The position numbers and the translations under genes were made by a program. Below the pieces are notes generated by a model. It was not told the origin of the DNA. It was given only the letters and a program-made list of their open reading frames with translations, and did not search any database. DNA of 64,000 nucleotides from Candidatus Falkowbacteria bacterium (GTDB taxonomy: Bacteria > Patescibacteriota > Patescibacteriia > CAIXNZ01): assembly GCA_963774955.1 (NCBI GenBank), contig CAVZGV010000006.1:90855-154854 (forward strand), in the 5' to 3' direction. Positions 1 to 64,000 of the stretch are shown here, in pieces (the stretch's first letter is position 1; each line of letters begins with the position of its first letter).

Positions 1-588
1 GTTACTTTATCTCCGACTCCCAGCTGTTGCGGCGGTATATAAGAAATATCCTTTATTTCCAGATTATATATTTCCTGATATAAGCTGGTATAATTAATTT
101 CTTTAACCCATTTAACGTTGCTAAAAACCAACTGATTGGCTTTATTGCCGGTCTCTACTGCCAAGGCTACAAAATATTTACTTTCAGCAGGCATAATAAA
201 GCCTGATCTTTTTATACTATACTTATCCCCCATTTGGAATTGATAATCAAAGGTTGCATACCAGGTCTTATTTGGATTTGACACACTGGCCACAATATCA
301 AAGCCTTTTGTGCTTGGATAGCTTGACAGTTGATTTACCTTTAAAGCTTGAGGCAAGGCTACTTGCTTATAATCAATGAGATCCTGTCTGGTGGTAATTA
401 AGCTATTAAGCGACTGCTGATAAGCAACCCTATAAATACCCAGATTTAAAATTAATAGATATAAATTCAAAGAGATAAAGAAAACAACAAAAATAATCAA
501 AAAAACAATAAATATGTCCTTTATTAAAAGCTTGTGCGTCACCAACCAATATGCCCGACCCAATTGTCTTTCTGATATATTATCCATA
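1..588 (-). CDS. hypothetical membrane-anchored protein, partial (C-terminus runs off the window start)
   Basis: Open minus-strand frame with ATG at 588 (MDNISERQLGRAYWLVTHKLL...) and an N-terminal hydrophobic helix. Absent from the ORF track because it is edge-truncated. Confidence 0.35.
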
Positions 589-778
589 TTATTCGTATTA
601 CTTAAATACGTCGGCAAATATTGCCAACCGATTAACAAATATCATTTTGTATATTATAACACAATTTAAAGCAGTAGTAAAAGCTTAAATTTACTCTAAA
701 AACTCTTGATGACTTAATTTTAAAATGCTATAATTAATTCAGACCTACACTCATCTGCTAGGCTAAATTTATTATTAA

Positions 779-2821
<2,043 letters not shown>

Positions 2822-2822
2822 A

Positions 2823-2857
2823 AAACCCCCCCGGAACCAATTGGTCCCGGGGGTTTA
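2823..2857. terminator. GC hairpin terminator after gyrB
   Basis: aaaaaCCCCCCGGAACCaattGGTCCCGGGGGttt: near-perfect stem flanked by A and T runs, so it could work in both directions. Confidence 0.6.
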
Positions 2858-2974
2858 AGTTAGGGTTTAGTTCCCTCTTTGAGAAATTTATTGACTCTGG
2901 CCATATGCCGTTTATTTCTGGCAATGGCTTTATCAGCCCAGTCCAATAAGGTCCTCAGCTTATACTCACGCATT

Positions 2975-3262
2975 TTATCCTCCTTGCTCTCCACCAGATA
3001 TCTGTCTGGCACCCTGAAGTTCCAAAATTATTAAATCGTGTTCCTGACCGTCCTTATCCCTCAGAATGAATTGGCCCCCATGTTTGTAATGATGATATAG
3101 CTTTATCACCAACTTGATGGCCAGCCGCATCAAAGAAGATAAAGACGTCCCCAATTCCTGCAAAATGTCATCGTAGGAACCTACTTCGCCCTCACCCAAT
3201 TTGAAAGTCACTGTCCGCCTGTCCGCTTTGTTACTGTTTCTGCTTGTCCCGCTTCCGCTCAT
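2975..3262 (-). CDS. hypothetical small protein (GC-rich islet gene)
   Basis: ORF with a GGAGG RBS 9 nt upstream of the ATG at 3262 (MSGSGTSRNSNKADRRTVTF...). Local GC is clearly above the flanks. Start chosen by RBS rather than the longest ORF. Confidence 0.4.
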   Translation of the reverse strand: MSGSGTSRNSNKADRRTVTFKLGEGEVGSYDDILQELGTSLSSLMRLAIKLVIKLYHHYKHGGQFILRDKDGQEHDLIILELQGARQISGGEQGG

Positions 3263-3503
3263 CTTCCGCTTCCTCCTTGCCCTCCGGAACTTTAGTGGAG
3301 GAGGGCTCTTTTGCGCTTGGTAAAAAAACAAATCCCACCACAAAACATCCCATTATTCCTTATTAAATAACATATTTTAATGTTTGTCAATCTGCCCACA
3401 ATCTACCCACTTGACTTTTTTAGCCAAAAGTATACAATATATATATAAAGACCCCGCAGGGTCTTTTTAAAATCGAAAAAACAAACCGATTTTCATTAAC
3501 TAT

Positions 3504-3710
3504 TTGCCTAATAATATGAACAACCCGGTTCAAAAAATCACTGATTACATTAAAGATTCAATAGCAGAACTGAAAAAAGTCACCTGGCCGACAAAAAAAC
3601 AGACAACAGAATATACACTTTTGGTTATTGGTATCAGCCTTGGCCTGTCTATTTTTATTGGTATTGTCGACTATATCCTGACTTTGGGAGTCGAACAAAT
3701 AATTAAATAA
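3504..3710 (+). CDS. secE: preprotein translocase subunit SecE
   Basis: 68 aa with a single C-terminal TM helix, placed immediately upstream of nusG (conserved secE-nusG-rplK-rplA order). Confidence 0.7.
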   Translation: MPNNMNNPVQKITDYIKDSIAELKKVTWPTKKQTTEYTLLVIGISLGLSIFIGIVDYILTLGVEQIIK

Positions 3711-3758
3711 AAATAAATATATGAATTACTAAAAAATTCGCAATAATTAGTTAATCCT

Positions 3759-4301
3759 ATGGCAAAACAAATCTCACGCGGCAAACGCTGGTATGTTATC
3801 CACACTTATTCAGGGTATGAAGAAAACGTAGCTGATAATTTAAAACAAAGAGTTGAATCCATGGACATGGCCGATAAAATTTTTGATGTTATTATTCCTA
3901 CTGAAAAGAAAATTAAAATTAAAAACGGCAAGAGGAAGTCCGTCATAGAAAAAATTTTTCCAGGCTACTTAATGGTTCAAATGATTGTTACCGATGATTC
4001 CTGGTATGTGGTGCGTAATACGCCCAATGTCACTGGCTTCGTGGGCTCAGGCACAACGCCCACCCCTGTTTCCGAAGACGAAGTGAAATCCCTGCTAAAA
4101 AGAATGGGCACCGATGAAGCCAAATTTAAAATTGATGTTTCTGAAGGTTCCCCTGTCAAAATCACTGACGGACCGTTTAAAAACTTCGAAGGTAAAGTTA
4201 CGACAGTTGATGAAGCCCGCGGCAAAATTAAAGTTCTGGTTTCCATGTTTGGTCGTGAAACCCCTGTCGAACTTGACTTTTTGCAGATAAAAAAGATATA
4301 A
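3759..4301 (+). CDS. nusG: transcription termination/antitermination factor NusG
   Basis: NGN domain (RWYVIHTYSGYE) and C-terminal KOW (GSPVKITDGPFKNFEGKV). Sits in the canonical operon position. Confidence 0.9.
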   Translation: MAKQISRGKRWYVIHTYSGYEENVADNLKQRVESMDMADKIFDVIIPTEKKIKIKNGKRKSVIEKIFPGYLMVQMIVTDDSWYVVRNTPNVTGFVGSGTTPTPVSEDEVKSLLKRMGTDEAKFKIDVSEGSPVKITDGPFKNFEGKVTTVDEARGKIKVLVSMFGRETPVELDFLQIKKI

Positions 4302-4421
4302 TCCATTAACGGTAAATTGCTTATTTCCTTATGTCCTAACAAGGAGCTTCTCATCAGGAAATAAAATATAAATAATTTCTAATTTTTGACTTTTGAATTC
4401 TGACTTTTTAGATATAAACAT

Positions 4422-4847
4422 ATGCCAAAACCAATAAAAACTATAATCAAATTACAAATCCCCGCCGGCGCGGCTAATCCAGCACCTCCGGTTGGTCCGG
4501 CTTTGGGTCAGCATGGTTTGAATATTCAGGAGTTTTGCAGCAAATTCAATGATGCGACCAAAGATAAAAGCGGCAGTATTATTCCGGTTGAAATTACTGT
4601 TTTTGATGACAGAACTTATGAAATCAAATATAAAACCCCGCCTGTTGCCGAACTGTTAAAAAAGGCTGCCGGTATTGAAAAAGGATCAGGCAAACCGTTG
4701 CAGGAAAAAGTCGGCAAAGTTACTAAGGCGCAACTCCGTGAAATAGCAGAACAAAAAATGGTTGACTTAAACACTGAAGATGTGGAAGCTGCCATGCGCA
4801 TGATCGCCGGTACTGCCCGCCAGATGGGCCTAACTGTTGAAAACTAA
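4422..4847 (+). CDS. rplK: 50S ribosomal protein L11
   Basis: [22 protein letters not shown] is a highly conserved L11 N-terminus; 141 aa. Confidence 0.95.
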
Positions 4848-4975
4848 CCGAACTTTAGACTTTTAACTTTATACTTTAAACTTATAAAAAGTGTGGGAGC
4901 TTCGGCGCCAAAACCACGCAATACTACTACCCTATTAAATAAAGACGGTGTATTGCGTATACATCGTTTTTTGTA

Positions 4976-5054
4976 TCTACAGATTACAGATAAGTACAGA
5001 TTTACAAATACATCAGCCGAAATCTGTATATCTGTATAGATCTGTAATCTGTAG
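4976..5054. repeat. long imperfect palindrome of 'tacaRat' units in the rplK-rplA spacer
   Basis: Left arm tacagattacagataagtacagatttac; the right arm is its near reverse complement (gaaatctgtatatctgtatagatctgtaatctgta). A related copy lies at 39898..39972. Confidence 0.6.
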
Positions 5055-5101
5055 AAGTATTGCAACCTAATTAACCTAATATAACCTAAATAAACCATCC
5101 T

Positions 5102-5803
5102 ATGAAAAGAAAACCAAAATCAGCTCCGCATTCCCAAAGATATGCTGGGTTGGTAAGCAAAGTCGACAACAATAAGACTTATTCTATCGAAGAAGCCATT
5201 AAACTGGCCAAAGAAACAGCCACAACAAAATTTGAATCATCCATCGAAGTAGCCATCAGAACTGGTATTGATCCCAGCAAAACCGATCAGCAAATTCGTT
5301 CAACTGCGCTTTTGCCTCATGGCACCGGTAAAAAAATAAAAATCGCGGTAATCGCTCCGGCCGACAAACAAAAAGAGGCCAAAGACGCTGGGGCAACCAT
5401 TGTCGGCGGCGAAGAACTGATTGATGAAATCGCCAAAACTCAAAAAACCAACTTTGATGTTTTGATTACGGTTCCTGAAATGATGAAAGATTTGGCTAAA
5501 GTAGCTAAAATTTTAGGACCTAAAGGTTTAATGCCTAATCCCAAGACTGAAACAGTAACCCCTAATATTAAAAAAGCTGTTGAAGAATTATCTAAAGGCA
5601 AAATCACTTTTCGCGCTGATGACACTGGTAATATTCATCTAAGCATCGGCAAAACCAAGTTTGACGACCAAAAGCTGATCGAAAACTATAAAACTTTCAT
5701 GGAAACTCTGCAAAAAGTTAGACCTAGTACCATAAAAGGAGACTATATTAAAAAAATCACCATCTCTTCCACCATGGGACCAGGCATAAAAGTTCAAATT
5801 TAA
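5102..5803 (+). CDS. rplA: 50S ribosomal protein L1
   Basis: 233 aa with L1 signature regions (KFDVLITVPEMMKDLAKVAKILGPKGLMPNPK), directly after rplK. Confidence 0.95.
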   Translation: MKRKPKSAPHSQRYAGLVSKVDNNKTYSIEEAIKLAKETATTKFESSIEVAIRTGIDPSKTDQQIRSTALLPHGTGKKIKIAVIAPADKQKEAKDAGATIVGGEELIDEIAKTQKTNFDVLITVPEMMKDLAKVAKILGPKGLMPNPKTETVTPNIKKAVEELSKGKITFRADDTGNIHLSIGKTKFDDQKLIENYKTFMETLQKVRPSTIKGDYIKKITISSTMGPGIKVQI

Positions 5804-5834
5804 ACTGAAAATTACTTCACATATGCGGGTGAGA

Positions 5835-5869
5835 AAAGCCCTCCGAAGCCTCGGCGCAGGAGGGTTTTT
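5835..5869 (+). terminator. rho-independent terminator after rplA
   Basis: aaaaGCCCTCCgaagcctcggcgcaGGAGGGtttttt. Confidence 0.7.
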
Positions 5870-5947
5870 TCATTGACAAGACTCTTTATTTTCTAACTAA
5901 GTCATGATAAAATACAACCAGTTTAAAAATTAATGATTTAAAAAAAT

Positions 5948-6484
5948 ATGGCTGAAGAACGTAAACATTATCGCCCAGGCTGGGATGATTATTTCATGGC
6001 AATTGCCAAAATAATTTCCAGCCGTAGTACTTGTGATCGACTCTATTCTGGTGCGGTATTAGTTAAAGATAACCGAATCATTGCCACTGGCTATAACGGA
6101 GCGCCGCCTGGATTGCCCCACTGTCATGACGCCGGACATTTATTGGAAGAAACTCACTGCATTAGAACAATCCATGGTGAGCATAATGCCTTGCTGCAAG
6201 CTGCGGTTTTAGGCGCAACTAGCACAGTAGGTTCAACAATGTACACCAAATATGTCCCCTGCATGCATTGTTCCAAATATGTGGTAGCCTGCGGAGTCAA
6301 ACGAATTGTCTCAGCCAGGGTCTATCGGGCAGCCCAGGCAATTGAATACTTGGAGCAAGCCGGTGTTCAAGTCGATATTTATCAGGAAAATCCAGAATGG
6401 AACGAAGAATTAGAACTGATTTTCTCTGAAGGGATCCCTGAAAGAATTAATCACGGCGCAATTAAATTAGAAGAAAAGAAATAA
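5948..6484 (+). CDS. comEB: deoxycytidylate (dCMP) deaminase, ComEB-type
   Basis: Cytidine/dCMP deaminase zinc motifs: HGEHNALLQAA (H-x-E) and YVPCMHCSKYV (PC..C). Confidence 0.8.
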   Translation: MAEERKHYRPGWDDYFMAIAKIISSRSTCDRLYSGAVLVKDNRIIATGYNGAPPGLPHCHDAGHLLEETHCIRTIHGEHNALLQAAVLGATSTVGSTMYTKYVPCMHCSKYVVACGVKRIVSARVYRAAQAIEYLEQAGVQVDIYQENPEWNEELELIFSEGIPERINHGAIKLEEKK

Positions 6485-6496
6485 CCATCACAGTTT

Positions 6497-7057
6497 ATGT
6501 CAACCAATAAAATAATTCTGGGCTTTGTCGGACCGATTGCCTCGGGCAAAGGTACTGTCTGCCAATATCTCAAAGAAACATATAACACGGATATTTTGCG
6601 CTTTTCGACCATGCTGCGCGATGTGTTAAACCGTTTTTACATCGAACAAAGCCGGGAAAATATGCAGGTCCTGTCTTCATCTTTGCGCCAGATTTTTGGC
6701 GATGATTTAATGGCTAAGACTATAGCCAATGATGTCAATCATTCTGAAGCAACAATTATTGTCTTGGACGGAGTGCGCCGCCAAGCAGATATAAAATACT
6801 TAAGGGAACTACCGGATTTTCATCTGGTGGAAATAAACGCTGACCAGAAAATTCGCTATGAACGAATTACCAAACGCGGTGAAAATTCAGACGATATCCA
6901 AAAAACCTTTGAGGATTTTCAGGCTGATGAGCTCAAAGAAGCCGAACTGCAAATTAAAGACGTGGCTAAAACCGCCGAATTTCACCTTGATAATAATGGC
7001 AGCAAAGAAAATCTTTATAAACAAATAGAAGACATTATTAAAAGACTTCAATCATAA
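6497..7057 (+). CDS. adenylate-kinase-family nucleoside monophosphate kinase (specificity unknown)
   Basis: P-loop GPIASGKGT and an NMP-binding-like VLDGVRRQADIKYL. Sits inside the dCMP deaminase / ThyA / tmk cluster. Confidence 0.5.
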   Translation: MSTNKIILGFVGPIASGKGTVCQYLKETYNTDILRFSTMLRDVLNRFYIEQSRENMQVLSSSLRQIFGDDLMAKTIANDVNHSEATIIVLDGVRRQADIKYLRELPDFHLVEINADQKIRYERITKRGENSDDIQKTFEDFQADELKEAELQIKDVAKTAEFHLDNNGSKENLYKQIEDIIKRLQS

Positions 7058-7061
7058 TTTC

Positions 7062-7781
7062 ATGTCCTGGCCCAAATATTATACCAACCAAATTCTGATC
7101 CCCTCCGCTGATGGCTTTATCGGCATAGTTTCTGGCTGGACCAAGAAAGAACATATTGAAGAATTAATAGCCAGCGAGAATAAAAGTAAAGTCGGCGCTA
7201 TCGGCCAATTATACAGCAAGGAAGGCATAAACTACATTATTCGCAATCTTTTTTTAAATCCCAAAATGACTCGGCTGATCGTGACCGGCAGAGATTTATC
7301 AGGCAGTGTGAAATTTTTCCAGGAATTTTTAACTAACGGCACGGGGCAAGAAATTATTCACCAAGAAATACCCGCTGAAAAAATTCAAACCTTTATTGAC
7401 TGGTTTAAAACAAATACCGATTTTATTGCCGAAGAGGACTTGAATAAAATATTAAATGAGATTCAGGCTCCGGCCAGCTCCTGGATTTCTGACATAACCG
7501 AATTTCCCGATCCGGCCCAGCGTGAAAACATTGATTTCCCTTCTGAAGCAATCTGTTTTCGTCTGGAAGATAAAAAAATTGCCGATCTCTGGCTGAAAGT
7601 TTTAGACCGAGTTCTAAAATTTGGCGTTAATAAAATGAGCCAGTATTCAGAGATGCAAAGAGAGCTGATCAATATTACGACAGTAATCAACGACGAAGAT
7701 CCGGACAACCCTTTTTTACCCGAGCATCTTTATTTTAATCTCACAAGATCTGGAAAATTATTATCCGCAATTAATGACTGA
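7062..7781 (+). pseudogene. N-terminal extension plus first part of a thymidylate synthase (ThyA)-family gene, ending at a frame break
   Basis: The last ~70 aa (ADLWLKVLDRVLKFG...) align to the ThyA N-terminus (YLELMQKVLDEG...). The ORF stops at a TGA overlapping the ATG of the next fragment (aATGACTGA). The first ~165 aa are an unassigned domain. Confidence 0.45.
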
Positions 7782-8450
7782 CCATGTTTTTGAAGGCGTA
7801 GAATATACTTATGGCAGCCGTTTTCGAAATTTTAACGGCATTAATCAGATTGAAGCCTTAATTAAGGATTTACAGGCCAATAATTACAGCCGCCGCGCCA
7901 TTGCTTTTACCTGGGATGTCATGAAAGATACCGGCAATCCCAAAAGCCCTGTATCAACCTGGTCAATGCCTTGGTCCAGGGAGATAAAGTCTATCTGACA
8001 ACCTATATCCGTTCCAATGATATGTACCGCGCCTGGCCGCAAAACGCCTTTGCCTTAAGAAAAGTTCAAAAGGAAATTGCTGATGCCTTGGGTATAAAAA
8101 TGGGCAAACTCTGTATAATTTCCAATTCAGCCCATATTTATGAACGCGATTTTTTGGCTGCTTCGGAAATGGTGGAAAAACACAAACCGCAGGCTGAATG
8201 CATCCAGGATCCGCGCGGCAGTTTCGCTCTGGCAGTTGAAGACGGAAAAATAGTCGCCAGCCATTTTTCTCCCGACGGCCAGTTTATCCAAAAATTTGAA
8301 GGTCAAACTGCCACTGAAATCAACAACCAAATTTTTACTTACATTTCCGAAATCCTGCATGCCCTGGACTTAGGCCGTGAATTAATGAAAGCGGAATTGG
8401 CCTTGAAAAATAATTTGTCTTACACCCAGGATCGGGAACTAAAAATTTAA
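7774..8450 (+). pseudogene. thyA: thymidylate synthase (ThyA)-family gene body, interrupted by a -1 frame change near 7935-7950
   Basis: Frame +1 gives YGSRFRNF...SRRAIAFTWD (ThyA YGKQWRAW...SRRIIVSAWN). The catalytic P-C (KPCINLVNALVQGDKVYLTTYIRSNDM, cf. APCHAFFQFYV...LYQRSCD) appears only after shifting to frame 0 around caatCCCAAAAGCCC. The gene is therefore read in frames 0, +1, 0 across three ORF fragments. Confidence 0.6.
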
Positions 8451-8459
8451 GTTAACATT

Positions 8460-9134
8460 ATGGCCCAAGGAAAATTTATTGTCATCGACGGTACTGACGG
8501 ATCTGGTAAAGCCACCCAGACCAAATTATTAGTGGACAAATTAAGCCAAAATAATTATCCGGTCAAAATGATAGATTTCCCCCAATACGGGCAAAAATCA
8601 GCAGGTTTAGTCGAAGAATATTTAAACGGCAACTATGGAGCAGCCCTTGAAGTCGGGCCTTATCGAGCCTCAATTTTTTATGCTTGTGACCGTTACGCAG
8701 CTGCCCCGCAAATAAACGACTGGCTAAATCAGGGCAATCTGGTAATTTCCAACCGCTATGTTTCCTCAAACATGGGGCATCAGGCCGGCAAAATTAAAGA
8801 CGAAACCGAAAGAGACAAATTTCTAGACTGGCTTTTTGATTTGGAATTTAACATTTTTAACATACCTAAACCAGATTTAAATATCTTACTTTATTTGCCT
8901 CCAGAAATCGGGCAGGAACTGGTTGATAAAAAAGGCAGCCGCGATTATGTCGGCGGCCAAAAACGGGATATTCACGAAGCTGATTTGCAACATTTAATCG
9001 ACGCCGCAGCAGCCTATAAATATGTAGCGGACAAATATAGCTGGAAGACCATAAATTGCGCGCCGGATAATGAATTAATGAGCATTGAAAACATTCACGA
9101 TTTGCTCTGGTCTGAAATAAAAAATATTCTCTAA
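8460..9134 (+). CDS. tmk: thymidylate kinase
   Basis: P-loop FIVIDGTDGSGKATQ and DRY motif (YACDRYAAAPQ); 224 aa. Confidence 0.85.
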   Translation: MAQGKFIVIDGTDGSGKATQTKLLVDKLSQNNYPVKMIDFPQYGQKSAGLVEEYLNGNYGAALEVGPYRASIFYACDRYAAAPQINDWLNQGNLVISNRYVSSNMGHQAGKIKDETERDKFLDWLFDLEFNIFNIPKPDLNILLYLPPEIGQELVDKKGSRDYVGGQKRDIHEADLQHLIDAAAAYKYVADKYSWKTINCAPDNELMSIENIHDLLWSEIKNIL

Positions 9135-9274
9135 GGTAACCCCTTCTTACTCTTATTACTCCTCTTCCCCTTCTCACGATTTTTTGCTAAACTTATACTA
9201 TATTTTGAACCGATAAAGCAACCCAATAAAACCTTATATAGCTTAATATAACCTTATATAACCTCTAAAATTTT

Positions 9275-9883
9275 ATGCAAACCAAACAAGGAAAATTCAT
9301 TGTCTTTTACGGCGTCAATAATCTCGGCAAATCTACTCAGGCCAAAATGACCGTGGAAAATTTAATTATAAAATCAGGAAAAGAGGCTGAATATCTCAAA
9401 TACGCTATTTATACACAGGAACCTTCCGGGACATTAATTACTTCTTATCTGCGCGAACGTAATCCTTACAATTTAACTGCGCGGGAATTTCAATTACTCC
9501 AGGTTTTAAACCGCACCCAATATGAACCAAAACTTAAAAATAAACTAGACAAAGGCACCTGGATTGTGGCTGAAGATTATATTGGTACCGGTGTAGCCTG
9601 GGGCATTGCTCAAGGCATGGAAAAAAGTCTGCTTTACAAACTCAATTCTCATTTAATAAAGGAAGATCTGGGTATTCTTTTCGAAGGTGAATCTTTCCAA
9701 AACAGTGAGGATAAAAAAAATATCCACGAAAGCGATCGGGCTTTACTGGCTAAAGTCAATGAATCATTCAAGGAAATTGCCCGTGATTTCGGCTGGCATA
9801 CGGTCAATGCCAATCAGCCGATTGCCACTGTCCAGCAAGAGATCATGGACATTATCAAAAGTAAAATAACATTTATTGAATAA
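9275..9883 (+). CDS. thymidylate-kinase-like paralog with the DRY motif replaced by EDY
   Basis: P-loop FIVFYGVNNLGKSTQ. The region aligning to the Tmk DRY motif reads IVAEDYIGTGVAWG (Arg replaced by Glu). Confidence 0.5.
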   Translation: MQTKQGKFIVFYGVNNLGKSTQAKMTVENLIIKSGKEAEYLKYAIYTQEPSGTLITSYLRERNPYNLTAREFQLLQVLNRTQYEPKLKNKLDKGTWIVAEDYIGTGVAWGIAQGMEKSLLYKLNSHLIKEDLGILFEGESFQNSEDKKNIHESDRALLAKVNESFKEIARDFGWHTVNANQPIATVQQEIMDIIKSKITFIE

Positions 9884-9894
9884 TTACTACATTA

Positions 9895-10626
9895 ATGGAA
9901 ACAAAATTAATTGACGTCTTCGATATTATAAAAAACGGCTGGAATCTATATCTGGAAAATTTTCACAAAGTCAGCGTGCCTATTTTTGTAACCTTAGGCA
10001 CCAGCGCTGCCGTTATTTTAATAGAATATTTTTTGCCCGGCTCTTTATTTTTATTTCTTTTTGCCACAGCCTTGATGATATTTATTAATATGTGGATGGT
10101 TATAACGCAGATACTCTTGGTCAATAAAATTTACCTCAAACAACCTGCCGATCTTGAAACTGCAGCCTCGCTCGGTTTTAGCAAAATACCTTCTTATTTA
10201 CTGATTGTAATCTTGAATTTTATAATTATTCTTATCGGGCTGGTACTTTTAATTATTCCCGGGCTAATTTTTACTGTCTGGTATCAATTTTCAATCTATA
10301 TAACTCTGCTGGATAAAGATGACCATAAAGGAGTCGCCGCGCTCAAAGCCAGTAAACAACTGGTTGACGGCCGCTGGTGGCCGACTTTTAGCCGCTTGAT
10401 TTTACCGCCTCTTTTTATTTGTCTGATTTTAGCGCCGATTGCCGTGGCCCTAATTTATATGCTGACATTAGGCGGTTATGATGCCACGGATTATAATAGT
10501 CTATTAATCTTCAGATCTGTGTCCTCCTTTATTTCCCTGCTTTTTGCTCCGTTATTTATTGCTTTTGTCATTATTTTATATTACAATCTTAAGGAAACTA
10601 AAAATCAAAACCCGGAAGAAAATTAA
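9895..10626 (+). CDS. polytopic integral membrane protein, unknown function
   Basis: About 6 predicted hydrophobic helices and a pyrimidine-rich, AT-rich composition. No recognisable catalytic motif. Confidence 0.45.
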   Translation: METKLIDVFDIIKNGWNLYLENFHKVSVPIFVTLGTSAAVILIEYFLPGSLFLFLFATALMIFINMWMVITQILLVNKIYLKQPADLETAASLGFSKIPSYLLIVILNFIIILIGLVLLIIPGLIFTVWYQFSIYITLLDKDDHKGVAALKASKQLVDGRWWPTFSRLILPPLFICLILAPIAVALIYMLTLGGYDATDYNSLLIFRSVSSFISLLFAPLFIAFVIILYYNLKETKNQNPEEN

Positions 10627-10627
10627 A

Positions 10628-12187
10628 ATGTTAATCCAGAACCCTATGGAATTAATTCCCGTTATCGGGCTGGAAATTCATGTCCAGCTAAAAACTAAAT
10701 CAAAAATGTTTTGCTCCTGTGATAATAGCGGTGAAAACCAACCGGCTAATACTTGTATTTGCCCGATTTGCCTGGGTCATCCGGGAACTTTGCCCGTGGC
10801 TAATAAACAGGCGATTGAGTGGTCGGCCAAAACATCATTGGCCTTAAATTGTACTATAGAGGAATATTCCAAATTTGACCGTAAGCATTACTTTTATCCT
10901 GACCTGCCAAAGGCTTATCAAATTTCCCAATTTGACCAGCCCATCGGCAACAACGGTTATCTGTATATATTAAATCCTGAAATCAACGAAGAAGAGAAAA
11001 TCCGCATCAACCGCCTGCACCTTGAAGAAGACGCGGCCAAGCTTTTGCACACTAATACCAAAGGCTCCAGTCTGATTGATTATAATCGCGGAGGCACGCC
11101 CCTGATGGAAATCGTAACTGAACCAGATATTAAAACCCCAGCCCAGGCAAAACAATTTTTACAAGAATTACGCCAGATTATGCGCTATCTTGATGTTTCT
11201 GAGGCTGATATGGAAAAAGGTCATTTGCGCTGTGATGCCAATATTTCCCTGCATCCGATCGGAGAAGAAAAATTATACCCGAAAACAGAAATAAAAAATC
11301 TCAATTCATTTAAAATGGTGGAGAAAGCTTTGGAATATGAAATCCAACGGCAGACTAAAGCTTGGCTAGAAGGCAATCCCCCCAAGGATTTGACCACCCG
11401 CGGCTGGAATGATGCCAAGGGCATAACCGAAGAACAACGAACCAAAGAAGAAGCCCATGACTATCGTTATTTTCCGGAGCCAGATATTCCGCCTCTCCAT
11501 TTCAAGATCAACCAGGATACTGTTTGCTCTGATAAAGAAATTGCCATTGAGCTGGCCTGTTTAAAAGCAAATATTCCGGAACTTCCGGATGATAAGCGTA
11601 AAAGATTTATAACTGAATATGATATAAATTTAGATGAAGCTAACTTATTGACTGAAGATAAGGCTACGGCTGAATTTTATGAACAGGTTATTTCGGAATT
11701 AAAAGCCTGGATAGAAAATATGGAAGAACCGACCGATAAAAAATATACCTGGGAAGCCAACCGGCTCCAACTGACCAAGCTGGTCAGTAATTGGATTATC
11801 AATAACTTACTCCCCCTCTTAACCGAAAAACAAGTCAAGATTAAAGACATGAAACTAACAGCTGAAAACATGGCTGAATTAGTTTCCCTGATATTCTCCA
11901 AAAAACTGAATTATACTTCAGCCGTACAAATTTTACCCGCTATGCTAGATACTGGCGCTGATCCTTCGCATTTGATGAAGGATCTGAATCTGGGTCAAAT
12001 CTCTGATACTAAAGAGCTGGAAAATATTATTGATCAGGTTATTGAGGCAAATCCCAAGCCCGTAGAGGACTATAAAAAAGGCAAAGAAGCAGCCTTGCAA
12101 GCCGTAGTTGGCAAAGTCATGGCCCAAACTAAAGGTAAAGCTAATGCAGAACTTGTCTTACAGATTTTAAAGCAAAAATTATCTTAA
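10628..12187 (+). CDS. gatB: aspartyl/glutamyl-tRNA(Asn/Gln) amidotransferase subunit B
   Basis: N-terminus MELIPVIGLEIHVQLKTKSKMFCSC (GatB signature), with GatB/YqeY-like C-terminal region. Start trimmed from 10544 (which overlaps the upstream gene) to the Met at 10628/10646. Confidence 0.9.
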   Translation: MLIQNPMELIPVIGLEIHVQLKTKSKMFCSCDNSGENQPANTCICPICLGHPGTLPVANKQAIEWSAKTSLALNCTIEEYSKFDRKHYFYPDLPKAYQISQFDQPIGNNGYLYILNPEINEEEKIRINRLHLEEDAAKLLHTNTKGSSLIDYNRGGTPLMEIVTEPDIKTPAQAKQFLQELRQIMRYLDVSEADMEKGHLRCDANISLHPIGEEKLYPKTEIKNLNSFKMVEKALEYEIQRQTKAWLEGNPPKDLTTRGWNDAKGITEEQRTKEEAHDYRYFPEPDIPPLHFKINQDTVCSDKEIAIELACLKANIPELPDDKRKRFITEYDINLDEANLLTEDKATAEFYEQVISELKAWIENMEEPTDKKYTWEANRLQLTKLVSNWIINNLLPLLTEKQVKIKDMKLTAENMAELVSLIFSKKLNYTSAVQILPAMLDTGADPSHLMKDLNLGQISDTKELENIIDQVIEANPKPVEDYKKGKEAALQAVVGKVMAQTKGKANAELVLQILKQKLS

Positions 12188-12237
12188 AACACCTAAACGC
12201 AATAAAATAGCTAATTTTAGCTACCAAGAACCAATCT

Positions 12238-12266
12238 ATTGACATTTTTTAATAATTATGTTATAA
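12238..12266 (+). promoter_or_regulatory. consensus sigma70-type promoter
   Basis: TTGACA, 17 nt, TATAAT (ttgacattttttaataattatgttataat), followed by an aaaggag RBS before the 12312 ATG. Confidence 0.6.
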
Positions 12267-12311
12267 TGCAAACAGAAAATTCAATCTTAATTATTAAAGG
12301 AGACTAAACAT

Positions 12312-12809
12312 ATGGAAACACCAAAAACTCAAAAAGCTGACATGACTTATGAAGAACATTTAGCCGAATTAGCCAAACAAGAGGCTATGGCCAGAGCTGA
12401 AGAAAAAAAATTCCGCGCTAGTCCTAATGCCCTAGCGACCCGAGAACTTATTAAACATCAGGTCTTAGCGGATCTGCCAAAATTGATTGAACAAATGGAC
12501 AAGATCCAAATAACACCAAGGGACGAATTCACCCAAACTTTTTTACAGGTTAAGAGTATCATTAAAGGCCAAAAAGACGTTTCCAGCGAAGATGAAACCA
12601 GACAATTTGTGCCTAATGATGTTCCGCTGGTCTATCCAAAAATACTCGAAGCCTTTGCCATGGCTCACAAAATACTTCAGGATCCTAAACTCCCCAGAGA
12701 GGAAAAAGAAGAGATAAACAAAATGGTTCAACTCCTGCAGTCATTTCAAAGCTTTATTGAAGAACAGCCTGCTTATGCCCTCCAAATTCCTAAAAGCACA
12801 CGCCAATAA
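12312..12809 (+). CDS. hypothetical protein
   Basis: 165 aa charged/helical ORF with a strong promoter and RBS. No recognisable motif. Confidence 0.5.
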   Translation: METPKTQKADMTYEEHLAELAKQEAMARAEEKKFRASPNALATRELIKHQVLADLPKLIEQMDKIQITPRDEFTQTFLQVKSIIKGQKDVSSEDETRQFVPNDVPLVYPKILEAFAMAHKILQDPKLPREEKEEINKMVQLLQSFQSFIEEQPAYALQIPKSTRQ

Positions 12810-12853
12810 TAAAAGAAAAAGAGCTCACAGATTCATTCGGTGAGCTCTTTGTT

Positions 12854-13222
12854 TTATCCCTGGGTTAGGGATGAAGATTTGTTGGCTGATTCCCAGATAG
12901 GGCAACTTTTTTCTTCCTGTCTCGTCCTGGGGGTGATTTCGAACTTTTGGCTTTGATTGTCACAGATAACCTCGAGTGAAGTCGGCTGTCGCAATTTGCC
13001 CTTTTCCAGATCGCTGATGTCCAGCAGAATATTAAGTTCGTCTGGCCCGTGTTTTTCCCCTGAATCTTCAAGTAATCCTTGTCCAGTGCCTTCTACCAGA
13101 CATTTGTCCTGGAAATAGATTTTTATCCAGCTCTGGTCAAAAATTTGACGGCTGGCTTTGTCTAGGAGTTTAACGAGGATCCAAGGACCCCGCCAAACTA
13201 CTTCATCAATGCGAGGTAGCAT
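12854..13222 (-). CDS. hypothetical protein (GC-elevated)
   Basis: ORF with an aaggagggagg RBS immediately upstream of the ATG at 13222 (MLPRIDEVVWRGPW...). GC is noticeably above the flanks. A hairpin terminator at 12817-12849 is shared with the 12312 gene. Confidence 0.45.
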   Translation of the reverse strand: MLPRIDEVVWRGPWILVKLLDKASRQIFDQSWIKIYFQDKCLVEGTGQGLLEDSGEKHGPDELNILLDISDLEKGKLRQPTSLEVICDNQSQKFEITPRTRQEEKSCPIWESANKSSSLTQG

Positions 13223-13332
13223 GATCCTCCCTCCTTTCACATCTTGACGTTGTTATGCTAATACTTTTATGTTTATGTTTTAACTATAATAAATTTTTTT
13301 TCTTTTGTCAATGTGTTTCACCACAAATATTA

Positions 13333-14244
13333 CTATTTGTCAAATAACCATTTTTTCACTATTTTTACACTTTTTATAGTATTTTTGGTCCATTGGATCT
13401 CTCTATCTCGTCTAAACCAAGTACCCTGGCGTTTAGCATATTGATTAATGGCTATTTCCAGCAATTTAACCATCTCAGATTGGTCATTTATTAGCCCTCT
13501 AAGGTACCTGGAAATGAAACGGTATTCCAGTCCAAAATCATCCAAACGCTTCCAGGAAACGCCTTTTTTATGCAAATTTGCCACTTCCAGAATCATGCCC
13601 TGCTTTATCCTTTCTATTAGGCGTAAATGAATCCTTTGCCTTAATTCTTGCTTATCCCTTAAGACCCCGATTTTCAAGACATCATACTTGGCCACCCTAT
13701 TCTGAGGCTTTAAGACCTTTTGTCCATTTAAGGCCATTTCCACAGCGCGAATAAGCCGCCTCTTGTTATTGGGATCAATATCTTTGGCACGTTCTGGCCA
13801 AAGTTTTTTTAGTCTGTTAAATAATTCTGAAGCACTTAACTTCTCCAATTCTTTACGCAACTTCCAATCTGGCGCCACAGTCTCGGGCAGACCATAAAGT
13901 AACGCATCTATCCAAAAGCCGGTACCGCCGCAAATGATCGGTAACTTTCCTTTTTTAAATATTTCCTTGATTGCCTTATCCCCCATCTTCACAAACTTAG
14001 CCGCGCTAAACTGGGTATTGGGGGAAACCACGTCCAAAAGATAATGCTTAATACCCTGCATTTCCTTTTTGGTCACTTTGCCACTGCCAATATCCATGCC
14101 TTTATAAACCTGGCGCGAATCAGCTGAAATCACTTCCCCGTTAAACTTTTTGGCCAGTTCAATCGAAAGACTGGTCTTACCGCTGGCAGTCGGCCCGACA
14201 ATGACTAAAATTTTGGGTAATTTTATTTGTTTGCTATTCGACAT
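13333..14244 (-). CDS. miaA: tRNA dimethylallyltransferase
   Basis: P-loop ILVIVGPTASGKTSLSIELA, then SADSRQVYKGMDIGSGK, the canonical MiaA N-terminus. Confidence 0.9.
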   Translation of the reverse strand: MSNSKQIKLPKILVIVGPTASGKTSLSIELAKKFNGEVISADSRQVYKGMDIGSGKVTKKEMQGIKHYLLDVVSPNTQFSAAKFVKMGDKAIKEIFKKGKLPIICGGTGFWIDALLYGLPETVAPDWKLRKELEKLSASELFNRLKKLWPERAKDIDPNNKRRLIRAVEMALNGQKVLKPQNRVAKYDVLKIGVLRDKQELRQRIHLRLIERIKQGMILEVANLHKKGVSWKRLDDFGLEYRFISRYLRGLINDQSEMVKLLEIAINQYAKRQGTWFRRDREIQWTKNTIKSVKIVKKWLFDK

Positions 14245-14374
14245 ATAATATTTTTTTTGTTAAGCTAATTATAGGAATTTATTTGATTTTAGTCAAAATA
14301 TATCATAAAACCTATTTTAAAATTAGTAAATAATTAGTGATAATTCGTGTCTAAAAATTAGTGTTTAAGACCTT

Positions 14375-15343
14375 ATGAAACCTAAATACTCATTTATAAA
14401 TGTGCTAACGGGTTCTGACTTATCCATCCGTCGTCTGGCCTTAATGGAAATAAAAAGTACCAATCCAGGTCCGGTTATCTGGCTGACTGGCGCAGTCCAC
14501 GGTGATGAAGTCGGCGGTATTATTATTATTCAAGAAATTGTCAAATTACTAAAGAAAAATCCATTACTTAAAGGTTCAATTTATTCGTTTCCACTAATGA
14601 ACCCTATAGGCTTTGAAACAGCCTCCAGGGGTATTACCTTAAGTTCAGAAGATCTAAACCGTTCTTTTCCCGGTGATCATGAAGGCACCTTAGCCCAAAG
14701 AATAGCCGCCAAAATTTTTAATACTATTATCAAAACCAAACCCACGTTGGTTTTAGATATTCATAATGACTGGTTAAATTCTATCCCCTACACTCTAATT
14801 GATCCCTATCCTGGGGTTAAACATAAACTGGCGTATGAACAAAGTAAAAAACTCAGTAGCGAACTGGGCTTTATAGTTATTAATGAAAAAGAAGGCGTCA
14901 AAGATACTGAAATCTTAAAAACAACATTGTCTGGCAGCCTGATTGCCAATGATGTCCCGGCTTTAACCCTGGAGATCGGGGGCGCCATTCAAACAAAGGA
15001 AAAGGATATTCACGACGGTGTTAAAGCGCTCTGGGATCTACTGGCATCATTAAATATGGTAAAACCGCAAATGCAAGAATTTAATTTCCAGGTGCCTGAA
15101 AATTATTTAAACAAAATTTTAAGTTATTCTCACCAGCCAGATGCATCTGTCAGTGGTATTATCAGATTCTTGGTTAAGCCTGGTCAGGAAATAAAAAAGG
15201 GTCAACCACTGGCTAAAATTTATAATGTATTTGGCAAACTTGAAGAGACCCTAATTTGTCAAAATAATGGTGTGGTTCTAGGACATGCAGATTCGGCTGT
15301 CGCCTACCCCGGAGCTGAAATCTTAGCCTTTGGCATTTTATGA
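14375..15343 (+). CDS. succinylglutamate desuccinylase/aspartoacylase (AstE/AspA) family zinc hydrolase
   Basis: GAVHGDEVGG zinc-binding N-terminal motif and ~320 aa, typical of the family. Confidence 0.65.
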   Translation: MKPKYSFINVLTGSDLSIRRLALMEIKSTNPGPVIWLTGAVHGDEVGGIIIIQEIVKLLKKNPLLKGSIYSFPLMNPIGFETASRGITLSSEDLNRSFPGDHEGTLAQRIAAKIFNTIIKTKPTLVLDIHNDWLNSIPYTLIDPYPGVKHKLAYEQSKKLSSELGFIVINEKEGVKDTEILKTTLSGSLIANDVPALTLEIGGAIQTKEKDIHDGVKALWDLLASLNMVKPQMQEFNFQVPENYLNKILSYSHQPDASVSGIIRFLVKPGQEIKKGQPLAKIYNVFGKLEETLICQNNGVVLGHADSAVAYPGAEILAFGIL

Positions 15344-17040
15344 ACGAATTAAGCTTAACCACAATTTATATTATTGCTCTGGCCAAGATCGTACTCTTTA
15401 TTTATTTTGGAGTGACAATCTTTTTAATCTGGAAACATAAAAAGACATATTGGCATTTACTGGCAATTACTGCGGCGATTTTTTCCTTTTACTTTATTTT
15501 AGCCTGGCCTCTGCAAAAAATGTGGTGGGCCAATAACGGTGATGAAATGTTTACCGGCGCATTTTTAACCAGAGTTTTACATGGCCAAATCTTTTCGGAT
15601 TTTTATTATGGCTGGCTGGCTCCATTTTATCCGCCGCTATATTTCTGGGTTACCGGGACAATTTCGCGCTTATTTACTTCAAATGCGATTACAGCAGCAA
15701 AAATCGGCGTCCTGGGTACAATTTTAATCTGGTTTTTAGGATCATACTTCTGGCAAAAATTATGGCGGCAAAAAATTGATCAAACTAAAGAAAGAATTGC
15801 TATTTATAAGTCGCCCTGGTTTTGGCTTTTATTGCCCGTAATTTATTTTATCAGTCTGGATTTTGATAATATTATTGTTAAACCATATGAAACAGTCACT
15901 GCCCTATTCTGCGTTATATTAATAGGCTTGATTGCTGAATCATTTGACTGGCAGAAATGGAACTGGAAAAATTATTTATTTCTGGGAATTTCCGGTGGCT
16001 TATTATTCTTAACCTACTATTTCTGGTGGATAATGCTAATCCCGGTCATGTTCTATCTGGCCTTAACATCACGTACAAAAACATTGAACTTAAAACGAAT
16101 AATATTACTGGGATTCGTCATATTCGCATGTTCCGCAATGTACTTAATACCTTTATTCCTAAATTATTCGCATTTCGGCCTTGAGAACTGGCAGGCTGTC
16201 TTTTTTACCCCGACTGATTTTGTGACATTTGCCCCCTGGCTGACTTTGTCTTTAAAATCCTTAATTTTAATTACTGGCTTAATCGGTCTGATCGCTTTTG
16301 CCAAAGAAAAATTCATTAAAGCCAACTTGCTGGTTTTGATTACTGCCTTTATTTACCAATTTATAAATATAGTTATTTTTGTTCTAGGGCATAAACCTGT
16401 CCAATGCCAAAAACCATTCTTATTCCTTGGTGGCGCAACTTTAGGCATTGGCGCAACATATTTATTGATTTATATTTTCAATACTTACTTTAAGACCTTG
16501 GAAATAAAAAAAATCGCAGCCATTTGTTCGATTGTTATATTCTTTCCGCTATTACCAATGATAAAATTCATTGATGATCCGGTTGCTCTAATGCAAATCG
16601 AAAAGGATTTAACGCCGTCCAAGGTAATAACTTTAGTTGATACGATCAAAACCCAAGTTCCTGATTATACTAAACAAATTTGGCTTTCATCCGGTGTACC
16701 TGAAATTAATCTTTATTTACCTTTAAATTACTATATTGCTCATAATCCTCATTTCTCACAACCAGCCTCGCTTTATTCCCAGAGAATGGCCTTAATAAAT
16801 GAGTTGAGCCAGGCAACTTCTGCTGAAAACTTCCAAGCAATTATTAATTCAGCACAACCTCAAATTACTGCTCTACTTTTAGCTCCAGATGGTGACAATT
16901 ACTCTTTATATTTCTGGCAGGACAATTACCCCAATGCGGGTAAAGAACTAGTCGTCAAAATCCCTCAAAATTTAATTTCAGATCAATACTGGCAAAGTGT
17001 TTACACTGACAGCCAATGGCAAATATTTATCAAAAAATAA
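15340..17040 (+). CDS. large polytopic membrane protein, possible GT-C-type glycosyltransferase
   Basis: 566 aa with >10 hydrophobic helices and a hydrophilic C-terminal domain. The family assignment is inference only. Confidence 0.4.
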   Translation: MNELSLTTIYIIALAKIVLFIYFGVTIFLIWKHKKTYWHLLAITAAIFSFYFILAWPLQKMWWANNGDEMFTGAFLTRVLHGQIFSDFYYGWLAPFYPPLYFWVTGTISRLFTSNAITAAKIGVLGTILIWFLGSYFWQKLWRQKIDQTKERIAIYKSPWFWLLLPVIYFISLDFDNIIVKPYETVTALFCVILIGLIAESFDWQKWNWKNYLFLGISGGLLFLTYYFWWIMLIPVMFYLALTSRTKTLNLKRIILLGFVIFACSAMYLIPLFLNYSHFGLENWQAVFFTPTDFVTFAPWLTLSLKSLILITGLIGLIAFAKEKFIKANLLVLITAFIYQFINIVIFVLGHKPVQCQKPFLFLGGATLGIGATYLLIYIFNTYFKTLEIKKIAAICSIVIFFPLLPMIKFIDDPVALMQIEKDLTPSKVITLVDTIKTQVPDYTKQIWLSSGVPEINLYLPLNYYIAHNPHFSQPASLYSQRMALINELSQATSAENFQAIINSAQPQITALLLAPDGDNYSLYFWQDNYPNAGKELVVKIPQNLISDQYWQSVYTDSQWQIFIKK

Positions 17041-17041
17041 A

Positions 17042-17068
17042 AGCGGTTCTCCAGGAACCGCTTTTAAA
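17042..17068. terminator. bidirectional hairpin terminator
   Basis: aaAGCGGTTCtccaGGAACCGCTttt, lying between convergent genes. Confidence 0.65.
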
Positions 17069-17076
17069 ATATCCGA

Positions 17077-17931
17077 CTATTTATTCGCTTTTTCAATCAT
17101 ACTCCGTACCTTGGCAATATGCTCATCGTATTTTGCCAGGATACGTTTTTTGTATTTGTCGGCATTTTGTACATTTTTCTTGGCAGCAATCAGGTAGCGC
17201 AGAGCGTTCTTCGGTTTAGCCTCGAAAAGAAAACTATGTACCAGCTCCTGATATAGTTCTACTATACGTAGCAGGTTAAAATTCTTTTCCTGCATGCGTA
17301 TCTCTAGTCTCAAGTCCTTACGACCGCTGCCAGAAGGCCATTTTGCTTTTTGTTCGTGCAGTTCCTCAATGTAGCATATTGTGCTATGCATCCGCTGCAA
17401 AAATTCTGTCGAGACTTTGCATCCCCGACGTCTTTTGGCAATTTCCTCTGCAATAAATGCCCTGGCAAGGTCTCTGTTTTCGGAAGACAACTGGTTTGTT
17501 TTTTTTGTTGACGCCACTATGCGTTCTAGAGGCTGAATCTGCCTGTCGAGCTGCGCCAGAAGTTTTTTTCTGTTCCAATCGCCATCTTGTATTTTGCTTC
17601 TATTTTTACGTAGAAACCTCAAAGCGCTTTCAGGCCTGCTTAGTTCTTCAAACTTATACGCGATCAGTTGCAAGTACGTGGCAACACGCGACAGGTCACA
17701 CTGTAACTCAGCCTCTTTAACCTGCTGCCAAAATTCTTTACGCTCCTTCTGGGAATACCGCTCCTTTTGGCTGGATGTGAGTCTCAAGGCAGCTTCTAAC
17801 TGTTTGTGAACTTCAGACACAAAACCGGCCGCCTGACCATTGCCCTTGAGTTTTTCCATCATCTCTTCAGTAAGATATAAAGCGCATAATTCCCGGTTGA
17901 ACCTTGCCTGGTCACCTTTTTTGCTCATCAC
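17077..17931 (-). CDS. hypothetical protein (GC-rich islet)
   Basis: 284 aa helical/charged protein. GC is clearly elevated and spurious opposite-strand ORFs appear, as is typical of GC-rich inserts. Confidence 0.5.
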   Translation of the reverse strand: MMSKKGDQARFNRELCALYLTEEMMEKLKGNGQAAGFVSEVHKQLEAALRLTSSQKERYSQKERKEFWQQVKEAELQCDLSRVATYLQLIAYKFEELSRPESALRFLRKNRSKIQDGDWNRKKLLAQLDRQIQPLERIVASTKKTNQLSSENRDLARAFIAEEIAKRRRGCKVSTEFLQRMHSTICYIEELHEQKAKWPSGSGRKDLRLEIRMQEKNFNLLRIVELYQELVHSFLFEAKPKNALRYLIAAKKNVQNADKYKKRILAKYDEHIAKVRSMIEKANK

Positions 17932-18047
17932 GACCTCCTTCTGAAAAAAATTAAAGAACCTAATTTAAAATTAACAATTTCAGAAACTAATGTCAATTAT
18001 AAAAGCGACCCCTCGCGTGGGACCGCTTTATGCAAATCATTCGACTT

Positions 18048-18251
18048 TCACTTGATCCATTTGTCTAATGGACTTTTCTTTTTACATTTTGGGCACTTGG
18101 CTTCCTGTCCGTAAGGAACCACAATGCCGCCTAAACTCCGAAATGACTCTTTTTCTGCCGATGTCAATTTTGATTCCGGAGTGAATACTAGGATTAAAAC
18201 CGTCTCCCCGCATTCACATTTGAGCTTAATAAACTTTATTTTCCAGTTCAT
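18048..18251 (-). CDS. small zinc-ribbon protein
   Basis: 67 aa with CxC...CxxC (KCECGE...CPKCKKK), flanked by hairpin terminators at ~18004-18035 and ~18325-18356. Confidence 0.4.
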   Translation of the reverse strand: MNWKIKFIKLKCECGETVLILVFTPESKLTSAEKESFRSLGGIVVPYGQEAKCPKCKKKSPLDKWIK

Positions 18252-18356
18252 CTCATCCTCCTTTTGTTTTACTAGTTTACTTTCACTATAGCTTACGTAA
18301 TAGATATTTTATTGTCAAATTATAAAAGCGGACCCGGCTGGGCCCGCTGGTTTTGT

Positions 18357-18938
18357 TCATTTCACTCTTTTTGACTTTTTCTTGGCCGTAACTTTTGGCC
18401 GTTTTAAAGCCGAAGTAACCATTCTTTTAATTTTCCTGAGATCACTTTTAGCTGCGACATCACCTGCCTTAGCCTTTTTGACCAAAGTCTTAATTTGGGC
18501 AAAAAACATCTCCCCGGATTTTTTCAGTAATAATTGCTCGGCGTTGATAGCCAATCTGTCCGAAGCGTCCTTGAGTTCCTGGACTCGCAACGAATATTGT
18601 ATCGCCTCCCGCTCAAGCCCCAATTTCATAAAAGACGAATATATAAGCTCATAAGCTTCGAGGCACTCGGGAGCGTAAGTTACAACGTTTTTTAAAATTC
18701 CAACTGCCTTGCTATAATAACCATCCTTAATGAATAATTTAGCGGCAGTCAGATGAGTGTCTTGGGCCAAAAGAAACTTGCCTTGTTCTTGATAAATATT
18801 AGCTAATTTAGTAAAAGCTAACACATCTTCCTTACCTTCACCTGCAAGATAATCCCGCAGCAAACCGACTGCTTCATTTAACCGTCTATCTCTTACTAAA
18901 CGCATAACCCGATATAATGTATCAGCACGATCTTTCAT
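18357..18938 (-). CDS. TPR-like repeat protein with a basic C-terminal tail
   Basis: Helical repeats (LAFTKLANIYQEQGKFLLAQDTHLTAAKLFIKDGYYSKAVGILKNV) and a lysine-rich C-terminus. Confidence 0.45.
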   Translation of the reverse strand: MKDRADTLYRVMRLVRDRRLNEAVGLLRDYLAGEGKEDVLAFTKLANIYQEQGKFLLAQDTHLTAAKLFIKDGYYSKAVGILKNVVTYAPECLEAYELIYSSFMKLGLEREAIQYSLRVQELKDASDRLAINAEQLLLKKSGEMFFAQIKTLVKKAKAGDVAAKSDLRKIKRMVTSALKRPKVTAKKKSKRVK

Positions 18939-19080
18939 TTGCCTACCTCCTGTAAAAGTTATTCTATCAAAAAAAACTATCTATGGACAACTTATCAAAA
19001 CATAATTATCTTGTCAATTAACGAAAAAATAATCTGGCGCATATATTAACATATCTAGTTTTTTAAAAATAAAAGCGACT

Positions 19081-20379
19081 TTATGGGATTAATTCACCCT
19101 CTAGTCCAAAACTCTTAGCCTTAATAACTTTTACCTTAACAAATTTTCCAAGTAATTTTTTTTCTGTGCAAAACTTAATAACCTTAAACGTCTTAGTTTT
19201 GCCCAACCATAAATCGCCTTTGCCCTTTCGTTCAACCAAAACCTCCACAACCTGACCGACTAACTTTTTATTATAAGCCAAGGCAGTCTGCTTTAAAATC
19301 TCATTCAATTCACGTCCCCGCCTCTCTTTTTCAGCGTGAGTAACTGTTTCTTTCATTTTAGCTGAGGCCGTGCCTTCACGCGGTGAATACTGGTTCAAAT
19401 ACGCCATGTCGTATTTTACATCCTTAAATAATTTAACTGAATTGGCAAAATGTTTCTTGGTTTCACCGGGAAAGCCGATAATTATATCTGTAGAAAGTGA
19501 TATTCCCGGAATATTTTTTCTAATTTTTTTAACCAAATCTTTATATTGCTTAACCGTATACTTACGATTCATCTTTTTCAAAATCATATCATCCCCTGCC
19601 TGCACCGGTAAATTTAAAAAAGGACAAATTTTTTTGTTATTGGCAATTACCTTTATTAATTTGTCAGATAAATCCTTGGGGTGACTGGTCATAAACGATA
19701 ACCAAAAATTTCCCGGCAACTTGGCAATATACTCCAGCAAATCCGGAAAGTCTTTAATGCCCACAGCTCTTAGCTTAGAGCCATGGGCTTTGGGCTGAGG
19801 GCCATAAGAATTAACGTTCTGACCAAGTAAAATAATTTCCTTATACCCTTTTTTAATCAGGTCTTTAACTTCTTTAATCACTTCCTCCGGAGGCCGTGAC
19901 ATTTCCCTACCGCGCACATAAGGCACAATGCAATAAGCACAAAAATTATTACAGCCGGTCATAATCGGCACATAGGCAGTAAATTTACTTTCATATTTAG
20001 GTTTAACAGATAAGTACGATTCAATTTCTTCCTTAGTCGGCTTTAAGCCCAAAAGCCGCGGCAATTTACCCAGGTCATTAATGTCCAAAAAAATATCCAC
20101 ACCGGTCATTTTCTTAACCACCTCCTTCCGTAACGCCATGCAACCGGTAAGAATAATTTTGAATTTTTTACCCTTGGCCTTAAGTCGCTTCAAATTATGA
20201 ACAATCCCCCAGACCCGATCCTCTGCAGACTGACGAACTGAACAGGTCACAAAAATTACCAAATCCGCTTCGTCGCGTAATTCGGTTCTATTATAGCCGA
20301 GATTGCCCAAAACCGACTCAATCCTCTCGGCATCGCTTTTGTTCATTTGGCAGCCGTATATGTAGAGAAAATATTTCAT
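19081..20379 (-). CDS. miaB: tRNA methylthiotransferase, MiaB family (radical SAM MTTase)
   Basis: N-terminal MTTase domain (IYGCQMNKSD), radical SAM CNNFCAYC and a C-terminal TRAM-like region. miaA is nearby. Confidence 0.8.
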   Translation of the reverse strand: MKYFLYIYGCQMNKSDAERIESVLGNLGYNRTELRDEADLVIFVTCSVRQSAEDRVWGIVHNLKRLKAKGKKFKIILTGCMALRKEVVKKMTGVDIFLDINDLGKLPRLLGLKPTKEEIESYLSVKPKYESKFTAYVPIMTGCNNFCAYCIVPYVRGREMSRPPEEVIKEVKDLIKKGYKEIILLGQNVNSYGPQPKAHGSKLRAVGIKDFPDLLEYIAKLPGNFWLSFMTSHPKDLSDKLIKVIANNKKICPFLNLPVQAGDDMILKKMNRKYTVKQYKDLVKKIRKNIPGISLSTDIIIGFPGETKKHFANSVKLFKDVKYDMAYLNQYSPREGTASAKMKETVTHAEKERRGRELNEILKQTALAYNKKLVGQVVEVLVERKGKGDLWLGKTKTFKVIKFCTEKKLLGKFVKVKVIKAKSFGLEGELIP

Positions 20380-20388
20380 AGACTAAAT

Positions 20389-20502
20389 GAGCGAAAACAG
20401 ACGCTCTTTGTCATTCAGAGTGTAACGAAGAATCCATGGATTCCAGGATTCCACGCTTTGCTCTGAATGACGATTACAGACAAAGAGCGTCTGTTTTCGC
20501 TC
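20389..20502. repeat. long palindromic intergenic element, family 1 (copy 1)
   Basis: gagcgaaaacagacgctctttgtc...cattcagagtg...ctctgaatgacg...gacaaagagcgtctgttttcgctc: nested perfect inverted repeats between thrS and miaB. The core cattcagag/ctctgaatg is shared with copies at 43905 and 61797. Confidence 0.8.
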
Positions 20503-20509
20503 TGTAAAT

Positions 20510-22267
20510 TTATTTTCTGTTTAAAATTTCGTCTTTAATATCAGCAATAAGCTTATCAACATCCTGCGCGCCCAAATCACCCTGACCACGCTGTCTGACC
20601 GCAACCTGTTTAGCAGTCACTTCTTTTTCACCGATAATTAAAAGATACGGAACTTTCTCCTTTTCACCGGCGCGTATTTTTTTACCTAAGGATTCCGCAG
20701 AATCATCAACTTCTACCCGAATGCCGTGTACAGCCAATTTAGTCTTTACTTCCATGGCATATTCCAAAAATTTATCAGAAACCGGTAAAATCTTAACCTG
20801 CACAGGCGCTAACCAAGTCGGAAAAGATCCGGCATAATGTTCGATTAAAAGCGCCATAAATCTTTCCGGAGAACCGGCAATTGCGCTGTGGATCATAACC
20901 GGGGTATATTTTTTACCGTCAGCTCCAGTATATTCCAGCTTAAACCTGACCGGCATATTAAAATCTAATTGTATCGTAGAAATCTGCCACTGGCGACCCA
21001 GCGCATCCTTAGCAATAATATCCATTTTCGGCCCATAGAATGCAGCCTCACCTTCAGCCTTAATAAATTCAAGCTTCTTCTCAATTAAAAGTTCTTCCAG
21101 TAACTTTTGCGATTTTTGCCAAACCGTATCATTACCCAAATACTTAGCTTTCTGAGCTTCGTCCCTTAATGACAAACGAATATAATAACTTAAACCATAA
21201 GTTTTCAAAGCTGTTTCAATGATACCAAGCAAATTGCCAAATTCTTCTTTAATTTGATCTTCAGTACAAAAACAATGCCCGTCATCTTGGGAAAATGCGC
21301 GCAAACGTGTCAGACCAGATAATTCCCCGGGGCGTTCATCCCTATATAAATTAGCACAATCAGCAATTCTGATCGGCAAATCCTTATAGCTTCGTGGTAA
21401 TGAGGCAAAAAGTTGAGTATGCTGAGGACAATTCATTGGCTTCAAAAAATATTCTTCATCTGTATAATTGGAAGTCACCTTAAACATATCTGCCTTATAC
21501 TTATCATAATGACCTGAAATCTTAAATAATTCAGCTTTATTAATCTGAGGAGTATGAACTTCCTTATAACCGATTTTTTCACGCAATTCGCGAGAAAAAT
21601 TTTGAATCTGGCTGCGAATTATAGCACCTCGATGAGTATAAAGCGGCAGACCAGGTCCGACTAAATCTGAAAACACAAACAAATCCTGTTCTTTGCCGAT
21701 TTTTCTATGATCCCTTTTTTCAGCCTCCTCGAGCATTTTCAAATAATCATCAAGTTCTTTTTGGGTTTCAAAAGCAGTGCCGTAAATTCTTTGCAGCATT
21801 TTGTTTTTTTCATCACCGCGCCAGTAAGCCCCTGACACGCGCAGTAATTTAAACAGACCGATTTCTTTGGTGGATTTAACATGAGGCCCACGGCACAAAT
21901 CATCAAAAATATCATCAATCTTATAAAAACTAACCTTCTTCTCACCCTGCGCTTCCAGGTCTTTAATTAATTCGGATTTATAAATCTGACCTTTAACCCG
22001 TTCCAACGCCTCTTTGATCGACACTTCCTCGCGTTCAATCTTTAAATTCTCCTTAATAATTTCCTGCATCTTGGCTTCAATTTTCGGCAGATCTTCGGAA
22101 CTCAAAGATTTTCCGCCTAAATCAAAGTCATAGTAAAACCCCTCGTCAATCGTCGGGCCAATGGCAAATTGAACGTCTTTAAATAAATCTTTTACTGCCG
22201 CAGCCATGACATGCGACGCCGAATGGCGCATAACATCTAATTTAGATTCTTTGTTCTCTTGACTCAT
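20510..22267 (-). CDS. thrS: threonyl-tRNA synthetase
   Basis: 585 aa class II aaRS with editing-domain motifs (HSASHVMAAAV), a catalytic core and a C-terminal anticodon-binding domain. Confidence 0.9.
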   Translation of the reverse strand: MSQENKESKLDVMRHSASHVMAAAVKDLFKDVQFAIGPTIDEGFYYDFDLGGKSLSSEDLPKIEAKMQEIIKENLKIEREEVSIKEALERVKGQIYKSELIKDLEAQGEKKVSFYKIDDIFDDLCRGPHVKSTKEIGLFKLLRVSGAYWRGDEKNKMLQRIYGTAFETQKELDDYLKMLEEAEKRDHRKIGKEQDLFVFSDLVGPGLPLYTHRGAIIRSQIQNFSRELREKIGYKEVHTPQINKAELFKISGHYDKYKADMFKVTSNYTDEEYFLKPMNCPQHTQLFASLPRSYKDLPIRIADCANLYRDERPGELSGLTRLRAFSQDDGHCFCTEDQIKEEFGNLLGIIETALKTYGLSYYIRLSLRDEAQKAKYLGNDTVWQKSQKLLEELLIEKKLEFIKAEGEAAFYGPKMDIIAKDALGRQWQISTIQLDFNMPVRFKLEYTGADGKKYTPVMIHSAIAGSPERFMALLIEHYAGSFPTWLAPVQVKILPVSDKFLEYAMEVKTKLAVHGIRVEVDDSAESLGKKIRAGEKEKVPYLLIIGEKEVTAKQVAVRQRGQGDLGAQDVDKLIADIKDEILNRK

Positions 22268-22295
22268 ATTGTTATAAATAAATTAATTAATATTT

Positions 22296-22371
22296 GTCCC
22301 GCGGAGCGGGATGCCGCTCTGCGGTATAGATTTGTATCATGCCGCGAAGCGGTATGCCGCTGCGCGGCATT
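22296..22371. repeat. array of four GC tri-loop hairpins in the thrS proximal 5' UTR
   Basis: gTCCCGCggaGCGGGAt, then three units of ATGCCGC-NNN-GCGG(C/T)AT (loops tct, gaa, tgc). Confidence 0.7.
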
Positions 22372-22625
22372 AAAAAAATCCCGTCCTAAAATATAATAAA
22401 AATTATATCTTGGGACGGGATTTCCCGTGGTTCCACCCAAGTTCCACAGTCCTCCGAAGCTCCAAAGGAGCGTAGGAGGGCCGAAGCACTCTTATTTAAG
22501 CTTAGAAAAATTTCAATTTAATGAAATTTATGCTCCGAAGCTCGAACTGAGTGAGAGCGTAGGAGCAAACGGTTGGTAGCCGTTTCAATCACTTTTTAGT
22601 AGTTATATTGTAAAACAATAAAATT
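22372..22625 (-). promoter_or_regulatory. candidate T-box riboswitch leader (threonine) for thrS
   Basis: On the minus strand: T-box-like ttGGGTGGAACCACGGG immediately 5' of a long terminator hairpin (aaatcccgtccc ... gggacgggattt) followed by a U-run. Upstream hairpin aaacggCTACCAAccgttt displays the Thr codon ACC. Confidence 0.5.
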
Positions 22626-22640
22626 TCAATGTCAAATTTA

Positions 22641-23768
22641 CTATTGAACAACCTGAATAATTATATGATCCTGAAAAAAAGGCATTTTCTTTGACCAGGA
22701 TGGAAAAAAGCTTATCTCGACTTTTTCAATATTGTCAAAATTTTCCAAATATGACTTCAAATCCTGCTGGCTCATACGAATTAATTTATCACGGTCCAAA
22801 ATCTGGCTATTTTCGCTGATTATCGTCATGCCCTTTATATTACTTTTGATTTGCACCAACTTATTGGCTAAATCCGTTTTTTCAATTTCATAAATCAACT
22901 GACCAGAAGAATCAGAGACTAATTGGTAATCAGAGGTTACCTGCCCATCCAGAGTTTTTTGGGCAAAAGTTTTAACCTGTCTTTCATCAAAGATTACGCC
23001 AATGACTTTTATCTTTAAATTTATTTTGAAATTAACCGCCTGGTCTCCTGCTTTTTGATTAAATTCCTTGGACACAACTTCTTTACTCAAGATTTTGGAC
23101 ATATTAAAATCAGCGTCTTTAACGGTCTGTTGCGCCAATTCATCCGAGTATGACACCACGGCCTTATCTAAATCTTCCTGGGTAATTACTTTAACTGACT
23201 GCCCCGAAGCCAAAAAGTCCGAAACAGCTTCTGCATAAACAAATTGCTGCATATTTTGGCTTAAGCCAGGAATAGTAAATTTAGTACCAGCAACTGCGGC
23301 TGTTTTTGTAAGATCATCAGGATAAACATCGGCGATAACACTGCCGTTGCCTGGGATGCCGACTTGATTTTTTAACCTAAATAAGATTCCGTCTGGTGAC
23401 AATAATCTGGTTTTAACTATCAAAATCTGATCAGCACTTAATTTATTAAAAAGCTTCACTTGACCTATAAACTCGCTGGACACCTGCTGACTGCCTGTAG
23501 CTATAAATTCTTTTTCTCCGCTCAAGGTTTCATTTATTATCTTGCCGGCAAAAATACCTTCTTCAGGCTTTTGGGCACTGGCATCTTCAACCATTATAAA
23601 ATTAAAGTCAGTACTGACTTCTTTGGCCCTTGGGGTAATAGTAATGTACGAATAGCTTAAGGTAAAATAAAAAACCACCCCGATTAAAATAACCGTCAAA
23701 ACTATAAAGCTGAAAGCTATTTTGCGATAAATGCTTAAAGGAGGATTAATGTGATGTCGATGAGGCAT
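22641..23768 (-). CDS. hypothetical membrane-anchored extracytoplasmic protein
   Basis: N-terminal TM (IAFSFIVLTVILIGVVFYF) and 375 aa. No recognisable catalytic motif. Confidence 0.5.
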   Translation of the reverse strand: MPHRHHINPPLSIYRKIAFSFIVLTVILIGVVFYFTLSYSYITITPRAKEVSTDFNFIMVEDASAQKPEEGIFAGKIINETLSGEKEFIATGSQQVSSEFIGQVKLFNKLSADQILIVKTRLLSPDGILFRLKNQVGIPGNGSVIADVYPDDLTKTAAVAGTKFTIPGLSQNMQQFVYAEAVSDFLASGQSVKVITQEDLDKAVVSYSDELAQQTVKDADFNMSKILSKEVVSKEFNQKAGDQAVNFKINLKIKVIGVIFDERQVKTFAQKTLDGQVTSDYQLVSDSSGQLIYEIEKTDLANKLVQIKSNIKGMTIISENSQILDRDKLIRMSQQDLKSYLENFDNIEKVEISFFPSWSKKMPFFQDHIIIQVVQ

Positions 23769-23889
23769 ATATTTATAGGGTTAATTACTCTGATTATCAC
23801 TGTATCGCGGGATACCGCTTTACAGCATAAATCTTTAGTTTATAAATCATCTATTATTATACCATATTTCTTCCAAAAACCCAAAAAGA

Positions 23890-26800
23890 TTACATCAATT
23901 TGACAAATCGAACCTCTACCAGGCTATTCAGTTCTTTCTGTAATTCCTGATTATCAAAATCAGCGTAAAAATTAGTCTCAATTTTACGGAATTTTTGATC
24001 ATCGATTGGCACGGCCAAAAACACCTTATTTTTGCCGTTGGTTGTGCTTAAAATTTTATTTAATTTGACGATACTTTCAGCAGTAATCACCTTTTTGAAA
24101 AAAATGAAAAGATTGTTGGCCTGCTTTTGGACCTGCAAATTTAACTTTTTTAGCCTATTTTTAAGGTCATTAATAATTTCCAAAGAAAGAGTTTTAACCT
24201 CATTGCAAATAATTTTATACTCCCCATCTTTATTGGAAATGGTGCCGCTGATGATAACTACGCTATTTTCAATCCATTCTTCCTTTGTGGAGCTGTAAAC
24301 GCTTGGAAAAACAATAGTTTCAACGCTGTCATAAGTATCCTCAATTTTTACAAACAACATCATTTCCCCTTTTTGGGTGATTATTTTTTTAATGCTATTA
24401 ATTACACCGGCTATCCTTACATTACCCGTGCCCATACCCAGGCCCTTTTTAATATGCTGAGAAGTCAGAATATAACCCTCAAGTTCCGCCTGAAAATCGG
24501 AAAATGGATGTTCCGAAATATATAAACCCAGCAATTCTTTTTCCCATAATAATTTCTCCCGTTTTGATGTCTGCGTATATTTATCTAACTGCAAAGTATG
24601 TTTAATTTTCGTTTCCCCAAAGGAAAAAAGACTATTTTGGTTAGTATTAGCCTCCTGGTTGACTATTTTTATAAAATTTAAAAGTTTTTCCATATTCATC
24701 AGCATTTCGTAACGTTCACCAAGCTGATCCAGGGCTCCGCATTTGATCAGACTCTCCAAAGATTTCTTATTTAAATCCTTATCATTTACTCTAGACAGAA
24801 AATCCACCAACGACTGAAAAGGTCCGTTTTGTTTACGTTCATGAATAACGGCTCTGGTTATATTCATCCCGACATTTTTTACAGCTGATAAGCCAAACCT
24901 GATTCTCGGTCTGGCATCTTTGAGAGTTTCAGCCACTACAGTAAATCTGGTGAAACTTTCATTGATATCAGGCGGCATAACTTCAATGCCCATATTACGG
25001 CATTCACTGACTTCCAGGGCAATCCTGTCAATATCATTCAAATCAGAAGTTAAAAGTGACGCCATAAATTCCACCGGATAATTGGCCTTTAAATAAGCTG
25101 TCTGATAAGCAATCCAGGCATAACAAGCCGCATGTGATTTATTGAAACCATATTCGGCAAATTTTTCCATGCCGCTAAAAGTCTTTTGGGCTATATCCTT
25201 AGAAATATTATTTTTCAGGCAACCGTCAATAAAGTCCTTTTTCATTTTTTCCATCAAATCGGCATTTTTTTTACCCATGGCTTTGCGTAATGTATCAGCC
25301 TGGCCGCCGGTAAAACCAGCCATATCTTTTGATAATTGCATTACTTGTTCCTGGTAAACTATGACTCCGTAAGTATTTTTCAGTGAATTTTCCATAATCG
25401 GGTGGTCATAGGAAATCTTTTTATCTCCGTGTTTTCTGGCGATAAACTCATCAACCATGCCTGAATTCAAAGGACCAGGACGATAAAGCGCCACCATGGC
25501 AATGATATCTTCAATATTGTTAGGTTTTAATTGTTTCAAATAACGTTTCATGCCGGATGATTCCAGCTGAAAGACGCCGGTTGTTTCTCCTTTTTGAAGC
25601 AGTTGAAAAGTTTTCTTATCTTCTAGAGGCAATTTTTCAATATCAATTTTCTGGCCATGAATTTTTTCAATCGTTTCCAGGGTATTTTCAATAATCGTCA
25701 AGTTACGCAAGCCCAAAAAGTCCATTTTCAATAGGCCTAAATCTTCTATCGGATGCAAAGAATATTGTGAGACTATGGAATTATCACCGCTGGAAGCATA
25801 TTGCAATGGCAGATATTCGGTTAAGGGCTGGGGCGTGATAACCACACCGCAAGCGTGTGTAGATGAATGACGACAGCAACCTTCAAGTTTCTTGGCATTG
25901 TCAATCAATTCCTTGCAGTCAGAGCTGTTTTTGTATTCAGATTTCAATTCGGGAACTTTTTCTAAAGCTTCTTTCAAATTCATAGCCATAGGAATCATTT
26001 TGGAAATCTTATCGCAATAGCTATAAGGCAAACCCAAAGCTCTGCCCACATCTCTGATAGCCGCACGAGCGGCCATTGTTCCAAAAGTTACAATCTGAGC
26101 CACATGATCACTGCCGTATTTTTCCGAAACATATTTAATGACTTCATCACGCCTGGTATCGGCAAAGTCAGTATCAATATCAGGCATGGATATACGTTCG
26201 GGATTTAAAAATCTTTCAAACAATAAATCATATACCAACGGATCAAGATTGGTAATATTGGTCAGATACGCCATTAAACTGCCAGCCGCAGAGCCTCTAC
26301 CCGGCCCGACCACTATACCGTTACTTTTTGACCAGTTGATAAAATCCGCCACAATTAAAAAATAGGAAACAAATCCGGTTCTGGCCACGACTGACATTTC
26401 AAAATCAAGCCTGGCCAGAACATCTTGTTTCCTAAATTCCTTATTTTGATTTTTTATTAAAATTTTATTTTCATCTATTGCCCAGTCACCATGATCATTC
26501 AGCTCACCCCCATAACGCGAAATCAAACCTTCTTTACATAATTTTTTTAAATACTCCAGATCAGTGTAGCCCGCAGGCACATCAAAAACAGGCAGGATAT
26601 TTTGGCCAAAAGATATGTCCACGTCACACATTTGGGCAATTTTTACAGTATTACTGACTGCCTCCGGCCAAGCTTTGAATTCCTTATACATCTGATCAGT
26701 TGTTTTCATAGAAAGATCAAAGCCCATAAGAGTCATACGATTGGTTTCTGTTATTTTACGATTAGTCTGAATGCAAATCAAAATATCATGAGCTTTATCA

Positions 26801-27444
26801 TCTTCAGTATTGACATAATGAGTATCATTAGTAGCCACAATACCAACATTATTGGCTCTGGCTAATTCAACTAATTTTTCATTGACGATTTGTTGATCCT
26901 GGCTATTGGCATGAGACTGCAATTCCAGGAAAAAGTTTTCTTTACCGAAAATATCCAAATACTTTTGCAAAACTGCTTCTGACTTGGCCATGTCTTTATA
27001 AGTTAAAATAGCATTTGGTATTTCACCTTCCACACAAGCTGACAAACCGATCAAACCGTCAGAATGCTTTTTTAAAATATCCAAATCAATTCTGGGCTTA
27101 TAATAAAAACCTTCCAAATGGGCAATAGTCACTAATTTTAACAGGTTTTGATAACCGGTATTATTTTTTGCCAACAAAATTAAGTGATATCTATCTTCAT
27201 CGATTCTGGAACGTTTATTTTGGCGTCCGTACGGCGCAACATAAGTTTCCACGCCTAAAATCGGCTTTATCCCGGCTTTTTTGGCCTTTTGATAAAACTC
27301 AATAATGCCATACATTGAGCCATGGTCAGTCAGAGCCATTGCCTCCATACCGTCGGCCTTTGCCTTGGCAACTAAATCATCAATTTTAGCCAAACCATCA
27401 AGCAGACTATAATGGGAGTGAACGTGAAGCGGGACAAACTTCAT
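23890..27444 (-). CDS. dnaE: DNA polymerase III alpha subunit
   Basis: PHP domain (FVPLHVHSHYSLLDG), polymerase core and OB-fold C-terminus, ~1180 aa. Start trimmed to the MKFVPLHVHS Met. Confidence 0.95.
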   Translation of the reverse strand: MKFVPLHVHSHYSLLDGLAKIDDLVAKAKADGMEAMALTDHGSMYGIIEFYQKAKKAGIKPILGVETYVAPYGRQNKRSRIDEDRYHLILLAKNNTGYQNLLKLVTIAHLEGFYYKPRIDLDILKKHSDGLIGLSACVEGEIPNAILTYKDMAKSEAVLQKYLDIFGKENFFLELQSHANSQDQQIVNEKLVELARANNVGIVATNDTHYVNTEDDKAHDILICIQTNRKITETNRMTLMGFDLSMKTTDQMYKEFKAWPEAVSNTVKIAQMCDVDISFGQNILPVFDVPAGYTDLEYLKKLCKEGLISRYGGELNDHGDWAIDENKILIKNQNKEFRKQDVLARLDFEMSVVARTGFVSYFLIVADFINWSKSNGIVVGPGRGSAAGSLMAYLTNITNLDPLVYDLLFERFLNPERISMPDIDTDFADTRRDEVIKYVSEKYGSDHVAQIVTFGTMAARAAIRDVGRALGLPYSYCDKISKMIPMAMNLKEALEKVPELKSEYKNSSDCKELIDNAKKLEGCCRHSSTHACGVVITPQPLTEYLPLQYASSGDNSIVSQYSLHPIEDLGLLKMDFLGLRNLTIIENTLETIEKIHGQKIDIEKLPLEDKKTFQLLQKGETTGVFQLESSGMKRYLKQLKPNNIEDIIAMVALYRPGPLNSGMVDEFIARKHGDKKISYDHPIMENSLKNTYGVIVYQEQVMQLSKDMAGFTGGQADTLRKAMGKKNADLMEKMKKDFIDGCLKNNISKDIAQKTFSGMEKFAEYGFNKSHAACYAWIAYQTAYLKANYPVEFMASLLTSDLNDIDRIALEVSECRNMGIEVMPPDINESFTRFTVVAETLKDARPRIRFGLSAVKNVGMNITRAVIHERKQNGPFQSLVDFLSRVNDKDLNKKSLESLIKCGALDQLGERYEMLMNMEKLLNFIKIVNQEANTNQNSLFSFGETKIKHTLQLDKYTQTSKREKLLWEKELLGLYISEHPFSDFQAELEGYILTSQHIKKGLGMGTGNVRIAGVINSIKKIITQKGEMMLFVKIEDTYDSVETIVFPSVYSSTKEEWIENSVVIISGTISNKDGEYKIICNEVKTLSLEIINDLKNRLKKLNLQVQKQANNLFIFFKKVITAESIVKLNKILSTTNGKNKVFLAVPIDDQKFRKIETNFYADFDNQELQKELNSLVEVRFVKLM

Positions 27445-27603
27445 AAAATGGATATTAAATAAATCCCAATTAAACAAATAGGGTTATTATATTTAAATTA
27501 TATCCCAATAATCAGTGTTTAACAACACTATTTAGTAATATATTAACAAATTTAATTACAAGGCTAAATTTAGCCATAAAAATATACAAAAATAATATAA
27601 TAT

Positions 27604-27630
27604 AAAACCCCCGCGAGGCGGGGGCATTTT
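27604..27630. terminator. GC tri-loop hairpin terminator
   Basis: aaaaCCCCCGCgagGCGGGGGcattttt. Confidence 0.7.
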
Positions 27631-27642
27631 TAATTTTTTGTC

Positions 27643-28146
27643 TCAACCATTCAGATTGTCCAACTCCTCTCGAAATGCCCAATATAGTGGTTCATCCTTG
27701 AAAGAATTCCTGAGAATAGATGACCACATCATTGTTGCCTCCAAAGGAGCAATATGGCACATATAAGCGATTAATTTAGCACGATTAATTACCAATTGCT
27801 TATAAATTGCCATATTAATGGCTTCAGAATTCGCTTGTGATCTCAAAATCATGGTTAAAATTACTGCAGTTACCGCTATTCTGTCGTCTTCAGTAGCTGG
27901 TGAAGGTAAAATGGTATAGGCCCTAAGCAAGGCCATCTCCATGGTGAAAAAATGTTCACCGTCTCCGCCCATGATCATATTGGCATGTTCCTGCAAATCA
28001 ACAGGACTGAGCTTATAACGTCTGTACAATCTTGTAAAAATTGGGGCGAGATTTTTTTGTGCGTAAAACACTTTTTTCATCATCTGACGATATATAATCT
28101 CCGCGATTATTATTCCGCCGAAAATAATGATTGCCCTAAACAGCAT
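27643..28146 (-). CDS. hypothetical membrane-anchored protein, paralog A of a duplicated cassette
   Basis: N-terminal TM. The C-terminal region (LIAYMCHIAPLEATMMWSSILRNSFKDEPLYWAFREELDNL) is paralogous to the 29084..29602 product (LIARILVMTNSYNVRLWNSYIDSTFKDPQLSADIRKEF). Confidence 0.5.
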   Translation of the reverse strand: MLFRAIIIFGGIIIAEIIYRQMMKKVFYAQKNLAPIFTRLYRRYKLSPVDLQEHANMIMGGDGEHFFTMEMALLRAYTILPSPATEDDRIAVTAVILTMILRSQANSEAINMAIYKQLVINRAKLIAYMCHIAPLEATMMWSSILRNSFKDEPLYWAFREELDNLNG

Positions 28147-28255
28147 TTGCTATCCTCCTTTTCTTCTTTTGCGTTATAAACCAAACTTAGCGGATTATCT
28201 CTTTAATGTCAAATAGAAAAGCCCCAAAAGTTGGGGCTTTAATTTGTTATTGTTA
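28147..28255 (-). promoter_or_regulatory. conserved hairpin + TTGACA promoter + AAGGAGG module (copy 1)
   Basis: Minus strand: agccccaacttttggggct hairpin, TTGACAttaaagagataatccgcTAAGTT, aaggaggatagcaaATG. Near-identical to 28982..29083. Confidence 0.55.
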
Positions 28256-28981
28256 TTATTTCATCACTCTTGCTTTGTTTTGCATAAGTCTGAGGATAAA
28301 TTTGGTTAATCTCTCAAACCAATAGCTGCTCAAAAACAAGAGGACAAAGCATCCTAGCCCCAAGGCTGAACCGAAGAAGAATTGCAAATGAAGGAAAACT
28401 ATGGCTACTCCTGCAAGCGGTAATAACATAAGCAGGTAAAACAAAACCTTTAGTAAGGGCCACGGAAGCTTGGTATCGACTACAAGTTTAATGCCAAATT
28501 TTTCCCGCAAATTTTGAATCAACATTCCCTGCAAAGGTTCAGGGGAATTAAAAGCTAAGTCTGGATTTTGGCAGCAGATCACCAAATGCAGACTCAGCAA
28601 ATCTAGGGCTGTTTGATCCCTGTGTGCCATTAAGGGCAAAACTTCGTTTATCAGCTTGCTCCATAAAGATTTATTGACGTAGATCAGAATGTCTATGACT
28701 GAAATTGCATACTCGATAGGCAGAGCATACAATTTTTCTAAAATGACTTGGAGGTCAGAAATTAGAAATATTTCGCCTTCTTCGAGTTTAGGAGCCAGCT
28801 CCCTCGCGTACCTCCACCGATCTCCATAGACGCTCTCGTGTTTTTTAGCCTCAGCCAAAACCCTGTTTCTGATAATATAATACGGCTTAAGAGTTACCAG
28901 CGCGTATATATATTCCAGTGGAGTGAATTTTGGCAGTTCCTCAGAGAAACGAAAAAGTTCCGCAAAAATCTTTCCCAGCAT
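28256..28981 (-). CDS. hypothetical protein with C-terminal TM helices
   Basis: 241 aa with a hydrophobic C-terminal third. Flanked on both sides by the duplicated intergenic module. Confidence 0.45.
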   Translation of the reverse strand: MLGKIFAELFRFSEELPKFTPLEYIYALVTLKPYYIIRNRVLAEAKKHESVYGDRWRYARELAPKLEEGEIFLISDLQVILEKLYALPIEYAISVIDILIYVNKSLWSKLINEVLPLMAHRDQTALDLLSLHLVICCQNPDLAFNSPEPLQGMLIQNLREKFGIKLVVDTKLPWPLLKVLFYLLMLLPLAGVAIVFLHLQFFFGSALGLGCFVLLFLSSYWFERLTKFILRLMQNKARVMK

Positions 28982-29083
28982 CTGTTATTCTCCTTTTCTC
29001 CTTTTTACTTTATAAACCAAACTTAACAAATTATCTCCTTAATGTCAAAAAAAAGCCCCGGATAAATCGGGGCTAAGAGATAA
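28982..29083 (-). promoter_or_regulatory. conserved hairpin + TTGACA promoter + AAGGAG module (copy 2)
   Basis: tataaaccaaacttaacaaattatctccttaatgtcaaaaaaaagccccggataaatcggggct: same architecture as 28147..28255. Confidence 0.55.
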
Positions 29084-29602
29084 TTACTTCTGCAATTGCA
29101 AGGCGAATTCTTTCCTGATATCCGCACTCAATTGTGGATCCTTGAACGTAGAATCGATATAGGAATTCCACAACCTTACATTATAAGAATTGGTCATAAC
29201 CAAAATTCTGGCAATAAGCCTTGCCTTATCAATTTGCTGTTGTTTATAGATTGCTTTCAGCAAAACTGCAGCAATATTTTTTTTATACAGCAATAAAACA
29301 TGTAGAAGCAAGGCGGCCATAGCCAGCATTGAGTCCTCATCTTCTTTTTGGCAAACGAAAGTAACTATTTTCTCTACCACTGCCTCAGCTTGATTTGCCT
29401 GCCCTTCATACTCTTTCCAGCCAGAAATAGCATATTGGTGTATTTGAGGCAGATCCATTCCATAAGATTCAGTCTCGGCAAATAGCCTTTTAAGATGCTT
29501 AATCCCTTGCTGCTCTTGTTTTTTGATACTAATCTTTATGAAAAGAGCTAGAACCAACAACCCCAGACAGACGCCTCCGACAATAAAAGCCATAGTAATC
29601 AT
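29084..29602 (-). CDS. hypothetical membrane-anchored protein, paralog B
   Basis: Same architecture as 27643..28146. Confidence 0.5.
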   Translation of the reverse strand: MITMAFIVGGVCLGLLVLALFIKISIKKQEQQGIKHLKRLFAETESYGMDLPQIHQYAISGWKEYEGQANQAEAVVEKIVTFVCQKEDEDSMLAMAALLLHVLLLYKKNIAAVLLKAIYKQQQIDKARLIARILVMTNSYNVRLWNSYIDSTFKDPQLSADIRKEFALQLQK

Positions 29603-29735
29603 CTGCTCCTCCTTCCCTTCCTTAAAGACTTGTTGAACTTAATAAATCTAACAAATTACCGTCTATAAGTCAAACCATAAATCTTTTCCCTCGATTGCCT
29701 CTATTTTCCTTTAATATTCTCCTTGTATTTTCCTA

Positions 29736-30587
29736 TCACAATCTCGAAACAATTTGAGCCAGTAGAAAACCCAAAAGTGTCCCCAATACTATCGGAGGCA
29801 AACCTGGCGTTGGGTGTCTTTCCTTTTGAGTAATAAAAATTATATACAAAAATATAAAACCCAAAATTGCGCCCAACCCTGTAATCAGACTGGTCAACAA
29901 ACTAATTTGCAGGCAGGAAACCACAAAAATGGCCGGGATGGCCAGATCGCCGGTGCCTAAGAACATAAATTCAGTTTCCGGACTGACAGTCTTTAATTTT
30001 AAAAATAAACCATGGTATTTTTGAGGAATAATGATGGTAAAATACACTTTAGATTCAGCCAGACCGTGAAACATCGTAACCATATGTTTGGTTTTATATA
30101 CCGCCCAATAATCATAAACTGCCAAAAACAAGAGAATGAAGATAGCGGCGCTGGGAGAAATATTAAATCCAAAAATCACGGCAATTGCTGCCAGAGAAAA
30201 AATAATTAAAATATTGTGAATCAGCACATTTTTATAAATCAGCCAATACAATAACAATATAGCCAGCCAGACTAAATTGTAAGGATAAACAAAATAAGCC
30301 TGGCCAAAAAGCCAGAGGCCTTCCAAAATCGCCAGATAAAATAAAACTTTAACCAGCCAGGACTTTTTTATGTATTTTAAAATCAAAAACAAAATTAAAG
30401 AGGCCAGAAGGAATGTAATGATAAATTCCCAGGCTGCCCAGCCATTCGCCCTTGTCTGAACTGACATTGCCGGTACCAATTGGCCTAAATTCAAAGCCAC
30501 GCCAATGGCCAAAAACATAGTCAAGGCATAGCAAAAAAGTTCAAATATAAAACTGAAATTTAAAAAATGTCGCCAGGTTAATTTCAT
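29736..30587 (-). CDS. presenilin/signal-peptide-peptidase-like (A22 family) intramembrane aspartyl protease homolog
   Basis: Polytopic membrane protein with FLAVYDYW (YD motif), MFLGTGDLAIPAIF (cf. SPP GLGDIVIPGIF, the GxGD motif) and a C-terminal PGLPP (PAL-like). Confidence 0.5.
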   Translation of the reverse strand: MKLTWRHFLNFSFIFELFCYALTMFLAIGVALNLGQLVPAMSVQTRANGWAAWEFIITFLLASLILFLILKYIKKSWLVKVLFYLAILEGLWLFGQAYFVYPYNLVWLAILLLYWLIYKNVLIHNILIIFSLAAIAVIFGFNISPSAAIFILLFLAVYDYWAVYKTKHMVTMFHGLAESKVYFTIIIPQKYHGLFLKLKTVSPETEFMFLGTGDLAIPAIFVVSCLQISLLTSLITGLGAILGFIFLYIIFITQKERHPTPGLPPIVLGTLLGFLLAQIVSRL

Positions 30588-30630
30588 ATCTTAATTATAA
30601 CAAATAATAAAAAAATGATATAATATAAAT

Positions 30631-31410
30631 ATGAATTTAATTACTGAAGAAAAAGAAAAATTTTCATATATCCCCTATATTATTTTTACTCTAGTTTTAG
30701 TTACAACCACTACGCTGGCTGCCTTTGTTTTGGCGGATAATGCTGATAAACTCATGGATTCCGACAATGACGGGCTTAGCGATTATGCTGAAAATAATAT
30801 TTATTATACGGCCTGGGACAATCCCGATACTGATAATGACGGCATTAATGACGGTCTGGAAGTAAAAAACGGTTATTCGCCCAAACAACCGAAACTAAAG
30901 ATGGACAAGGTTGATTCCGATGGTGATGGTCTTAATGATGAATGGGAAATAAGACTTGGTTCAGATTTAATGAAAAAAGATACCGATAATGACGGCTATT
31001 TCGATGGCACCGAAGTCATGAATAATTTTTCGCCTACAAGTCCTAAAACTAATAAAATTGAAAAGCGAATAGAGGTAAGTACAAAAACCTTGCGCTTAAG
31101 TTTTTATTTCGGTGATATTTTACTGGATAATTATCCTGTTTCCACCGGTAGAATAACGACGCCTACTCCTTTGGGCGAATTTTCCATTATTGCCAAATAT
31201 CCTCTGAAAAATTATAACAATCTGCCCAATACCAAATGGAACATGCATTTTGCCACAGTCAAAGGCCTAAGATATTATATCCACGGCGCTTATTGGCATA
31301 ATAATTTCGGGTTGGCCACTGTTTCCGGCGGCTGTGTTAATCTGCGTTATGAAGATGTGGAGAATCTGTATAACTTCACTCCAATAGGCACCAAAGTAAT
31401 TGTGGAATAA
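30631..31410 (+). CDS. L,D-transpeptidase (YkuD domain) with N-terminal thrombospondin type-3-like Ca-binding repeats
   Basis: Four DxDxDG-like repeats (DSDNDGLSDYAE, DTDNDGINDGLE, DSDGDGLNDEWE, DTDNDGYFDGTE). Catalytic region HGAYWHNNFGLATVSGGCVNL (cf. H...SHGC). Confidence 0.7.
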   Translation: MNLITEEKEKFSYIPYIIFTLVLVTTTTLAAFVLADNADKLMDSDNDGLSDYAENNIYYTAWDNPDTDNDGINDGLEVKNGYSPKQPKLKMDKVDSDGDGLNDEWEIRLGSDLMKKDTDNDGYFDGTEVMNNFSPTSPKTNKIEKRIEVSTKTLRLSFYFGDILLDNYPVSTGRITTPTPLGEFSIIAKYPLKNYNNLPNTKWNMHFATVKGLRYYIHGAYWHNNFGLATVSGGCVNLRYEDVENLYNFTPIGTKVIVE

Positions 31411-31442
31411 TTATAAAAGGAAGCCAAATTTACTATCTACAC

Positions 31443-31478
31443 ATAAAAAACGCTCTCTGTCTTTTACAGAGAGCGTTT
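31443..31478. terminator. bidirectional hairpin terminator
   Basis: aaaaACGCTCTCTGTcttttACAGAGAGCGTttt, lying between convergent genes. Confidence 0.7.
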
Positions 31479-31486
31479 TGGGTTGT

Positions 31487-33091
31487 TTACCCCCACTCAA
31501 TGGTAGCCGGCGGTTTATCGGATATATTATAAACTACCCTGCCGACTTCCCGAATTTCATTGGTCAAACGGCGAGAAACTACCATAAGAAAGTCATCCGG
31601 CAGTTTAGCCCATCGGGCTGTGAAGCCATTCACACTCCAAATAGCCCATAAAGCTAAAACATAACCGCTATTAGCGTCGTCACCCTTGGTACAAGTGGTT
31701 TCTGATTTGGTTACCACTGCTCCTGCTTGCCAAATACCGTTATAAAGTTGCCATTTATGCAACTCTTCGATGTAAATGGCATCAGCCTGACGAGCAATTG
31801 CTAATTTTTCCGCAGTAATTTCACCTTCAATCCTGACCACCAAACCCGGACCGGGAAAAGGATGACGGGTTAGCAATTCCTCTGGCACATCGATTTCTCG
31901 TCCGATATTGCGGCCGCTGTCTTTGACGCAATCGGCCAAGGGCAAAATTTCCTGAAATTCATCGCTAAATTTCAGATTGACATTGTGATGCAATTTAATT
32001 TGCGCTTTGGTCGCACCCGAAGCATAGCCGCCGCCGCTTTCAGAAATATCAGTGTAGAGAGTGCCCTGCACAATAAAAATTGCACCAAATTTACGGGCTT
32101 CAGCTTCCAGGATGTCTTTGTAAACACTACGCATAGCGACCCGCTTTTCCTTCATCGAGATTTTACCTTTTAAAACTTCCAGAAAACTGTCAGTGGCATC
32201 GACTATCAGCAATTCCAGCCAATCTTCCTGACCGAAATACTTAAGCACGTAAGCCTCATCATCAGGACGATCAATGCCTTTAATGTAAATGGCCCTGATT
32301 TGACAGTATTTACCCTGAACTGCTTCTTTCAGCAAGTAAGCAACAGAGGAAGAGTCTGAACCTCCGGAAAGAGCCAAAAGTACTTTCTGCGAACCGATTT
32401 GCTGACGCAATGACTTGATTTTTTGTTGAGCTACTTTGCCGGCTGGAAATTTGTCATTGGCTTCACAAATTTTAAAGCAGAAATTGGCAAAAATCTGCTG
32501 CCCATATTCTGTCTCAGTTACCTCAGGATGAAATTGTACTCCCCAAAGATGCCTATAGTTACCAGCGGCGACAGGTGCATTATCTGTTTCGGCTAAGACA
32601 ACCAGTTTTTGAGCGATTACTTTGTCGCCATGGCTCTCTAAAACAGGCATGGCTGTCGGGCAATTCAAAAACAATACCGACTGATTTTGAGTCTTAAGAA
32701 CATGAGTGCCAAACTCACGTTTTTTAGAACCGATGACAGAATCACCAAGATGTTTAGCCCAGAGCTGAAAACCCAGGCAAATGCCTAAAATTGGAATGCC
32801 CAAATCAAAAATCTGGCTGTCAAAAGGTGGCGGCTGTTCATAGACTGAAACCGGTCCCCCTGAAAGAATAATGCCCTTGGGGTTTACTTTGCAAACATCT
32901 TCGGCTGTGACGCTGGCTGGATCAGCCACCAGGCAAAAGACACCCAGTTTATCCAAAGCCTGTTTGATTAGATGATCAAACTGGCTGCCAAGCACAAAAA
33001 GCAAAAAGATTTCATGGGTTTGTCTGACTTTCATTTCCTCATTGATTTCAGTCAGCGACTTCTCATCCGCATGTTTCAGGGTATAAAGCAT
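31487..33091 (-). CDS. guaA: GMP synthase (glutamine-hydrolysing)
   Basis: GATase1 (GICLGFQ), PP-loop LALSGGSDSSSVAYLL and a C-terminal ...ATIEWG. Confidence 0.95.
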   Translation of the reverse strand: MLYTLKHADEKSLTEINEEMKVRQTHEIFLLFVLGSQFDHLIKQALDKLGVFCLVADPASVTAEDVCKVNPKGIILSGGPVSVYEQPPPFDSQIFDLGIPILGICLGFQLWAKHLGDSVIGSKKREFGTHVLKTQNQSVLFLNCPTAMPVLESHGDKVIAQKLVVLAETDNAPVAAGNYRHLWGVQFHPEVTETEYGQQIFANFCFKICEANDKFPAGKVAQQKIKSLRQQIGSQKVLLALSGGSDSSSVAYLLKEAVQGKYCQIRAIYIKGIDRPDDEAYVLKYFGQEDWLELLIVDATDSFLEVLKGKISMKEKRVAMRSVYKDILEAEARKFGAIFIVQGTLYTDISESGGGYASGATKAQIKLHHNVNLKFSDEFQEILPLADCVKDSGRNIGREIDVPEELLTRHPFPGPGLVVRIEGEITAEKLAIARQADAIYIEELHKWQLYNGIWQAGAVVTKSETTCTKGDDANSGYVLALWAIWSVNGFTARWAKLPDDFLMVVSRRLTNEIREVGRVVYNISDKPPATIEWG

Positions 33092-33181
33092 GACTTGTTC
33101 CTCCTTGATAGATTTGCAGTTTTAAATAACAAAAAACATGGCTTAAAATTAACAAGCCATGGCTATTTTGTCAATTTTAAT

Positions 33182-33919
33182 TCAACCAAAAACCATATCC
33201 TGAGTTGGCAGGAAATTTAAGCCCATGCTTTTATCTTTAGCTTTATTGAATGAATCACGAATATATTCCTGGTCAATCTGTGCCAAGAGCTTTGCTAAAC
33301 TAATATTTTTATCAAAATTCTCAGCTGGCCAAATAACAATTTTTTCATTATAGCTTAAATAAATAAACTTGGGAGTCCTTAAAAGAAAGTTATAACCATA
33401 ATATTTTAATTGCAAATTTTCCAGGACCAGATCACCGATATTACTTTCTTCATTATATTCACCTAATAAAAATTTATCCTTGTTATTATTAGCAGGCAGT
33501 AAATTTATATAGCCAACAGCTGAAGTAATTTCATATTTAACCTGCCTTATAATATTAAGCCAATATTTAATTTCCTCAGAATCATTAGCTTCTATATTCT
33601 TTAGCCCGTATTTAATCACTGCCTTAATAACATCAATAACAATTTTATACTTAAACGGCTGCCAAAAACGTAATGCCAAATTTATATCATCTCGGAATTT
33701 AAAAAAATGTTTATTATTATTAAACCATTTAATTTCACCAAATTTACGATTGTGTTCATTAACTATTTGGTTCAAATTAGTTTTATCAATATCAATAAAT
33801 TCCTCTTCTTCAAATAATCCTAGCGGTTGTGTTTTAGGCACCAAAAAATAGCCGGTTATATTTGCGCATAAAACCGCGTAAAATATAGATTCAAATTTGT
33901 CAGAATATTTAATGATCAT
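33182..33919 (-). CDS. hypothetical protein (very AT-rich)
   Basis: 245 aa, lysine/asparagine-rich. No recognisable motif. Confidence 0.45.
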   Translation of the reverse strand: MIIKYSDKFESIFYAVLCANITGYFLVPKTQPLGLFEEEEFIDIDKTNLNQIVNEHNRKFGEIKWFNNNKHFFKFRDDINLALRFWQPFKYKIVIDVIKAVIKYGLKNIEANDSEEIKYWLNIIRQVKYEITSAVGYINLLPANNNKDKFLLGEYNEESNIGDLVLENLQLKYYGYNFLLRTPKFIYLSYNEKIVIWPAENFDKNISLAKLLAQIDQEYIRDSFNKAKDKSMGLNFLPTQDMVFG

Positions 33920-34321
33920 AAGACTAGAACTCGGCTGGAATCAATAACCGCAAATGCCCATAATATTCGCAGAGTAAATTCCAGCCGGTTGTAATTATTT
34001 AATTTCCCCCTATTTAATATAATAGGGTCCATTTATGTTTATTAAATTGTTCTTGTAAAAAAAATCAATTCAAAAAAACTTACTAATACTTTACGATAAA
34101 TTGCTTTTTGTTTTCGGCTCATAATATATATTGATTAATAATTAATAAACTGTTATATTAATAAAAAGAGAGGCTTATTGCAAAATAAGTTTAGTCACTG
34201 GGTCCTAACCAGATGACTATTAATTCTCGACGAACGAAATTCACTCCGGAAACGGGGTGAGTTTTGTTTTGGGAGGGGGAAAACTTAACTCACCCGTTAT
34301 TCCAAAGTTATCTTAATAATA

Positions 34322-34927
34322 TTAAGCGTAACTATATTTTCTAATTACGGCTCTGACAACGCCCTGAACAGTAACATTTTTGGCGAAAATCGGTTTCATC
34401 GTGGAATTGGCCGGCTGTAACCTGATCCGATTAGCTTCTTTATAAAATTTCTTCAGGGTGGCAAAAGAATTATCCAGCAAAGCCACAACTACTTGTCCGT
34501 TAGCCGGATGTTCATTTTTTTCCACCACCACATAATCGCCATCAAATATACCTTCATCTATCATTGACTGGCCTTTAACCTTCAAAACATAAGATTGGGA
34601 CTCATTTTTTACCAAATCAGCAGGCACCGCAATTTTATCCTTCTGTTCCACTGCCTCAATCGGCTGACCAGCGGTAATTAAACCGGCTAAAGCTAGAAAC
34701 ACGGCTGAAGCCTTTTCATTTTCTATAACTTCAATAGATCTGGCTTCATTAGGATCGATTTTTAAATAGCCCTTTTCTTGTAAAGTCTGGATATGCTCAC
34801 AAACGGTGGCCGTTGAAGATAGTCCGAAGTGATCGCCGATTTCACGATAACTCGGTGAATATCCATATTCGGCCACAAAGGCGTTAATGTAATCGATTAT
34901 TTCTTTTTGTCTTTTGGTAAGGCTCAT
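34322..34927 (-). CDS. lexA: LexA repressor
   Basis: N-terminal wHTH, Ala-Gly cleavage site (ALAGLI) and S24 Ser/Lys dyad (KVKGQSMIDEGIFDGDYVVV ... TLKKF). Confidence 0.85.
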   Translation of the reverse strand: MSLTKRQKEIIDYINAFVAEYGYSPSYREIGDHFGLSSTATVCEHIQTLQEKGYLKIDPNEARSIEVIENEKASAVFLALAGLITAGQPIEAVEQKDKIAVPADLVKNESQSYVLKVKGQSMIDEGIFDGDYVVVEKNEHPANGQVVVALLDNSFATLKKFYKEANRIRLQPANSTMKPIFAKNVTVQGVVRAVIRKYSYA

Positions 34928-34966
34928 AATTTTATTGGTTATGATATAAGGATTTAATTATTGATT

Positions 34967-34993
34967 CTAGGTTTTAGATTTTAGGTTTTAGAG
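34967..34993. repeat. 'ttttagat'-unit repeat, left inverted repeat of the four-helix-bundle gene cassette; also the lexA upstream region
   Basis: ctaggttttagattttaggttttagag. Inverted partner at 35365..35392. Confidence 0.6.
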
Positions 34994-35000
34994 TGTTTCT

Positions 35001-35357
35001 TTATTTAACCGAGCGAATCCACGCATTTAACATTTTACCTGCTTCATTCGCTAATCCAATTGCTTTATTATAATTTTCTTTTAGTAGATAGTTTAAATCG
35101 AAACTTAACAACAATTGGTATTTCAATTCCTCCAAAGAACCCATTGAGTATGAATAAAATACAAATTTATCTTTTCCCCTACGTCTAAATCCTTCGGAAA
35201 TATTTGACGGTACAGACACCGCAGCTCTTCTCATTTGTGAAACCAAGCCAAATTGTTCATCCTTAGGAAATTCCATAGTTATTTTATATACCAGTAAGGT
35301 TAACTCGTGCGCCCGTTGCCAAACTCTTAAATTTTGAATTGAGTTTAAATCAGTCAT
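35001..35357 (-). CDS. four-helix-bundle protein (family commonly found in 23S rRNA intervening sequences)
   Basis: 118 aa: LRVWQRAHELTLLVYKITMEFPKDEQFGLVSQMRRAAVSVPSNISEGF, typical of the four-helix-bundle / 'S23 ribosomal' family. Confidence 0.7.
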   Translation of the reverse strand: MTDLNSIQNLRVWQRAHELTLLVYKITMEFPKDEQFGLVSQMRRAAVSVPSNISEGFRRRGKDKFVFYSYSMGSLEELKYQLLLSFDLNYLLKENYNKAIGLANEAGKMLNAWIRSVK

Positions 35358-35364
35358 ATTTTAC

Positions 35365-35392
35365 TAAGATCTAAAATCTAGAATCTAAAATC
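35365..35392. repeat. 'ttttagat'-unit repeat, right inverted repeat of the cassette
   Basis: ctaagatctaaaatctagaatctaaaatcc. The 17-mer ctaagatctaaaatcta recurs exactly at 57511..57527, upstream of thiI. Confidence 0.6.
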
Positions 35393-35678
35393 CAATCACC
35401 AACCGAACAACAACCGAATGATTTTATACTGGTAGTATAACCGAACAAAAACCGAGTGTCAAGAGTCAGTTATCCACAACGGACTAGAACTCGCCTTTGC
35501 TCGTTCAGTCCGCTGCACGCATAATAAAAAACCGGTCAATTACGACCGATTTTTATTCCCTATTTCTTCTTCTTTTTAGCTACTTTCTTTTTGGGAGCGC
35601 ATTTCATTTTTGCGCCGCAACAACCACATGGCATAAGCTTTAAGTTAAAAGTTAAAAATCAAAAATTATAGTAAATAT

Positions 35679-36383
35679 TTAAACTTGTCCCTTGGAGTCT
35701 TTTTTTACTTCCTCAAATTGTTTTTCCTCTGCCTTTAACTCTTGTTCAGCAACCTTTTTGACCGGATAAAAACCAAAGAGTGAAAAAAGAACCAAACTCC
35801 CGAGTAAAATACCGGCCAGGTTAACTAAAAAAAGAGATAAAGATCCGGCCAAAATATCCCAGCGAAAATAGGCCACACCAATACCCATGACTGACAAAGG
35901 TGGTAATAAGGCAATAGCTACGGCGACACCGACAATTCTTTCTGACAGTTCTTCCTTGGAAAAAGACATGGCCGCGGCGATACCTGAGGCCAAAGCAACA
36001 GCAAAATAAATCAGGTTAGGAGTAGCCCGAGATACGATTTCATTATTTATTTCCTTATTAACTATAAAAACACCGATTACAAAACCGATTACTACTACAA
36101 AAATTAAAGCCAACAAAAGAACCCTTAATGATCTTAAAATTAATTTGGAATCAGCCATAACAATGCCCATGCTAATGGCTAAAATCGGTGAAAGCAATGG
36201 TGAAACCAGCATACCGCCGATCACAATCGGAATATTATCTATAATAATGCCAAAAGTCGTAATCAGGGCTGAAATAATTAAAACCAGGAAAAAAGACTGA
36301 GTTGGCGAACTAGAATTGATCAGTTTTTCAATAACCAGTTTTTTTTGTTCCGGGGTTATACTTAATAAAGAAATATTTATCAT
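35679..36383 (-). CDS. integral membrane protein (DUF389-like hydrophobic domain)
   Basis: 234 aa with ~6 TM helices and glycine-rich repeated segments (VIGGMLVSPLLSPIL... / VAVAIALLPPLSVMGIGVA). Confidence 0.45.
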   Translation of the reverse strand: MINISLLSITPEQKKLVIEKLINSSSPTQSFFLVLIISALITTFGIIIDNIPIVIGGMLVSPLLSPILAISMGIVMADSKLILRSLRVLLLALIFVVVIGFVIGVFIVNKEINNEIVSRATPNLIYFAVALASGIAAAMSFSKEELSERIVGVAVAIALLPPLSVMGIGVAYFRWDILAGSLSLFLVNLAGILLGSLVLFSLFGFYPVKKVAEQELKAEEKQFEEVKKDSKGQV

Positions 36384-36477
36384 AATTTCAAGTTATTTTT
36401 AGACTTTCTTTAATTATAGCAAAAATCTTGACAAAGTACTATTTTTCAGCTAACTTATATATATTAAGGGGGTAAAG

Positions 36478-36696
36478 ATGGCCACGAAAAGTAAAAAAAA
36501 CAGGCCTAAAAGTAATGAGTTCAAAAAACCAGGCAAAAAACGGCGTAAATCAAAAAAGGGTTGTTTGCGCTGTGATAAAGATTTTAAATCTCAGGGTATT
36601 TACAACCGGATTTGTCCTGAATGCCGCACCAGCAATGAAAAAGTATCTCCTTATGCCTTGCCGGAAAATTATCCGGTGCATCAACCTGAAAAATAG
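36478..36696 (+). CDS. small lysine-rich zinc-ribbon protein (paralog 1)
   Basis: 72 aa with a basic N-terminus, then KKGCLRCDKDFKSQGIYNRICPECR (CxxC...CxxC). TTGACA promoter at ~36431 and RBS aagggggtaaagATG. Confidence 0.55.
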   Translation: MATKSKKNRPKSNEFKKPGKKRRKSKKGCLRCDKDFKSQGIYNRICPECRTSNEKVSPYALPENYPVHQPEK

Positions 36697-36704
36697 GAGG
36701 AGTT

Positions 36705-36941
36705 ATGCCACGCGGCCGTAAACCGAAAAGAAAAAACTGGGTCGAGAAAAAACAACCTCCCAGCCAAACTTGCCAAAACTGTGGCCGAAAATTCTGGCCC
36801 AAAACCGACAGTGATACCTGCTTATTGTGCTTGAATGGGATCATTAAACCACAGGGTAAAAATATTCCTGTACTCACAGAATTAGACAAGGCTAAACAGG
36901 AAAATCAAAAAGACAAACGCCCCTGCCTGCGTTGTCAAAGG
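36705..36941 (+). pseudogene. small lysine-rich zinc-ribbon protein (paralog 2), 5' part, interrupted by the IS insertion
   Basis: MPRGRKPKRKNW...KRPCLRCQR, then the IS left inverted repeat begins. The ORF-track tail (ELMIFEMNIPAKVIVSVIFA) is read-through into IS sequence. Confidence 0.7.
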
Positions 36942-37998
36942 GGGTATAAGGGGTCCAAACTGGTTGGTGAATTAATGATTTTTGAAATGAATATACCAGC
37001 TAAAGTAATTGTTTCTGTTATCTTTGCTTAATCCTGAATGCTGGCGATACAATCTTTTTAAACGAGAAAAATATCCTTCAAGTTTATTCGTTGATTTGGC
37101 GATATTCGGATTATCTAAATAATGGAACATGTCGGGCAAGGCATGAATTACTAAGCTTCTAGTTCTTTGCAAATCACTAAAGACTTTGTGGTTACAGTCG
37201 AGTCTTGAAACCGCTTTGCCGAATTTTCTTTCCCACTTATGAAAATCTGAAATAAATTTATGTTTTTCCGGATAATTGTTAATGTTTGTTACCGCCAGTA
37301 ATATCTTGCGTAATTGTATCGATGGCTCCAGTTTAGGACGCATTCTTAACCAAGATAATCCCTGCCTCTGGATATGAACGATACAGCGCTGTATTACGAT
37401 ATTCGGCCATGCGTCCTTTAAGGCTCTAATTACGCTAGTATTACCGTCAATTGTAATGGCTGTAGGCTTGATTCCTTTATCTGACAGCTCCTTGAACAGC
37501 TCAAGGGCGGCAAAGTAATTTTCACGCCTTAAATACCTATTTGTGATGATTTGGCCATTGGCATTATTCATTGCCAGCATTAAGCAATTCATGCGGTGGA
37601 AATATGTACCATCAAAAAGCAGATATTTTATTCCGGTTTGTACGTTTAAAGGGCTCGGTAATTTTGCGAGCCAATAACTGATTATTCCCTTAATTGTTTT
37701 CCTGCTGTGGTGGCTAATTCCCGAAATTTGCCTGACTGAATATCCTTCGGCTATCCATAATTTAAACCATTTAAGTTGGCGGTTCAATTTATTCTTTGCA
37801 TTGCGGAAAACAAACAGTCGATTGCACTTCCCGCACTTGAATCTTTGCCGTCCGCAATCATTTTGGCCATAAAAAATTACATTATTAGAGGAGCAATCTG
37901 GACAAGTTTTTTTTCATAATATTGAACCAGTTTAATATTAAGTATCAATTTTAATCTAACCTTAACAGAAATTTTGTCTTTTCACCAACCAGTTTGGG
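36942..37998 (-). mobile_element. IS1595-family-like insertion sequence (1057 bp)
   Basis: 29-bp imperfect terminal inverted repeats (GGTATAAGGGGTCCAAACTGGTTGGTGAA at 36942-36970; reverse complement of 37970-37998 is GGTAAATGGTACCCAAACTGGTTGGTGAA). Flanking 7-bp direct repeat CAAAGGG (36935-36941 and 37999-38005). Single transposase gene inside. Confidence 0.85.
36972..37916 (-). pseudogene. IS transposase: N-terminal zinc ribbon plus DDE domain, with a frame change in an A8 run
   Basis: ATG at 37916, then A8 (37906-37913). Frame +1 continues KKTCPDCSSNNVIFYGQNDCGRQRFKCGKCNRLFVF (IS1/IS1595-type zinc finger) in frame with the 271-aa ORF. C-terminus NKLEGYFSRLKRLYRQHSGLSKDNRNNYFSWYIHFKN resembles the IS1595 DDE tail (N.xEG.wS.LKR...G.yH..S...L..Y..Ef.fryN). 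Confidence 0.8.
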
Positions 37999-38141
37999 TA
38001 CCATTTACCCAAAGGGACTTTGACTCCGAAGGCATATATAATCGCATTTGTCCTGCTTGCCGCGAAACCAACAGCCACAAAGCTGATGATTTCAATGATT
38101 CTGCAGCGGCCGAATCATTATTTAACCGCTGGCAAAGGTAA
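37999..38141 (+). pseudogene. 3' part of zinc-ribbon paralog 2, downstream of the IS
   Basis: Reads DFDSEGIYNRICPACRETNSHKADDFNDSAAAESLFNRWQR*. Joining 36941 to 38006 (removing the IS and one TSD copy) restores an in-frame gene ...CLRCQRDFDSEGIYNRICPACR..., parallel to paralog 1. Confidence 0.7.
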
Positions 38142-38210
38142 GCTCCTCAATTAACTGATTGAGGAGCTTTTTTATTTTTGGTTACAAAAAAGTAAGAACC
38201 GTCAGGCTTA

Positions 38211-39881
38211 TTAATTAACCGATGCAATAGAATTAAGATGCTGCAACTCACCCGCATTAAAAATCAAGACTTCCATTGGTTCCTCCCCTGTCTTAATAAA
38301 ATTATCGGCCTGATCCTTAAAAATGAGTCTGATAGTGTTTGAAGTGTAATTTCGGTAATTGTAATTCCAAAGTTCAACAATATGATCATTTGTTTCCCGA
38401 CGGTCAAAGCCAGTCACCCAATTTTTATGATCAAAGGTCTCGGCAATATAACCGCCGGTTGGATATGATCCCCAATATAAAATTTTACTCTGATAATTTT
38501 TCAAAGTTAACCGCAGATAAGCATTTAAATGTTCTGCGCTGATTTGCTTGTCCGGATAAAATAACTCAATCGCCAGTTCAATGCCATTGCGTAAAACCTG
38601 AGCGCCTTCCAAATTATCAGGCAGGCCAACAAAAAGCAACTTTTGTTCCGATTGATTCAGATTAACTGCCCGTGGTAAATCATGGCGGATAATTTTTTCC
38701 GATAAATCAGCCGCAGTCTGCCAATTATAATTTTTATTGATCAAATTAGCCGTAAAATATAACAACAACAACGCTAAAATAATTTTTCCAGCTATTTTAT
38801 ATCTTTGCAACTGCCAAATCAAAAGACTCAACAAAATACAAAAAATTACCGAGGCCAGATAGACATAGCGCTCCCCCTCATCGCTTAAGTCATTATAATT
38901 CAATAGAAGTACCGGCAGAATTATTATTAAAAAAACGTCAAAGAGCAAAGCAACTTTAAACCCATATTTTTTAAGCGCCAACCAAATTAAACCCATAACT
39001 AACATTAGCACAGAACAAAAAATCAAGGCGTTATACGTAAAAAAGTCCGTTAGATAAACGCGCGCCTGGCCATAGAAGCCTAAATTAACAATTAAAGAAA
39101 CAAACATTTTGAACAGCTTAAACGCATGCAATTGAAATTTTTCCTGGGCATAATAACCGAACGCCAAGCCAATAGCATTATATCTGACAAAAAAATAACC
39201 AATAACCAAGGCCCAATAACCAAATGGCTTTAATATTATATCCTGCCAGCGGAATTTATTAACCGTAATTGCTTCATACAATTCCCAAACTACGATTAAC
39301 AGCGGCAAAGTGATTACAAATTCCTTAGTTAACAAACCGACAATAAAGCTAGCCACGGAAATCAAAAGCCAGGAAAATTTCAATTTTTGCCTGAACAAGA
39401 TATAACCGTAAAACGCCAATAAGTAAAAAAAAGTTGCCATGGGATCAGCCACGGCCGCAATCCAGATCACGGCTTCGGAGTGATTGGGCAAAAGACTGAA
39501 AAATAAGGCCGCTAAAATCCCGATTTTTTGTTTATGTTCAGATTGTTCAAACAAAAGTAAAACCAGCAAATAAACCAAGAAGCAAACGCCGATATGAAAT
39601 ATTAAATTAGTCAGATGATAAGGTAAGGGATTCAAACCACCAATTTGATAGTTAAGCCAGAAAACCACATTAACCATGGGCCTGTAACTGCCGCCCACGC
39701 CCTGCTCACCATAGTAATTGGCTGTAAAATAGTCTCCCAGGCTATGCTGGCTGGTCTGGGTATTATATAGCCAGTCAAAGTCGTCGGACACGAAAAAATC
39801 GTTCAGATTAACAAAATAAAGGCCTAAATTAATGACAATAAGACCTAAGAGTACCCAAAGATGGATTTTGTTGAATTTCAT
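38211..39881 (-). CDS. large polytopic membrane protein, possible GT-C-type glycosyltransferase (PMT/ArnT-like)
   Basis: 556 aa with >10 TM helices and an acidic first loop (NLNDFFVSDDFDW). Family is inferred; no SD sequence upstream. Confidence 0.45.
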   Translation of the reverse strand: MKFNKIHLWVLLGLIVINLGLYFVNLNDFFVSDDFDWLYNTQTSQHSLGDYFTANYYGEQGVGGSYRPMVNVVFWLNYQIGGLNPLPYHLTNLIFHIGVCFLVYLLVLLLFEQSEHKQKIGILAALFFSLLPNHSEAVIWIAAVADPMATFFYLLAFYGYILFRQKLKFSWLLISVASFIVGLLTKEFVITLPLLIVVWELYEAITVNKFRWQDIILKPFGYWALVIGYFFVRYNAIGLAFGYYAQEKFQLHAFKLFKMFVSLIVNLGFYGQARVYLTDFFTYNALIFCSVLMLVMGLIWLALKKYGFKVALLFDVFLIIILPVLLLNYNDLSDEGERYVYLASVIFCILLSLLIWQLQRYKIAGKIILALLLLYFTANLINKNYNWQTAADLSEKIIRHDLPRAVNLNQSEQKLLFVGLPDNLEGAQVLRNGIELAIELFYPDKQISAEHLNAYLRLTLKNYQSKILYWGSYPTGGYIAETFDHKNWVTGFDRRETNDHIVELWNYNYRNYTSNTIRLIFKDQADNFIKTGEEPMEVLIFNAGELQHLNSIASVN

Positions 39882-39897
39882 AGGGAGGTTACAAATC

Positions 39898-39972
39898 TAC
39901 AAATATTATACAAATGATTACAAATACATCACTAATTTATATTTATTTGTAACTGATTTGTATATTTGTAGC
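39898..39972. repeat. 'tacaaat'-unit palindrome (family 2, copy 2)
   Basis: ctacaaatattatacaaatgattac ... gtaactgatttgtatatttgtagc. Shares the centre ttacaaatacatca with the rplK-rplA spacer copy. Confidence 0.6.
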
Positions 39973-40201
39973 TATATTATACCAAATCCTTGCCTTTTCC
40001 CCTACTTTATATTCAGGCAGGCTTCTTGTAGTAATAATTGACAATTGCATTAAAATGTGTTATGATTAGGGGAAATAGTTAATTTGAGCAAGATTTTAAA
40101 ATAGAGAAAGTTGTTTTTCCACTAGAATTACAGACAAAGTCATTGAATAGCGCATATGAGCGCCAATCAGCAAAACCTCGAAAAAGCCAATTGAAAGGAG
40201 C

Positions 40202-40813
40202 TTGAGAATGAATACCGCGGAAGATACGATGAAAAAGCTGGACAGACTGCTTGAAGATACCCTGCCTGATGATTGTACGGCAAGGGGTATAGGGGCTTCC
40301 ATTATTGTTAATGAGTGCCTAGACGCTTTCTTGCAAGAAAAAGGCTGGGCTCGTGATAGCATGGGAGCAGTGACCCTGTTCGCTTCAATCATCAACCAGG
40401 GCGGGTGGAAAATCCCGAAACACATTCATGATCGAGTCTGTCGTTGTCAGCAACAGCGTCAACCTAGGACCCGCGAGCAGATCATGGCGCCGATGTGGTC
40501 TCTAATCGAAGAGTGGGGTCTCCCGACCAAGGAAGAGCCGAAAACCGAAAACGGCGTTACCTATTACACGGAAGCCGCCGGAAGCAGGAAAACCCCATTA
40601 ATCGAGATCAAGTTTTTCAAAGGTGGACAGGCGTATCACCAGGCAAAATACAATGGTATGGCCACTTTTTATCCGGAAGAAGGAACCTGGCATACGTACG
40701 TCTCCTATCCGGATCCAACGGATGAAAATTACCGCAAGGGAGATTATCTGCCTTCAACCAAAGATCGTGAAGAAGCCATTCGGATCGTTCTCGAAGCGGT
40801 CCAAAAAATGTAA
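40202..40813 (+). CDS. hypothetical protein (GC-rich islet)
   Basis: 203 aa. Local GC is clearly elevated. Hairpin terminator at 40823-40853. Confidence 0.5.
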   Translation: MRMNTAEDTMKKLDRLLEDTLPDDCTARGIGASIIVNECLDAFLQEKGWARDSMGAVTLFASIINQGGWKIPKHIHDRVCRCQQQRQPRTREQIMAPMWSLIEEWGLPTKEEPKTENGVTYYTEAAGSRKTPLIEIKFFKGGQAYHQAKYNGMATFYPEEGTWHTYVSYPDPTDENYRKGDYLPSTKDREEAIRIVLEAVQKM

Positions 40814-41011
40814 ACAACAAGGGTGTCTGTCAGGCGACAGGCACCCTTTTCAATTTTTAATATTATTAAGGCATAAAGCGTGATTGAATAATAAGATGGT
40901 GAGTTTAGAATTCCGTGCTGGCTTGACAAAAATCAAATAAATTGATATATTTAATAGTCCAAAAAAGGATGTAATTTTTAAATTCAAAACTGAAACGAGG
41001 AGGAGAAAAAA

Positions 41012-41875
41012 ATGTCAAAATCGGCAACGGTTTACACTCTTATGGCTGCATTGCGCGAGGCCGAGGATATCCTGGGTAAAGGCAGAAAGTGGCAGGCGAA
41101 AAATCCTATGCAAGCCAAGCTGATCACTGACTTTTTGAAGTACATCAGTGAAGCCGGCCAGATCAAGGAAATTGAGAGCATTGCCTCGCGTGACGCCAAA
41201 AAGATCAATGACTTTCTGGCTCAGCGCGGCTTTTCCATCCAGCTCAATCCCTTTGCTCCGACTGAATTCGGAGTGGCGGCCGTGCTGGACCTGCTGGTCA
41301 AATGGTTTCAACCCGGCAAAAAGATCCAGATCACGACCCCGAACAACCAAAAATATCCGGGTGTGCATCTGAAGCAGGGCGTGCAGTTTTTCAATGTGAA
41401 CGGTGACATGAACAAGCCCGTCGCCAAAATCAGAACCCAAAGCGACGACGAAGTCTTTATGACCATGATCGACCAGGTACCGGACGGTCTGGACCTGCTC
41501 GAATTCGCCGCCACCTTGGTAGCTCAGCTCCAGTACGGCAGAGAGGAATACGAGGGCCTGCATTTCCCCATGGTTGATTTCAAAAACCAGCCGGACATTT
41601 CCTGGCTCTTGGGCATGGCTACGACTGACAGCTCGGGCGTACCGGCTTGGATCTCCCAAGCCAAACAGGAAACCAAGTTGCGCATGAATGAGATCGGCGC
41701 CAGAGTCCAGGATGCTGTGGCCATGGCTACCATGAGATGTGCAATGATGCCGAAACAACCCCTGATCATCAATAAGCCTTTCTTGTGCATCTTCACCAGA
41801 CCGGGCCTGACCTTCCCACTGGCCGTGTTCTTTCTGGATCCCGACTGCTGGAAAAACCCGGGCAGCCTGGATTAA
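41012..41875 (+). CDS. serpin-like protein (short; C-terminal serpin motifs)
   Basis: GGAGGAG RBS. C-terminus KLRMNEIGARVQDAVAMATMRCAMMPKQPLIINKPFLCIFTRPGLTFPLAVFFLDP (cf. serpin hinge EEGTEAAAAT and FNKPFVFLMIE...SPLFMGKVVNP). LHFPMVDFKNQPDISWLLGM resembles serpin LPKFK...LGI. Only 287 aa, shorter than any canonical serpin. Confidence 0.4.
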   Translation: MSKSATVYTLMAALREAEDILGKGRKWQAKNPMQAKLITDFLKYISEAGQIKEIESIASRDAKKINDFLAQRGFSIQLNPFAPTEFGVAAVLDLLVKWFQPGKKIQITTPNNQKYPGVHLKQGVQFFNVNGDMNKPVAKIRTQSDDEVFMTMIDQVPDGLDLLEFAATLVAQLQYGREEYEGLHFPMVDFKNQPDISWLLGMATTDSSGVPAWISQAKQETKLRMNEIGARVQDAVAMATMRCAMMPKQPLIINKPFLCIFTRPGLTFPLAVFFLDPDCWKNPGSLD

Positions 41876-41942
41876 AAGTCAAAGCTTAAAAAGCTGACCC
41901 CAAAATAAACCCCAAAGGGCCCCACATCGTGGCGGCCCTTTT

Positions 41943-42824
41943 TTAATTCTCAGTTTTTAATTTATCCAGCAATTTAACTATATTCAATTCCGGATAGATG
42001 CTTATACGCTTTAAAGCCAATAAATCATCCGGATCCTGCCAGGCATCCTGATCATAGGTTAACCCGGCTTGATAACCGGCTTGTCCGGCTAATTCCTTTA
42101 TCTGGTCATTATATAAACCAAAAGGATAGCAGATCACGGTAATATCCTTACCCAATAAATCCGCCAGCATTTTTTTACTGTCTGTCAGTTCCTTAAGGGC
42201 TTCAGCACTGCTGATTTTGGTCAGCTTGGGATGCCAGACTGTATGCGAGCCGATTTCCACTAAACCGCTTTCAGCCAGTTCAATTATCTGGTCCTTGGAT
42301 AAATAATTTGATCCGCCCACGCCGGTCATGATATATATTGAGGTCTTAATATTGTATTTTTGCAAAATCGGCCAAGCCTGGGTATAAAAATCCTCATTGC
42401 CGTCATCAAAAGTAATAGCCATTATTTTTTCCTGAGGCAATTGCTTCTTAGACAAATAATCGACAACTTCGCTGACAAAAAACGGGCGGTAATCATTGTC
42501 TAATAAATCCTTTAAAATCTGCTCAAATTTCAGCGGTTCAATAAAATAACTTCTGGTAATTTTGTCGGCATTAGCGGGTGCAGTGCCGATATGATGAAAA
42601 TCCAAAATCGGCACAAAAGCCCTTTCTCCAACCTTGAGTTGGTAATACCCTTTTTTCCCCTCTTGCCCATTTTCCCCTTCTTGCTCTTCAATATTTTCCC
42701 GATTCCAAACATCATCCGCAGGCTTTGACCGCAAATCAACAAACAAATGGTCAATCAAAATAATGACCGCCACCACTAAAATTGCGATTAAAATATCAAT
42801 AGCTAATTGGTGTCTTTTCTCCAT
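41943..42824 (-). CDS. polysaccharide deacetylase (NodB/CE4 domain) with N-terminal TM anchor
   Basis: MAITFDDGNEDFYTQAWPILQKYNIKTSIYIMTG and HTVWHP (NodB motifs). Start trimmed to MEKRHQLAIDIL...; the longer ORF extension overlaps the neighbouring GC-rich gene. Confidence 0.7.
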   Translation of the reverse strand: MEKRHQLAIDILIAILVVAVIILIDHLFVDLRSKPADDVWNRENIEEQEGENGQEGKKGYYQLKVGERAFVPILDFHHIGTAPANADKITRSYFIEPLKFEQILKDLLDNDYRPFFVSEVVDYLSKKQLPQEKIMAITFDDGNEDFYTQAWPILQKYNIKTSIYIMTGVGGSNYLSKDQIIELAESGLVEIGSHTVWHPKLTKISSAEALKELTDSKKMLADLLGKDITVICYPFGLYNDQIKELAGQAGYQAGLTYDQDAWQDPDDLLALKRISIYPELNIVKLLDKLKTEN

Positions 42825-43053
42825 ATGATTTGTCTCTATTTTAGCACTGTTTGAATTATATTGACAAGAAAGTCTCAACTCGTTTCTAGGATTTGCGTGC
42901 TCCTTGACAAAACATAAAAAAAATGATATTGTTATATATTGTAAACCCATTAAGGCAGGGGGACTAAATACTGCCCAGGCTGCCACGTTCGTGGCAACCG
43001 ACAACCTTTACCACCCCGCAGTGCGGGGCCAAATCCGGAAAGGGAGGAAGAAC

Positions 43054-43791
43054 ATGAGAGCGAAAGATTTGATGTGTGCCAAGGCTAAGGACGGAATCCT
43101 ATTGATCGAAGGATTAAAGGATTACCACTTGAGAGTGCTGGGCGCAACCATGCCCTGCAGTTCACATGGGACTGATACGGTCAATTCATTTTACCTGACA
43201 CCGATTAAAGACCAGAAAGGTCTGGTGTCTGTCCATGTTTGCGCAGCTAACCACGCTAAAGTAGCATGTTTTTTCCTGAACGTTGATTTTAGCGGTCAGG
43301 AACCGATCATTGACCTGGAAAATCAATGGCTGCCTCAAGCGGACCGGTTGGGTCAGGTCTATGACAGGGGCATCGAGGTAATGATTGAGAGTATCCTTTT
43401 CTCCTCGCGGCTGTGCTTTGATAGCCGACTGCCCGAGAACTATGTGGCGGGTGATGTTCTCTGTCGCTACCTGATCGGCGAAATCAGCGCCGAGGATGTC
43501 CACCAAGCAGTCACCAACTTGGCTGATGAAATCAGCGCCCGGGCCAAACTGCCTGAGCTGGAAGAATCAGTCAAACGCTATCAGACTGAACTTGAAACCG
43601 TCACCGCGGATCGAGATGAATTCAAACACGTAATCCATGAGAAAACCCAAAAACTCGATTTAATGGCCGACTTCACCAATCACTTACGCGATTTGGTCAA
43701 ACAACTCGAAAAAAGTCTGGCCTCAAAGTGGTTCCTGAGCAAAAAAGACAAGCAACTGCTGGAATCTTTGAACCAGGTAAGCTGGCGCTAA
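43054..43791 (+). CDS. hypothetical protein with C-terminal coiled coil (GC-rich islet)
   Basis: GGGAGG RBS before MRAKDLMCAKAKDG. TTGACA promoter at ~42944. Structured GC-rich 5' leader containing the cccgcagtgcgggg hairpin. Terminator at ~43824-43857. Confidence 0.5.
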   Translation: MRAKDLMCAKAKDGILLIEGLKDYHLRVLGATMPCSSHGTDTVNSFYLTPIKDQKGLVSVHVCAANHAKVACFFLNVDFSGQEPIIDLENQWLPQADRLGQVYDRGIEVMIESILFSSRLCFDSRLPENYVAGDVLCRYLIGEISAEDVHQAVTNLADEISARAKLPELEESVKRYQTELETVTADRDEFKHVIHEKTQKLDLMADFTNHLRDLVKQLEKSLASKWFLSKKDKQLLESLNQVSWR

Positions 43792-43904
43792 GGCCAGAAA
43801 TCTAACCAAAACAAATAAAAGCGCGAGCCAATCCTGGTTCGCCTTTTTTTATATAAATTTTTATGGCTGCGGTAAAAACAACGTAGTTGTAACTTTTTCT
43901 AAAC

Positions 43905-44003
43905 AAAAAAGACAAACCGTCTGTAAGTCATTCAGAGCGCAGCGTGGAATCCATGAAGTCCTGGATTCTTCGTTTCACTCTGAATGACGATTTGTCTTTT
44001 TTT
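43905..44003. repeat. long palindromic intergenic element, family 1 (copy 2, inverted relative to copy 3)
   Basis: aaaaaagacaaaccgtctgtaagtcattcagagcgcagcgtggaatccatgaagtcctggattcttcgtttcactctgaatgacgatttgtcttttttt. Confidence 0.8.
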
Positions 44004-44466
44004 ATTTCTCAGTTTTTAATTTATCAATCAGCTCCTGATAATCCATGGTGATCACGTGCAGGTCATGAATAATATTAGTACAATTTTGCGTATATTTTCG
44101 CCTGGGGATTAATTGCCAGTGCAGATGAGCTATGGAACAGCCGGAAAACTTACCGACATTAATGCCGAAATTAAATGATTCAGTGGCAAATAAATCTGCC
44201 AAGGCTTTCTTGCTTTTAGCAAATATTGTAAAAAACTCCGCCTTTTCTTGATCATTAAGGTCCTCCACCTGACAGACATGCCTTTTGGGGACCAGCATTA
44301 AATTACCGTCCAGATACGGATATTTATTGGCTATTACTAACCAATGCTCCCCTTCTAAGCTTTTTACCGACTGGGCCTGTAAATTTTCAGGATCACAAAA
44401 CTGGCAGGTTTTGATTTTATCTTTTACTTTCCGGTATTGAGCCCGGCTTGGTTCTAATACTTTCAT
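44002..44466 (-). CDS. HIT-superfamily protein (GalT/Ap4A-phosphorylase-like variant)
   Basis: CQFCDPE...LVPKRHV...AHLHWQLIP: HIT-like triad with the third His replaced by Gln. Confidence 0.6.
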   Translation of the reverse strand: MKVLEPSRAQYRKVKDKIKTCQFCDPENLQAQSVKSLEGEHWLVIANKYPYLDGNLMLVPKRHVCQVEDLNDQEKAEFFTIFAKSKKALADLFATESFNFGINVGKFSGCSIAHLHWQLIPRRKYTQNCTNIIHDLHVITMDYQELIDKLKTEK

Positions 44467-44528
44467 ATTTTAGAAAATTAATTTAAAACAGCCACCTATA
44501 TTTAATATAGCATGGCTGTTAAGAATTG

Positions 44529-45002
44529 TCAGGAAGCTTTGATTTTGGCGATTATTTTGCTGGTGCTGACATCGGGGTGAGAATCTGCAAATTCAACCAC
44601 TTCAATCTCTAATTTGGCTGCCAACTGACGTTTTTCCTCGTTGCGGGACGACTTTGTCGTTTGGGAAATGACCAGAACGTGTGGTTTTACCTGCGTTATT
44701 AATTCCCCGATATCATCAAAAATCGTCACCAGATCAACCCCATGGATGTAAGAAATCAGCTCGGCTCGGTATTGCTCCGGAATGATCGGACGACTCGGTC
44801 CTTTCATTTTTCTGACTAATGAATCCGAATTGACACCGACGACCAGGACGCTGCCCAGTCTGACACAATCATCAAGATAGATTGCATGACCGATGTGAAA
44901 CAGGTCAAAAACGCCTGCGGTTAAAACGATGTTATGGCCCATTTTTTTCAGCAGGTCACAATCCGCGCCAATTTTATCCAAAGCAACAATCTTCATTGCC
45001 AC
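44529..45002 (-). CDS. cytidylyltransferase-like nucleotidyltransferase (RfaE domain II / TagD-like)
   Basis: TAGVFDLFHIGHAIYL (HxGH motif) and 157 aa. Confidence 0.7.
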   Translation of the reverse strand: MAMKIVALDKIGADCDLLKKMGHNIVLTAGVFDLFHIGHAIYLDDCVRLGSVLVVGVNSDSLVRKMKGPSRPIIPEQYRAELISYIHGVDLVTIFDDIGELITQVKPHVLVISQTTKSSRNEEKRQLAAKLEIEVVEFADSHPDVSTSKIIAKIKAS

Positions 45003-45124
45003 CTCCTTTGTTTGGTTTTGATATCTGAATTTTATAAACAGAAACCAAATATGTCAAGTAAATAAAAAACACCTACATAAAGCGGATGTTTTTAACGTCT
45101 GAACAGTCAAGTCTTGGACCTTAG

Positions 45125-45514
45125 TTATTGGGATTTTTTTCTTTTCTTAGCTTCCAGCGCACGAATTTCTTTTTCATTAAGCCCTAAGTGGTGGCCGACT
45201 TCGTGCCATACGACTTCATAGATTAATTTTTTCAATTTATCCTCGTTACGACCGGCGAATGCCTCTATTGATTTTTGAAAAATGGTAATTTTATCCGGTA
45301 ATACGCCAAAATATCCGGAATCGCGTTCTATCCGCGGAATACCCTCATAGAGCCCTAAGAGCGTTTCGTCAACTCTGATTCCGATTTCTTGCGCTTTTTT
45401 CCTACGCGGATTTTGTTCAATTACAAAAGAAACATTATCCATAGCTTCTTGGATATGGCGCGGCATTAAGGCAATAGCATCGCACACTAATTTTTCGAAT
45501 TCAAATCTCGTCAT
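45125..45514 (-). CDS. small zinc-metallopeptidase-like protein (HExxH)
   Basis: VVWHEVGHHLGLNE near the C-terminus. Start trimmed to MTRFEF because the longer ORF overlaps the upstream transporter gene. Confidence 0.45.
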   Translation of the reverse strand: MTRFEFEKLVCDAIALMPRHIQEAMDNVSFVIEQNPRRKKAQEIGIRVDETLLGLYEGIPRIERDSGYFGVLPDKITIFQKSIEAFAGRNEDKLKKLIYEVVWHEVGHHLGLNEKEIRALEAKKRKKSQ

Positions 45515-45609
45515 AATAATTTCCGACGATTCACAAATTTTTACATTTTTTCCTTGGAAGATTAAAAAATGCAAACATCTACCAATCAAACTAGTGATAA
45601 TTATAATTC

Positions 45610-46572
45610 TTAGCCTCTGATAATAAGAGTAATAATATAAATTAAATAAATTGCGATAAAGCCAGCGCCTTGCCAACGTTCCAGGATTCTTTTTTGGCCT
45701 ACAAACATGGCCAGAAAAAGCAAAACAGTCGCTAAAATCGCCATTAAAATATCTTGATTTAAAGCAGGAGTAAATGGCAATGGTTTGATAATAGAACTTA
45801 AACCTAAAATCCAAAAAATATTAAATATATTAGAACCGACAATGTTGCCAATAGCAATGTCGGCATTTTTTTTGTAAGCAGCCATGGCAGAAGTGGCAAG
45901 TTCAGGCAAGGAAGTACCAATAGCCACTATGGTTAAACCAATCAAAGATTGGCTGACACCTAAACTAGTAGCAATGCTGACTGCTCCATCAACGATCCAT
46001 TTACCGCCGATTGTTAAACAAAGTAAACCTCCAATAATCATCAGAATTGAAGTTGATATTTTATGTTCTTTTACACCTTGTTTTTCTGTTTCAACTCCCT
46101 TACTAATACCATGAGTATAATAAAGAAAGATCGCAAAAAAGCCGATTAAGATTAAACCATCAATTCTTGTTATGACTGAAAAATTAAAACCGTCTATCAG
46201 CGCGTCATTTGCCATTAAAGCCATAGCAATAACAGCTAAAAGGGCCAATGGGATTTCTTTCCAAGTAGTATTATTTTTAACAGCTAAAGGATATATTATA
46301 GCTGATATCCCAAGGATTAAAAGAATATTGGCGATATTACTGCCTAAAATATTGCCAATGGCAATATCCGTATTGCCCTGGATGCTGGCAAAAATATTTA
46401 CAATCAGTTCTGGGGCAGACGTGCCAAAAGCCACAATTGTTAAGCCAATCGCTAGCGCAGAAATGCCAATTCTTTTTGCCAAAGAAGACGCGCCATCAAC
46501 CAGCCAATCAGCACCTTTGATTAAAACAACAAAACCGAAAACAAAAAGAATGTAAGTTAAGAGTTGGTACAT
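45610..46572 (-). CDS. Ca2+/cation antiporter (CaCA family)
   Basis: Two alpha-repeat signatures (GTSAPELIVNI..., GNILGSNIANILLILG, GTSLPELATS..., GNIVGSNIFNIFWILG). Confidence 0.8.
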   Translation of the reverse strand: MYQLLTYILFVFGFVVLIKGADWLVDGASSLAKRIGISALAIGLTIVAFGTSAPELIVNIFASIQGNTDIAIGNILGSNIANILLILGISAIIYPLAVKNNTTWKEIPLALLAVIAMALMANDALIDGFNFSVITRIDGLILIGFFAIFLYYTHGISKGVETEKQGVKEHKISTSILMIIGGLLCLTIGGKWIVDGAVSIATSLGVSQSLIGLTIVAIGTSLPELATSAMAAYKKNADIAIGNIVGSNIFNIFWILGLSSIIKPLPFTPALNQDILMAILATVLLFLAMFVGQKRILERWQGAGFIAIYLIYIITLIIRG

Positions 46573-46714
46573 AAAAGTTTATAGAGTTTACTTCAGCCGT
46601 AAGGCCATCGGTCTTGAAATTATTAATTTTAATTACAGTGGCCTGAGAGTTTATTCGAGGGTCGATTTATGGGGTACTCTGAGGGCACCCAAGTCGCTCG
46701 ATAAAAAAGTCTTG

Positions 46715-46789
46715 TGGCTGGGGAGATAGGATTCGAACCTATGAATGCCGCCTCCAAAGGGCGGTGCCTTACCGCTTGGCGACTCCCCA
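46715..46789 (-). tRNA. tRNA-Gln (anticodon UUG), CCA encoded
   Basis: Minus-strand cloverleaf tggggag tc gcc-aagcggtaa-ggc a ccgcc CTTTGGA ggcgg cattc atagg ttcgaat cctat ctcccca g cca. G at position 37 is atypical, so the isotype call is moderate. Confidence 0.6.
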
Positions 46790-47075
46790 AAAATTAAAGT
46801 TACTAATTGTTTAACCGCGTGCTTGCCTGCCGAAGCTTTAGCGAAGGCAGGGCGACTCCCCAAAAATTTAAAACTACTAATTGTTTAACCGCTTGCTTGC
46901 CCGCCAGAGCCTGAAAGGCGTAGGCGGGGCGACTCCCCAAAGGTGTTAATGACCAATAATCAATAACCAATAACCAAATAATTTTCAAATCTCAAATACC
47001 AAAATTATTTTACTAACTTTCAACCGCTTGCTTGCCCGCCAGAGCCTGAAAGGCGTAGGCGGGACGACTACCCAA
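46785..47075 (-). repeat. three tandem ~75-nt pseudo-tRNA-like repeats, each starting with the tRNA-Gln 5' acceptor segment
   Basis: On the minus strand each unit begins ttGGGGAGTCGCC (identical to the tRNA 5' end), then a GC hairpin (ccgcctacgcctttcaggctctggcggg or ctgccttcgctaaagcttcggcagg), a D-loop-like aagc(ac)gcggttaaac and an AT-rich tail. Units 2 and 3 are near-identical. Confidence 0.7.
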
Positions 47076-47326
47076 GGATATCGTGATTAGTTAAACGGTT
47101 TCGTTAAGCGTTAATCGATAATCGTACTACTATTGTATGCGAAAATGGGGCTAAAGTCAGAGAATAATGTGCCATTGTTTAGATAATAAAAGTCGTTCCT
47201 AATTTCGGAACGGCCTTTGTTTGTGATTAAACCATATTGAATAAAGATATAAGAAGATAAATACATCAAAATATTTTATAATAAATGAAACAGCCTATCG
47301 TCATGGCAGACAATAGGCTGTAATTT

Positions 47327-48055
47327 TTAGGAAAAAAATCCAGATTTAGACGCTTCGGGGCAGATGATTTTATAAATTTCACTGCTCTCTTTTTTAAGGA
47401 TGTTCAGAATTTCAACCTCCTTATCCTTGTGGTTTGCCAGGATTTCAGTAGCAATCCGTTTAACGTCATCATTATGGATGCCTCGTGCTGTTCTAGTTTC
47501 AAATACTTCACAGCCATAAACTCGAGCTTTATTAAAACTATAGGTTTCGAGATATGACTCTGTTTTTACCAAAGTAGCTAAGGCCATAGCCACATATCGG
47601 GGAGATACGCTGGGATCTTTGGCTTTTGCCTGGACTTGTTCGTAAAATCCTTCCAATTCGGGATTAAGAGCTATTTCCCAGGTCCTTAGTTGGGAAAAAT
47701 TTAGCGGAGTATCTTCTCCTCTTTCCAGTTTTCTCAGATTAGCAATCAATTCCCTACAATATTGATCGGAATCGAGTTTTCTACCGATGGCTTCTTTAAG
47801 TTCTCTTCGGATAAAAAGAACCAAGACGATTAAAGAAGCTACCAGAGAAATTATTAAGGTTATGACCGCAAAATCTTTTCTGGATAAAGCGGTGTGCCAA
47901 AATATTGTGTACCCAAAATAAACTAAGTTTGGCACACCTAAAATCCACCAAATGCAGGATAAAACTTGAATATCAAAATTCTCGCGACGACGGTCAAGAA
48001 ACATTGAAATAATCTCATCCATTTTCCAAACCCAATCAATCTTTTTTACGCTCAT
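47327..48055 (-). CDS. hypothetical membrane protein
   Basis: 242 aa with two N-terminal TM helices and a hairpin terminator directly after the stop (acagcctat...ataggctgt). Confidence 0.45.
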   Translation of the reverse strand: MSVKKIDWVWKMDEIISMFLDRRRENFDIQVLSCIWWILGVPNLVYFGYTIFWHTALSRKDFAVITLIISLVASLIVLVLFIRRELKEAIGRKLDSDQYCRELIANLRKLERGEDTPLNFSQLRTWEIALNPELEGFYEQVQAKAKDPSVSPRYVAMALATLVKTESYLETYSFNKARVYGCEVFETRTARGIHNDDVKRIATEILANHKDKEVEILNILKKESSEIYKIICPEASKSGFFS

Positions 48056-48215
48056 TTTTCTCCTCCTTGTTGAGCGGTTAGTTTTAAAAACCAGTTCTTT
48101 TTATAACTTAACACTATCGTTTGAAGATGTCAAAATATCCATTAAATTACGAGGCAATCTCCTTATAACTAAGGTTCTAAACCTTACTGTTCAGCCAAAT
48201 TTAAAAGCAGTGGCG

Positions 48216-50112
48216 TTAACCACTGCTTTTAAAGTTAGTTTTTTCAGGTTTTAAATTTCCAAACCCCTGATCTTGTGCCAAGGCCCTGAAGGTCGGCGAA
48301 ATCGCTGCCAACTCATCAAAACTACTGGCAATCGCTGTCACATGACCGCAGGAATCTCCGTTGGAATCGATCATGATGAATTTGTCGCAGATTCTTCTGA
48401 CCGTGTTCAAACGGTGAGTGACAATCAGTGCGCCTCTGTCTTTGGTCAACACTTTTGCCAGACCAGTCCTGAACCAGCTTCTCGGTGGTGGAATCTAGCG
48501 AGCTGGTCGCCTCGTCAATGATCATGAACTTCGGCGCTTTCATGACTGCGCAACCAATGCCCAGACGCTGGGATTGACCGCCGGAAAGTTTAATGCCGTT
48601 ACGACCGACTTTGGTGTCCAGACCTTCAGTCAACCTTTCGCCAAAATCAATCTGCAGCATTTTCATGGTTTGCCAGACCTGATCATCACTGATCTGCAGT
48701 TTGGCTGCATCAGGCAGGCCATAAAGCATGTTGTAGCGGATAGTGCCGTCAAGAATCTGCGCCTGCTGAGGCACATAGCCGATTAAAGACAGCCAATTTT
48801 GCAGATCCAAATCGCACAGATTTTGGCCGTTGATCCGGATCATGCCCTGACTCGGATCCATATAGCGCAGCAATAAACGCATGATCGTGGTTTTGCCCAC
48901 GCCACTGGAACCGATGAGAGCGACTTTTTCACCAGGAGCGATCTTGAAGGAAATCCGGGAAATAACCGATTTGGTCTGTTCAGCTTCCTTGTGCGGATAG
49001 CTGTAACCGACCGCGTCAAATTCCACTTCAATTGGCTGATCTGGCTCAATCTTTTTAGTTTGGGACGCATACTCAAGTCCTACCGGCAACGTCAGAGCTT
49101 CTTTCATGGCCAGGATGGACGGGGTGACGAAATTAATCTGATGTTCCAGATGTCCGATCCGCCACAGGTTATCGACTATTTGCCGACTCCAGCCAAACAA
49201 GGGATAAAGCAGCCCCAGGGCCATATGTCCATGATAAACCTGATACGCTCCCCAGCTGATTAATCCTAGCAGTAAACCGTAATCGACAAAACCGCGCCAG
49301 ATTACCTGGTAAATAAACCAGAGCCAAAAAGTCCTGTCCGGAACAATCGCCTCCTGAAACTTGTCACAGATGGTCGAAACTTCCTCGTCTTCCTTGGCAA
49401 AATTTTTCACCTTTTCAACGTTATCCAATCTTTCAACCAGATAACGATGAAGGTCACGCCATTTTTTATCAATCGGCAGGCAGACCTGTAAAACTTTCCG
49501 GTTTAAAACCAGACTCCAGGTCAGATGAATGGCCAGCATAACCGTGACGATCAAACCGGCATAGGGACTTAGAAACCATAAGGCGCCAAAGGGTAAAAAC
49601 AGCATCAAGATTGCTTCCACGCCTTCAAACAGCATCATGGCTTCCAGCTGAAAAACTCTTTCCCGGCCCTTTTTGATATTGGCTTCATTAAGCTGGTTAT
49701 GCTCGTCAATATGAGTGCCCAATGATTTTTCGAAAAAAAGTTCGGCCGTGCGCTTATCCAGCTGGCCAATATTTTCCCCGAAAAGATACTCCCGGGCCCG
49801 CATGCTGATCAGCTGGATCAGTTGACTGACAATAACGGTGACTGCATAAAGGCAGATGCCCAAGATGACCAGATTAGCATTCATGGCCTTGGGGTTTAAA
49901 CCATTGAAAACGTAACTTAACGTCCAGGGACCGACAACCATGACGGCGCTGCCAATGGCTTTGACAATTGCCATTTTCTTGGCATACTTTTTCCCCGCAG
50001 GGTTGATCAATTCTTGCCAAACCCAGGTGAACATCGCCTTCATAGCGCGGACTTCTTTGAAATAGTCCCGCAAATTTGTGGCTGCCGCACGATCCAGTTC
50101 TACGTCTTTCAT
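48216..50112 (-). pseudogene. fused TMD-NBD ABC exporter (MsbA-like), frame-disrupted near 48455-48475
   Basis: Walker A GSSGVGKTT, signature LSGGQSQR and Walker B FMIIDEATSSLD in one frame. The D-loop/H-loop tail ALIVTHRLNTVRRICDKFIMIDSNG is in the +1 frame (ORF 48216..48452). RBS gggaggaaaaaATG at 50112. Confidence 0.7.
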
Positions 50113-50591
50113 TTTTTCCTCCCTTTGCCCGCCAAAGCCTTGTGCGAAGGCGGGCTTTTCAAGGTACAACCTAGTTTGCTTTAAATCAGGATAAACAAAG
50201 ACTCTCTTAGCCTGATTTGGCCGAGAGAGTCTTTAACAATATATTTAAACCTAATTTTAGCTTTAAAAATATTATCCGCACAAAAAACTCCTATGGCCAT
50301 ATTTAACCCAAGCCCCGCCAAAAACTGGTGTTACTGTATAAAAAGTTAAATTTTTATGACAATTAAACATAATATTATTGGATTTAAATCTTAAGAATTC
50401 ATTTCACTATAACATATTAACAAGAATATGTCAAGTAAGCGCTGAAAACTTATTACTTAATATAAGACGGCTAAACATTTTAAATATTACACTTCAAATC
50501 GTCCTTAGCCGTTGACAAAAATAAATTTTAGTGTTAAAATTGCATCAAGCTTTAAACATCAAATCGTAAGACACTTTCAAGGAGGACAAAA

Positions 50592-50906
50592 GTGGCCAGA
50601 AAGCAAGCAATAATCAGGGTGACCAAAAACAATTATCAGCAGGTGATCACCACTCTGCCTGAAAGCAGATTGGAACAGATTTTAAAAAATCTCTTGGTTG
50701 GGATCATCGGCAACTATCTGTACAATCTCAAACACCCGGATAACAGACTGATCCCGCCGATGTTGCCCTCCGGCCAAAGCCTCGAAAAACTCAATGAAGC
50801 TGTGGGCAGCCTGGTTCTCTCCGGAAAGAAAATGAAAATTGTCGATGCCTACGAACATATACCAGACCGAGAAATCATCAGGCTGACACTGGCAGCAAGC
50901 GAATAA
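50592..50906 (+). CDS. hypothetical small protein (GTG start, GC-elevated)
   Basis: aaggaggacaaaaGTG RBS; 104 aa. Terminator hairpin plus T8 at ~50925-50960. Confidence 0.4.
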   Translation: MARKQAIIRVTKNNYQQVITTLPESRLEQILKNLLVGIIGNYLYNLKHPDNRLIPPMLPSGQSLEKLNEAVGSLVLSGKKMKIVDAYEHIPDREIIRLTLAASE

Positions 50907-50998
50907 ATTCTATCATCAAGCAGTCCTGCTCAGCGGGACCGCTTTTTTTTATAACAAAAAAAGCCCGTCGTCACGAGCCATTTTTATACTAACTGATC

Positions 50999-51910
50999 TT
51001 ACACTTTTACATACCGTTTGACCGCAATATAACTGCTGATTAAATTTAAAATCATGGCCACCAGGAACTCCAACCCAAATATAAAAATAAAATTCTGATT
51101 GAAATAATTAACAATATTAAAATTATTTTCCAGAATAATCTGCAGATACGGCCGCATAAAGCCTAAAAGCGGATAAATAATTATAATCGTAATAATTATC
51201 GATAAAAAAGCAAAAATTATTCCCTGGAGTAAAAAAGGCACCTCTACAAACCAGTCCGTGGCGCCAACCAGCTTCATGGCAATTATTTCCTCGCGATGAG
51301 TGTAGATCGCCATTCTGATCGCGTTAAAAATAATCAGAATAGAAATTAAGGCAAAAATGATAGCGACTAAAATTACTCCCCGACTGACTTTTTGCGTAAT
51401 ACTGGTGATTCTCTCAATGACAATTTTATGATCATCAAAATCCTTGCTTTCAATCAGATTATTATACTGGGGTGTCTGTAAATTCTCCAATATTACCGGG
51501 TAATCCCCTGAATTCTTGGCTTTAATTAATAAACTGGCGCCTAAAGGATTTTTATTAATTTCTTCAAGCGACTGTAAAATCTTAGGATTATCCTGATGTT
51601 TTAATTTAAAAGCTTCCAACGCCTGGTCCTTGGATATGTAATTTACCTCCTTGACGGTTGACATTGATTGCAGATATTTTTGCACATCCTGCACCTGGTC
51701 TTCAGAGATATCAGCTTTAAAATAAACATTAATATCGACTCTATCTTCAATGGAGGTTATAGCTGTATTGGTAACTAAATTAAAGACGATCAAAAGATTC
51801 ACGGTAAAAAACGCCAAAACTAAAATAGTCAGCGTCACAATAGACAGCCAAAAATTACGGAAAAAATCCTGCCAGGCGAATTTAATTACTCTGAAGATTG
51901 AAGTGAACAT
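50999..51910 (-). CDS. ftsX: cell-division ABC permease FtsX
   Basis: 303 aa with a 1 TM / large loop / 3 TM topology, immediately downstream of ftsE. Confidence 0.75.
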   Translation of the reverse strand: MFTSIFRVIKFAWQDFFRNFWLSIVTLTILVLAFFTVNLLIVFNLVTNTAITSIEDRVDINVYFKADISEDQVQDVQKYLQSMSTVKEVNYISKDQALEAFKLKHQDNPKILQSLEEINKNPLGASLLIKAKNSGDYPVILENLQTPQYNNLIESKDFDDHKIVIERITSITQKVSRGVILVAIIFALISILIIFNAIRMAIYTHREEIIAMKLVGATDWFVEVPFLLQGIIFAFLSIIITIIIIYPLLGFMRPYLQIILENNFNIVNYFNQNFIFIFGLEFLVAMILNLISSYIAVKRYVKV

Positions 51911-52079
51911 ATGTCTGGAATTAAATCGATAACTATATTGAAAATTCTAAAAAAACAAAGCTCAAACTACAAGCCACAAATAAACCACAGACTTCAATTG
52001 CCAAATTACAAATTTTATTTTGAGTTTTAAAATTTGATATTTGAAATTTATTTGTTATTTGTCATTTGCTATTTGGAAT

Positions 52080-52769
52080 TTATAGAATGTACTTACCTTC
52101 TTCCTGATCACTGATTATTTCCCCCTGATCCATGAGAACCACTCTTTTCCTGATATTATTAACGACATCTTTATTATGAGTAACTAACAAAATAGTAGTC
52201 CCAAATTCATTGATCTTTAAAAGTAAGTCAATAATGTCATTGGTGTTTAAACTGTCCAAATTGCCGGTCGGCTCATCAGCCAGTAAAATTTTGGGGCGAT
52301 GAACCAAGGCGCGGGCAATTGCTGCCCTCTGTGTCTCACCTCCGGAAAGCTGATGGGGATAACGGTCAGTTTTGTCTTTTAAGCCCACAATTTTTAATAC
52401 TTGAGGCACAACATTTTTTATCCGCCGGCTGCTGACTCCGCAAACTTCCATAGCAAAAGCGACATTTTCATAAACGGTTTTTTTGGGCAACAATTTAAAA
52501 TCCTGATGAACTATGCCAAGCTGTCTTCTTAATAATGGGATTTCCCTTTGTTTAATATCGGTAATATCCCAACCGCCAATAATAACCCGACCGTTATCAG
52601 GTCGTTCCTGCACATTTAAGAGCTTAATCAGCGTGCTTTTACCGGCTCCGCTCTGTCCCACTACAGAAACAAACTCTTTGGGCGCAATATGCAAATTCAA
52701 ATCTTTAACCGCGGTTGTTTTTGGAAAAAATATTTTATTGACTTTTTTAAAATGAATCATAGAGCTCAA
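52080..52769 (-). CDS. ftsE: cell-division ATP-binding protein FtsE
   Basis: Walker A GQSGAGKST, signature LSGGETQR and Walker B ILLADEPTGNLD; 229 aa. Confidence 0.9.
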   Translation of the reverse strand: MSSMIHFKKVNKIFFPKTTAVKDLNLHIAPKEFVSVVGQSGAGKSTLIKLLNVQERPDNGRVIIGGWDITDIKQREIPLLRRQLGIVHQDFKLLPKKTVYENVAFAMEVCGVSSRRIKNVVPQVLKIVGLKDKTDRYPHQLSGGETQRAAIARALVHRPKILLADEPTGNLDSLNTNDIIDLLLKINEFGTTILLVTHNKDVVNNIRKRVVLMDQGEIISDQEEGKYIL

Positions 52770-52817
52770 CCACTAAATTTAATCACAAAACTACACAAAA
52801 AAATAATGAAAAATTTG

Positions 52818-53336
52818 TTATTGGATGGCGGCTTTGACCGGTTCTACCAATTCAACCTTAACCTTGCATAAGCCGGCTGATTTACTGGCTATTTGCTTAA
52901 AAGCGACCACGTCCAAATCAATCACCCGATCCGGCACAACACTGCGGTCAGGCCCCCAGTCATTTACCTTCACCACCACTATCTTACCATTATCAAGATT
53001 AGTTACCTTTAATTTTGTGCCTTTAGGATAATCAGGTGAAGCGGCGCAATTACAACCCTTGTACTTATACCAAGAAGCAACTCCTTCGGTCATAATGCTG
53101 ATCTCTTTCAAAAGGGCGAGCTTGGCAAAAGACAAAGGAAATTGAGAAATAACCTTGCTGGCTCCGTCACTGATTATTGAAGGTAAGCCTTTCCATTCAG
53201 CCTTATTATCATCATAAAAGTAAAGATTTTTACGGAAATAATCCGTATCGTCATATTTAATGGAAAACCAAAAATTTTTCTCAAACTTTACGCCCGGCTC
53301 TGTTTTGATGGCATATTCATAAATCTTACTGGCCAT
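52818..53336 (-). CDS. RlpA-like double-psi beta-barrel (DPBB) protein
   Basis: ASWYKYKGCNCAASPDYPKGTKLKVTNLDNGKIVVVKVNDWGP matches the RlpA/3D/expansin-like DPBB core. Confidence 0.65.
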   Translation of the reverse strand: MASKIYEYAIKTEPGVKFEKNFWFSIKYDDTDYFRKNLYFYDDNKAEWKGLPSIISDGASKVISQFPLSFAKLALLKEISIMTEGVASWYKYKGCNCAASPDYPKGTKLKVTNLDNGKIVVVKVNDWGPDRSVVPDRVIDLDVVAFKQIASKSAGLCKVKVELVEPVKAAIQ

Positions 53337-53811
53337 CTGAACACCCGAGCTTAGGCTGCATGGTACTGGCCGGTGCCAGCATAAATTCTTTTAAGACTAA
53401 AGTTGCATCGGCCTTTAAAGTTTCTTTATCAATCTGAAATACAAATTTACTGTCAAAAACTTTAAATTTCTTACCAGCCCAAACCTCAGCCTTTTTCAAA
53501 TCAAAAGTCTGAGTGTTTAATAAAATTAAAGGTTCACCCGGCTCAATCACGGATGGTGTAACGCTAGTTAATTCCGGATTAACCGGAATTTGTGAATCAG
53601 TAATCACAGTCGCATCACTAGTTGTGGCCGGCTGGCTGACTGCTGCGGTTGGTACGGCAAATTCAATATTGCTTAAATCAGGCTGTCTGACCACTTCCTG
53701 ACTAAAAACAATATCCGCAGCCAAAACAGAATTGACGTTTAAGCCCAAAATTGCTAAACTAACTAAGAATAAAGTTGTAACCTTAATTTTTTTCATCATT
53801 ATAAAATTCAA
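53326..53811 (-). CDS. secreted hypothetical protein
   Basis: Signal peptide (MKKIKVTTLFLVSLAILGLNVNSVLA) and 161 aa. Confidence 0.4.
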   Translation of the reverse strand: MNFIMMKKIKVTTLFLVSLAILGLNVNSVLAADIVFSQEVVRQPDLSNIEFAVPTAAVSQPATTSDATVITDSQIPVNPELTSVTPSVIEPGEPLILLNTQTFDLKKAEVWAGKKFKVFDSKFVFQIDKETLKADATLVLKEFMLAPASTMQPKLGCSDGQ

Positions 53812-53923
53812 TTAATTAAAGTGCTTGCCCAGTTAAAAGTTTGTGTAATCTATAGATTAACAGGATAAAGAGAATTTAAGAATCCAACCATTTTACATAA
53901 TTTTTACATAGACTTTTAACTGG

Positions 53924-53994
53924 GCGGGATTAGTATAGTGGTAGTACGCGACCTTCCCAAGGTCATAGCGCCGGTTCGATTCCGGTATCCCGCT
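53924..53994 (+). tRNA. tRNA-Gly (anticodon CCC)
   Basis: gcgggat ta gtat agtggta gtac g cgacc TTCCCAA ggtca tag gccgg ttcgatt ccggt atcccgc t. Discriminator is U. Confidence 0.7.
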
Positions 53995-53999
53995 TAGAT

Positions 54000-54072
54000 G
54001 CCCCTTTAGCTCAGTTGGTAGAGCGACGGTATCGTAAACCGTAGGTCGCCGGTCCAATCCCGGCAGGGGGCT
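54000..54072 (+). tRNA. tRNA-Thr (anticodon CGU)
   Basis: gcccctt ta gctc agttggta gagc g acggt ATCGTAA accgt aggtc gccgg tccaatc ccggc agggggc t. Confidence 0.75.
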
Positions 54073-54076
54073 AAAT

Positions 54077-54128
54077 CTTTAGGGGTTTCCCGCGCAGCGG
54101 GACTTCGCTCCGCGGAGCGATCCCCCTT
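54077..54128. terminator. nested GC tri-loop hairpin structure after the tRNA pair
   Basis: AGGGGtttCCCGCgcaGCGGGacttCGCTCCgcgGAGCGatCCCCT. Confidence 0.55.
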
Positions 54129-54137
54129 CTCGGCTAA

Positions 54138-55103
54138 TTAGTCGGAAAGAGCGTAAATTTTTATTTGCGCTTTTTCTTTAACTTCTTTAACCACCTCATC
54201 AACATTTTTTATCTTAGCTGATATCGCACTCAAAGTTAAGACTCCCTTATCTTCATCCTTTTTATCCAATCGAAGGATCTGTAACGTATTTTTGATGTTT
54301 AAAATACCGGTATATTCGCCTTCTTTTAGACTAAAAAGATTATCTTCGATGTCTTTGGGCAATTCACCACGTAAAAAATTACCAATAAGGCCGCCTTGGT
54401 CTGCAGTTTCTCCCTCACTATATTGTTTAGCTGTGGCTTCAAAACTTTTACCGTTTTGCAAATCATTAAGCGCGTCCTGAATCTTTATATTAGCCGGTCC
54501 ATTGATAGCTTGATCAGCTTGGATCGCCTGATCAGTTTTGCTATACCATAAATTCGGCTCTATAAATTCATATTCGTAGGTTTTAATATCTATGCCGTAA
54601 AAATCTTCTAGAAATTTCTCGGTTTCTTCCCGACTACCCTTATTTTTGATTATTTCCTCCATCTTATCGCTAATTTCCTGTTTAGTCACATTTAAATTAT
54701 ATTTTTTTGCCAAATTTATAATAATTTTATCATCAATCAAGCGGTTAATCACTTTTGTTTTAACATCTTCATCTGAAGGTAAACCTTTAATCCCGTTTTT
54801 TGCCTGGGACTCGTAATATTTCCGGCTGATATTCAAAGTATTAATATAATCTTTATATAAAACAGTCTGACCATCAACTTTGGCAGCCGCAAGCGGCAAA
54901 ACCTGGGCGATTTTCAGCATAAAATCATTACGCCAATCTAAAACATAATACCCCCAGTAAATAACCCCGACGAACACAGCCACCAGCAATAAGACACTGA
55001 TTAAACTGCCAATAATTAAAGCTTTAATATTTACCGAAGTTTTTATTTTTTTTGCCCGTTTAAATATTTCCATATATATTAGTTGAAGAAATAAGCCCAC
55101 CAT
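54138..55103 (-). CDS. membrane-anchored parvulin-type peptidyl-prolyl isomerase (PrsA/SurA-like foldase)
   Basis: N-terminal TM and a C-terminal parvulin domain (KSFEATAKQYSEGETADQGGLIGNFLRGELPKDIEDNLFSLKEGEYTGIL). Confidence 0.6.
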   Translation of the reverse strand: MVGLFLQLIYMEIFKRAKKIKTSVNIKALIIGSLISVLLLVAVFVGVIYWGYYVLDWRNDFMLKIAQVLPLAAAKVDGQTVLYKDYINTLNISRKYYESQAKNGIKGLPSDEDVKTKVINRLIDDKIIINLAKKYNLNVTKQEISDKMEEIIKNKGSREETEKFLEDFYGIDIKTYEYEFIEPNLWYSKTDQAIQADQAINGPANIKIQDALNDLQNGKSFEATAKQYSEGETADQGGLIGNFLRGELPKDIEDNLFSLKEGEYTGILNIKNTLQILRLDKKDEDKGVLTLSAISAKIKNVDEVVKEVKEKAQIKIYALSD

Positions 55104-55465
55104 TTAGCCGGGTTAGATAAAACCTGCACGTCTTTTTGCGTGTCGGTTTGGGTTGGCAGCGCCTGATCCGGAATCACCACTAAATTTTCGCCCTCCTTTT
55201 TTAAACCTAATTTCAGCTTGGCTTCTTGTTCGATAAAAATATCGGAATTTAGGTATTTTACCAATTGACCGAAATCCTGATTTTGTTTTTCCAAGCGGGC
55301 AATTTCAGTCTGCAAGCCTGCAACTTCGGAATTAACCTTATAATTCTTAACAGTACCGTTTACCACGCCTACCAGAATAATAATTAAAATGAATAAACAA
55401 AAAACCAGAAAGAATTTGGAAAAAATTAAATCCGGAAAGATATTTTTCTTTCGTCGTTCAAACAT
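55079..55465 (-). CDS. FtsB/DivIC-like septum formation initiator
   Basis: 128 aa with a single TM followed by a coiled coil (VAGLQTEIARLEKQNQDF). Confidence 0.4.
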   Translation of the reverse strand: MFERRKKNIFPDLIFSKFFLVFCLFILIIILVGVVNGTVKNYKVNSEVAGLQTEIARLEKQNQDFGQLVKYLNSDIFIEQEAKLKLGLKKEGENLVVIPDQALPTQTDTQKDVQVLSNPAKWWAYFFN

Positions 55466-55494
55466 ATGTTATATTATACCACAATTTTAGCAAA

Positions 55495-56280
55495 TTATAT
55501 ACTCTTTTTACGAAAACTTTCCTCCACATTATCTTCAGCCTTCTTTACCCCCAAAGAAGTAGCTTTTGGCTTGCCTTCCTCATCATTGCCTTCTTTTTCC
55601 TCCAGCTCATCTACGATCAGCTTTTTAAGGCTTAATTCACCGAAAGTCTCTTTGTACTCGGCAATTAATTCATCTAAATTATAATCTTCGTATTCTGCCA
55701 ATTCATCCTGATTAACAAAGTCATCTATTAATTTCTCCTTAATTTGCGGGCTTAAATCGGTCACCTTTTTAATTTCAATATTATGACCGGTTTGCTCTTT
55801 GATTAAATCTGCTAACAGCTGATTGACTTTGCCTGGCTGCTGAATATTGCGCAAAACCAAGGTTGCACCCGCAGCCTGAACTTTGATTGTGCCAATATGA
55901 AAAATGGTCTGCCAAACACCATGAACTGAATAGGATATGTCCAGAAATTTTTCAAAACTGATATCAGAAACGGTTTTATGAAAAAAGCCGATTTGATCAA
56001 TATCAACCAAACGCTGATTGGTTATAATCACAGAATTGGCATACCAGATAAAAAACTCCCGTCCCCCGTAAAATAGTCCGGTAATAATTATGGCGCAAAA
56101 CAAGGCAACGCCAAGCTCACCCAGGCTGAATAAATAAAACATCATAAAAAAAGAACCCAAAATCAAAACCGTAGTTATAGCTATCTGTTTGGCATAGGTT
56201 ATCGGGTGATGATGCAAGACTCCGATTATTTCCTCACCTGCATGCAAATTTATTTTCTTGGCAAAATATTGGTCAGACAT
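55495..56280 (-). CDS. membrane protein with a bacterial PH domain (YdbS/YdbT-like)
   Basis: Two TM helices flanking a bPH-like segment (GEEIIGVLHHHPITYAKQIA ... VIITNQRLVDID). Confidence 0.5.
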   Translation of the reverse strand: MSDQYFAKKINLHAGEEIIGVLHHHPITYAKQIAITTVLILGSFFMMFYLFSLGELGVALFCAIIITGLFYGGREFFIWYANSVIITNQRLVDIDQIGFFHKTVSDISFEKFLDISYSVHGVWQTIFHIGTIKVQAAGATLVLRNIQQPGKVNQLLADLIKEQTGHNIEIKKVTDLSPQIKEKLIDDFVNQDELAEYEDYNLDELIAEYKETFGELSLKKLIVDELEEKEGNDEEGKPKATSLGVKKAEDNVEESFRKKSI

Positions 56281-56310
56281 AGAAATATTTAAATTAAAAA
56301 GTAAAAGCCG

Positions 56311-56340
56311 CGGAGCGGCTTCCCGCTACGCGGGAAAATT
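56311..56340. terminator. paired GC tri-loop hairpins
   Basis: aaGCCGCggaGCGGCtTCCCGCtacGCGGGAaaa. Confidence 0.55.
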
Positions 56341-57486
56341 AAAAGTTTGAGAATTTACTAGCGCGGCTTGTAATAAATTATCAAAATCCCAGTTTTTTTC
56401 AGTATCCTTAATTAAATTCAAATCAGCGCGGGTGACCGGATGTTTGGGCACGTAAAGCGAACAGCAGTCGGCAAAAGGCTGGGCTGAAAGTTTAAAAGTT
56501 CGAATCTGTTCCGCAATATTAACTATCTCTTCCTTATTAAAGCCGATTAAAGGCCTTAAAATCGGCAAATCAATAACTTGGGAAATTGCCCGGATATTGG
56601 CCACTGTCTGAGAAGCTACTTGCCCCAAGCTCTCCCCCGTGACCAGAGCTGAAATATTTTCTTTTTGGGCAATCAAGGCGGCAATTCTTAACATCATCCG
56701 GCGGTAAAAAATTACGCGATAATCCTCAGGTACTTTTTTAATTACTTCCTGCTGAATTGGCAAGAAAGGAACCAGATATAATTTTGAACCATTTTGGTAT
56801 TCAGACAAAACTTTAACCAGATCCTTGACCTTTTCCTGATTGGCTTTCGGCGTAGCCGGATAAGCGTCAAAATTCACAAAGACAATTTCGGCTCCCCGCT
56901 TTTGCATCAGATTGGCCGCCACCGGGGAATCAATACCGCCGGAAATCAAACACAGTAATTTATCAGAAACTCCCACTGGCAAACCGCCGCGGCATTTAAT
57001 TTTTTCAAAATATATAAATGCATGACTGGCCACCAAATCAATCCGGCAATTAATATCGGGAGTATGCAGGTCAACTTTCTTTTTTAGTTTAGTCATCACC
57101 AGCTCACCCAATTGTTCGCTGATCTGCTGGGAAGTCAGAGCAAAATTTTTATTGGCTCGTCTGGTCGTTATCCGAAATGACTTAAACTTTTCTTTTTTAA
57201 GCAAAGCTAAAAGATCCTGACCGATCTTTTTAATGTCTGGCTCAGAATTCCAGACCAAAGCAAAATATTCAATGCCAAAAACCTTAAGTAATTGCTCTTT
57301 CACTTTAGCCAAATCCCAACCGTCTCCAATATCAATTATAATCCGGCCCTGAATATGTTTCAGCTTCAGCTGACCAAAATCAGCCAGAGACTTTTGAATA
57401 TTGTGAATCAATTTATTCTCAAAAAACTGCCTGTTACCCCCTTTCAAAGCAATTTCCCCATAATGTATCAATATATACCTATCCAT
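56326..57486 (-). CDS. thiI: tRNA 4-thiouridine synthase ThiI (THUMP + PP-loop)
   Basis: N-terminal ferredoxin-like/THUMP and PP-loop LCLISGGIDSPVAA; 386 aa. Confidence 0.8.
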   Translation of the reverse strand: MDRYILIHYGEIALKGGNRQFFENKLIHNIQKSLADFGQLKLKHIQGRIIIDIGDGWDLAKVKEQLLKVFGIEYFALVWNSEPDIKKIGQDLLALLKKEKFKSFRITTRRANKNFALTSQQISEQLGELVMTKLKKKVDLHTPDINCRIDLVASHAFIYFEKIKCRGGLPVGVSDKLLCLISGGIDSPVAANLMQKRGAEIVFVNFDAYPATPKANQEKVKDLVKVLSEYQNGSKLYLVPFLPIQQEVIKKVPEDYRVIFYRRMMLRIAALIAQKENISALVTGESLGQVASQTVANIRAISQVIDLPILRPLIGFNKEEIVNIAEQIRTFKLSAQPFADCCSLYVPKHPVTRADLNLIKDTEKNWDFDNLLQAALVNSQTFNFPA

Positions 57487-57570
57487 AAAGTTTAAACTAA
57501 AACCTAATATCTAAGATCTAAAATCTATTTATATTTTAACAAATTTTTGAAATTCAGACAAACTTCTATC

Positions 57571-57599
57571 TTGACATATTTATTATTTTAAGCTATACT
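57571..57599 (+). promoter_or_regulatory. consensus-like promoter of the small-protein operon
   Basis: TTGACAtatttattattttaagcTATACT, then an aggaggag RBS. Confidence 0.55.
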
Positions 57600-57639
57600 A
57601 AAATATCGCTCAAATTTGTAATTATAGGAGGAGAAAGCA

Positions 57640-57915
57640 ATGGATTTTTGGGTTGCGCATCCCGGTTTTGGGGGAATCATTTTCCTGGTGTGTATCGCGT
57701 GTTTTCCGCGCCTTACCACGCTCTTCGCCGTGGCCACGCCATTCGGCTGTCTGGCCTGGATCGGCTGGGTCTTTGCCCCGCATCTGCTGGTCGCCATCCT
57801 GGCCACCTACATGTACTGGCACACCAATCCGGTCCTCTGCGTCATCGCCTGGTTCTTCGCCTTAGCCGGCACCGGAGCTGAGGCATCGACAGCATCAAAA
57901 AAATCAGGGGGTTAA
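57640..57915 (+). CDS. small membrane protein (very GC-rich)
   Basis: 91 aa with 2-3 TM helices. Clearly GC-rich in an AT-rich genome; terminator hairpin plus T7 follows (cgagccg...cggctcgttttttt). Confidence 0.5.
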   Translation: MDFWVAHPGFGGIIFLVCIACFPRLTTLFAVATPFGCLAWIGWVFAPHLLVAILATYMYWHTNPVLCVIAWFFALAGTGAEASTASKKSGG

Positions 57916-58051
57916 AAACCCAAAGACACATCGAGCCGCGGCACCTGCCACGGCTCGTTTTTTTACCTAACTATTTTACTTTCGCCAACTCTTGACTTAA
58001 TCACAAAATCGTGTTAATTTATTTGATAAGCATAGCCCAAGGAGGAAGAAA

Positions 58052-58297
58052 ATGGAATATGTTACTTTGGAAATTATCAGCCAAGTAGGCATAAGCGTCT
58101 TTGGCGTTTTGGCCATCATTCTTGTTTCGCGCAAGAATAAGTGGGGTTTTGTTTTCGGCCTGGCTTCACAGCCCTTTTGGTACATAACAGCCTATTTACA
58201 CAGCCAATGGGGCATCATGTTTTTGAATGTTATTTACACAGGCAGCTGGCTTTACGGATTTTACCAGTGGTTCTACAAAAAGGAGGAAAAGCCATGA
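58052..58297 (+). CDS. small membrane protein
   Basis: 81 aa with two TM helices. Own TTGACT promoter at ~58004 and an aaggagg RBS. Confidence 0.5.
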   Translation: MEYVTLEIISQVGISVFGVLAIILVSRKNKWGFVFGLASQPFWYITAYLHSQWGIMFLNVIYTGSWLYGFYQWFYKKEEKP

Positions 58298-58578
58298 GCC
58301 GATCAGACATCAGAAATATATTCGAAGAGCTGGAAAAGACGCACCCAAAGGATGACTTAAAACTCAAGGTTTTTGACTGTTTTCTCGGTCACCCGACAGA
58401 AATCAGACGTATCGGTTTTATGCCGCAATTGATGAACCTTAAACGGCCAGACCATCTGGAAATTTTCATGGCCGCGGTTCAGGAAAAATTCCGTTGGCTA
58501 AAAGAAGAACTGTCCTGGGATAAGATCCCGGCAGCCGAAGCATATTTCACTGAAGCCTGCTCTTTATTGCAGTCGTGA
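58294..58578 (+). CDS. hypothetical small protein
   Basis: aaggaggaaaagccATG; overlaps the upstream stop (ATGA). 94 aa. Confidence 0.45.
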   Translation: MSRSDIRNIFEELEKTHPKDDLKLKVFDCFLGHPTEIRRIGFMPQLMNLKRPDHLEIFMAAVQEKFRWLKEELSWDKIPAAEAYFTEACSLLQS

Positions 58579-58592
58579 TCAAGGAGGCTACC

Positions 58593-58805
58593 ATGTATTG
58601 TCCTTTTTGCCGGAGTAACAAGCACACCATAAAGAACTGTCCCCAAACATGTTCGGGTAATCTTAACAGAAGCAAAATGTCCTGTAAATTCTGCGGCAGC
58701 AGAAACCATAATATAGAAGCCTGTCCGCAAACATTTTCTGGGAACGCAGCGCGGGCGTGGCATCCGGAAACCGTTGCTGATCATTTTGTCAAAGATAAAG
58801 ATTAA
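58593..58805 (+). CDS. small protein with two CCHC zinc knuckles
   Basis: caaggaggctaccATG. CPFCRSNKHTIKNC and CKFCGSRNHNIEAC both fit C-x2-C-x4-H-x4-C, each followed by PQT(C/F)SGN. Confidence 0.5.
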   Translation: MYCPFCRSNKHTIKNCPQTCSGNLNRSKMSCKFCGSRNHNIEACPQTFSGNAARAWHPETVADHFVKDKD

Positions 58806-58824
58806 AAAACAGAGGAGGTAATTC

Positions 58825-59112
58825 ATGTCTGAGCCAAGATTTCAGTGTCGAGCCTGCATGAAGGAACTGACCAAAGAAGAAGCCACCAAGGGCAAGCTTC
58901 AACTGAAAGGTGCCGGTTTTTGGGGACATTGCCCAAAATGCAATCGGAAAGCACTTTTCTTTTCCATCCCGGAGCCTCAAACAGTCGCAGTGCAAAACCA
59001 GGAATTTCAAAGACCACTCCCCTCAAAATGTCCTAAGGGACATGAAGGTAAGATTGAAAGATGGGGCCTGGCTTTCAGGTGCCATACCTGTACCACTATT
59101 TTTTCATCCTGA
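58825..59112 (+). CDS. small zinc-ribbon protein
   Basis: agaggaggtaattcATG. CRAC...CPKC and CPKGH...CHTC. Confidence 0.5.
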   Translation: MSEPRFQCRACMKELTKEEATKGKLQLKGAGFWGHCPKCNRKALFFSIPEPQTVAVQNQEFQRPLPSKCPKGHEGKIERWGLAFRCHTCTTIFSS

Positions 59113-59142
59113 TCTAAAAACTCAAAGAGTCCCGCGTCGCGG

Positions 59143-59163
59143 GACTCTTTTTCTTTTTAAACT
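59143..59163. terminator. GC hairpin terminator
   Basis: aGAGTCCCGCGtCGCGGGACTCttttt. Confidence 0.7.
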
Positions 59164-60477
59164 TTATATTTCCTTTAAAATTTCTCTAGTAGCGATTCTA
59201 TCATCCCATGGGTATTCCTGACCATTAGATTTAATGCTCTGTTCTGTCCCCTTGCCCGTAACTAAAACCAAATCACCGGGCTGGGCCAGCTGACAAGCAT
59301 ATTTAATTGCCTCTCGGCGATCAATAATTTTAAATAAATTCTTATTTTCGACTTTACCTGCGCTAATTGCTCCGCTAGCAATCTCGTTCAAAATTTTTGA
59401 AGTTTGTTCATCATAAGAGTCTTCGTCAGTAACAATACTGATATCTGCCTGTTCTCCTGAGATTCTGCCTAAAAGCGGACGCTTGGCATGATCCCTGACC
59501 CCGCCGGCTGAACCAAAAACATGAATTATACGATTTTGGGGAAACATTTTTATGGTTTTAAAAAGATTATCAAAAGAAACAGGGTCATGAGCATAATCAA
59601 CCAACACGCTAAAGTCCTGACCTTCATCAATAACTTCCATGCGTCCGGGCACACCGGTTACTTTGACTAAAGCCTGTTTACACTGATTTAAATTCAGACC
59701 AAGCTGCAAACCGACACAAATTGCTGCCAGGCAATTATATACATTAAATCTGCCAATTAATTTTGTCTTTATATCTTCAGTGCCTACCCGAAAAAAAGAT
59801 CCATTAACCTGCAAATTTATATCCCCGGCTAAAACCACCCGGGCCTCAGGCAATTTGCTGACAAAACTGATGCCGTACCCGAATTTCTGATCCGCCGAAA
59901 AATTAAAATAATACTGCCAATGCTGATCATCCAAATTAACGACCAAAGCCTTGGGAATTTCTTTACCGTTAATTTTCTTTCTGGGAAATTTGCTTAAACC
60001 AGCAAAAAGCTGCCCCTTGGCTTTTTTATAATTCTCAAATGAGCCATGGGCTTCAATGTGTTCTGGCGTCAAATTAGTAAATACCGCCACATCATAATTT
60101 ATGCCCCAATTACGGTTTTGCATAATGCCTTCTGACGAGGTTTCCACGACGGCATATTTACAACCGGCTTTAACCATCTGTTTCAGCATTTTCTGCAAGG
60201 TTAAACGGCCCTGCATGGTTTTATGAGTATCGTTGATCCATTCTTTATCAGCTATTTTAAAATTAACCGTGGTCATCAAACCGACTTTGGCTCCAGACTC
60301 TTCCAAGACCTTAGCAATCAAATTGCTGGTTGTTGATTTGCCGTTGGTGCCGGTAACCCCGATAACAATCAGCTTTCTTGATGGAAAGCCATAAATGTAA
60401 TTAGCCAAAACCGCCCAACACTTATGGTAAAATAAGAGTAACTTTTGGGGAATTAGTTTTTTGATAAATGATTTCAT
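59164..60477 (-). CDS. murE: Mur ligase family, likely UDP-N-acetylmuramoyl-tripeptide synthetase MurE
   Basis: ATP-binding GVTGTNGKSTT and Mur ligase middle and C-terminal domains; 437 aa. Confidence 0.75.
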   Translation of the reverse strand: MKSFIKKLIPQKLLLFYHKCWAVLANYIYGFPSRKLIVIGVTGTNGKSTTSNLIAKVLEESGAKVGLMTTVNFKIADKEWINDTHKTMQGRLTLQKMLKQMVKAGCKYAVVETSSEGIMQNRNWGINYDVAVFTNLTPEHIEAHGSFENYKKAKGQLFAGLSKFPRKKINGKEIPKALVVNLDDQHWQYYFNFSADQKFGYGISFVSKLPEARVVLAGDINLQVNGSFFRVGTEDIKTKLIGRFNVYNCLAAICVGLQLGLNLNQCKQALVKVTGVPGRMEVIDEGQDFSVLVDYAHDPVSFDNLFKTIKMFPQNRIIHVFGSAGGVRDHAKRPLLGRISGEQADISIVTDEDSYDEQTSKILNEIASGAISAGKVENKNLFKIIDRREAIKYACQLAQPGDLVLVTGKGTEQSIKSNGQEYPWDDRIATREILKEI

Positions 60478-60561
60478 AATTTAAGCTTATTATGCAAGAA
60501 TTTTATCATATTTATAATCTAATCACAATGACTTCATCAGTTACATCTACGGCACAAAACC

Positions 60562-60596
60562 TTGACAAATAAATAAAAACATGATAGAATTACGAA
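60562..60596 (+). promoter_or_regulatory. promoter of the VWA gene
   Basis: TTGACAaataaataaaaacatgaTAGAAT. Confidence 0.5.
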
Positions 60597-60677
60597 TCGA
60601 AATTAAATTATTTAAGGGAAATAGCCAAAAGATAACGAACCTTAAAATCCCAGAAATCTGAAACAAAGGAGAAAGTA

Positions 60678-61340
60678 ATGGCGGATGAACTGATGGTGCG
60701 GCAATTGTCTGAATTGGCCAAAACCAAAAAGGTCACCTTGACGGTCATGGTTCTGGACAAATCAGGGTCCATGGCCAATTTCGGCACTGCCCCGATGGAC
60801 ATGGTCAATGAGATTATCAGCAAACTCAAAGCTGAAAATAATGACCAAAACGAATACTATTTCGGACTGGTCAGTTTCGCAGACATGATGAAACTCGAAA
60901 TCCCCATTAACAAAGTTGACCAAATCGACCCATTGCTGAGTTACAACCCCGACGGCAACACCCAGCTCTATAAGACGGCGAGAAACGTCATTTCCTCCCT
61001 GCTGAATCTGGTGCATGATCTGCCCGAGGAACTACAAAGCAACATTAAGGTCGTAGTCGGCGTCGTCTCTGACGGAATGGACAATCGCTCGCCCCGCGAC
61101 CGATATCCCGAGAAACTCCAGCAGACCAGCAAACGAGCCCTGAAACACGGGTTTGAACTACTGGCCTACGGTATCGGCATCGATGCCACTCGTCTGGCTT
61201 ATGCTATGGGATTCCTCGAAGCCAAGGGATTTACCCTTTCGGGGCAGGCCAGAAGCTTCGTAGATGTGGGCGCCTCAGTGTGCGAATTCTCCACCTGCGG
61301 AGGATGGAGAAAAAATTCCACCCCGCCCAGCAATCCGTAA
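60678..61340 (+). CDS. von Willebrand factor type A (VWA) domain protein (GC-rich)
   Basis: MIDAS motif VMVLDKSGSM (DxSxS) and downstream SDGMDN; 220 aa. Strong terminator at 61345-61380. Confidence 0.65.
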   Translation: MADELMVRQLSELAKTKKVTLTVMVLDKSGSMANFGTAPMDMVNEIISKLKAENNDQNEYYFGLVSFADMMKLEIPINKVDQIDPLLSYNPDGNTQLYKTARNVISSLLNLVHDLPEELQSNIKVVVGVVSDGMDNRSPRDRYPEKLQQTSKRALKHGFELLAYGIGIDATRLAYAMGFLEAKGFTLSGQARSFVDVGASVCEFSTCGGWRKNSTPPSNP

Positions 61341-61507
61341 TCAAACACAAAAGGGCCGATGGTTTTACCATCAGGCCCTTTTTTTATATTATCAGTAAAT
61401 ATCTTGACATTTGCCATAAAAGATATTACAATACAGCTAATATACAAATTTAATTGATTTTGCTATAATTAGCTTAACCAAAACATGGTTATTTTTTATT
61501 TAAACAT

Positions 61508-61581
61508 CGCGGGGTAGAGCAGTCTGGCAGCTCGTCGGGCCCATAACCCGAAGGTCGTTGGTTCAAATCCAACCCCCGCAA
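61508..61581 (+). tRNA. initiator tRNA-fMet (anticodon CAU)
   Basis: C1:A72 mismatch (cgcgggg...ccccgca) and three G-C pairs closing the anticodon stem (tcGGG CCCATAA CCCga). T-arm gttgg ttcaaat ccaac. Confidence 0.7.
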
Positions 61582-61716
61582 CAAGACGACTTAGTAGCTC
61601 CCGCCTACGCTCCGGCTTCGGCGGGCAGGCAGTACTGGAAGAAAAGATTTGAAAGAACGGCCTACCGACTTCGCTAGTAACTTTAAAAATAAAATTTAAT
61701 AGATTTTACAATACAT

Positions 61717-61789
61717 GACTCGGTAGCTCAGTCGGTAGAGCAACTGCCTTTTAAGCAGTGGGTCCCGGGTTCGAGCCCCGGCCGGGTCA
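61717..61789 (+). tRNA. tRNA-Lys (anticodon UUU)
   Basis: gactcgg ta gctc agtcggtag agc a actgc CTTTTAA gcagt gggtc ccggg ttcgagc cccgg ccgggtc a. Confidence 0.8.
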
Positions 61790-61796
61790 CAAAAAT

Positions 61797-61894
61797 AAAA
61801 AAGACAAACCGTCATCCAGAGCGGAGCGAAGAATCCAGGACTTCATGGATTCCACGCCTTGCTCTGAATGACTTACAGACGGTTTGTCTTTTTT
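61797..61894. repeat. long palindromic intergenic element, family 1 (copy 3)
   Basis: aaaaaagacaaaccgtcatccagagcggagcgaagaatccaggacttcatggattccacgccttgctctgaatgacttacagacggtttgtctttttt. Confidence 0.8.
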
Positions 61895-61897
61895 ATT

Positions 61898-62533
61898 TTA
61901 TTTAACTTTTTCCTCAAACTCCAAAATATCCTTTTTTGTATTTAAAGGTTGCCAAAAACCTTCATGCTTATAGACTTTTAATTTCATTTTGGGAAAAACA
62001 TCATATTCCAGACTACCTTTAACAGGCAAGAGACTGATCAAATCGTCTTTTTTAAATAAGTACCAGCCGCAACTGACCCAATCATTCAAAATTGGTTTTT
62101 CAATGAACTTAGCCAAGCCGTCTTGTTCTTGGACCAAACCAAACGGTAACTGCGGGTGAGCCACGCAAATAGCATTCGGTCCCAGCGCTGCCAACAGTGT
62201 CAGATCAATATCCGTAATATCATCGCAATTTAAACACAGGACATTGTCAGATTGAACCGGCTCCAAAGCCTGACGCAAGGCACCGGCCGTGCCCAGCGGT
62301 TCTTTTTCAATCACAAATTCAATGGGATAATCGGGATAATTTACTTTTACATACTCGATTATCTCATCAGCCTTATAGCCTAAAGACAAAACTATTTTTG
62401 CTAACTTTTTGGTACCAAGCAACCAATCCAGCTGATGTCCTAAAATCGCCTTGTCCTTAACTTTGACCAGTGATTTGGGCAAAACATCTTCCATGCGATT
62501 GCCTTTGCCACCGGCTAAAATAATAGCTTCCAT
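61898..62533 (-). CDS. sugar-phosphate nucleotidyltransferase (NTP_transferase family)
   Basis: MEAIILAGGKGNRMEDVLPKSLVKV is the G-x-G-x-R nucleotidyltransferase N-terminus; 211 aa. Confidence 0.7.
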   Translation of the reverse strand: MEAIILAGGKGNRMEDVLPKSLVKVKDKAILGHQLDWLLGTKKLAKIVLSLGYKADEIIEYVKVNYPDYPIEFVIEKEPLGTAGALRQALEPVQSDNVLCLNCDDITDIDLTLLAALGPNAICVAHPQLPFGLVQEQDGLAKFIEKPILNDWVSCGWYLFKKDDLISLLPVKGSLEYDVFPKMKLKVYKHEGFWQPLNTKKDILEFEEKVK

Positions 62534-62535
62534 AA

Positions 62536-62793
62536 TTATTGGACTTCATTTACCTTCCACGTTTCTACAATCTCCTTCAACAAAGTAGAGGCTATCTTGC
62601 GGTCAATTGCGCCGGCTACTTTTTCAACTTCAGCCCACTTAGTCAATAACTTTTGGGAAAATTCCACTTTTTGGTCAACAGGCGCCGCTTCATACTGCTG
62701 ATACAGCCTTTTTCTTTCCATCATTAAATTATGCATCCGCATTAATAATACCGGAATTTCCCTATCCCCTTGGGCCAAATTTTCCTCAATCAC
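62536..62793 (-). CDS. hypothetical small protein (GTG start); possible frame link to an upstream 50-aa ORF
   Basis: 85 aa. An ORF at 62788-62940 (MEMQNMESGFGQQPEKKPIEVEGRTDEEIL...) ends in TGA overlapping this start in another frame. Confidence 0.35.
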   Translation of the reverse strand: MIEENLAQGDREIPVLLMRMHNLMMERKRLYQQYEAAPVDQKVEFSQKLLTKWAEVEKVAGAIDRKIASTLLKEIVETWKVNEVQ

Positions 62794-62959
62794 CTCTCGT
62801 AACCCCTCCCTCTTTTGCTGCGGGAAAATCTTCTAAAAGCTGATTTAAAATCTCTTCATCTGTTCTGCCTTCAACTTCAATCGGTTTCTTTTCCGGTTGC
62901 TGGCCGAAACCGCTTTCCATATTTTGCATTTCCATATATGTTCAAATTAATATTTAATA

Positions 62960-64000
62960 TTATAATTTATAAACCGGTGGTATCGGCTTAATAAAATTCT
63001 GCGCCCAGGTATACGTATAGGCGCCCTGGTTAGGTATGATTATTATATCACCTTCTTTCATTTTCTTAGCATAGCAATAATTGCCCCAGGAATCTTCAGG
63101 CAAACACAAGGTCCCCTGCAAAAGTACTTTAATTTCCTTAAATGCCGGCCGGGTCAAATTTATAACCGGATAATAATTGGTCTGATAATACTCCCAGCCT
63201 GCCATATTTATACCACCGTCCAATATTACCATATCCTCAGCCTTAACATCAACTACTTTCATCACCAGATGCATGGCTTTAGTGGAAATAATACGGCCCG
63301 GTTCGAAAAAATAATGGCAATTAACCAGCGGTTTCAAATAACGATTAATTGACCAGCTGATTGTGTCAACATAATCTTTCAAAGTCGGCGGTTTAAAAAT
63401 ATAATACTTTGCTGTAAAATTTGGATTTTGGTTATAAAAATCAGCCGCAGTTTTAATCACATCGCCTTGCGGCATGTCCCAGGGATAATAGCCGTCAACC
63501 AAGCGCGGACAAAATCCGCCGCCCAGATCAATAAATTTAATTTCTGTTAATTCTTCTTTACTAAAATTATAACGCAGATATTTTCCTAAAAGTTTAATCA
63601 AATCATGATAAGGCTTTTCCGTTTCATTCAAACTCATATGACATTGGATGCCTTCAAGTTTTATCCGTGGGTATTTTCTGGCCAAGCGCCAAAATTCATT
63701 TAACTCTTTCAAATCAATGCCGAATTTGCGCCAGCTACCGTGCAATTTAGTATGAACCCTGACTCCTGCCCTGATTTTTTCACCGTGTTTCAAAAGTTCT
63801 CCCAGCCGCTTTAATTCACCGAAACTGTCCAGCTGAATTAAAACTTTATGTCTATGCTTAATTGCCAGCTTAAGTTCAGCCGGTGTTTTACCCGGTCCGG
63901 AAAAAATAATATGTTTAGCTTTAGTTGCCAACGCTAGCTGCAATTCCCTGCCGCTGGAAACGTCCAGACCCAAACCGTTTTTAACAACTCCCTTTAAAAC
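62960..64000 (-). CDS. fold-type III PLP-dependent decarboxylase (DAP/ornithine/carboxynorspermidine decarboxylase-like), N-terminus beyond the window
   Basis: TIM-barrel then beta-domain organisation with C-terminal GAYTYTWAQNF. The reading frame stays open through position 64000. Confidence 0.5.
   Translation of the reverse strand, partial: VLKGVVKNGLGLDVSSGRELQLALATKAKHIIFSGPGKTPAELKLAIKHRHKVLIQLDSFGELKRLGELLKHGEKIRAGVRVHTKLHGSWRKFGIDLKELNEFWRLARKYPRIKLEGIQCHMSLNETEKPYHDLIKLLGKYLRYNFSKEELTEIKFIDLGGGFCPRLVDGYYPWDMPQGDVIKTAADFYNQNPNFTAKYYIFKPPTLKDYVDTISWSINRYLKPLVNCHYFFEPGRIISTKAMHLVMKVVDVKAEDMVILDGGINMAGWEYYQTNYYPVINLTRPAFKEIKVLLQGTLCLPEDSWGNYCYAKKMKEGDIIIIPNQGAYTYTWAQNFIKPIPPVYKL

Follow-up and report, generated by a model that had tools for sequence, protein, structure and literature searches.

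A probable variable accessory locus beside thiI in a Candidatus Falkowbacteria chromosome, with a predicted half-size PnuC-type protein and a double CCHC zinc-knuckle protein related to phage proteins

The CCHC zinc knuckles of retroviral nucleocapsids and of Air2 contact single-stranded nucleic acid, and knuckles of this kind belong to Gag or to RNA-processing complexes. Full-length PnuC proteins, which transport nicotinamide riboside, comprise two three-helix repeats, with about 7 transmembrane helices in about 190-240 aa. The repeat logic of both SWEET and PnuC has been described (PMC7162841), SemiSWEET proteins corresponding to one repeat of the two-repeat SWEET fold. Phage moron genes and the genes of chromosomal accessory hotspots are small, possess a promoter and terminator of their own, are atypical in composition, lie between conserved genes, and vary in presence or absence between relatives. 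Here, we compare with these systems a block of five small genes (O1 to O5) from a 64,000-nucleotide stretch of a Candidatus Falkowbacteria genome, the whole of which is referred to as the window. The block shares these features of moron genes and hotspots, whereas it is not surrounded by a prophage and three of its members (O1, O2, and O5) are long-term residents of the site. We consider the block to be, probably, a variable accessory locus beside thiI on the ordinary chromosome of a low-GC and presumably small-genome, Patescibacteria-like bacterium; the locus holds cargo shared with phages and does not represent a single co-evolved system.

The five genes are arranged in two transcription units between housekeeping genes (Table 1). 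All ORFs are preceded by an AGGAGG-type Shine-Dalgarno sequence at a distance of 5-8 nt, and the gaps separating O3 from O4 and O4 from O5 measure 14-19 nt. The ORF set, these ribosome-binding sites, and two hairpin terminators with T runs lie where the first-pass annotation had placed them; T2 is common to unit 2 and the convergent Mur ligase gene. Two consensus promoters had also been proposed, a description that suits P1 but only half suits P2, in which a good -35 element is combined with a weak -10 element (3 of 6 consensus positions) and which was absent from the list of the consensus scan, on which T1 and T2 do appear. Both the position of P2 and its upstream TTCGCCAAC motif are kept in two related loci, before the O5 homologue of L044 and before the O2 homologue of L047. 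Since TTCGCCAAC followed by TTGAC was found once in the window, the motif appears locus-specific, and a role as genome-wide promoter motif was rejected on the same ground.

Table 1. Features of the thiI-adjacent locus and its flanks (positions in the window)
Feature	Position	Strand	Description
thiI (tRNA 4-thiouridine synthase)	56326-57486	-	Pfam ThiI 2e-69; left anchor, adjoins the locus also in L044 and L047/L048
P1, promoter of the O1 unit	57571-57599	+	TTGACA-17-TATACT; 11/12 consensus positions; kept in L044
O1	57640-57915	+	91 aa; monocistronic, unit 1
T1, intrinsic terminator 3' of O1	57932-57964	+	hairpin and T7; -19.7 kcal/mol, z -5.8; kept in L044
P2, promoter	57981-58020	+	TTCGCCAAC upstream motif; -35 TTGACT 57992-57997; TGn; -10 TAATTT 58015-58020
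O2	58052-58297	+	81 aa; first gene of unit 2
O3	58294-58578	+	94 aa; 4-nt ATGA overlap with O2
O4	58593-58805	+	70 aa
O5	58825-59112	+	95 aa; last gene of unit 2
T2, terminator	59124-59159	+	12-bp stem, works on both strands; -22.0 kcal/mol, z -6.5; T run after
Mur ligase gene, right flank	59164-60477	-	Pfam Mur_ligase_M and Mur_ligase_C; not kept as neighbour in relatives

In related lineages, the site beside thiI is occupied by other combinations of genes. L044 displays the order thiI, O1 homologue, terminator, promoter with O5 homologue, terminator, and dut-like gene, and L047/L048 the order thiI, promoter with O2 homologue, an unrelated 72-aa membrane gene, O5 homologue, terminator, and ppnp. 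The window, L044, and L047 share a homologous promoter region, and the window and L047 part right after O2. O5 is the sole gene that all three lineages have beside thiI; in two of them, a single operon begins with O2 and ends with O5, and a functional link may exist between these two. The complete five-gene set was not found in other genomes, which yielded subsets only (O1 with O5 in L044, O2 with O5 in L047/L048), and homologues of O1, O2, O3, or O5 were encountered within about 5 kb of none of the 41 loci that carry an O4 homologue. The five genes lack conservation as a set, and with this the idea of one system fails: the horizontally acquired module that had been suggested is not borne out, and the block no longer stands as the window's best candidate for an undescribed system, at least not for a discrete one. 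The locus is known in three variants, two of them on contigs of 1.4-2.9 kb, so that the turnover described here is drawn from few genomes.

Divergence at the site is also uneven. Synonymous sites of O5 are saturated (pS 0.82), whereas its neighbours O1 and thiI, compared between the same two genomes, have a pS of 0.32-0.34, and in another pair a value of 0.41 for O2 compares with 0.67 for thiI. These disparities between O5, O2, O1, and thiI fit an exchange of alleles or cassettes rather than vertical co-evolution. O1, O2, and O5 are resident at the site in related genomes and show a divergence that is flank-like or greater; only O3 and O4 give the impression of having been gained recently.

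The family of small membrane proteins that includes O1 is widespread but unnamed; about 170 of its clusters were matched in a full HMMER search, and it is recognized by the motifs FPR[IL]T and APH..VA..AT..YW.TNP.LC..AW. O1 is 86% identical to positions 310-597 of L044, with a dN/dS of 0.24. Pfam and NCBIfam profiles gave no match to O1, nor did phage and plasmid collections; relatives are present on viral or phage-like contigs. Several hydrophobic stretches and the three long helices predicted in its AF2 model (pLDDT 84.6) agree with the earlier view of O1 as a membrane peptide, and for O2 the same view is confirmed by its match to the PnuC transmembrane repeat. A likeness of O1 to KwaA of the Kiwa defence system consists in a weak PADLOC match (17 bits, E 9e-4) covering 41 residues of a hydrophobic segment. 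However, the KwaA profile extends over 173 positions and KwaA has KwaB as its partner, whereas O1 is about half that length and no KwaB is encoded at the locus. The match gained no support from a family profile search against solved structures or from fold searches, and we regard it as due to chance or composition.

Two of the other products represent very rare families, each with three known variants. O5 possesses two zinc-ribbon-like sites (C8/C11...C36/C39 and C69/H73...C86/C89), and the Cys and His ligands are kept in its homologues, which occur only in L044/L051 (48% identity) and L047/L048 (39%). A word-indexed search with O5 remained without match, and a metagenome scan for further O5 loci returned just the two variants already known. 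The soluble O3 is marked by the motif RV[FY].C[FY][LI]GHP. It matched itself alone in the word-indexed search, and the full HMMER search recovered two relatives, P0046 (E 2e-15, 45% identity in the alignment) on a chromosome (L045) and P0150 (E 4.7e-7, 35%) on a phage-like contig (L049), whose neighbours differ.

O2 passes the Pfam threshold for NMN_transporter (PF04973; 37.5 bits against a cut-off of 27.3, E 3.1e-9) over profile positions 8-70 of 175, matches phrog_2421 (1e-10), and aligns with residues 47-106 of PnuC 4QTN, that is, with the first three-helix repeat. In contrast to the PnuC transporters, it contains one such repeat in 81 aa instead of the two of the full architecture, and it stays below the NCBIfam cut-off for the PnuC equivalog (24.9 versus 42.45 bits). 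Judged from its sequence, O2 is a single-repeat (three-helix) PnuC-type membrane protein. Its identity to positions 1337-1573 of L047 amounts to 87% and its dN/dS of 0.11 indicates strong purifying selection. Relatives of about 75-83 aa occur in cultured phages, where they stand alone; half-size PnuC proteins are represented by phrog_2421 and by phage genes that carry no annotation, and a literature search found no paper describing them. By architecture, O2 is to PnuC as SemiSWEET is to the two-repeat SWEET fold. By analogy, O2 might dimerise in a SemiSWEET-like manner to yield a six-helix PnuC-like facilitator, the solute of which could be nicotinamide-riboside-like or vitamin-like. Half-size PnuC proteins, which strong purifying selection conserves in bacteria and phages, could relate to PnuC as SemiSWEET does to SWEET.

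The double C-x2-C-x4-H-x4-C knuckle and the PQT-SGN pattern that had been noticed in O4 are indeed present: the ligands are C3, C6, H11, and C16 in the first knuckle and C31, C34, H39, and C44 in the second, and CPQT-x-SGN follows each. The exact O4 sequence is absent from the public gene calls of the source contig. Its family comprises 19 clusters and was found on 26 IMG/VR contigs and in the genomes of 8 species that belong to several phyla; across 20 family sequences, from genomes of 35 to 69% GC, the conserved tail at the C-terminus (NAARAWHPETVADHF) and the ligands in knuckle two show no variation, and the ligands in knuckle one hardly any. The best Pfam scores for O4 (zf-CCHC_2, 18.0 bits; Lin-28 knuckle, 17.7; AIR2-like ZnK4, 17.4) did not reach the cut-off of 27. 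With the family profile, the best matches among solved structures were Air2 (E 7e-4, borderline) and the nucleocapsids of MoMLV, RSV, and HIV (E 0.009-0.02), in line with the assignment to the retroviral and eukaryotic knuckle type made in the first-pass annotation; the AF2 model (pLDDT 85.4) retrieved nothing significant from PDB and BFVD with Foldseek. O4 has the exact spacing of the knuckles of Air2, Lin28, and the MoMLV, RSV, and HIV nucleocapsids, and arranges them as a tandem pair with a short linker. It differs from them by the CP[KQ]T..G motif of its family after each knuckle, with a predicted helix, by the NAARAWHPETVADHF tail, and in being a stand-alone product of bacteria and phages instead of part of a larger protein or complex. 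O4 relatives are for the most part phage genes, which usually lie among those for the head and connector or among terminase-proximal ones, with neighbours that include head-tail adaptor Ad1, head closure Hc1, portal, MuF-like head morphogenesis, virion structural, HNH, and tape measure proteins; an extra Pfam scan of the unassigned neighbours added almost nothing.

Could unit 2 nonetheless be a single functional entity? O2 to O5 might form one uptake operon, with the half-size PnuC as importer of a vitamin or nucleoside, the zinc proteins as its regulators or partners, and O3 and O4 as lineage-specific add-ons. The tight packing of the genes (the 4-nt O2/O3 overlap and the short gaps thereafter), the strong selection on O2, its bracketing of the operon together with O5 in two lineages, and the vicinity of ppnp and a dut-like gene in the relatives, both pointing to nucleoside or nucleotide metabolism, would suit such an operon, which we nevertheless find unlikely: L044 has its O5 homologue behind the same promoter without O2, O5 diverges far faster than O2 (39-48% versus 87% identity), none of the 41 O4 loci contains a PnuC-like gene, and the leader yielded no riboswitch. 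Indeed, in searches of the leaders for riboswitches or other RNA elements, tRNAs alone reached the gathering score, and a single sub-threshold match was dismissed as a chance U7 match. All five genes might instead make up a compact islet for anti-phage defence or superinfection exclusion, in which constitutively expressed products, some of them taken over from phages, would stop infection at the membrane or bind incoming nucleic acid, O1 and O2 as small membrane proteins and O3-O5 as zinc-binding ones. This is a rather improbable reading, to which locus turnover between relatives, atypical codon use in all five genes, the near-consensus P1, the strong terminator on both units, the relatives of O1-O4 on viral or phage-like contigs, and the weak KwaA match lend some weight, while PADLOC gave no significant match for O2-O5, KwaB is missing, the genes are not co-inherited, and no defence genes adjoin them. 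A search for integrase, defence-model, or toxin signatures at the locus was likewise negative, and the small toxin/immunity system that had been envisaged is not supported, the 17-bit hit of O1 being all that PADLOC delivered.

Composition bears on two further possibilities. The block had been described as clearly higher in GC than its surroundings, which holds chiefly for O1 (GC 0.58, GC3 0.685, against a host GC3 of 0.396 +/- 0.052). O2-O5, at 42-47% GC in a window of 39%, exceed the flanks only little: sliding GC is 0.42-0.46 in the block outside O1 and 0.38-0.42 in the flanks, and it climbs to 0.50-0.52 in other parts of the window. GC3 is slightly raised in O2 (0.54) and O3 (0.51) and lies within 1 sd of the host value in O4 and O5. 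In host codon preference, a measure that is noisy for short genes, all five ORFs score below each of 16 long host genes. The raised GC3 of O1-O3 and the phage affinities of O4 and O2 might indicate a decayed prophage or integrated element of which a few moron-like genes are left, as might tRNA genes 2.4 kb away and a perfect 12-nt inverted repeat located exactly at both borders. However, 22% of simulated regions contained a repeat of this kind by chance, and we rejected it as an element end; no direct repeats longer than 14 nt flank the block, integrase, structural, and replication genes are lacking within 7 kb on either side, and the residence of O1, O2, and O5 in related genomes also argues against a remnant, which makes this origin very unlikely. 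What survives of the suggested phage-derived cassette is that relatives of O1-O4 occur on viral or phage-like contigs. Finally, O4 was left uncalled in public gene calls and O3 and O5 lacked relatives in the word-indexed search, as would be expected if some or all ORFs were spurious frames in GC-rich DNA. To this we assign a negligible chance, as homologues of every ORF share conserved motifs, the dN/dS ratios of O1 and O2 (0.24 and 0.11) are low, and the knuckle ligands and tail of O4 persist over the wide GC range of its family. Because all five have homologues at the protein level elsewhere, none of the ORFs is spurious.

In the variable accessory locus that we favour, two strongly signalled transcription units would have their gene content reshuffled between closely related lineages. 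Unit 1 would express O1, whose family of small membrane proteins is widespread and uncharacterised. Unit 2 would start at its conserved, locus-specific promoter and run to the shared terminator, with O2 as first gene and, as last, the gene of the fast-diverging double zinc-ribbon protein O5, a presumed zinc-stabilised binding protein; in this genome, the extra genes O3, encoding a rare small soluble protein, and O4 lie between them. The five products would act independently of one another. A tidy layout of promoters, ribosome-binding sites, and terminators, even when combined with odd motifs, is thus insufficient to define a system if conserved co-occurrence is lacking, and the site beside thiI shows, in a clean natural case, how small genes turn over behind a promoter that stays fixed.

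The most notable of these genes is O4. By analogy with the retroviral and Air2 knuckles, it would bind two zinc ions and contact single-stranded nucleic acid. We infer that O4 was acquired from a phage, the direction being deduced from the distribution of the family and not from a tree. A distant relative in a described phage is Gp64 of Klebsiella phage phiKO2, an uncharacterised protein of 66 aa that likewise has two CCHC knuckles, contains the CPKT motif, and shares 36% identity with O4 in a stretch of 61 residues; a literature search on CCHC knuckles of phages or bacteria and on Gp64 found nothing relevant. Gp64 lacks the NAARAWHPETVADHF tail that O4 has, and its gene is the last one before the far right terminus of the phage genome, an end that abuts the terminase genes, whereas O4 lies in a chromosomal operon. 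A tentative idea, to which we give a small chance, is that the members of the double-knuckle family (O4, Gp64, and relatives) bind nucleic acid in association with the head or with packaging in tailed phages, as a prokaryotic-virus counterpart of the retroviral nucleocapsid knuckles, and that the chromosomal copy is a domesticated phage gene that a host operon now expresses alongside the half-size PnuC transporter and a zinc-ribbon protein specific to the lineage. The place of O4 relatives in head modules may signify no more than a site at which moron genes preferentially insert. Their recurrent position in head or packaging modules provides a testable hint to the function of a family that is small, well conserved, and largely unannotated, whose stand-alone members come from tailed phages, from prophages, and from a small number of bacteria, and that was skipped by gene calling here. 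Cultured handles are the phiKO2-like Klebsiella phages and plasmid-prophages, copies of Gp64 being present in about 175 linear plasmid-prophages of Klebsiella.

The block between thiI and the Mur ligase gene is best described as a mosaic, variable small-gene locus that sits behind fixed promoters beside thiI and carries phage-shared cargo. The first-pass annotation was largely correct in what it observed: five plus-strand ORFs (O1-O5) of the same sizes were found, and all five have homologues, which speaks against spurious ORFs devoid of a coding signature. All five are genes.

Genes of the block and its flanks (window coordinates)
Feature	Position	Strand	Remark
thiI	56326-57486	minus	left flank
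O1	57640-57915	plus	91 aa
O2	58052-58297	plus	81 aa
O3	58294-58578	plus	94 aa; ATGA overlap with O2
O4	58593-58805	plus	70 aa
O5	58825-59112	plus	95 aa
Mur ligase gene	59164-60477	minus	right flank

The expression signals were likewise recovered, as each ORF is preceded by a ribosome-binding site of AGGAGG type, and O1 and O5 are followed by terminators consisting of a hairpin and a T run (-19.7 and -22 kcal/mol, respectively; z about -6). Of the two promoters proposed, P1 (TTGACA-17-TATACT) matched 11 of 12 consensus positions in a promoter scan, whereas P2 stood only in part: its -35 (TTGACT) is good, but its -10 (TAATTT, with TGn in front) is weak, and it is absent from the scan's list. The GC excess ascribed to the block is real, but uneven. 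O1 has 58 % GC and a third-codon-position GC of 0.685 versus 0.396 ± 0.052 in the host; O2 and O3 are mildly elevated, whereas O4 and O5 lie inside the host range. The flanks to 51 kb and 64 kb contain housekeeping genes and tRNAs (among them FtsX/FtsE, a lytic transglycosylase domain, PpiC/SurA, DivIC, a VWA protein, and a nucleotidyltransferase), and no integrase or phage genes were found in them. A perfect 12-nt inverted repeat, ATAAAGTTTAAA / TTTAAACTTTAT (57485-57496 and 59156-59167), lies exactly on both block borders, coinciding with the start codon of thiI and the stop codon of the Mur ligase gene. Of simulated regions, 22 % contained a perfect 12-nt inverted repeat by chance; what is unusual here is the position alone.

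The proposal that these genes form a single horizontally acquired system was not sustained. Three versions of the thiI-adjacent locus were available for comparison. The window reads thiI / P1-O1-T / P2-O2-O3-O4-O5-T / Mur ligase (T, terminator), and elsewhere only subsets of the ORFs recur: L044 (identical to L051) reads thiI / P1-O1'-T / P2-O5'-T / dut-like gene, and L047/L048 reads thiI / P2-O2'-(unrelated 72-aa membrane protein)-O5''-T / ppnp, primes denoting homologues. In DNA alignments the promoter regions are homologous among these loci, window and L047 diverge directly after O2, and O5' of L044 lies directly behind the P2 promoter. Furthermore, synonymous sites of O5 are saturated (synonymous-site divergence, pS, 0.82), with pS of only 0.32-0.34 in the adjacent O1 and thiI, and none of 41 loci with an O4 homologue carries homologues of O1, O2, O3, or O5 within about 5 kb. 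The variable subsets, missing co-occurrence, and uneven divergence thus argue for a site that exchanges alleles and small genes, rather than for a co-inherited module. The first-pass annotation had named two grounds for refutation, non-conservation of the ORFs as a set and a missing coding signature; the former was observed, the latter was not. Novelty resides in the uncharacterised double-knuckle family of O4 and the half-PnuC class of O2 rather than in the assembled block. The motif TTTCGC[CT]AAC..TTGAC occurs twice in L047 (about 1275-1300, before O2', and 2245-2265, before ppnp) and once in the 64-kb window (57981-57996).

The O4 family comprises 19 clusters. An alignment of 20 sequences, whose source DNA ranges from 35 to 69 % GC, shows little or no variation in the second knuckle, the CP.T..G motifs, and the tail NAARAWHPETVADHF. 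Both CPKT motifs deviate in the window copy, where Q replaces a K that hardly ever varies in the family. Public gene calls for the contig include the other four ORFs but omit O4. Its knuckles are of classical type, and the retroviral/eukaryotic assignment first made for them was supported by profile matches to solved structures, led by yeast Air2 (E 7e-4) and including MoMLV, RSV, and HIV nucleocapsid, a Trypanosoma RNase D knuckle, and Lin28, with Pfam knuckle models scoring 17-18 bits, below their 27-bit cut-offs. In the confident AF2 model (pLDDT 85) each knuckle is followed by a short helix, and the tail contains another; fold searches of PDB and BFVD gave no informative match. An antisense 115-aa ORF (58479-58826, minus) has counterparts in 31 O4-homologue loci; it is almost certainly not a gene, recurring because O4 itself is conserved.

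The family occurs in 8 of 185,579 species genomes (Peribacteria, Buchananbacteria, Gemmatimonadales, Rhodoferax, Hydrogenophaga, Aquabacterium, and Nevskia) and on 26 IMG/VR contigs; relatives with 36 % identity are found in phiKO2-like Klebsiella phages and in about 175 plasmid-prophages of Klebsiella. Low GC content and the MAGs in which the closest chromosomal O4 relatives occur tentatively suggest a Patescibacteria-like host for the window. Most of the assignable neighbours are genes for virion heads or packaging. Two unrelated phage groups have the relative placed between the Ad1 head-tail adaptor and the Hc1 head closure gene, and in another it lies between a weakly matched head-morphogenesis protein, read as portal, and a MuF-like one; elsewhere it follows a portal, virion structural, or tape measure protein. 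HNH endonucleases adjoin some relatives, and in phiKO2 no gene lies between Gp64 and the genome end that abuts the terminase genes. A head or packaging link is absent from other contexts (a Dam methylase region, an amidase-like gene, a T5orf172 protein, and plain chromosomal sites). From this distribution and these neighbours we infer that O4 is phage-derived; its family may have a role in head or packaging biology, or may be no more than moron cargo of late operons. In a Peribacteria MAG (L008, 3359-4500), near-identical minus-strand cupin gene copies (3359-3676 and 4171-4500) flank the homologue, which suggests an insertion or duplication event there.

O2 exceeds the Pfam NMN_transporter (PnuC) threshold, covering the first three-helix repeat only, and matches phrog_2421, a phage family of ~84 aa; similar genes of ~75-83 aa, mostly annotated as hypothetical, occur in phages of Vibrio, Bacillus, Dickeya, Escherichia, and Mycobacterium. 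The preferred interpretation of O2 is a half-size PnuC, which by analogy to SemiSWEET and SWEET (PMC7162841) could dimerise into a six-helix facilitator. No riboswitch was found upstream. The L047 copy (1337-1573) is 87 % identical (dN/dS 0.11), and its pS of 0.41, versus 0.67 in adjacent thiI, hints that O2 was recently exchanged between lineages or that its synonymous sites are under constraint.

O1 has ~170 clusters of relatives among small membrane proteins in the full HMMER scan (1.84 billion representatives), sharing FPR[IL]T and APH..VA..AT..YW.TNP.LC..AW; the L044 copy is 86 % identical (dN/dS 0.24). Its structure model is confident, with three helices; Pfam and NCBIfam profile searches gave no family name, and a fold search no structural relative. 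A 17-bit match to KwaA was dismissed, lacking corroboration in the family profile search. Three very large IMG/VR contigs (L055, L056, and L057; 177-358 kb) carry relatives near 4000-4280, among other small membrane genes and VWA-domain-like, Ro/TROVE-like, and WGR/PARP-like genes, identified from reading translations.

O5 has two relatives (48 % and 39 % identity) that keep the ligands of both zinc sites, and is a putative double zinc-ribbon protein restricted to the lineage. The HMMER scan also returned two relatives of O3, P0046 and P0150 (45 % and 35 % identity by alignment), sharing RV[FY].C[FY][LI]GHP and adjoining differing genes on a chromosome (L045) and a phage-like contig (L049), respectively. 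In all three known contexts the O3-type gene stands beside a small Cys-rich protein, probably zinc-binding and each time of a different family: O4, downstream, in the window; a downstream 93-aa CxxC...CxxxxC protein in L049 (3485-3766); and an upstream 133-aa protein with a 4-nt overlap in L045 (4603-5004).
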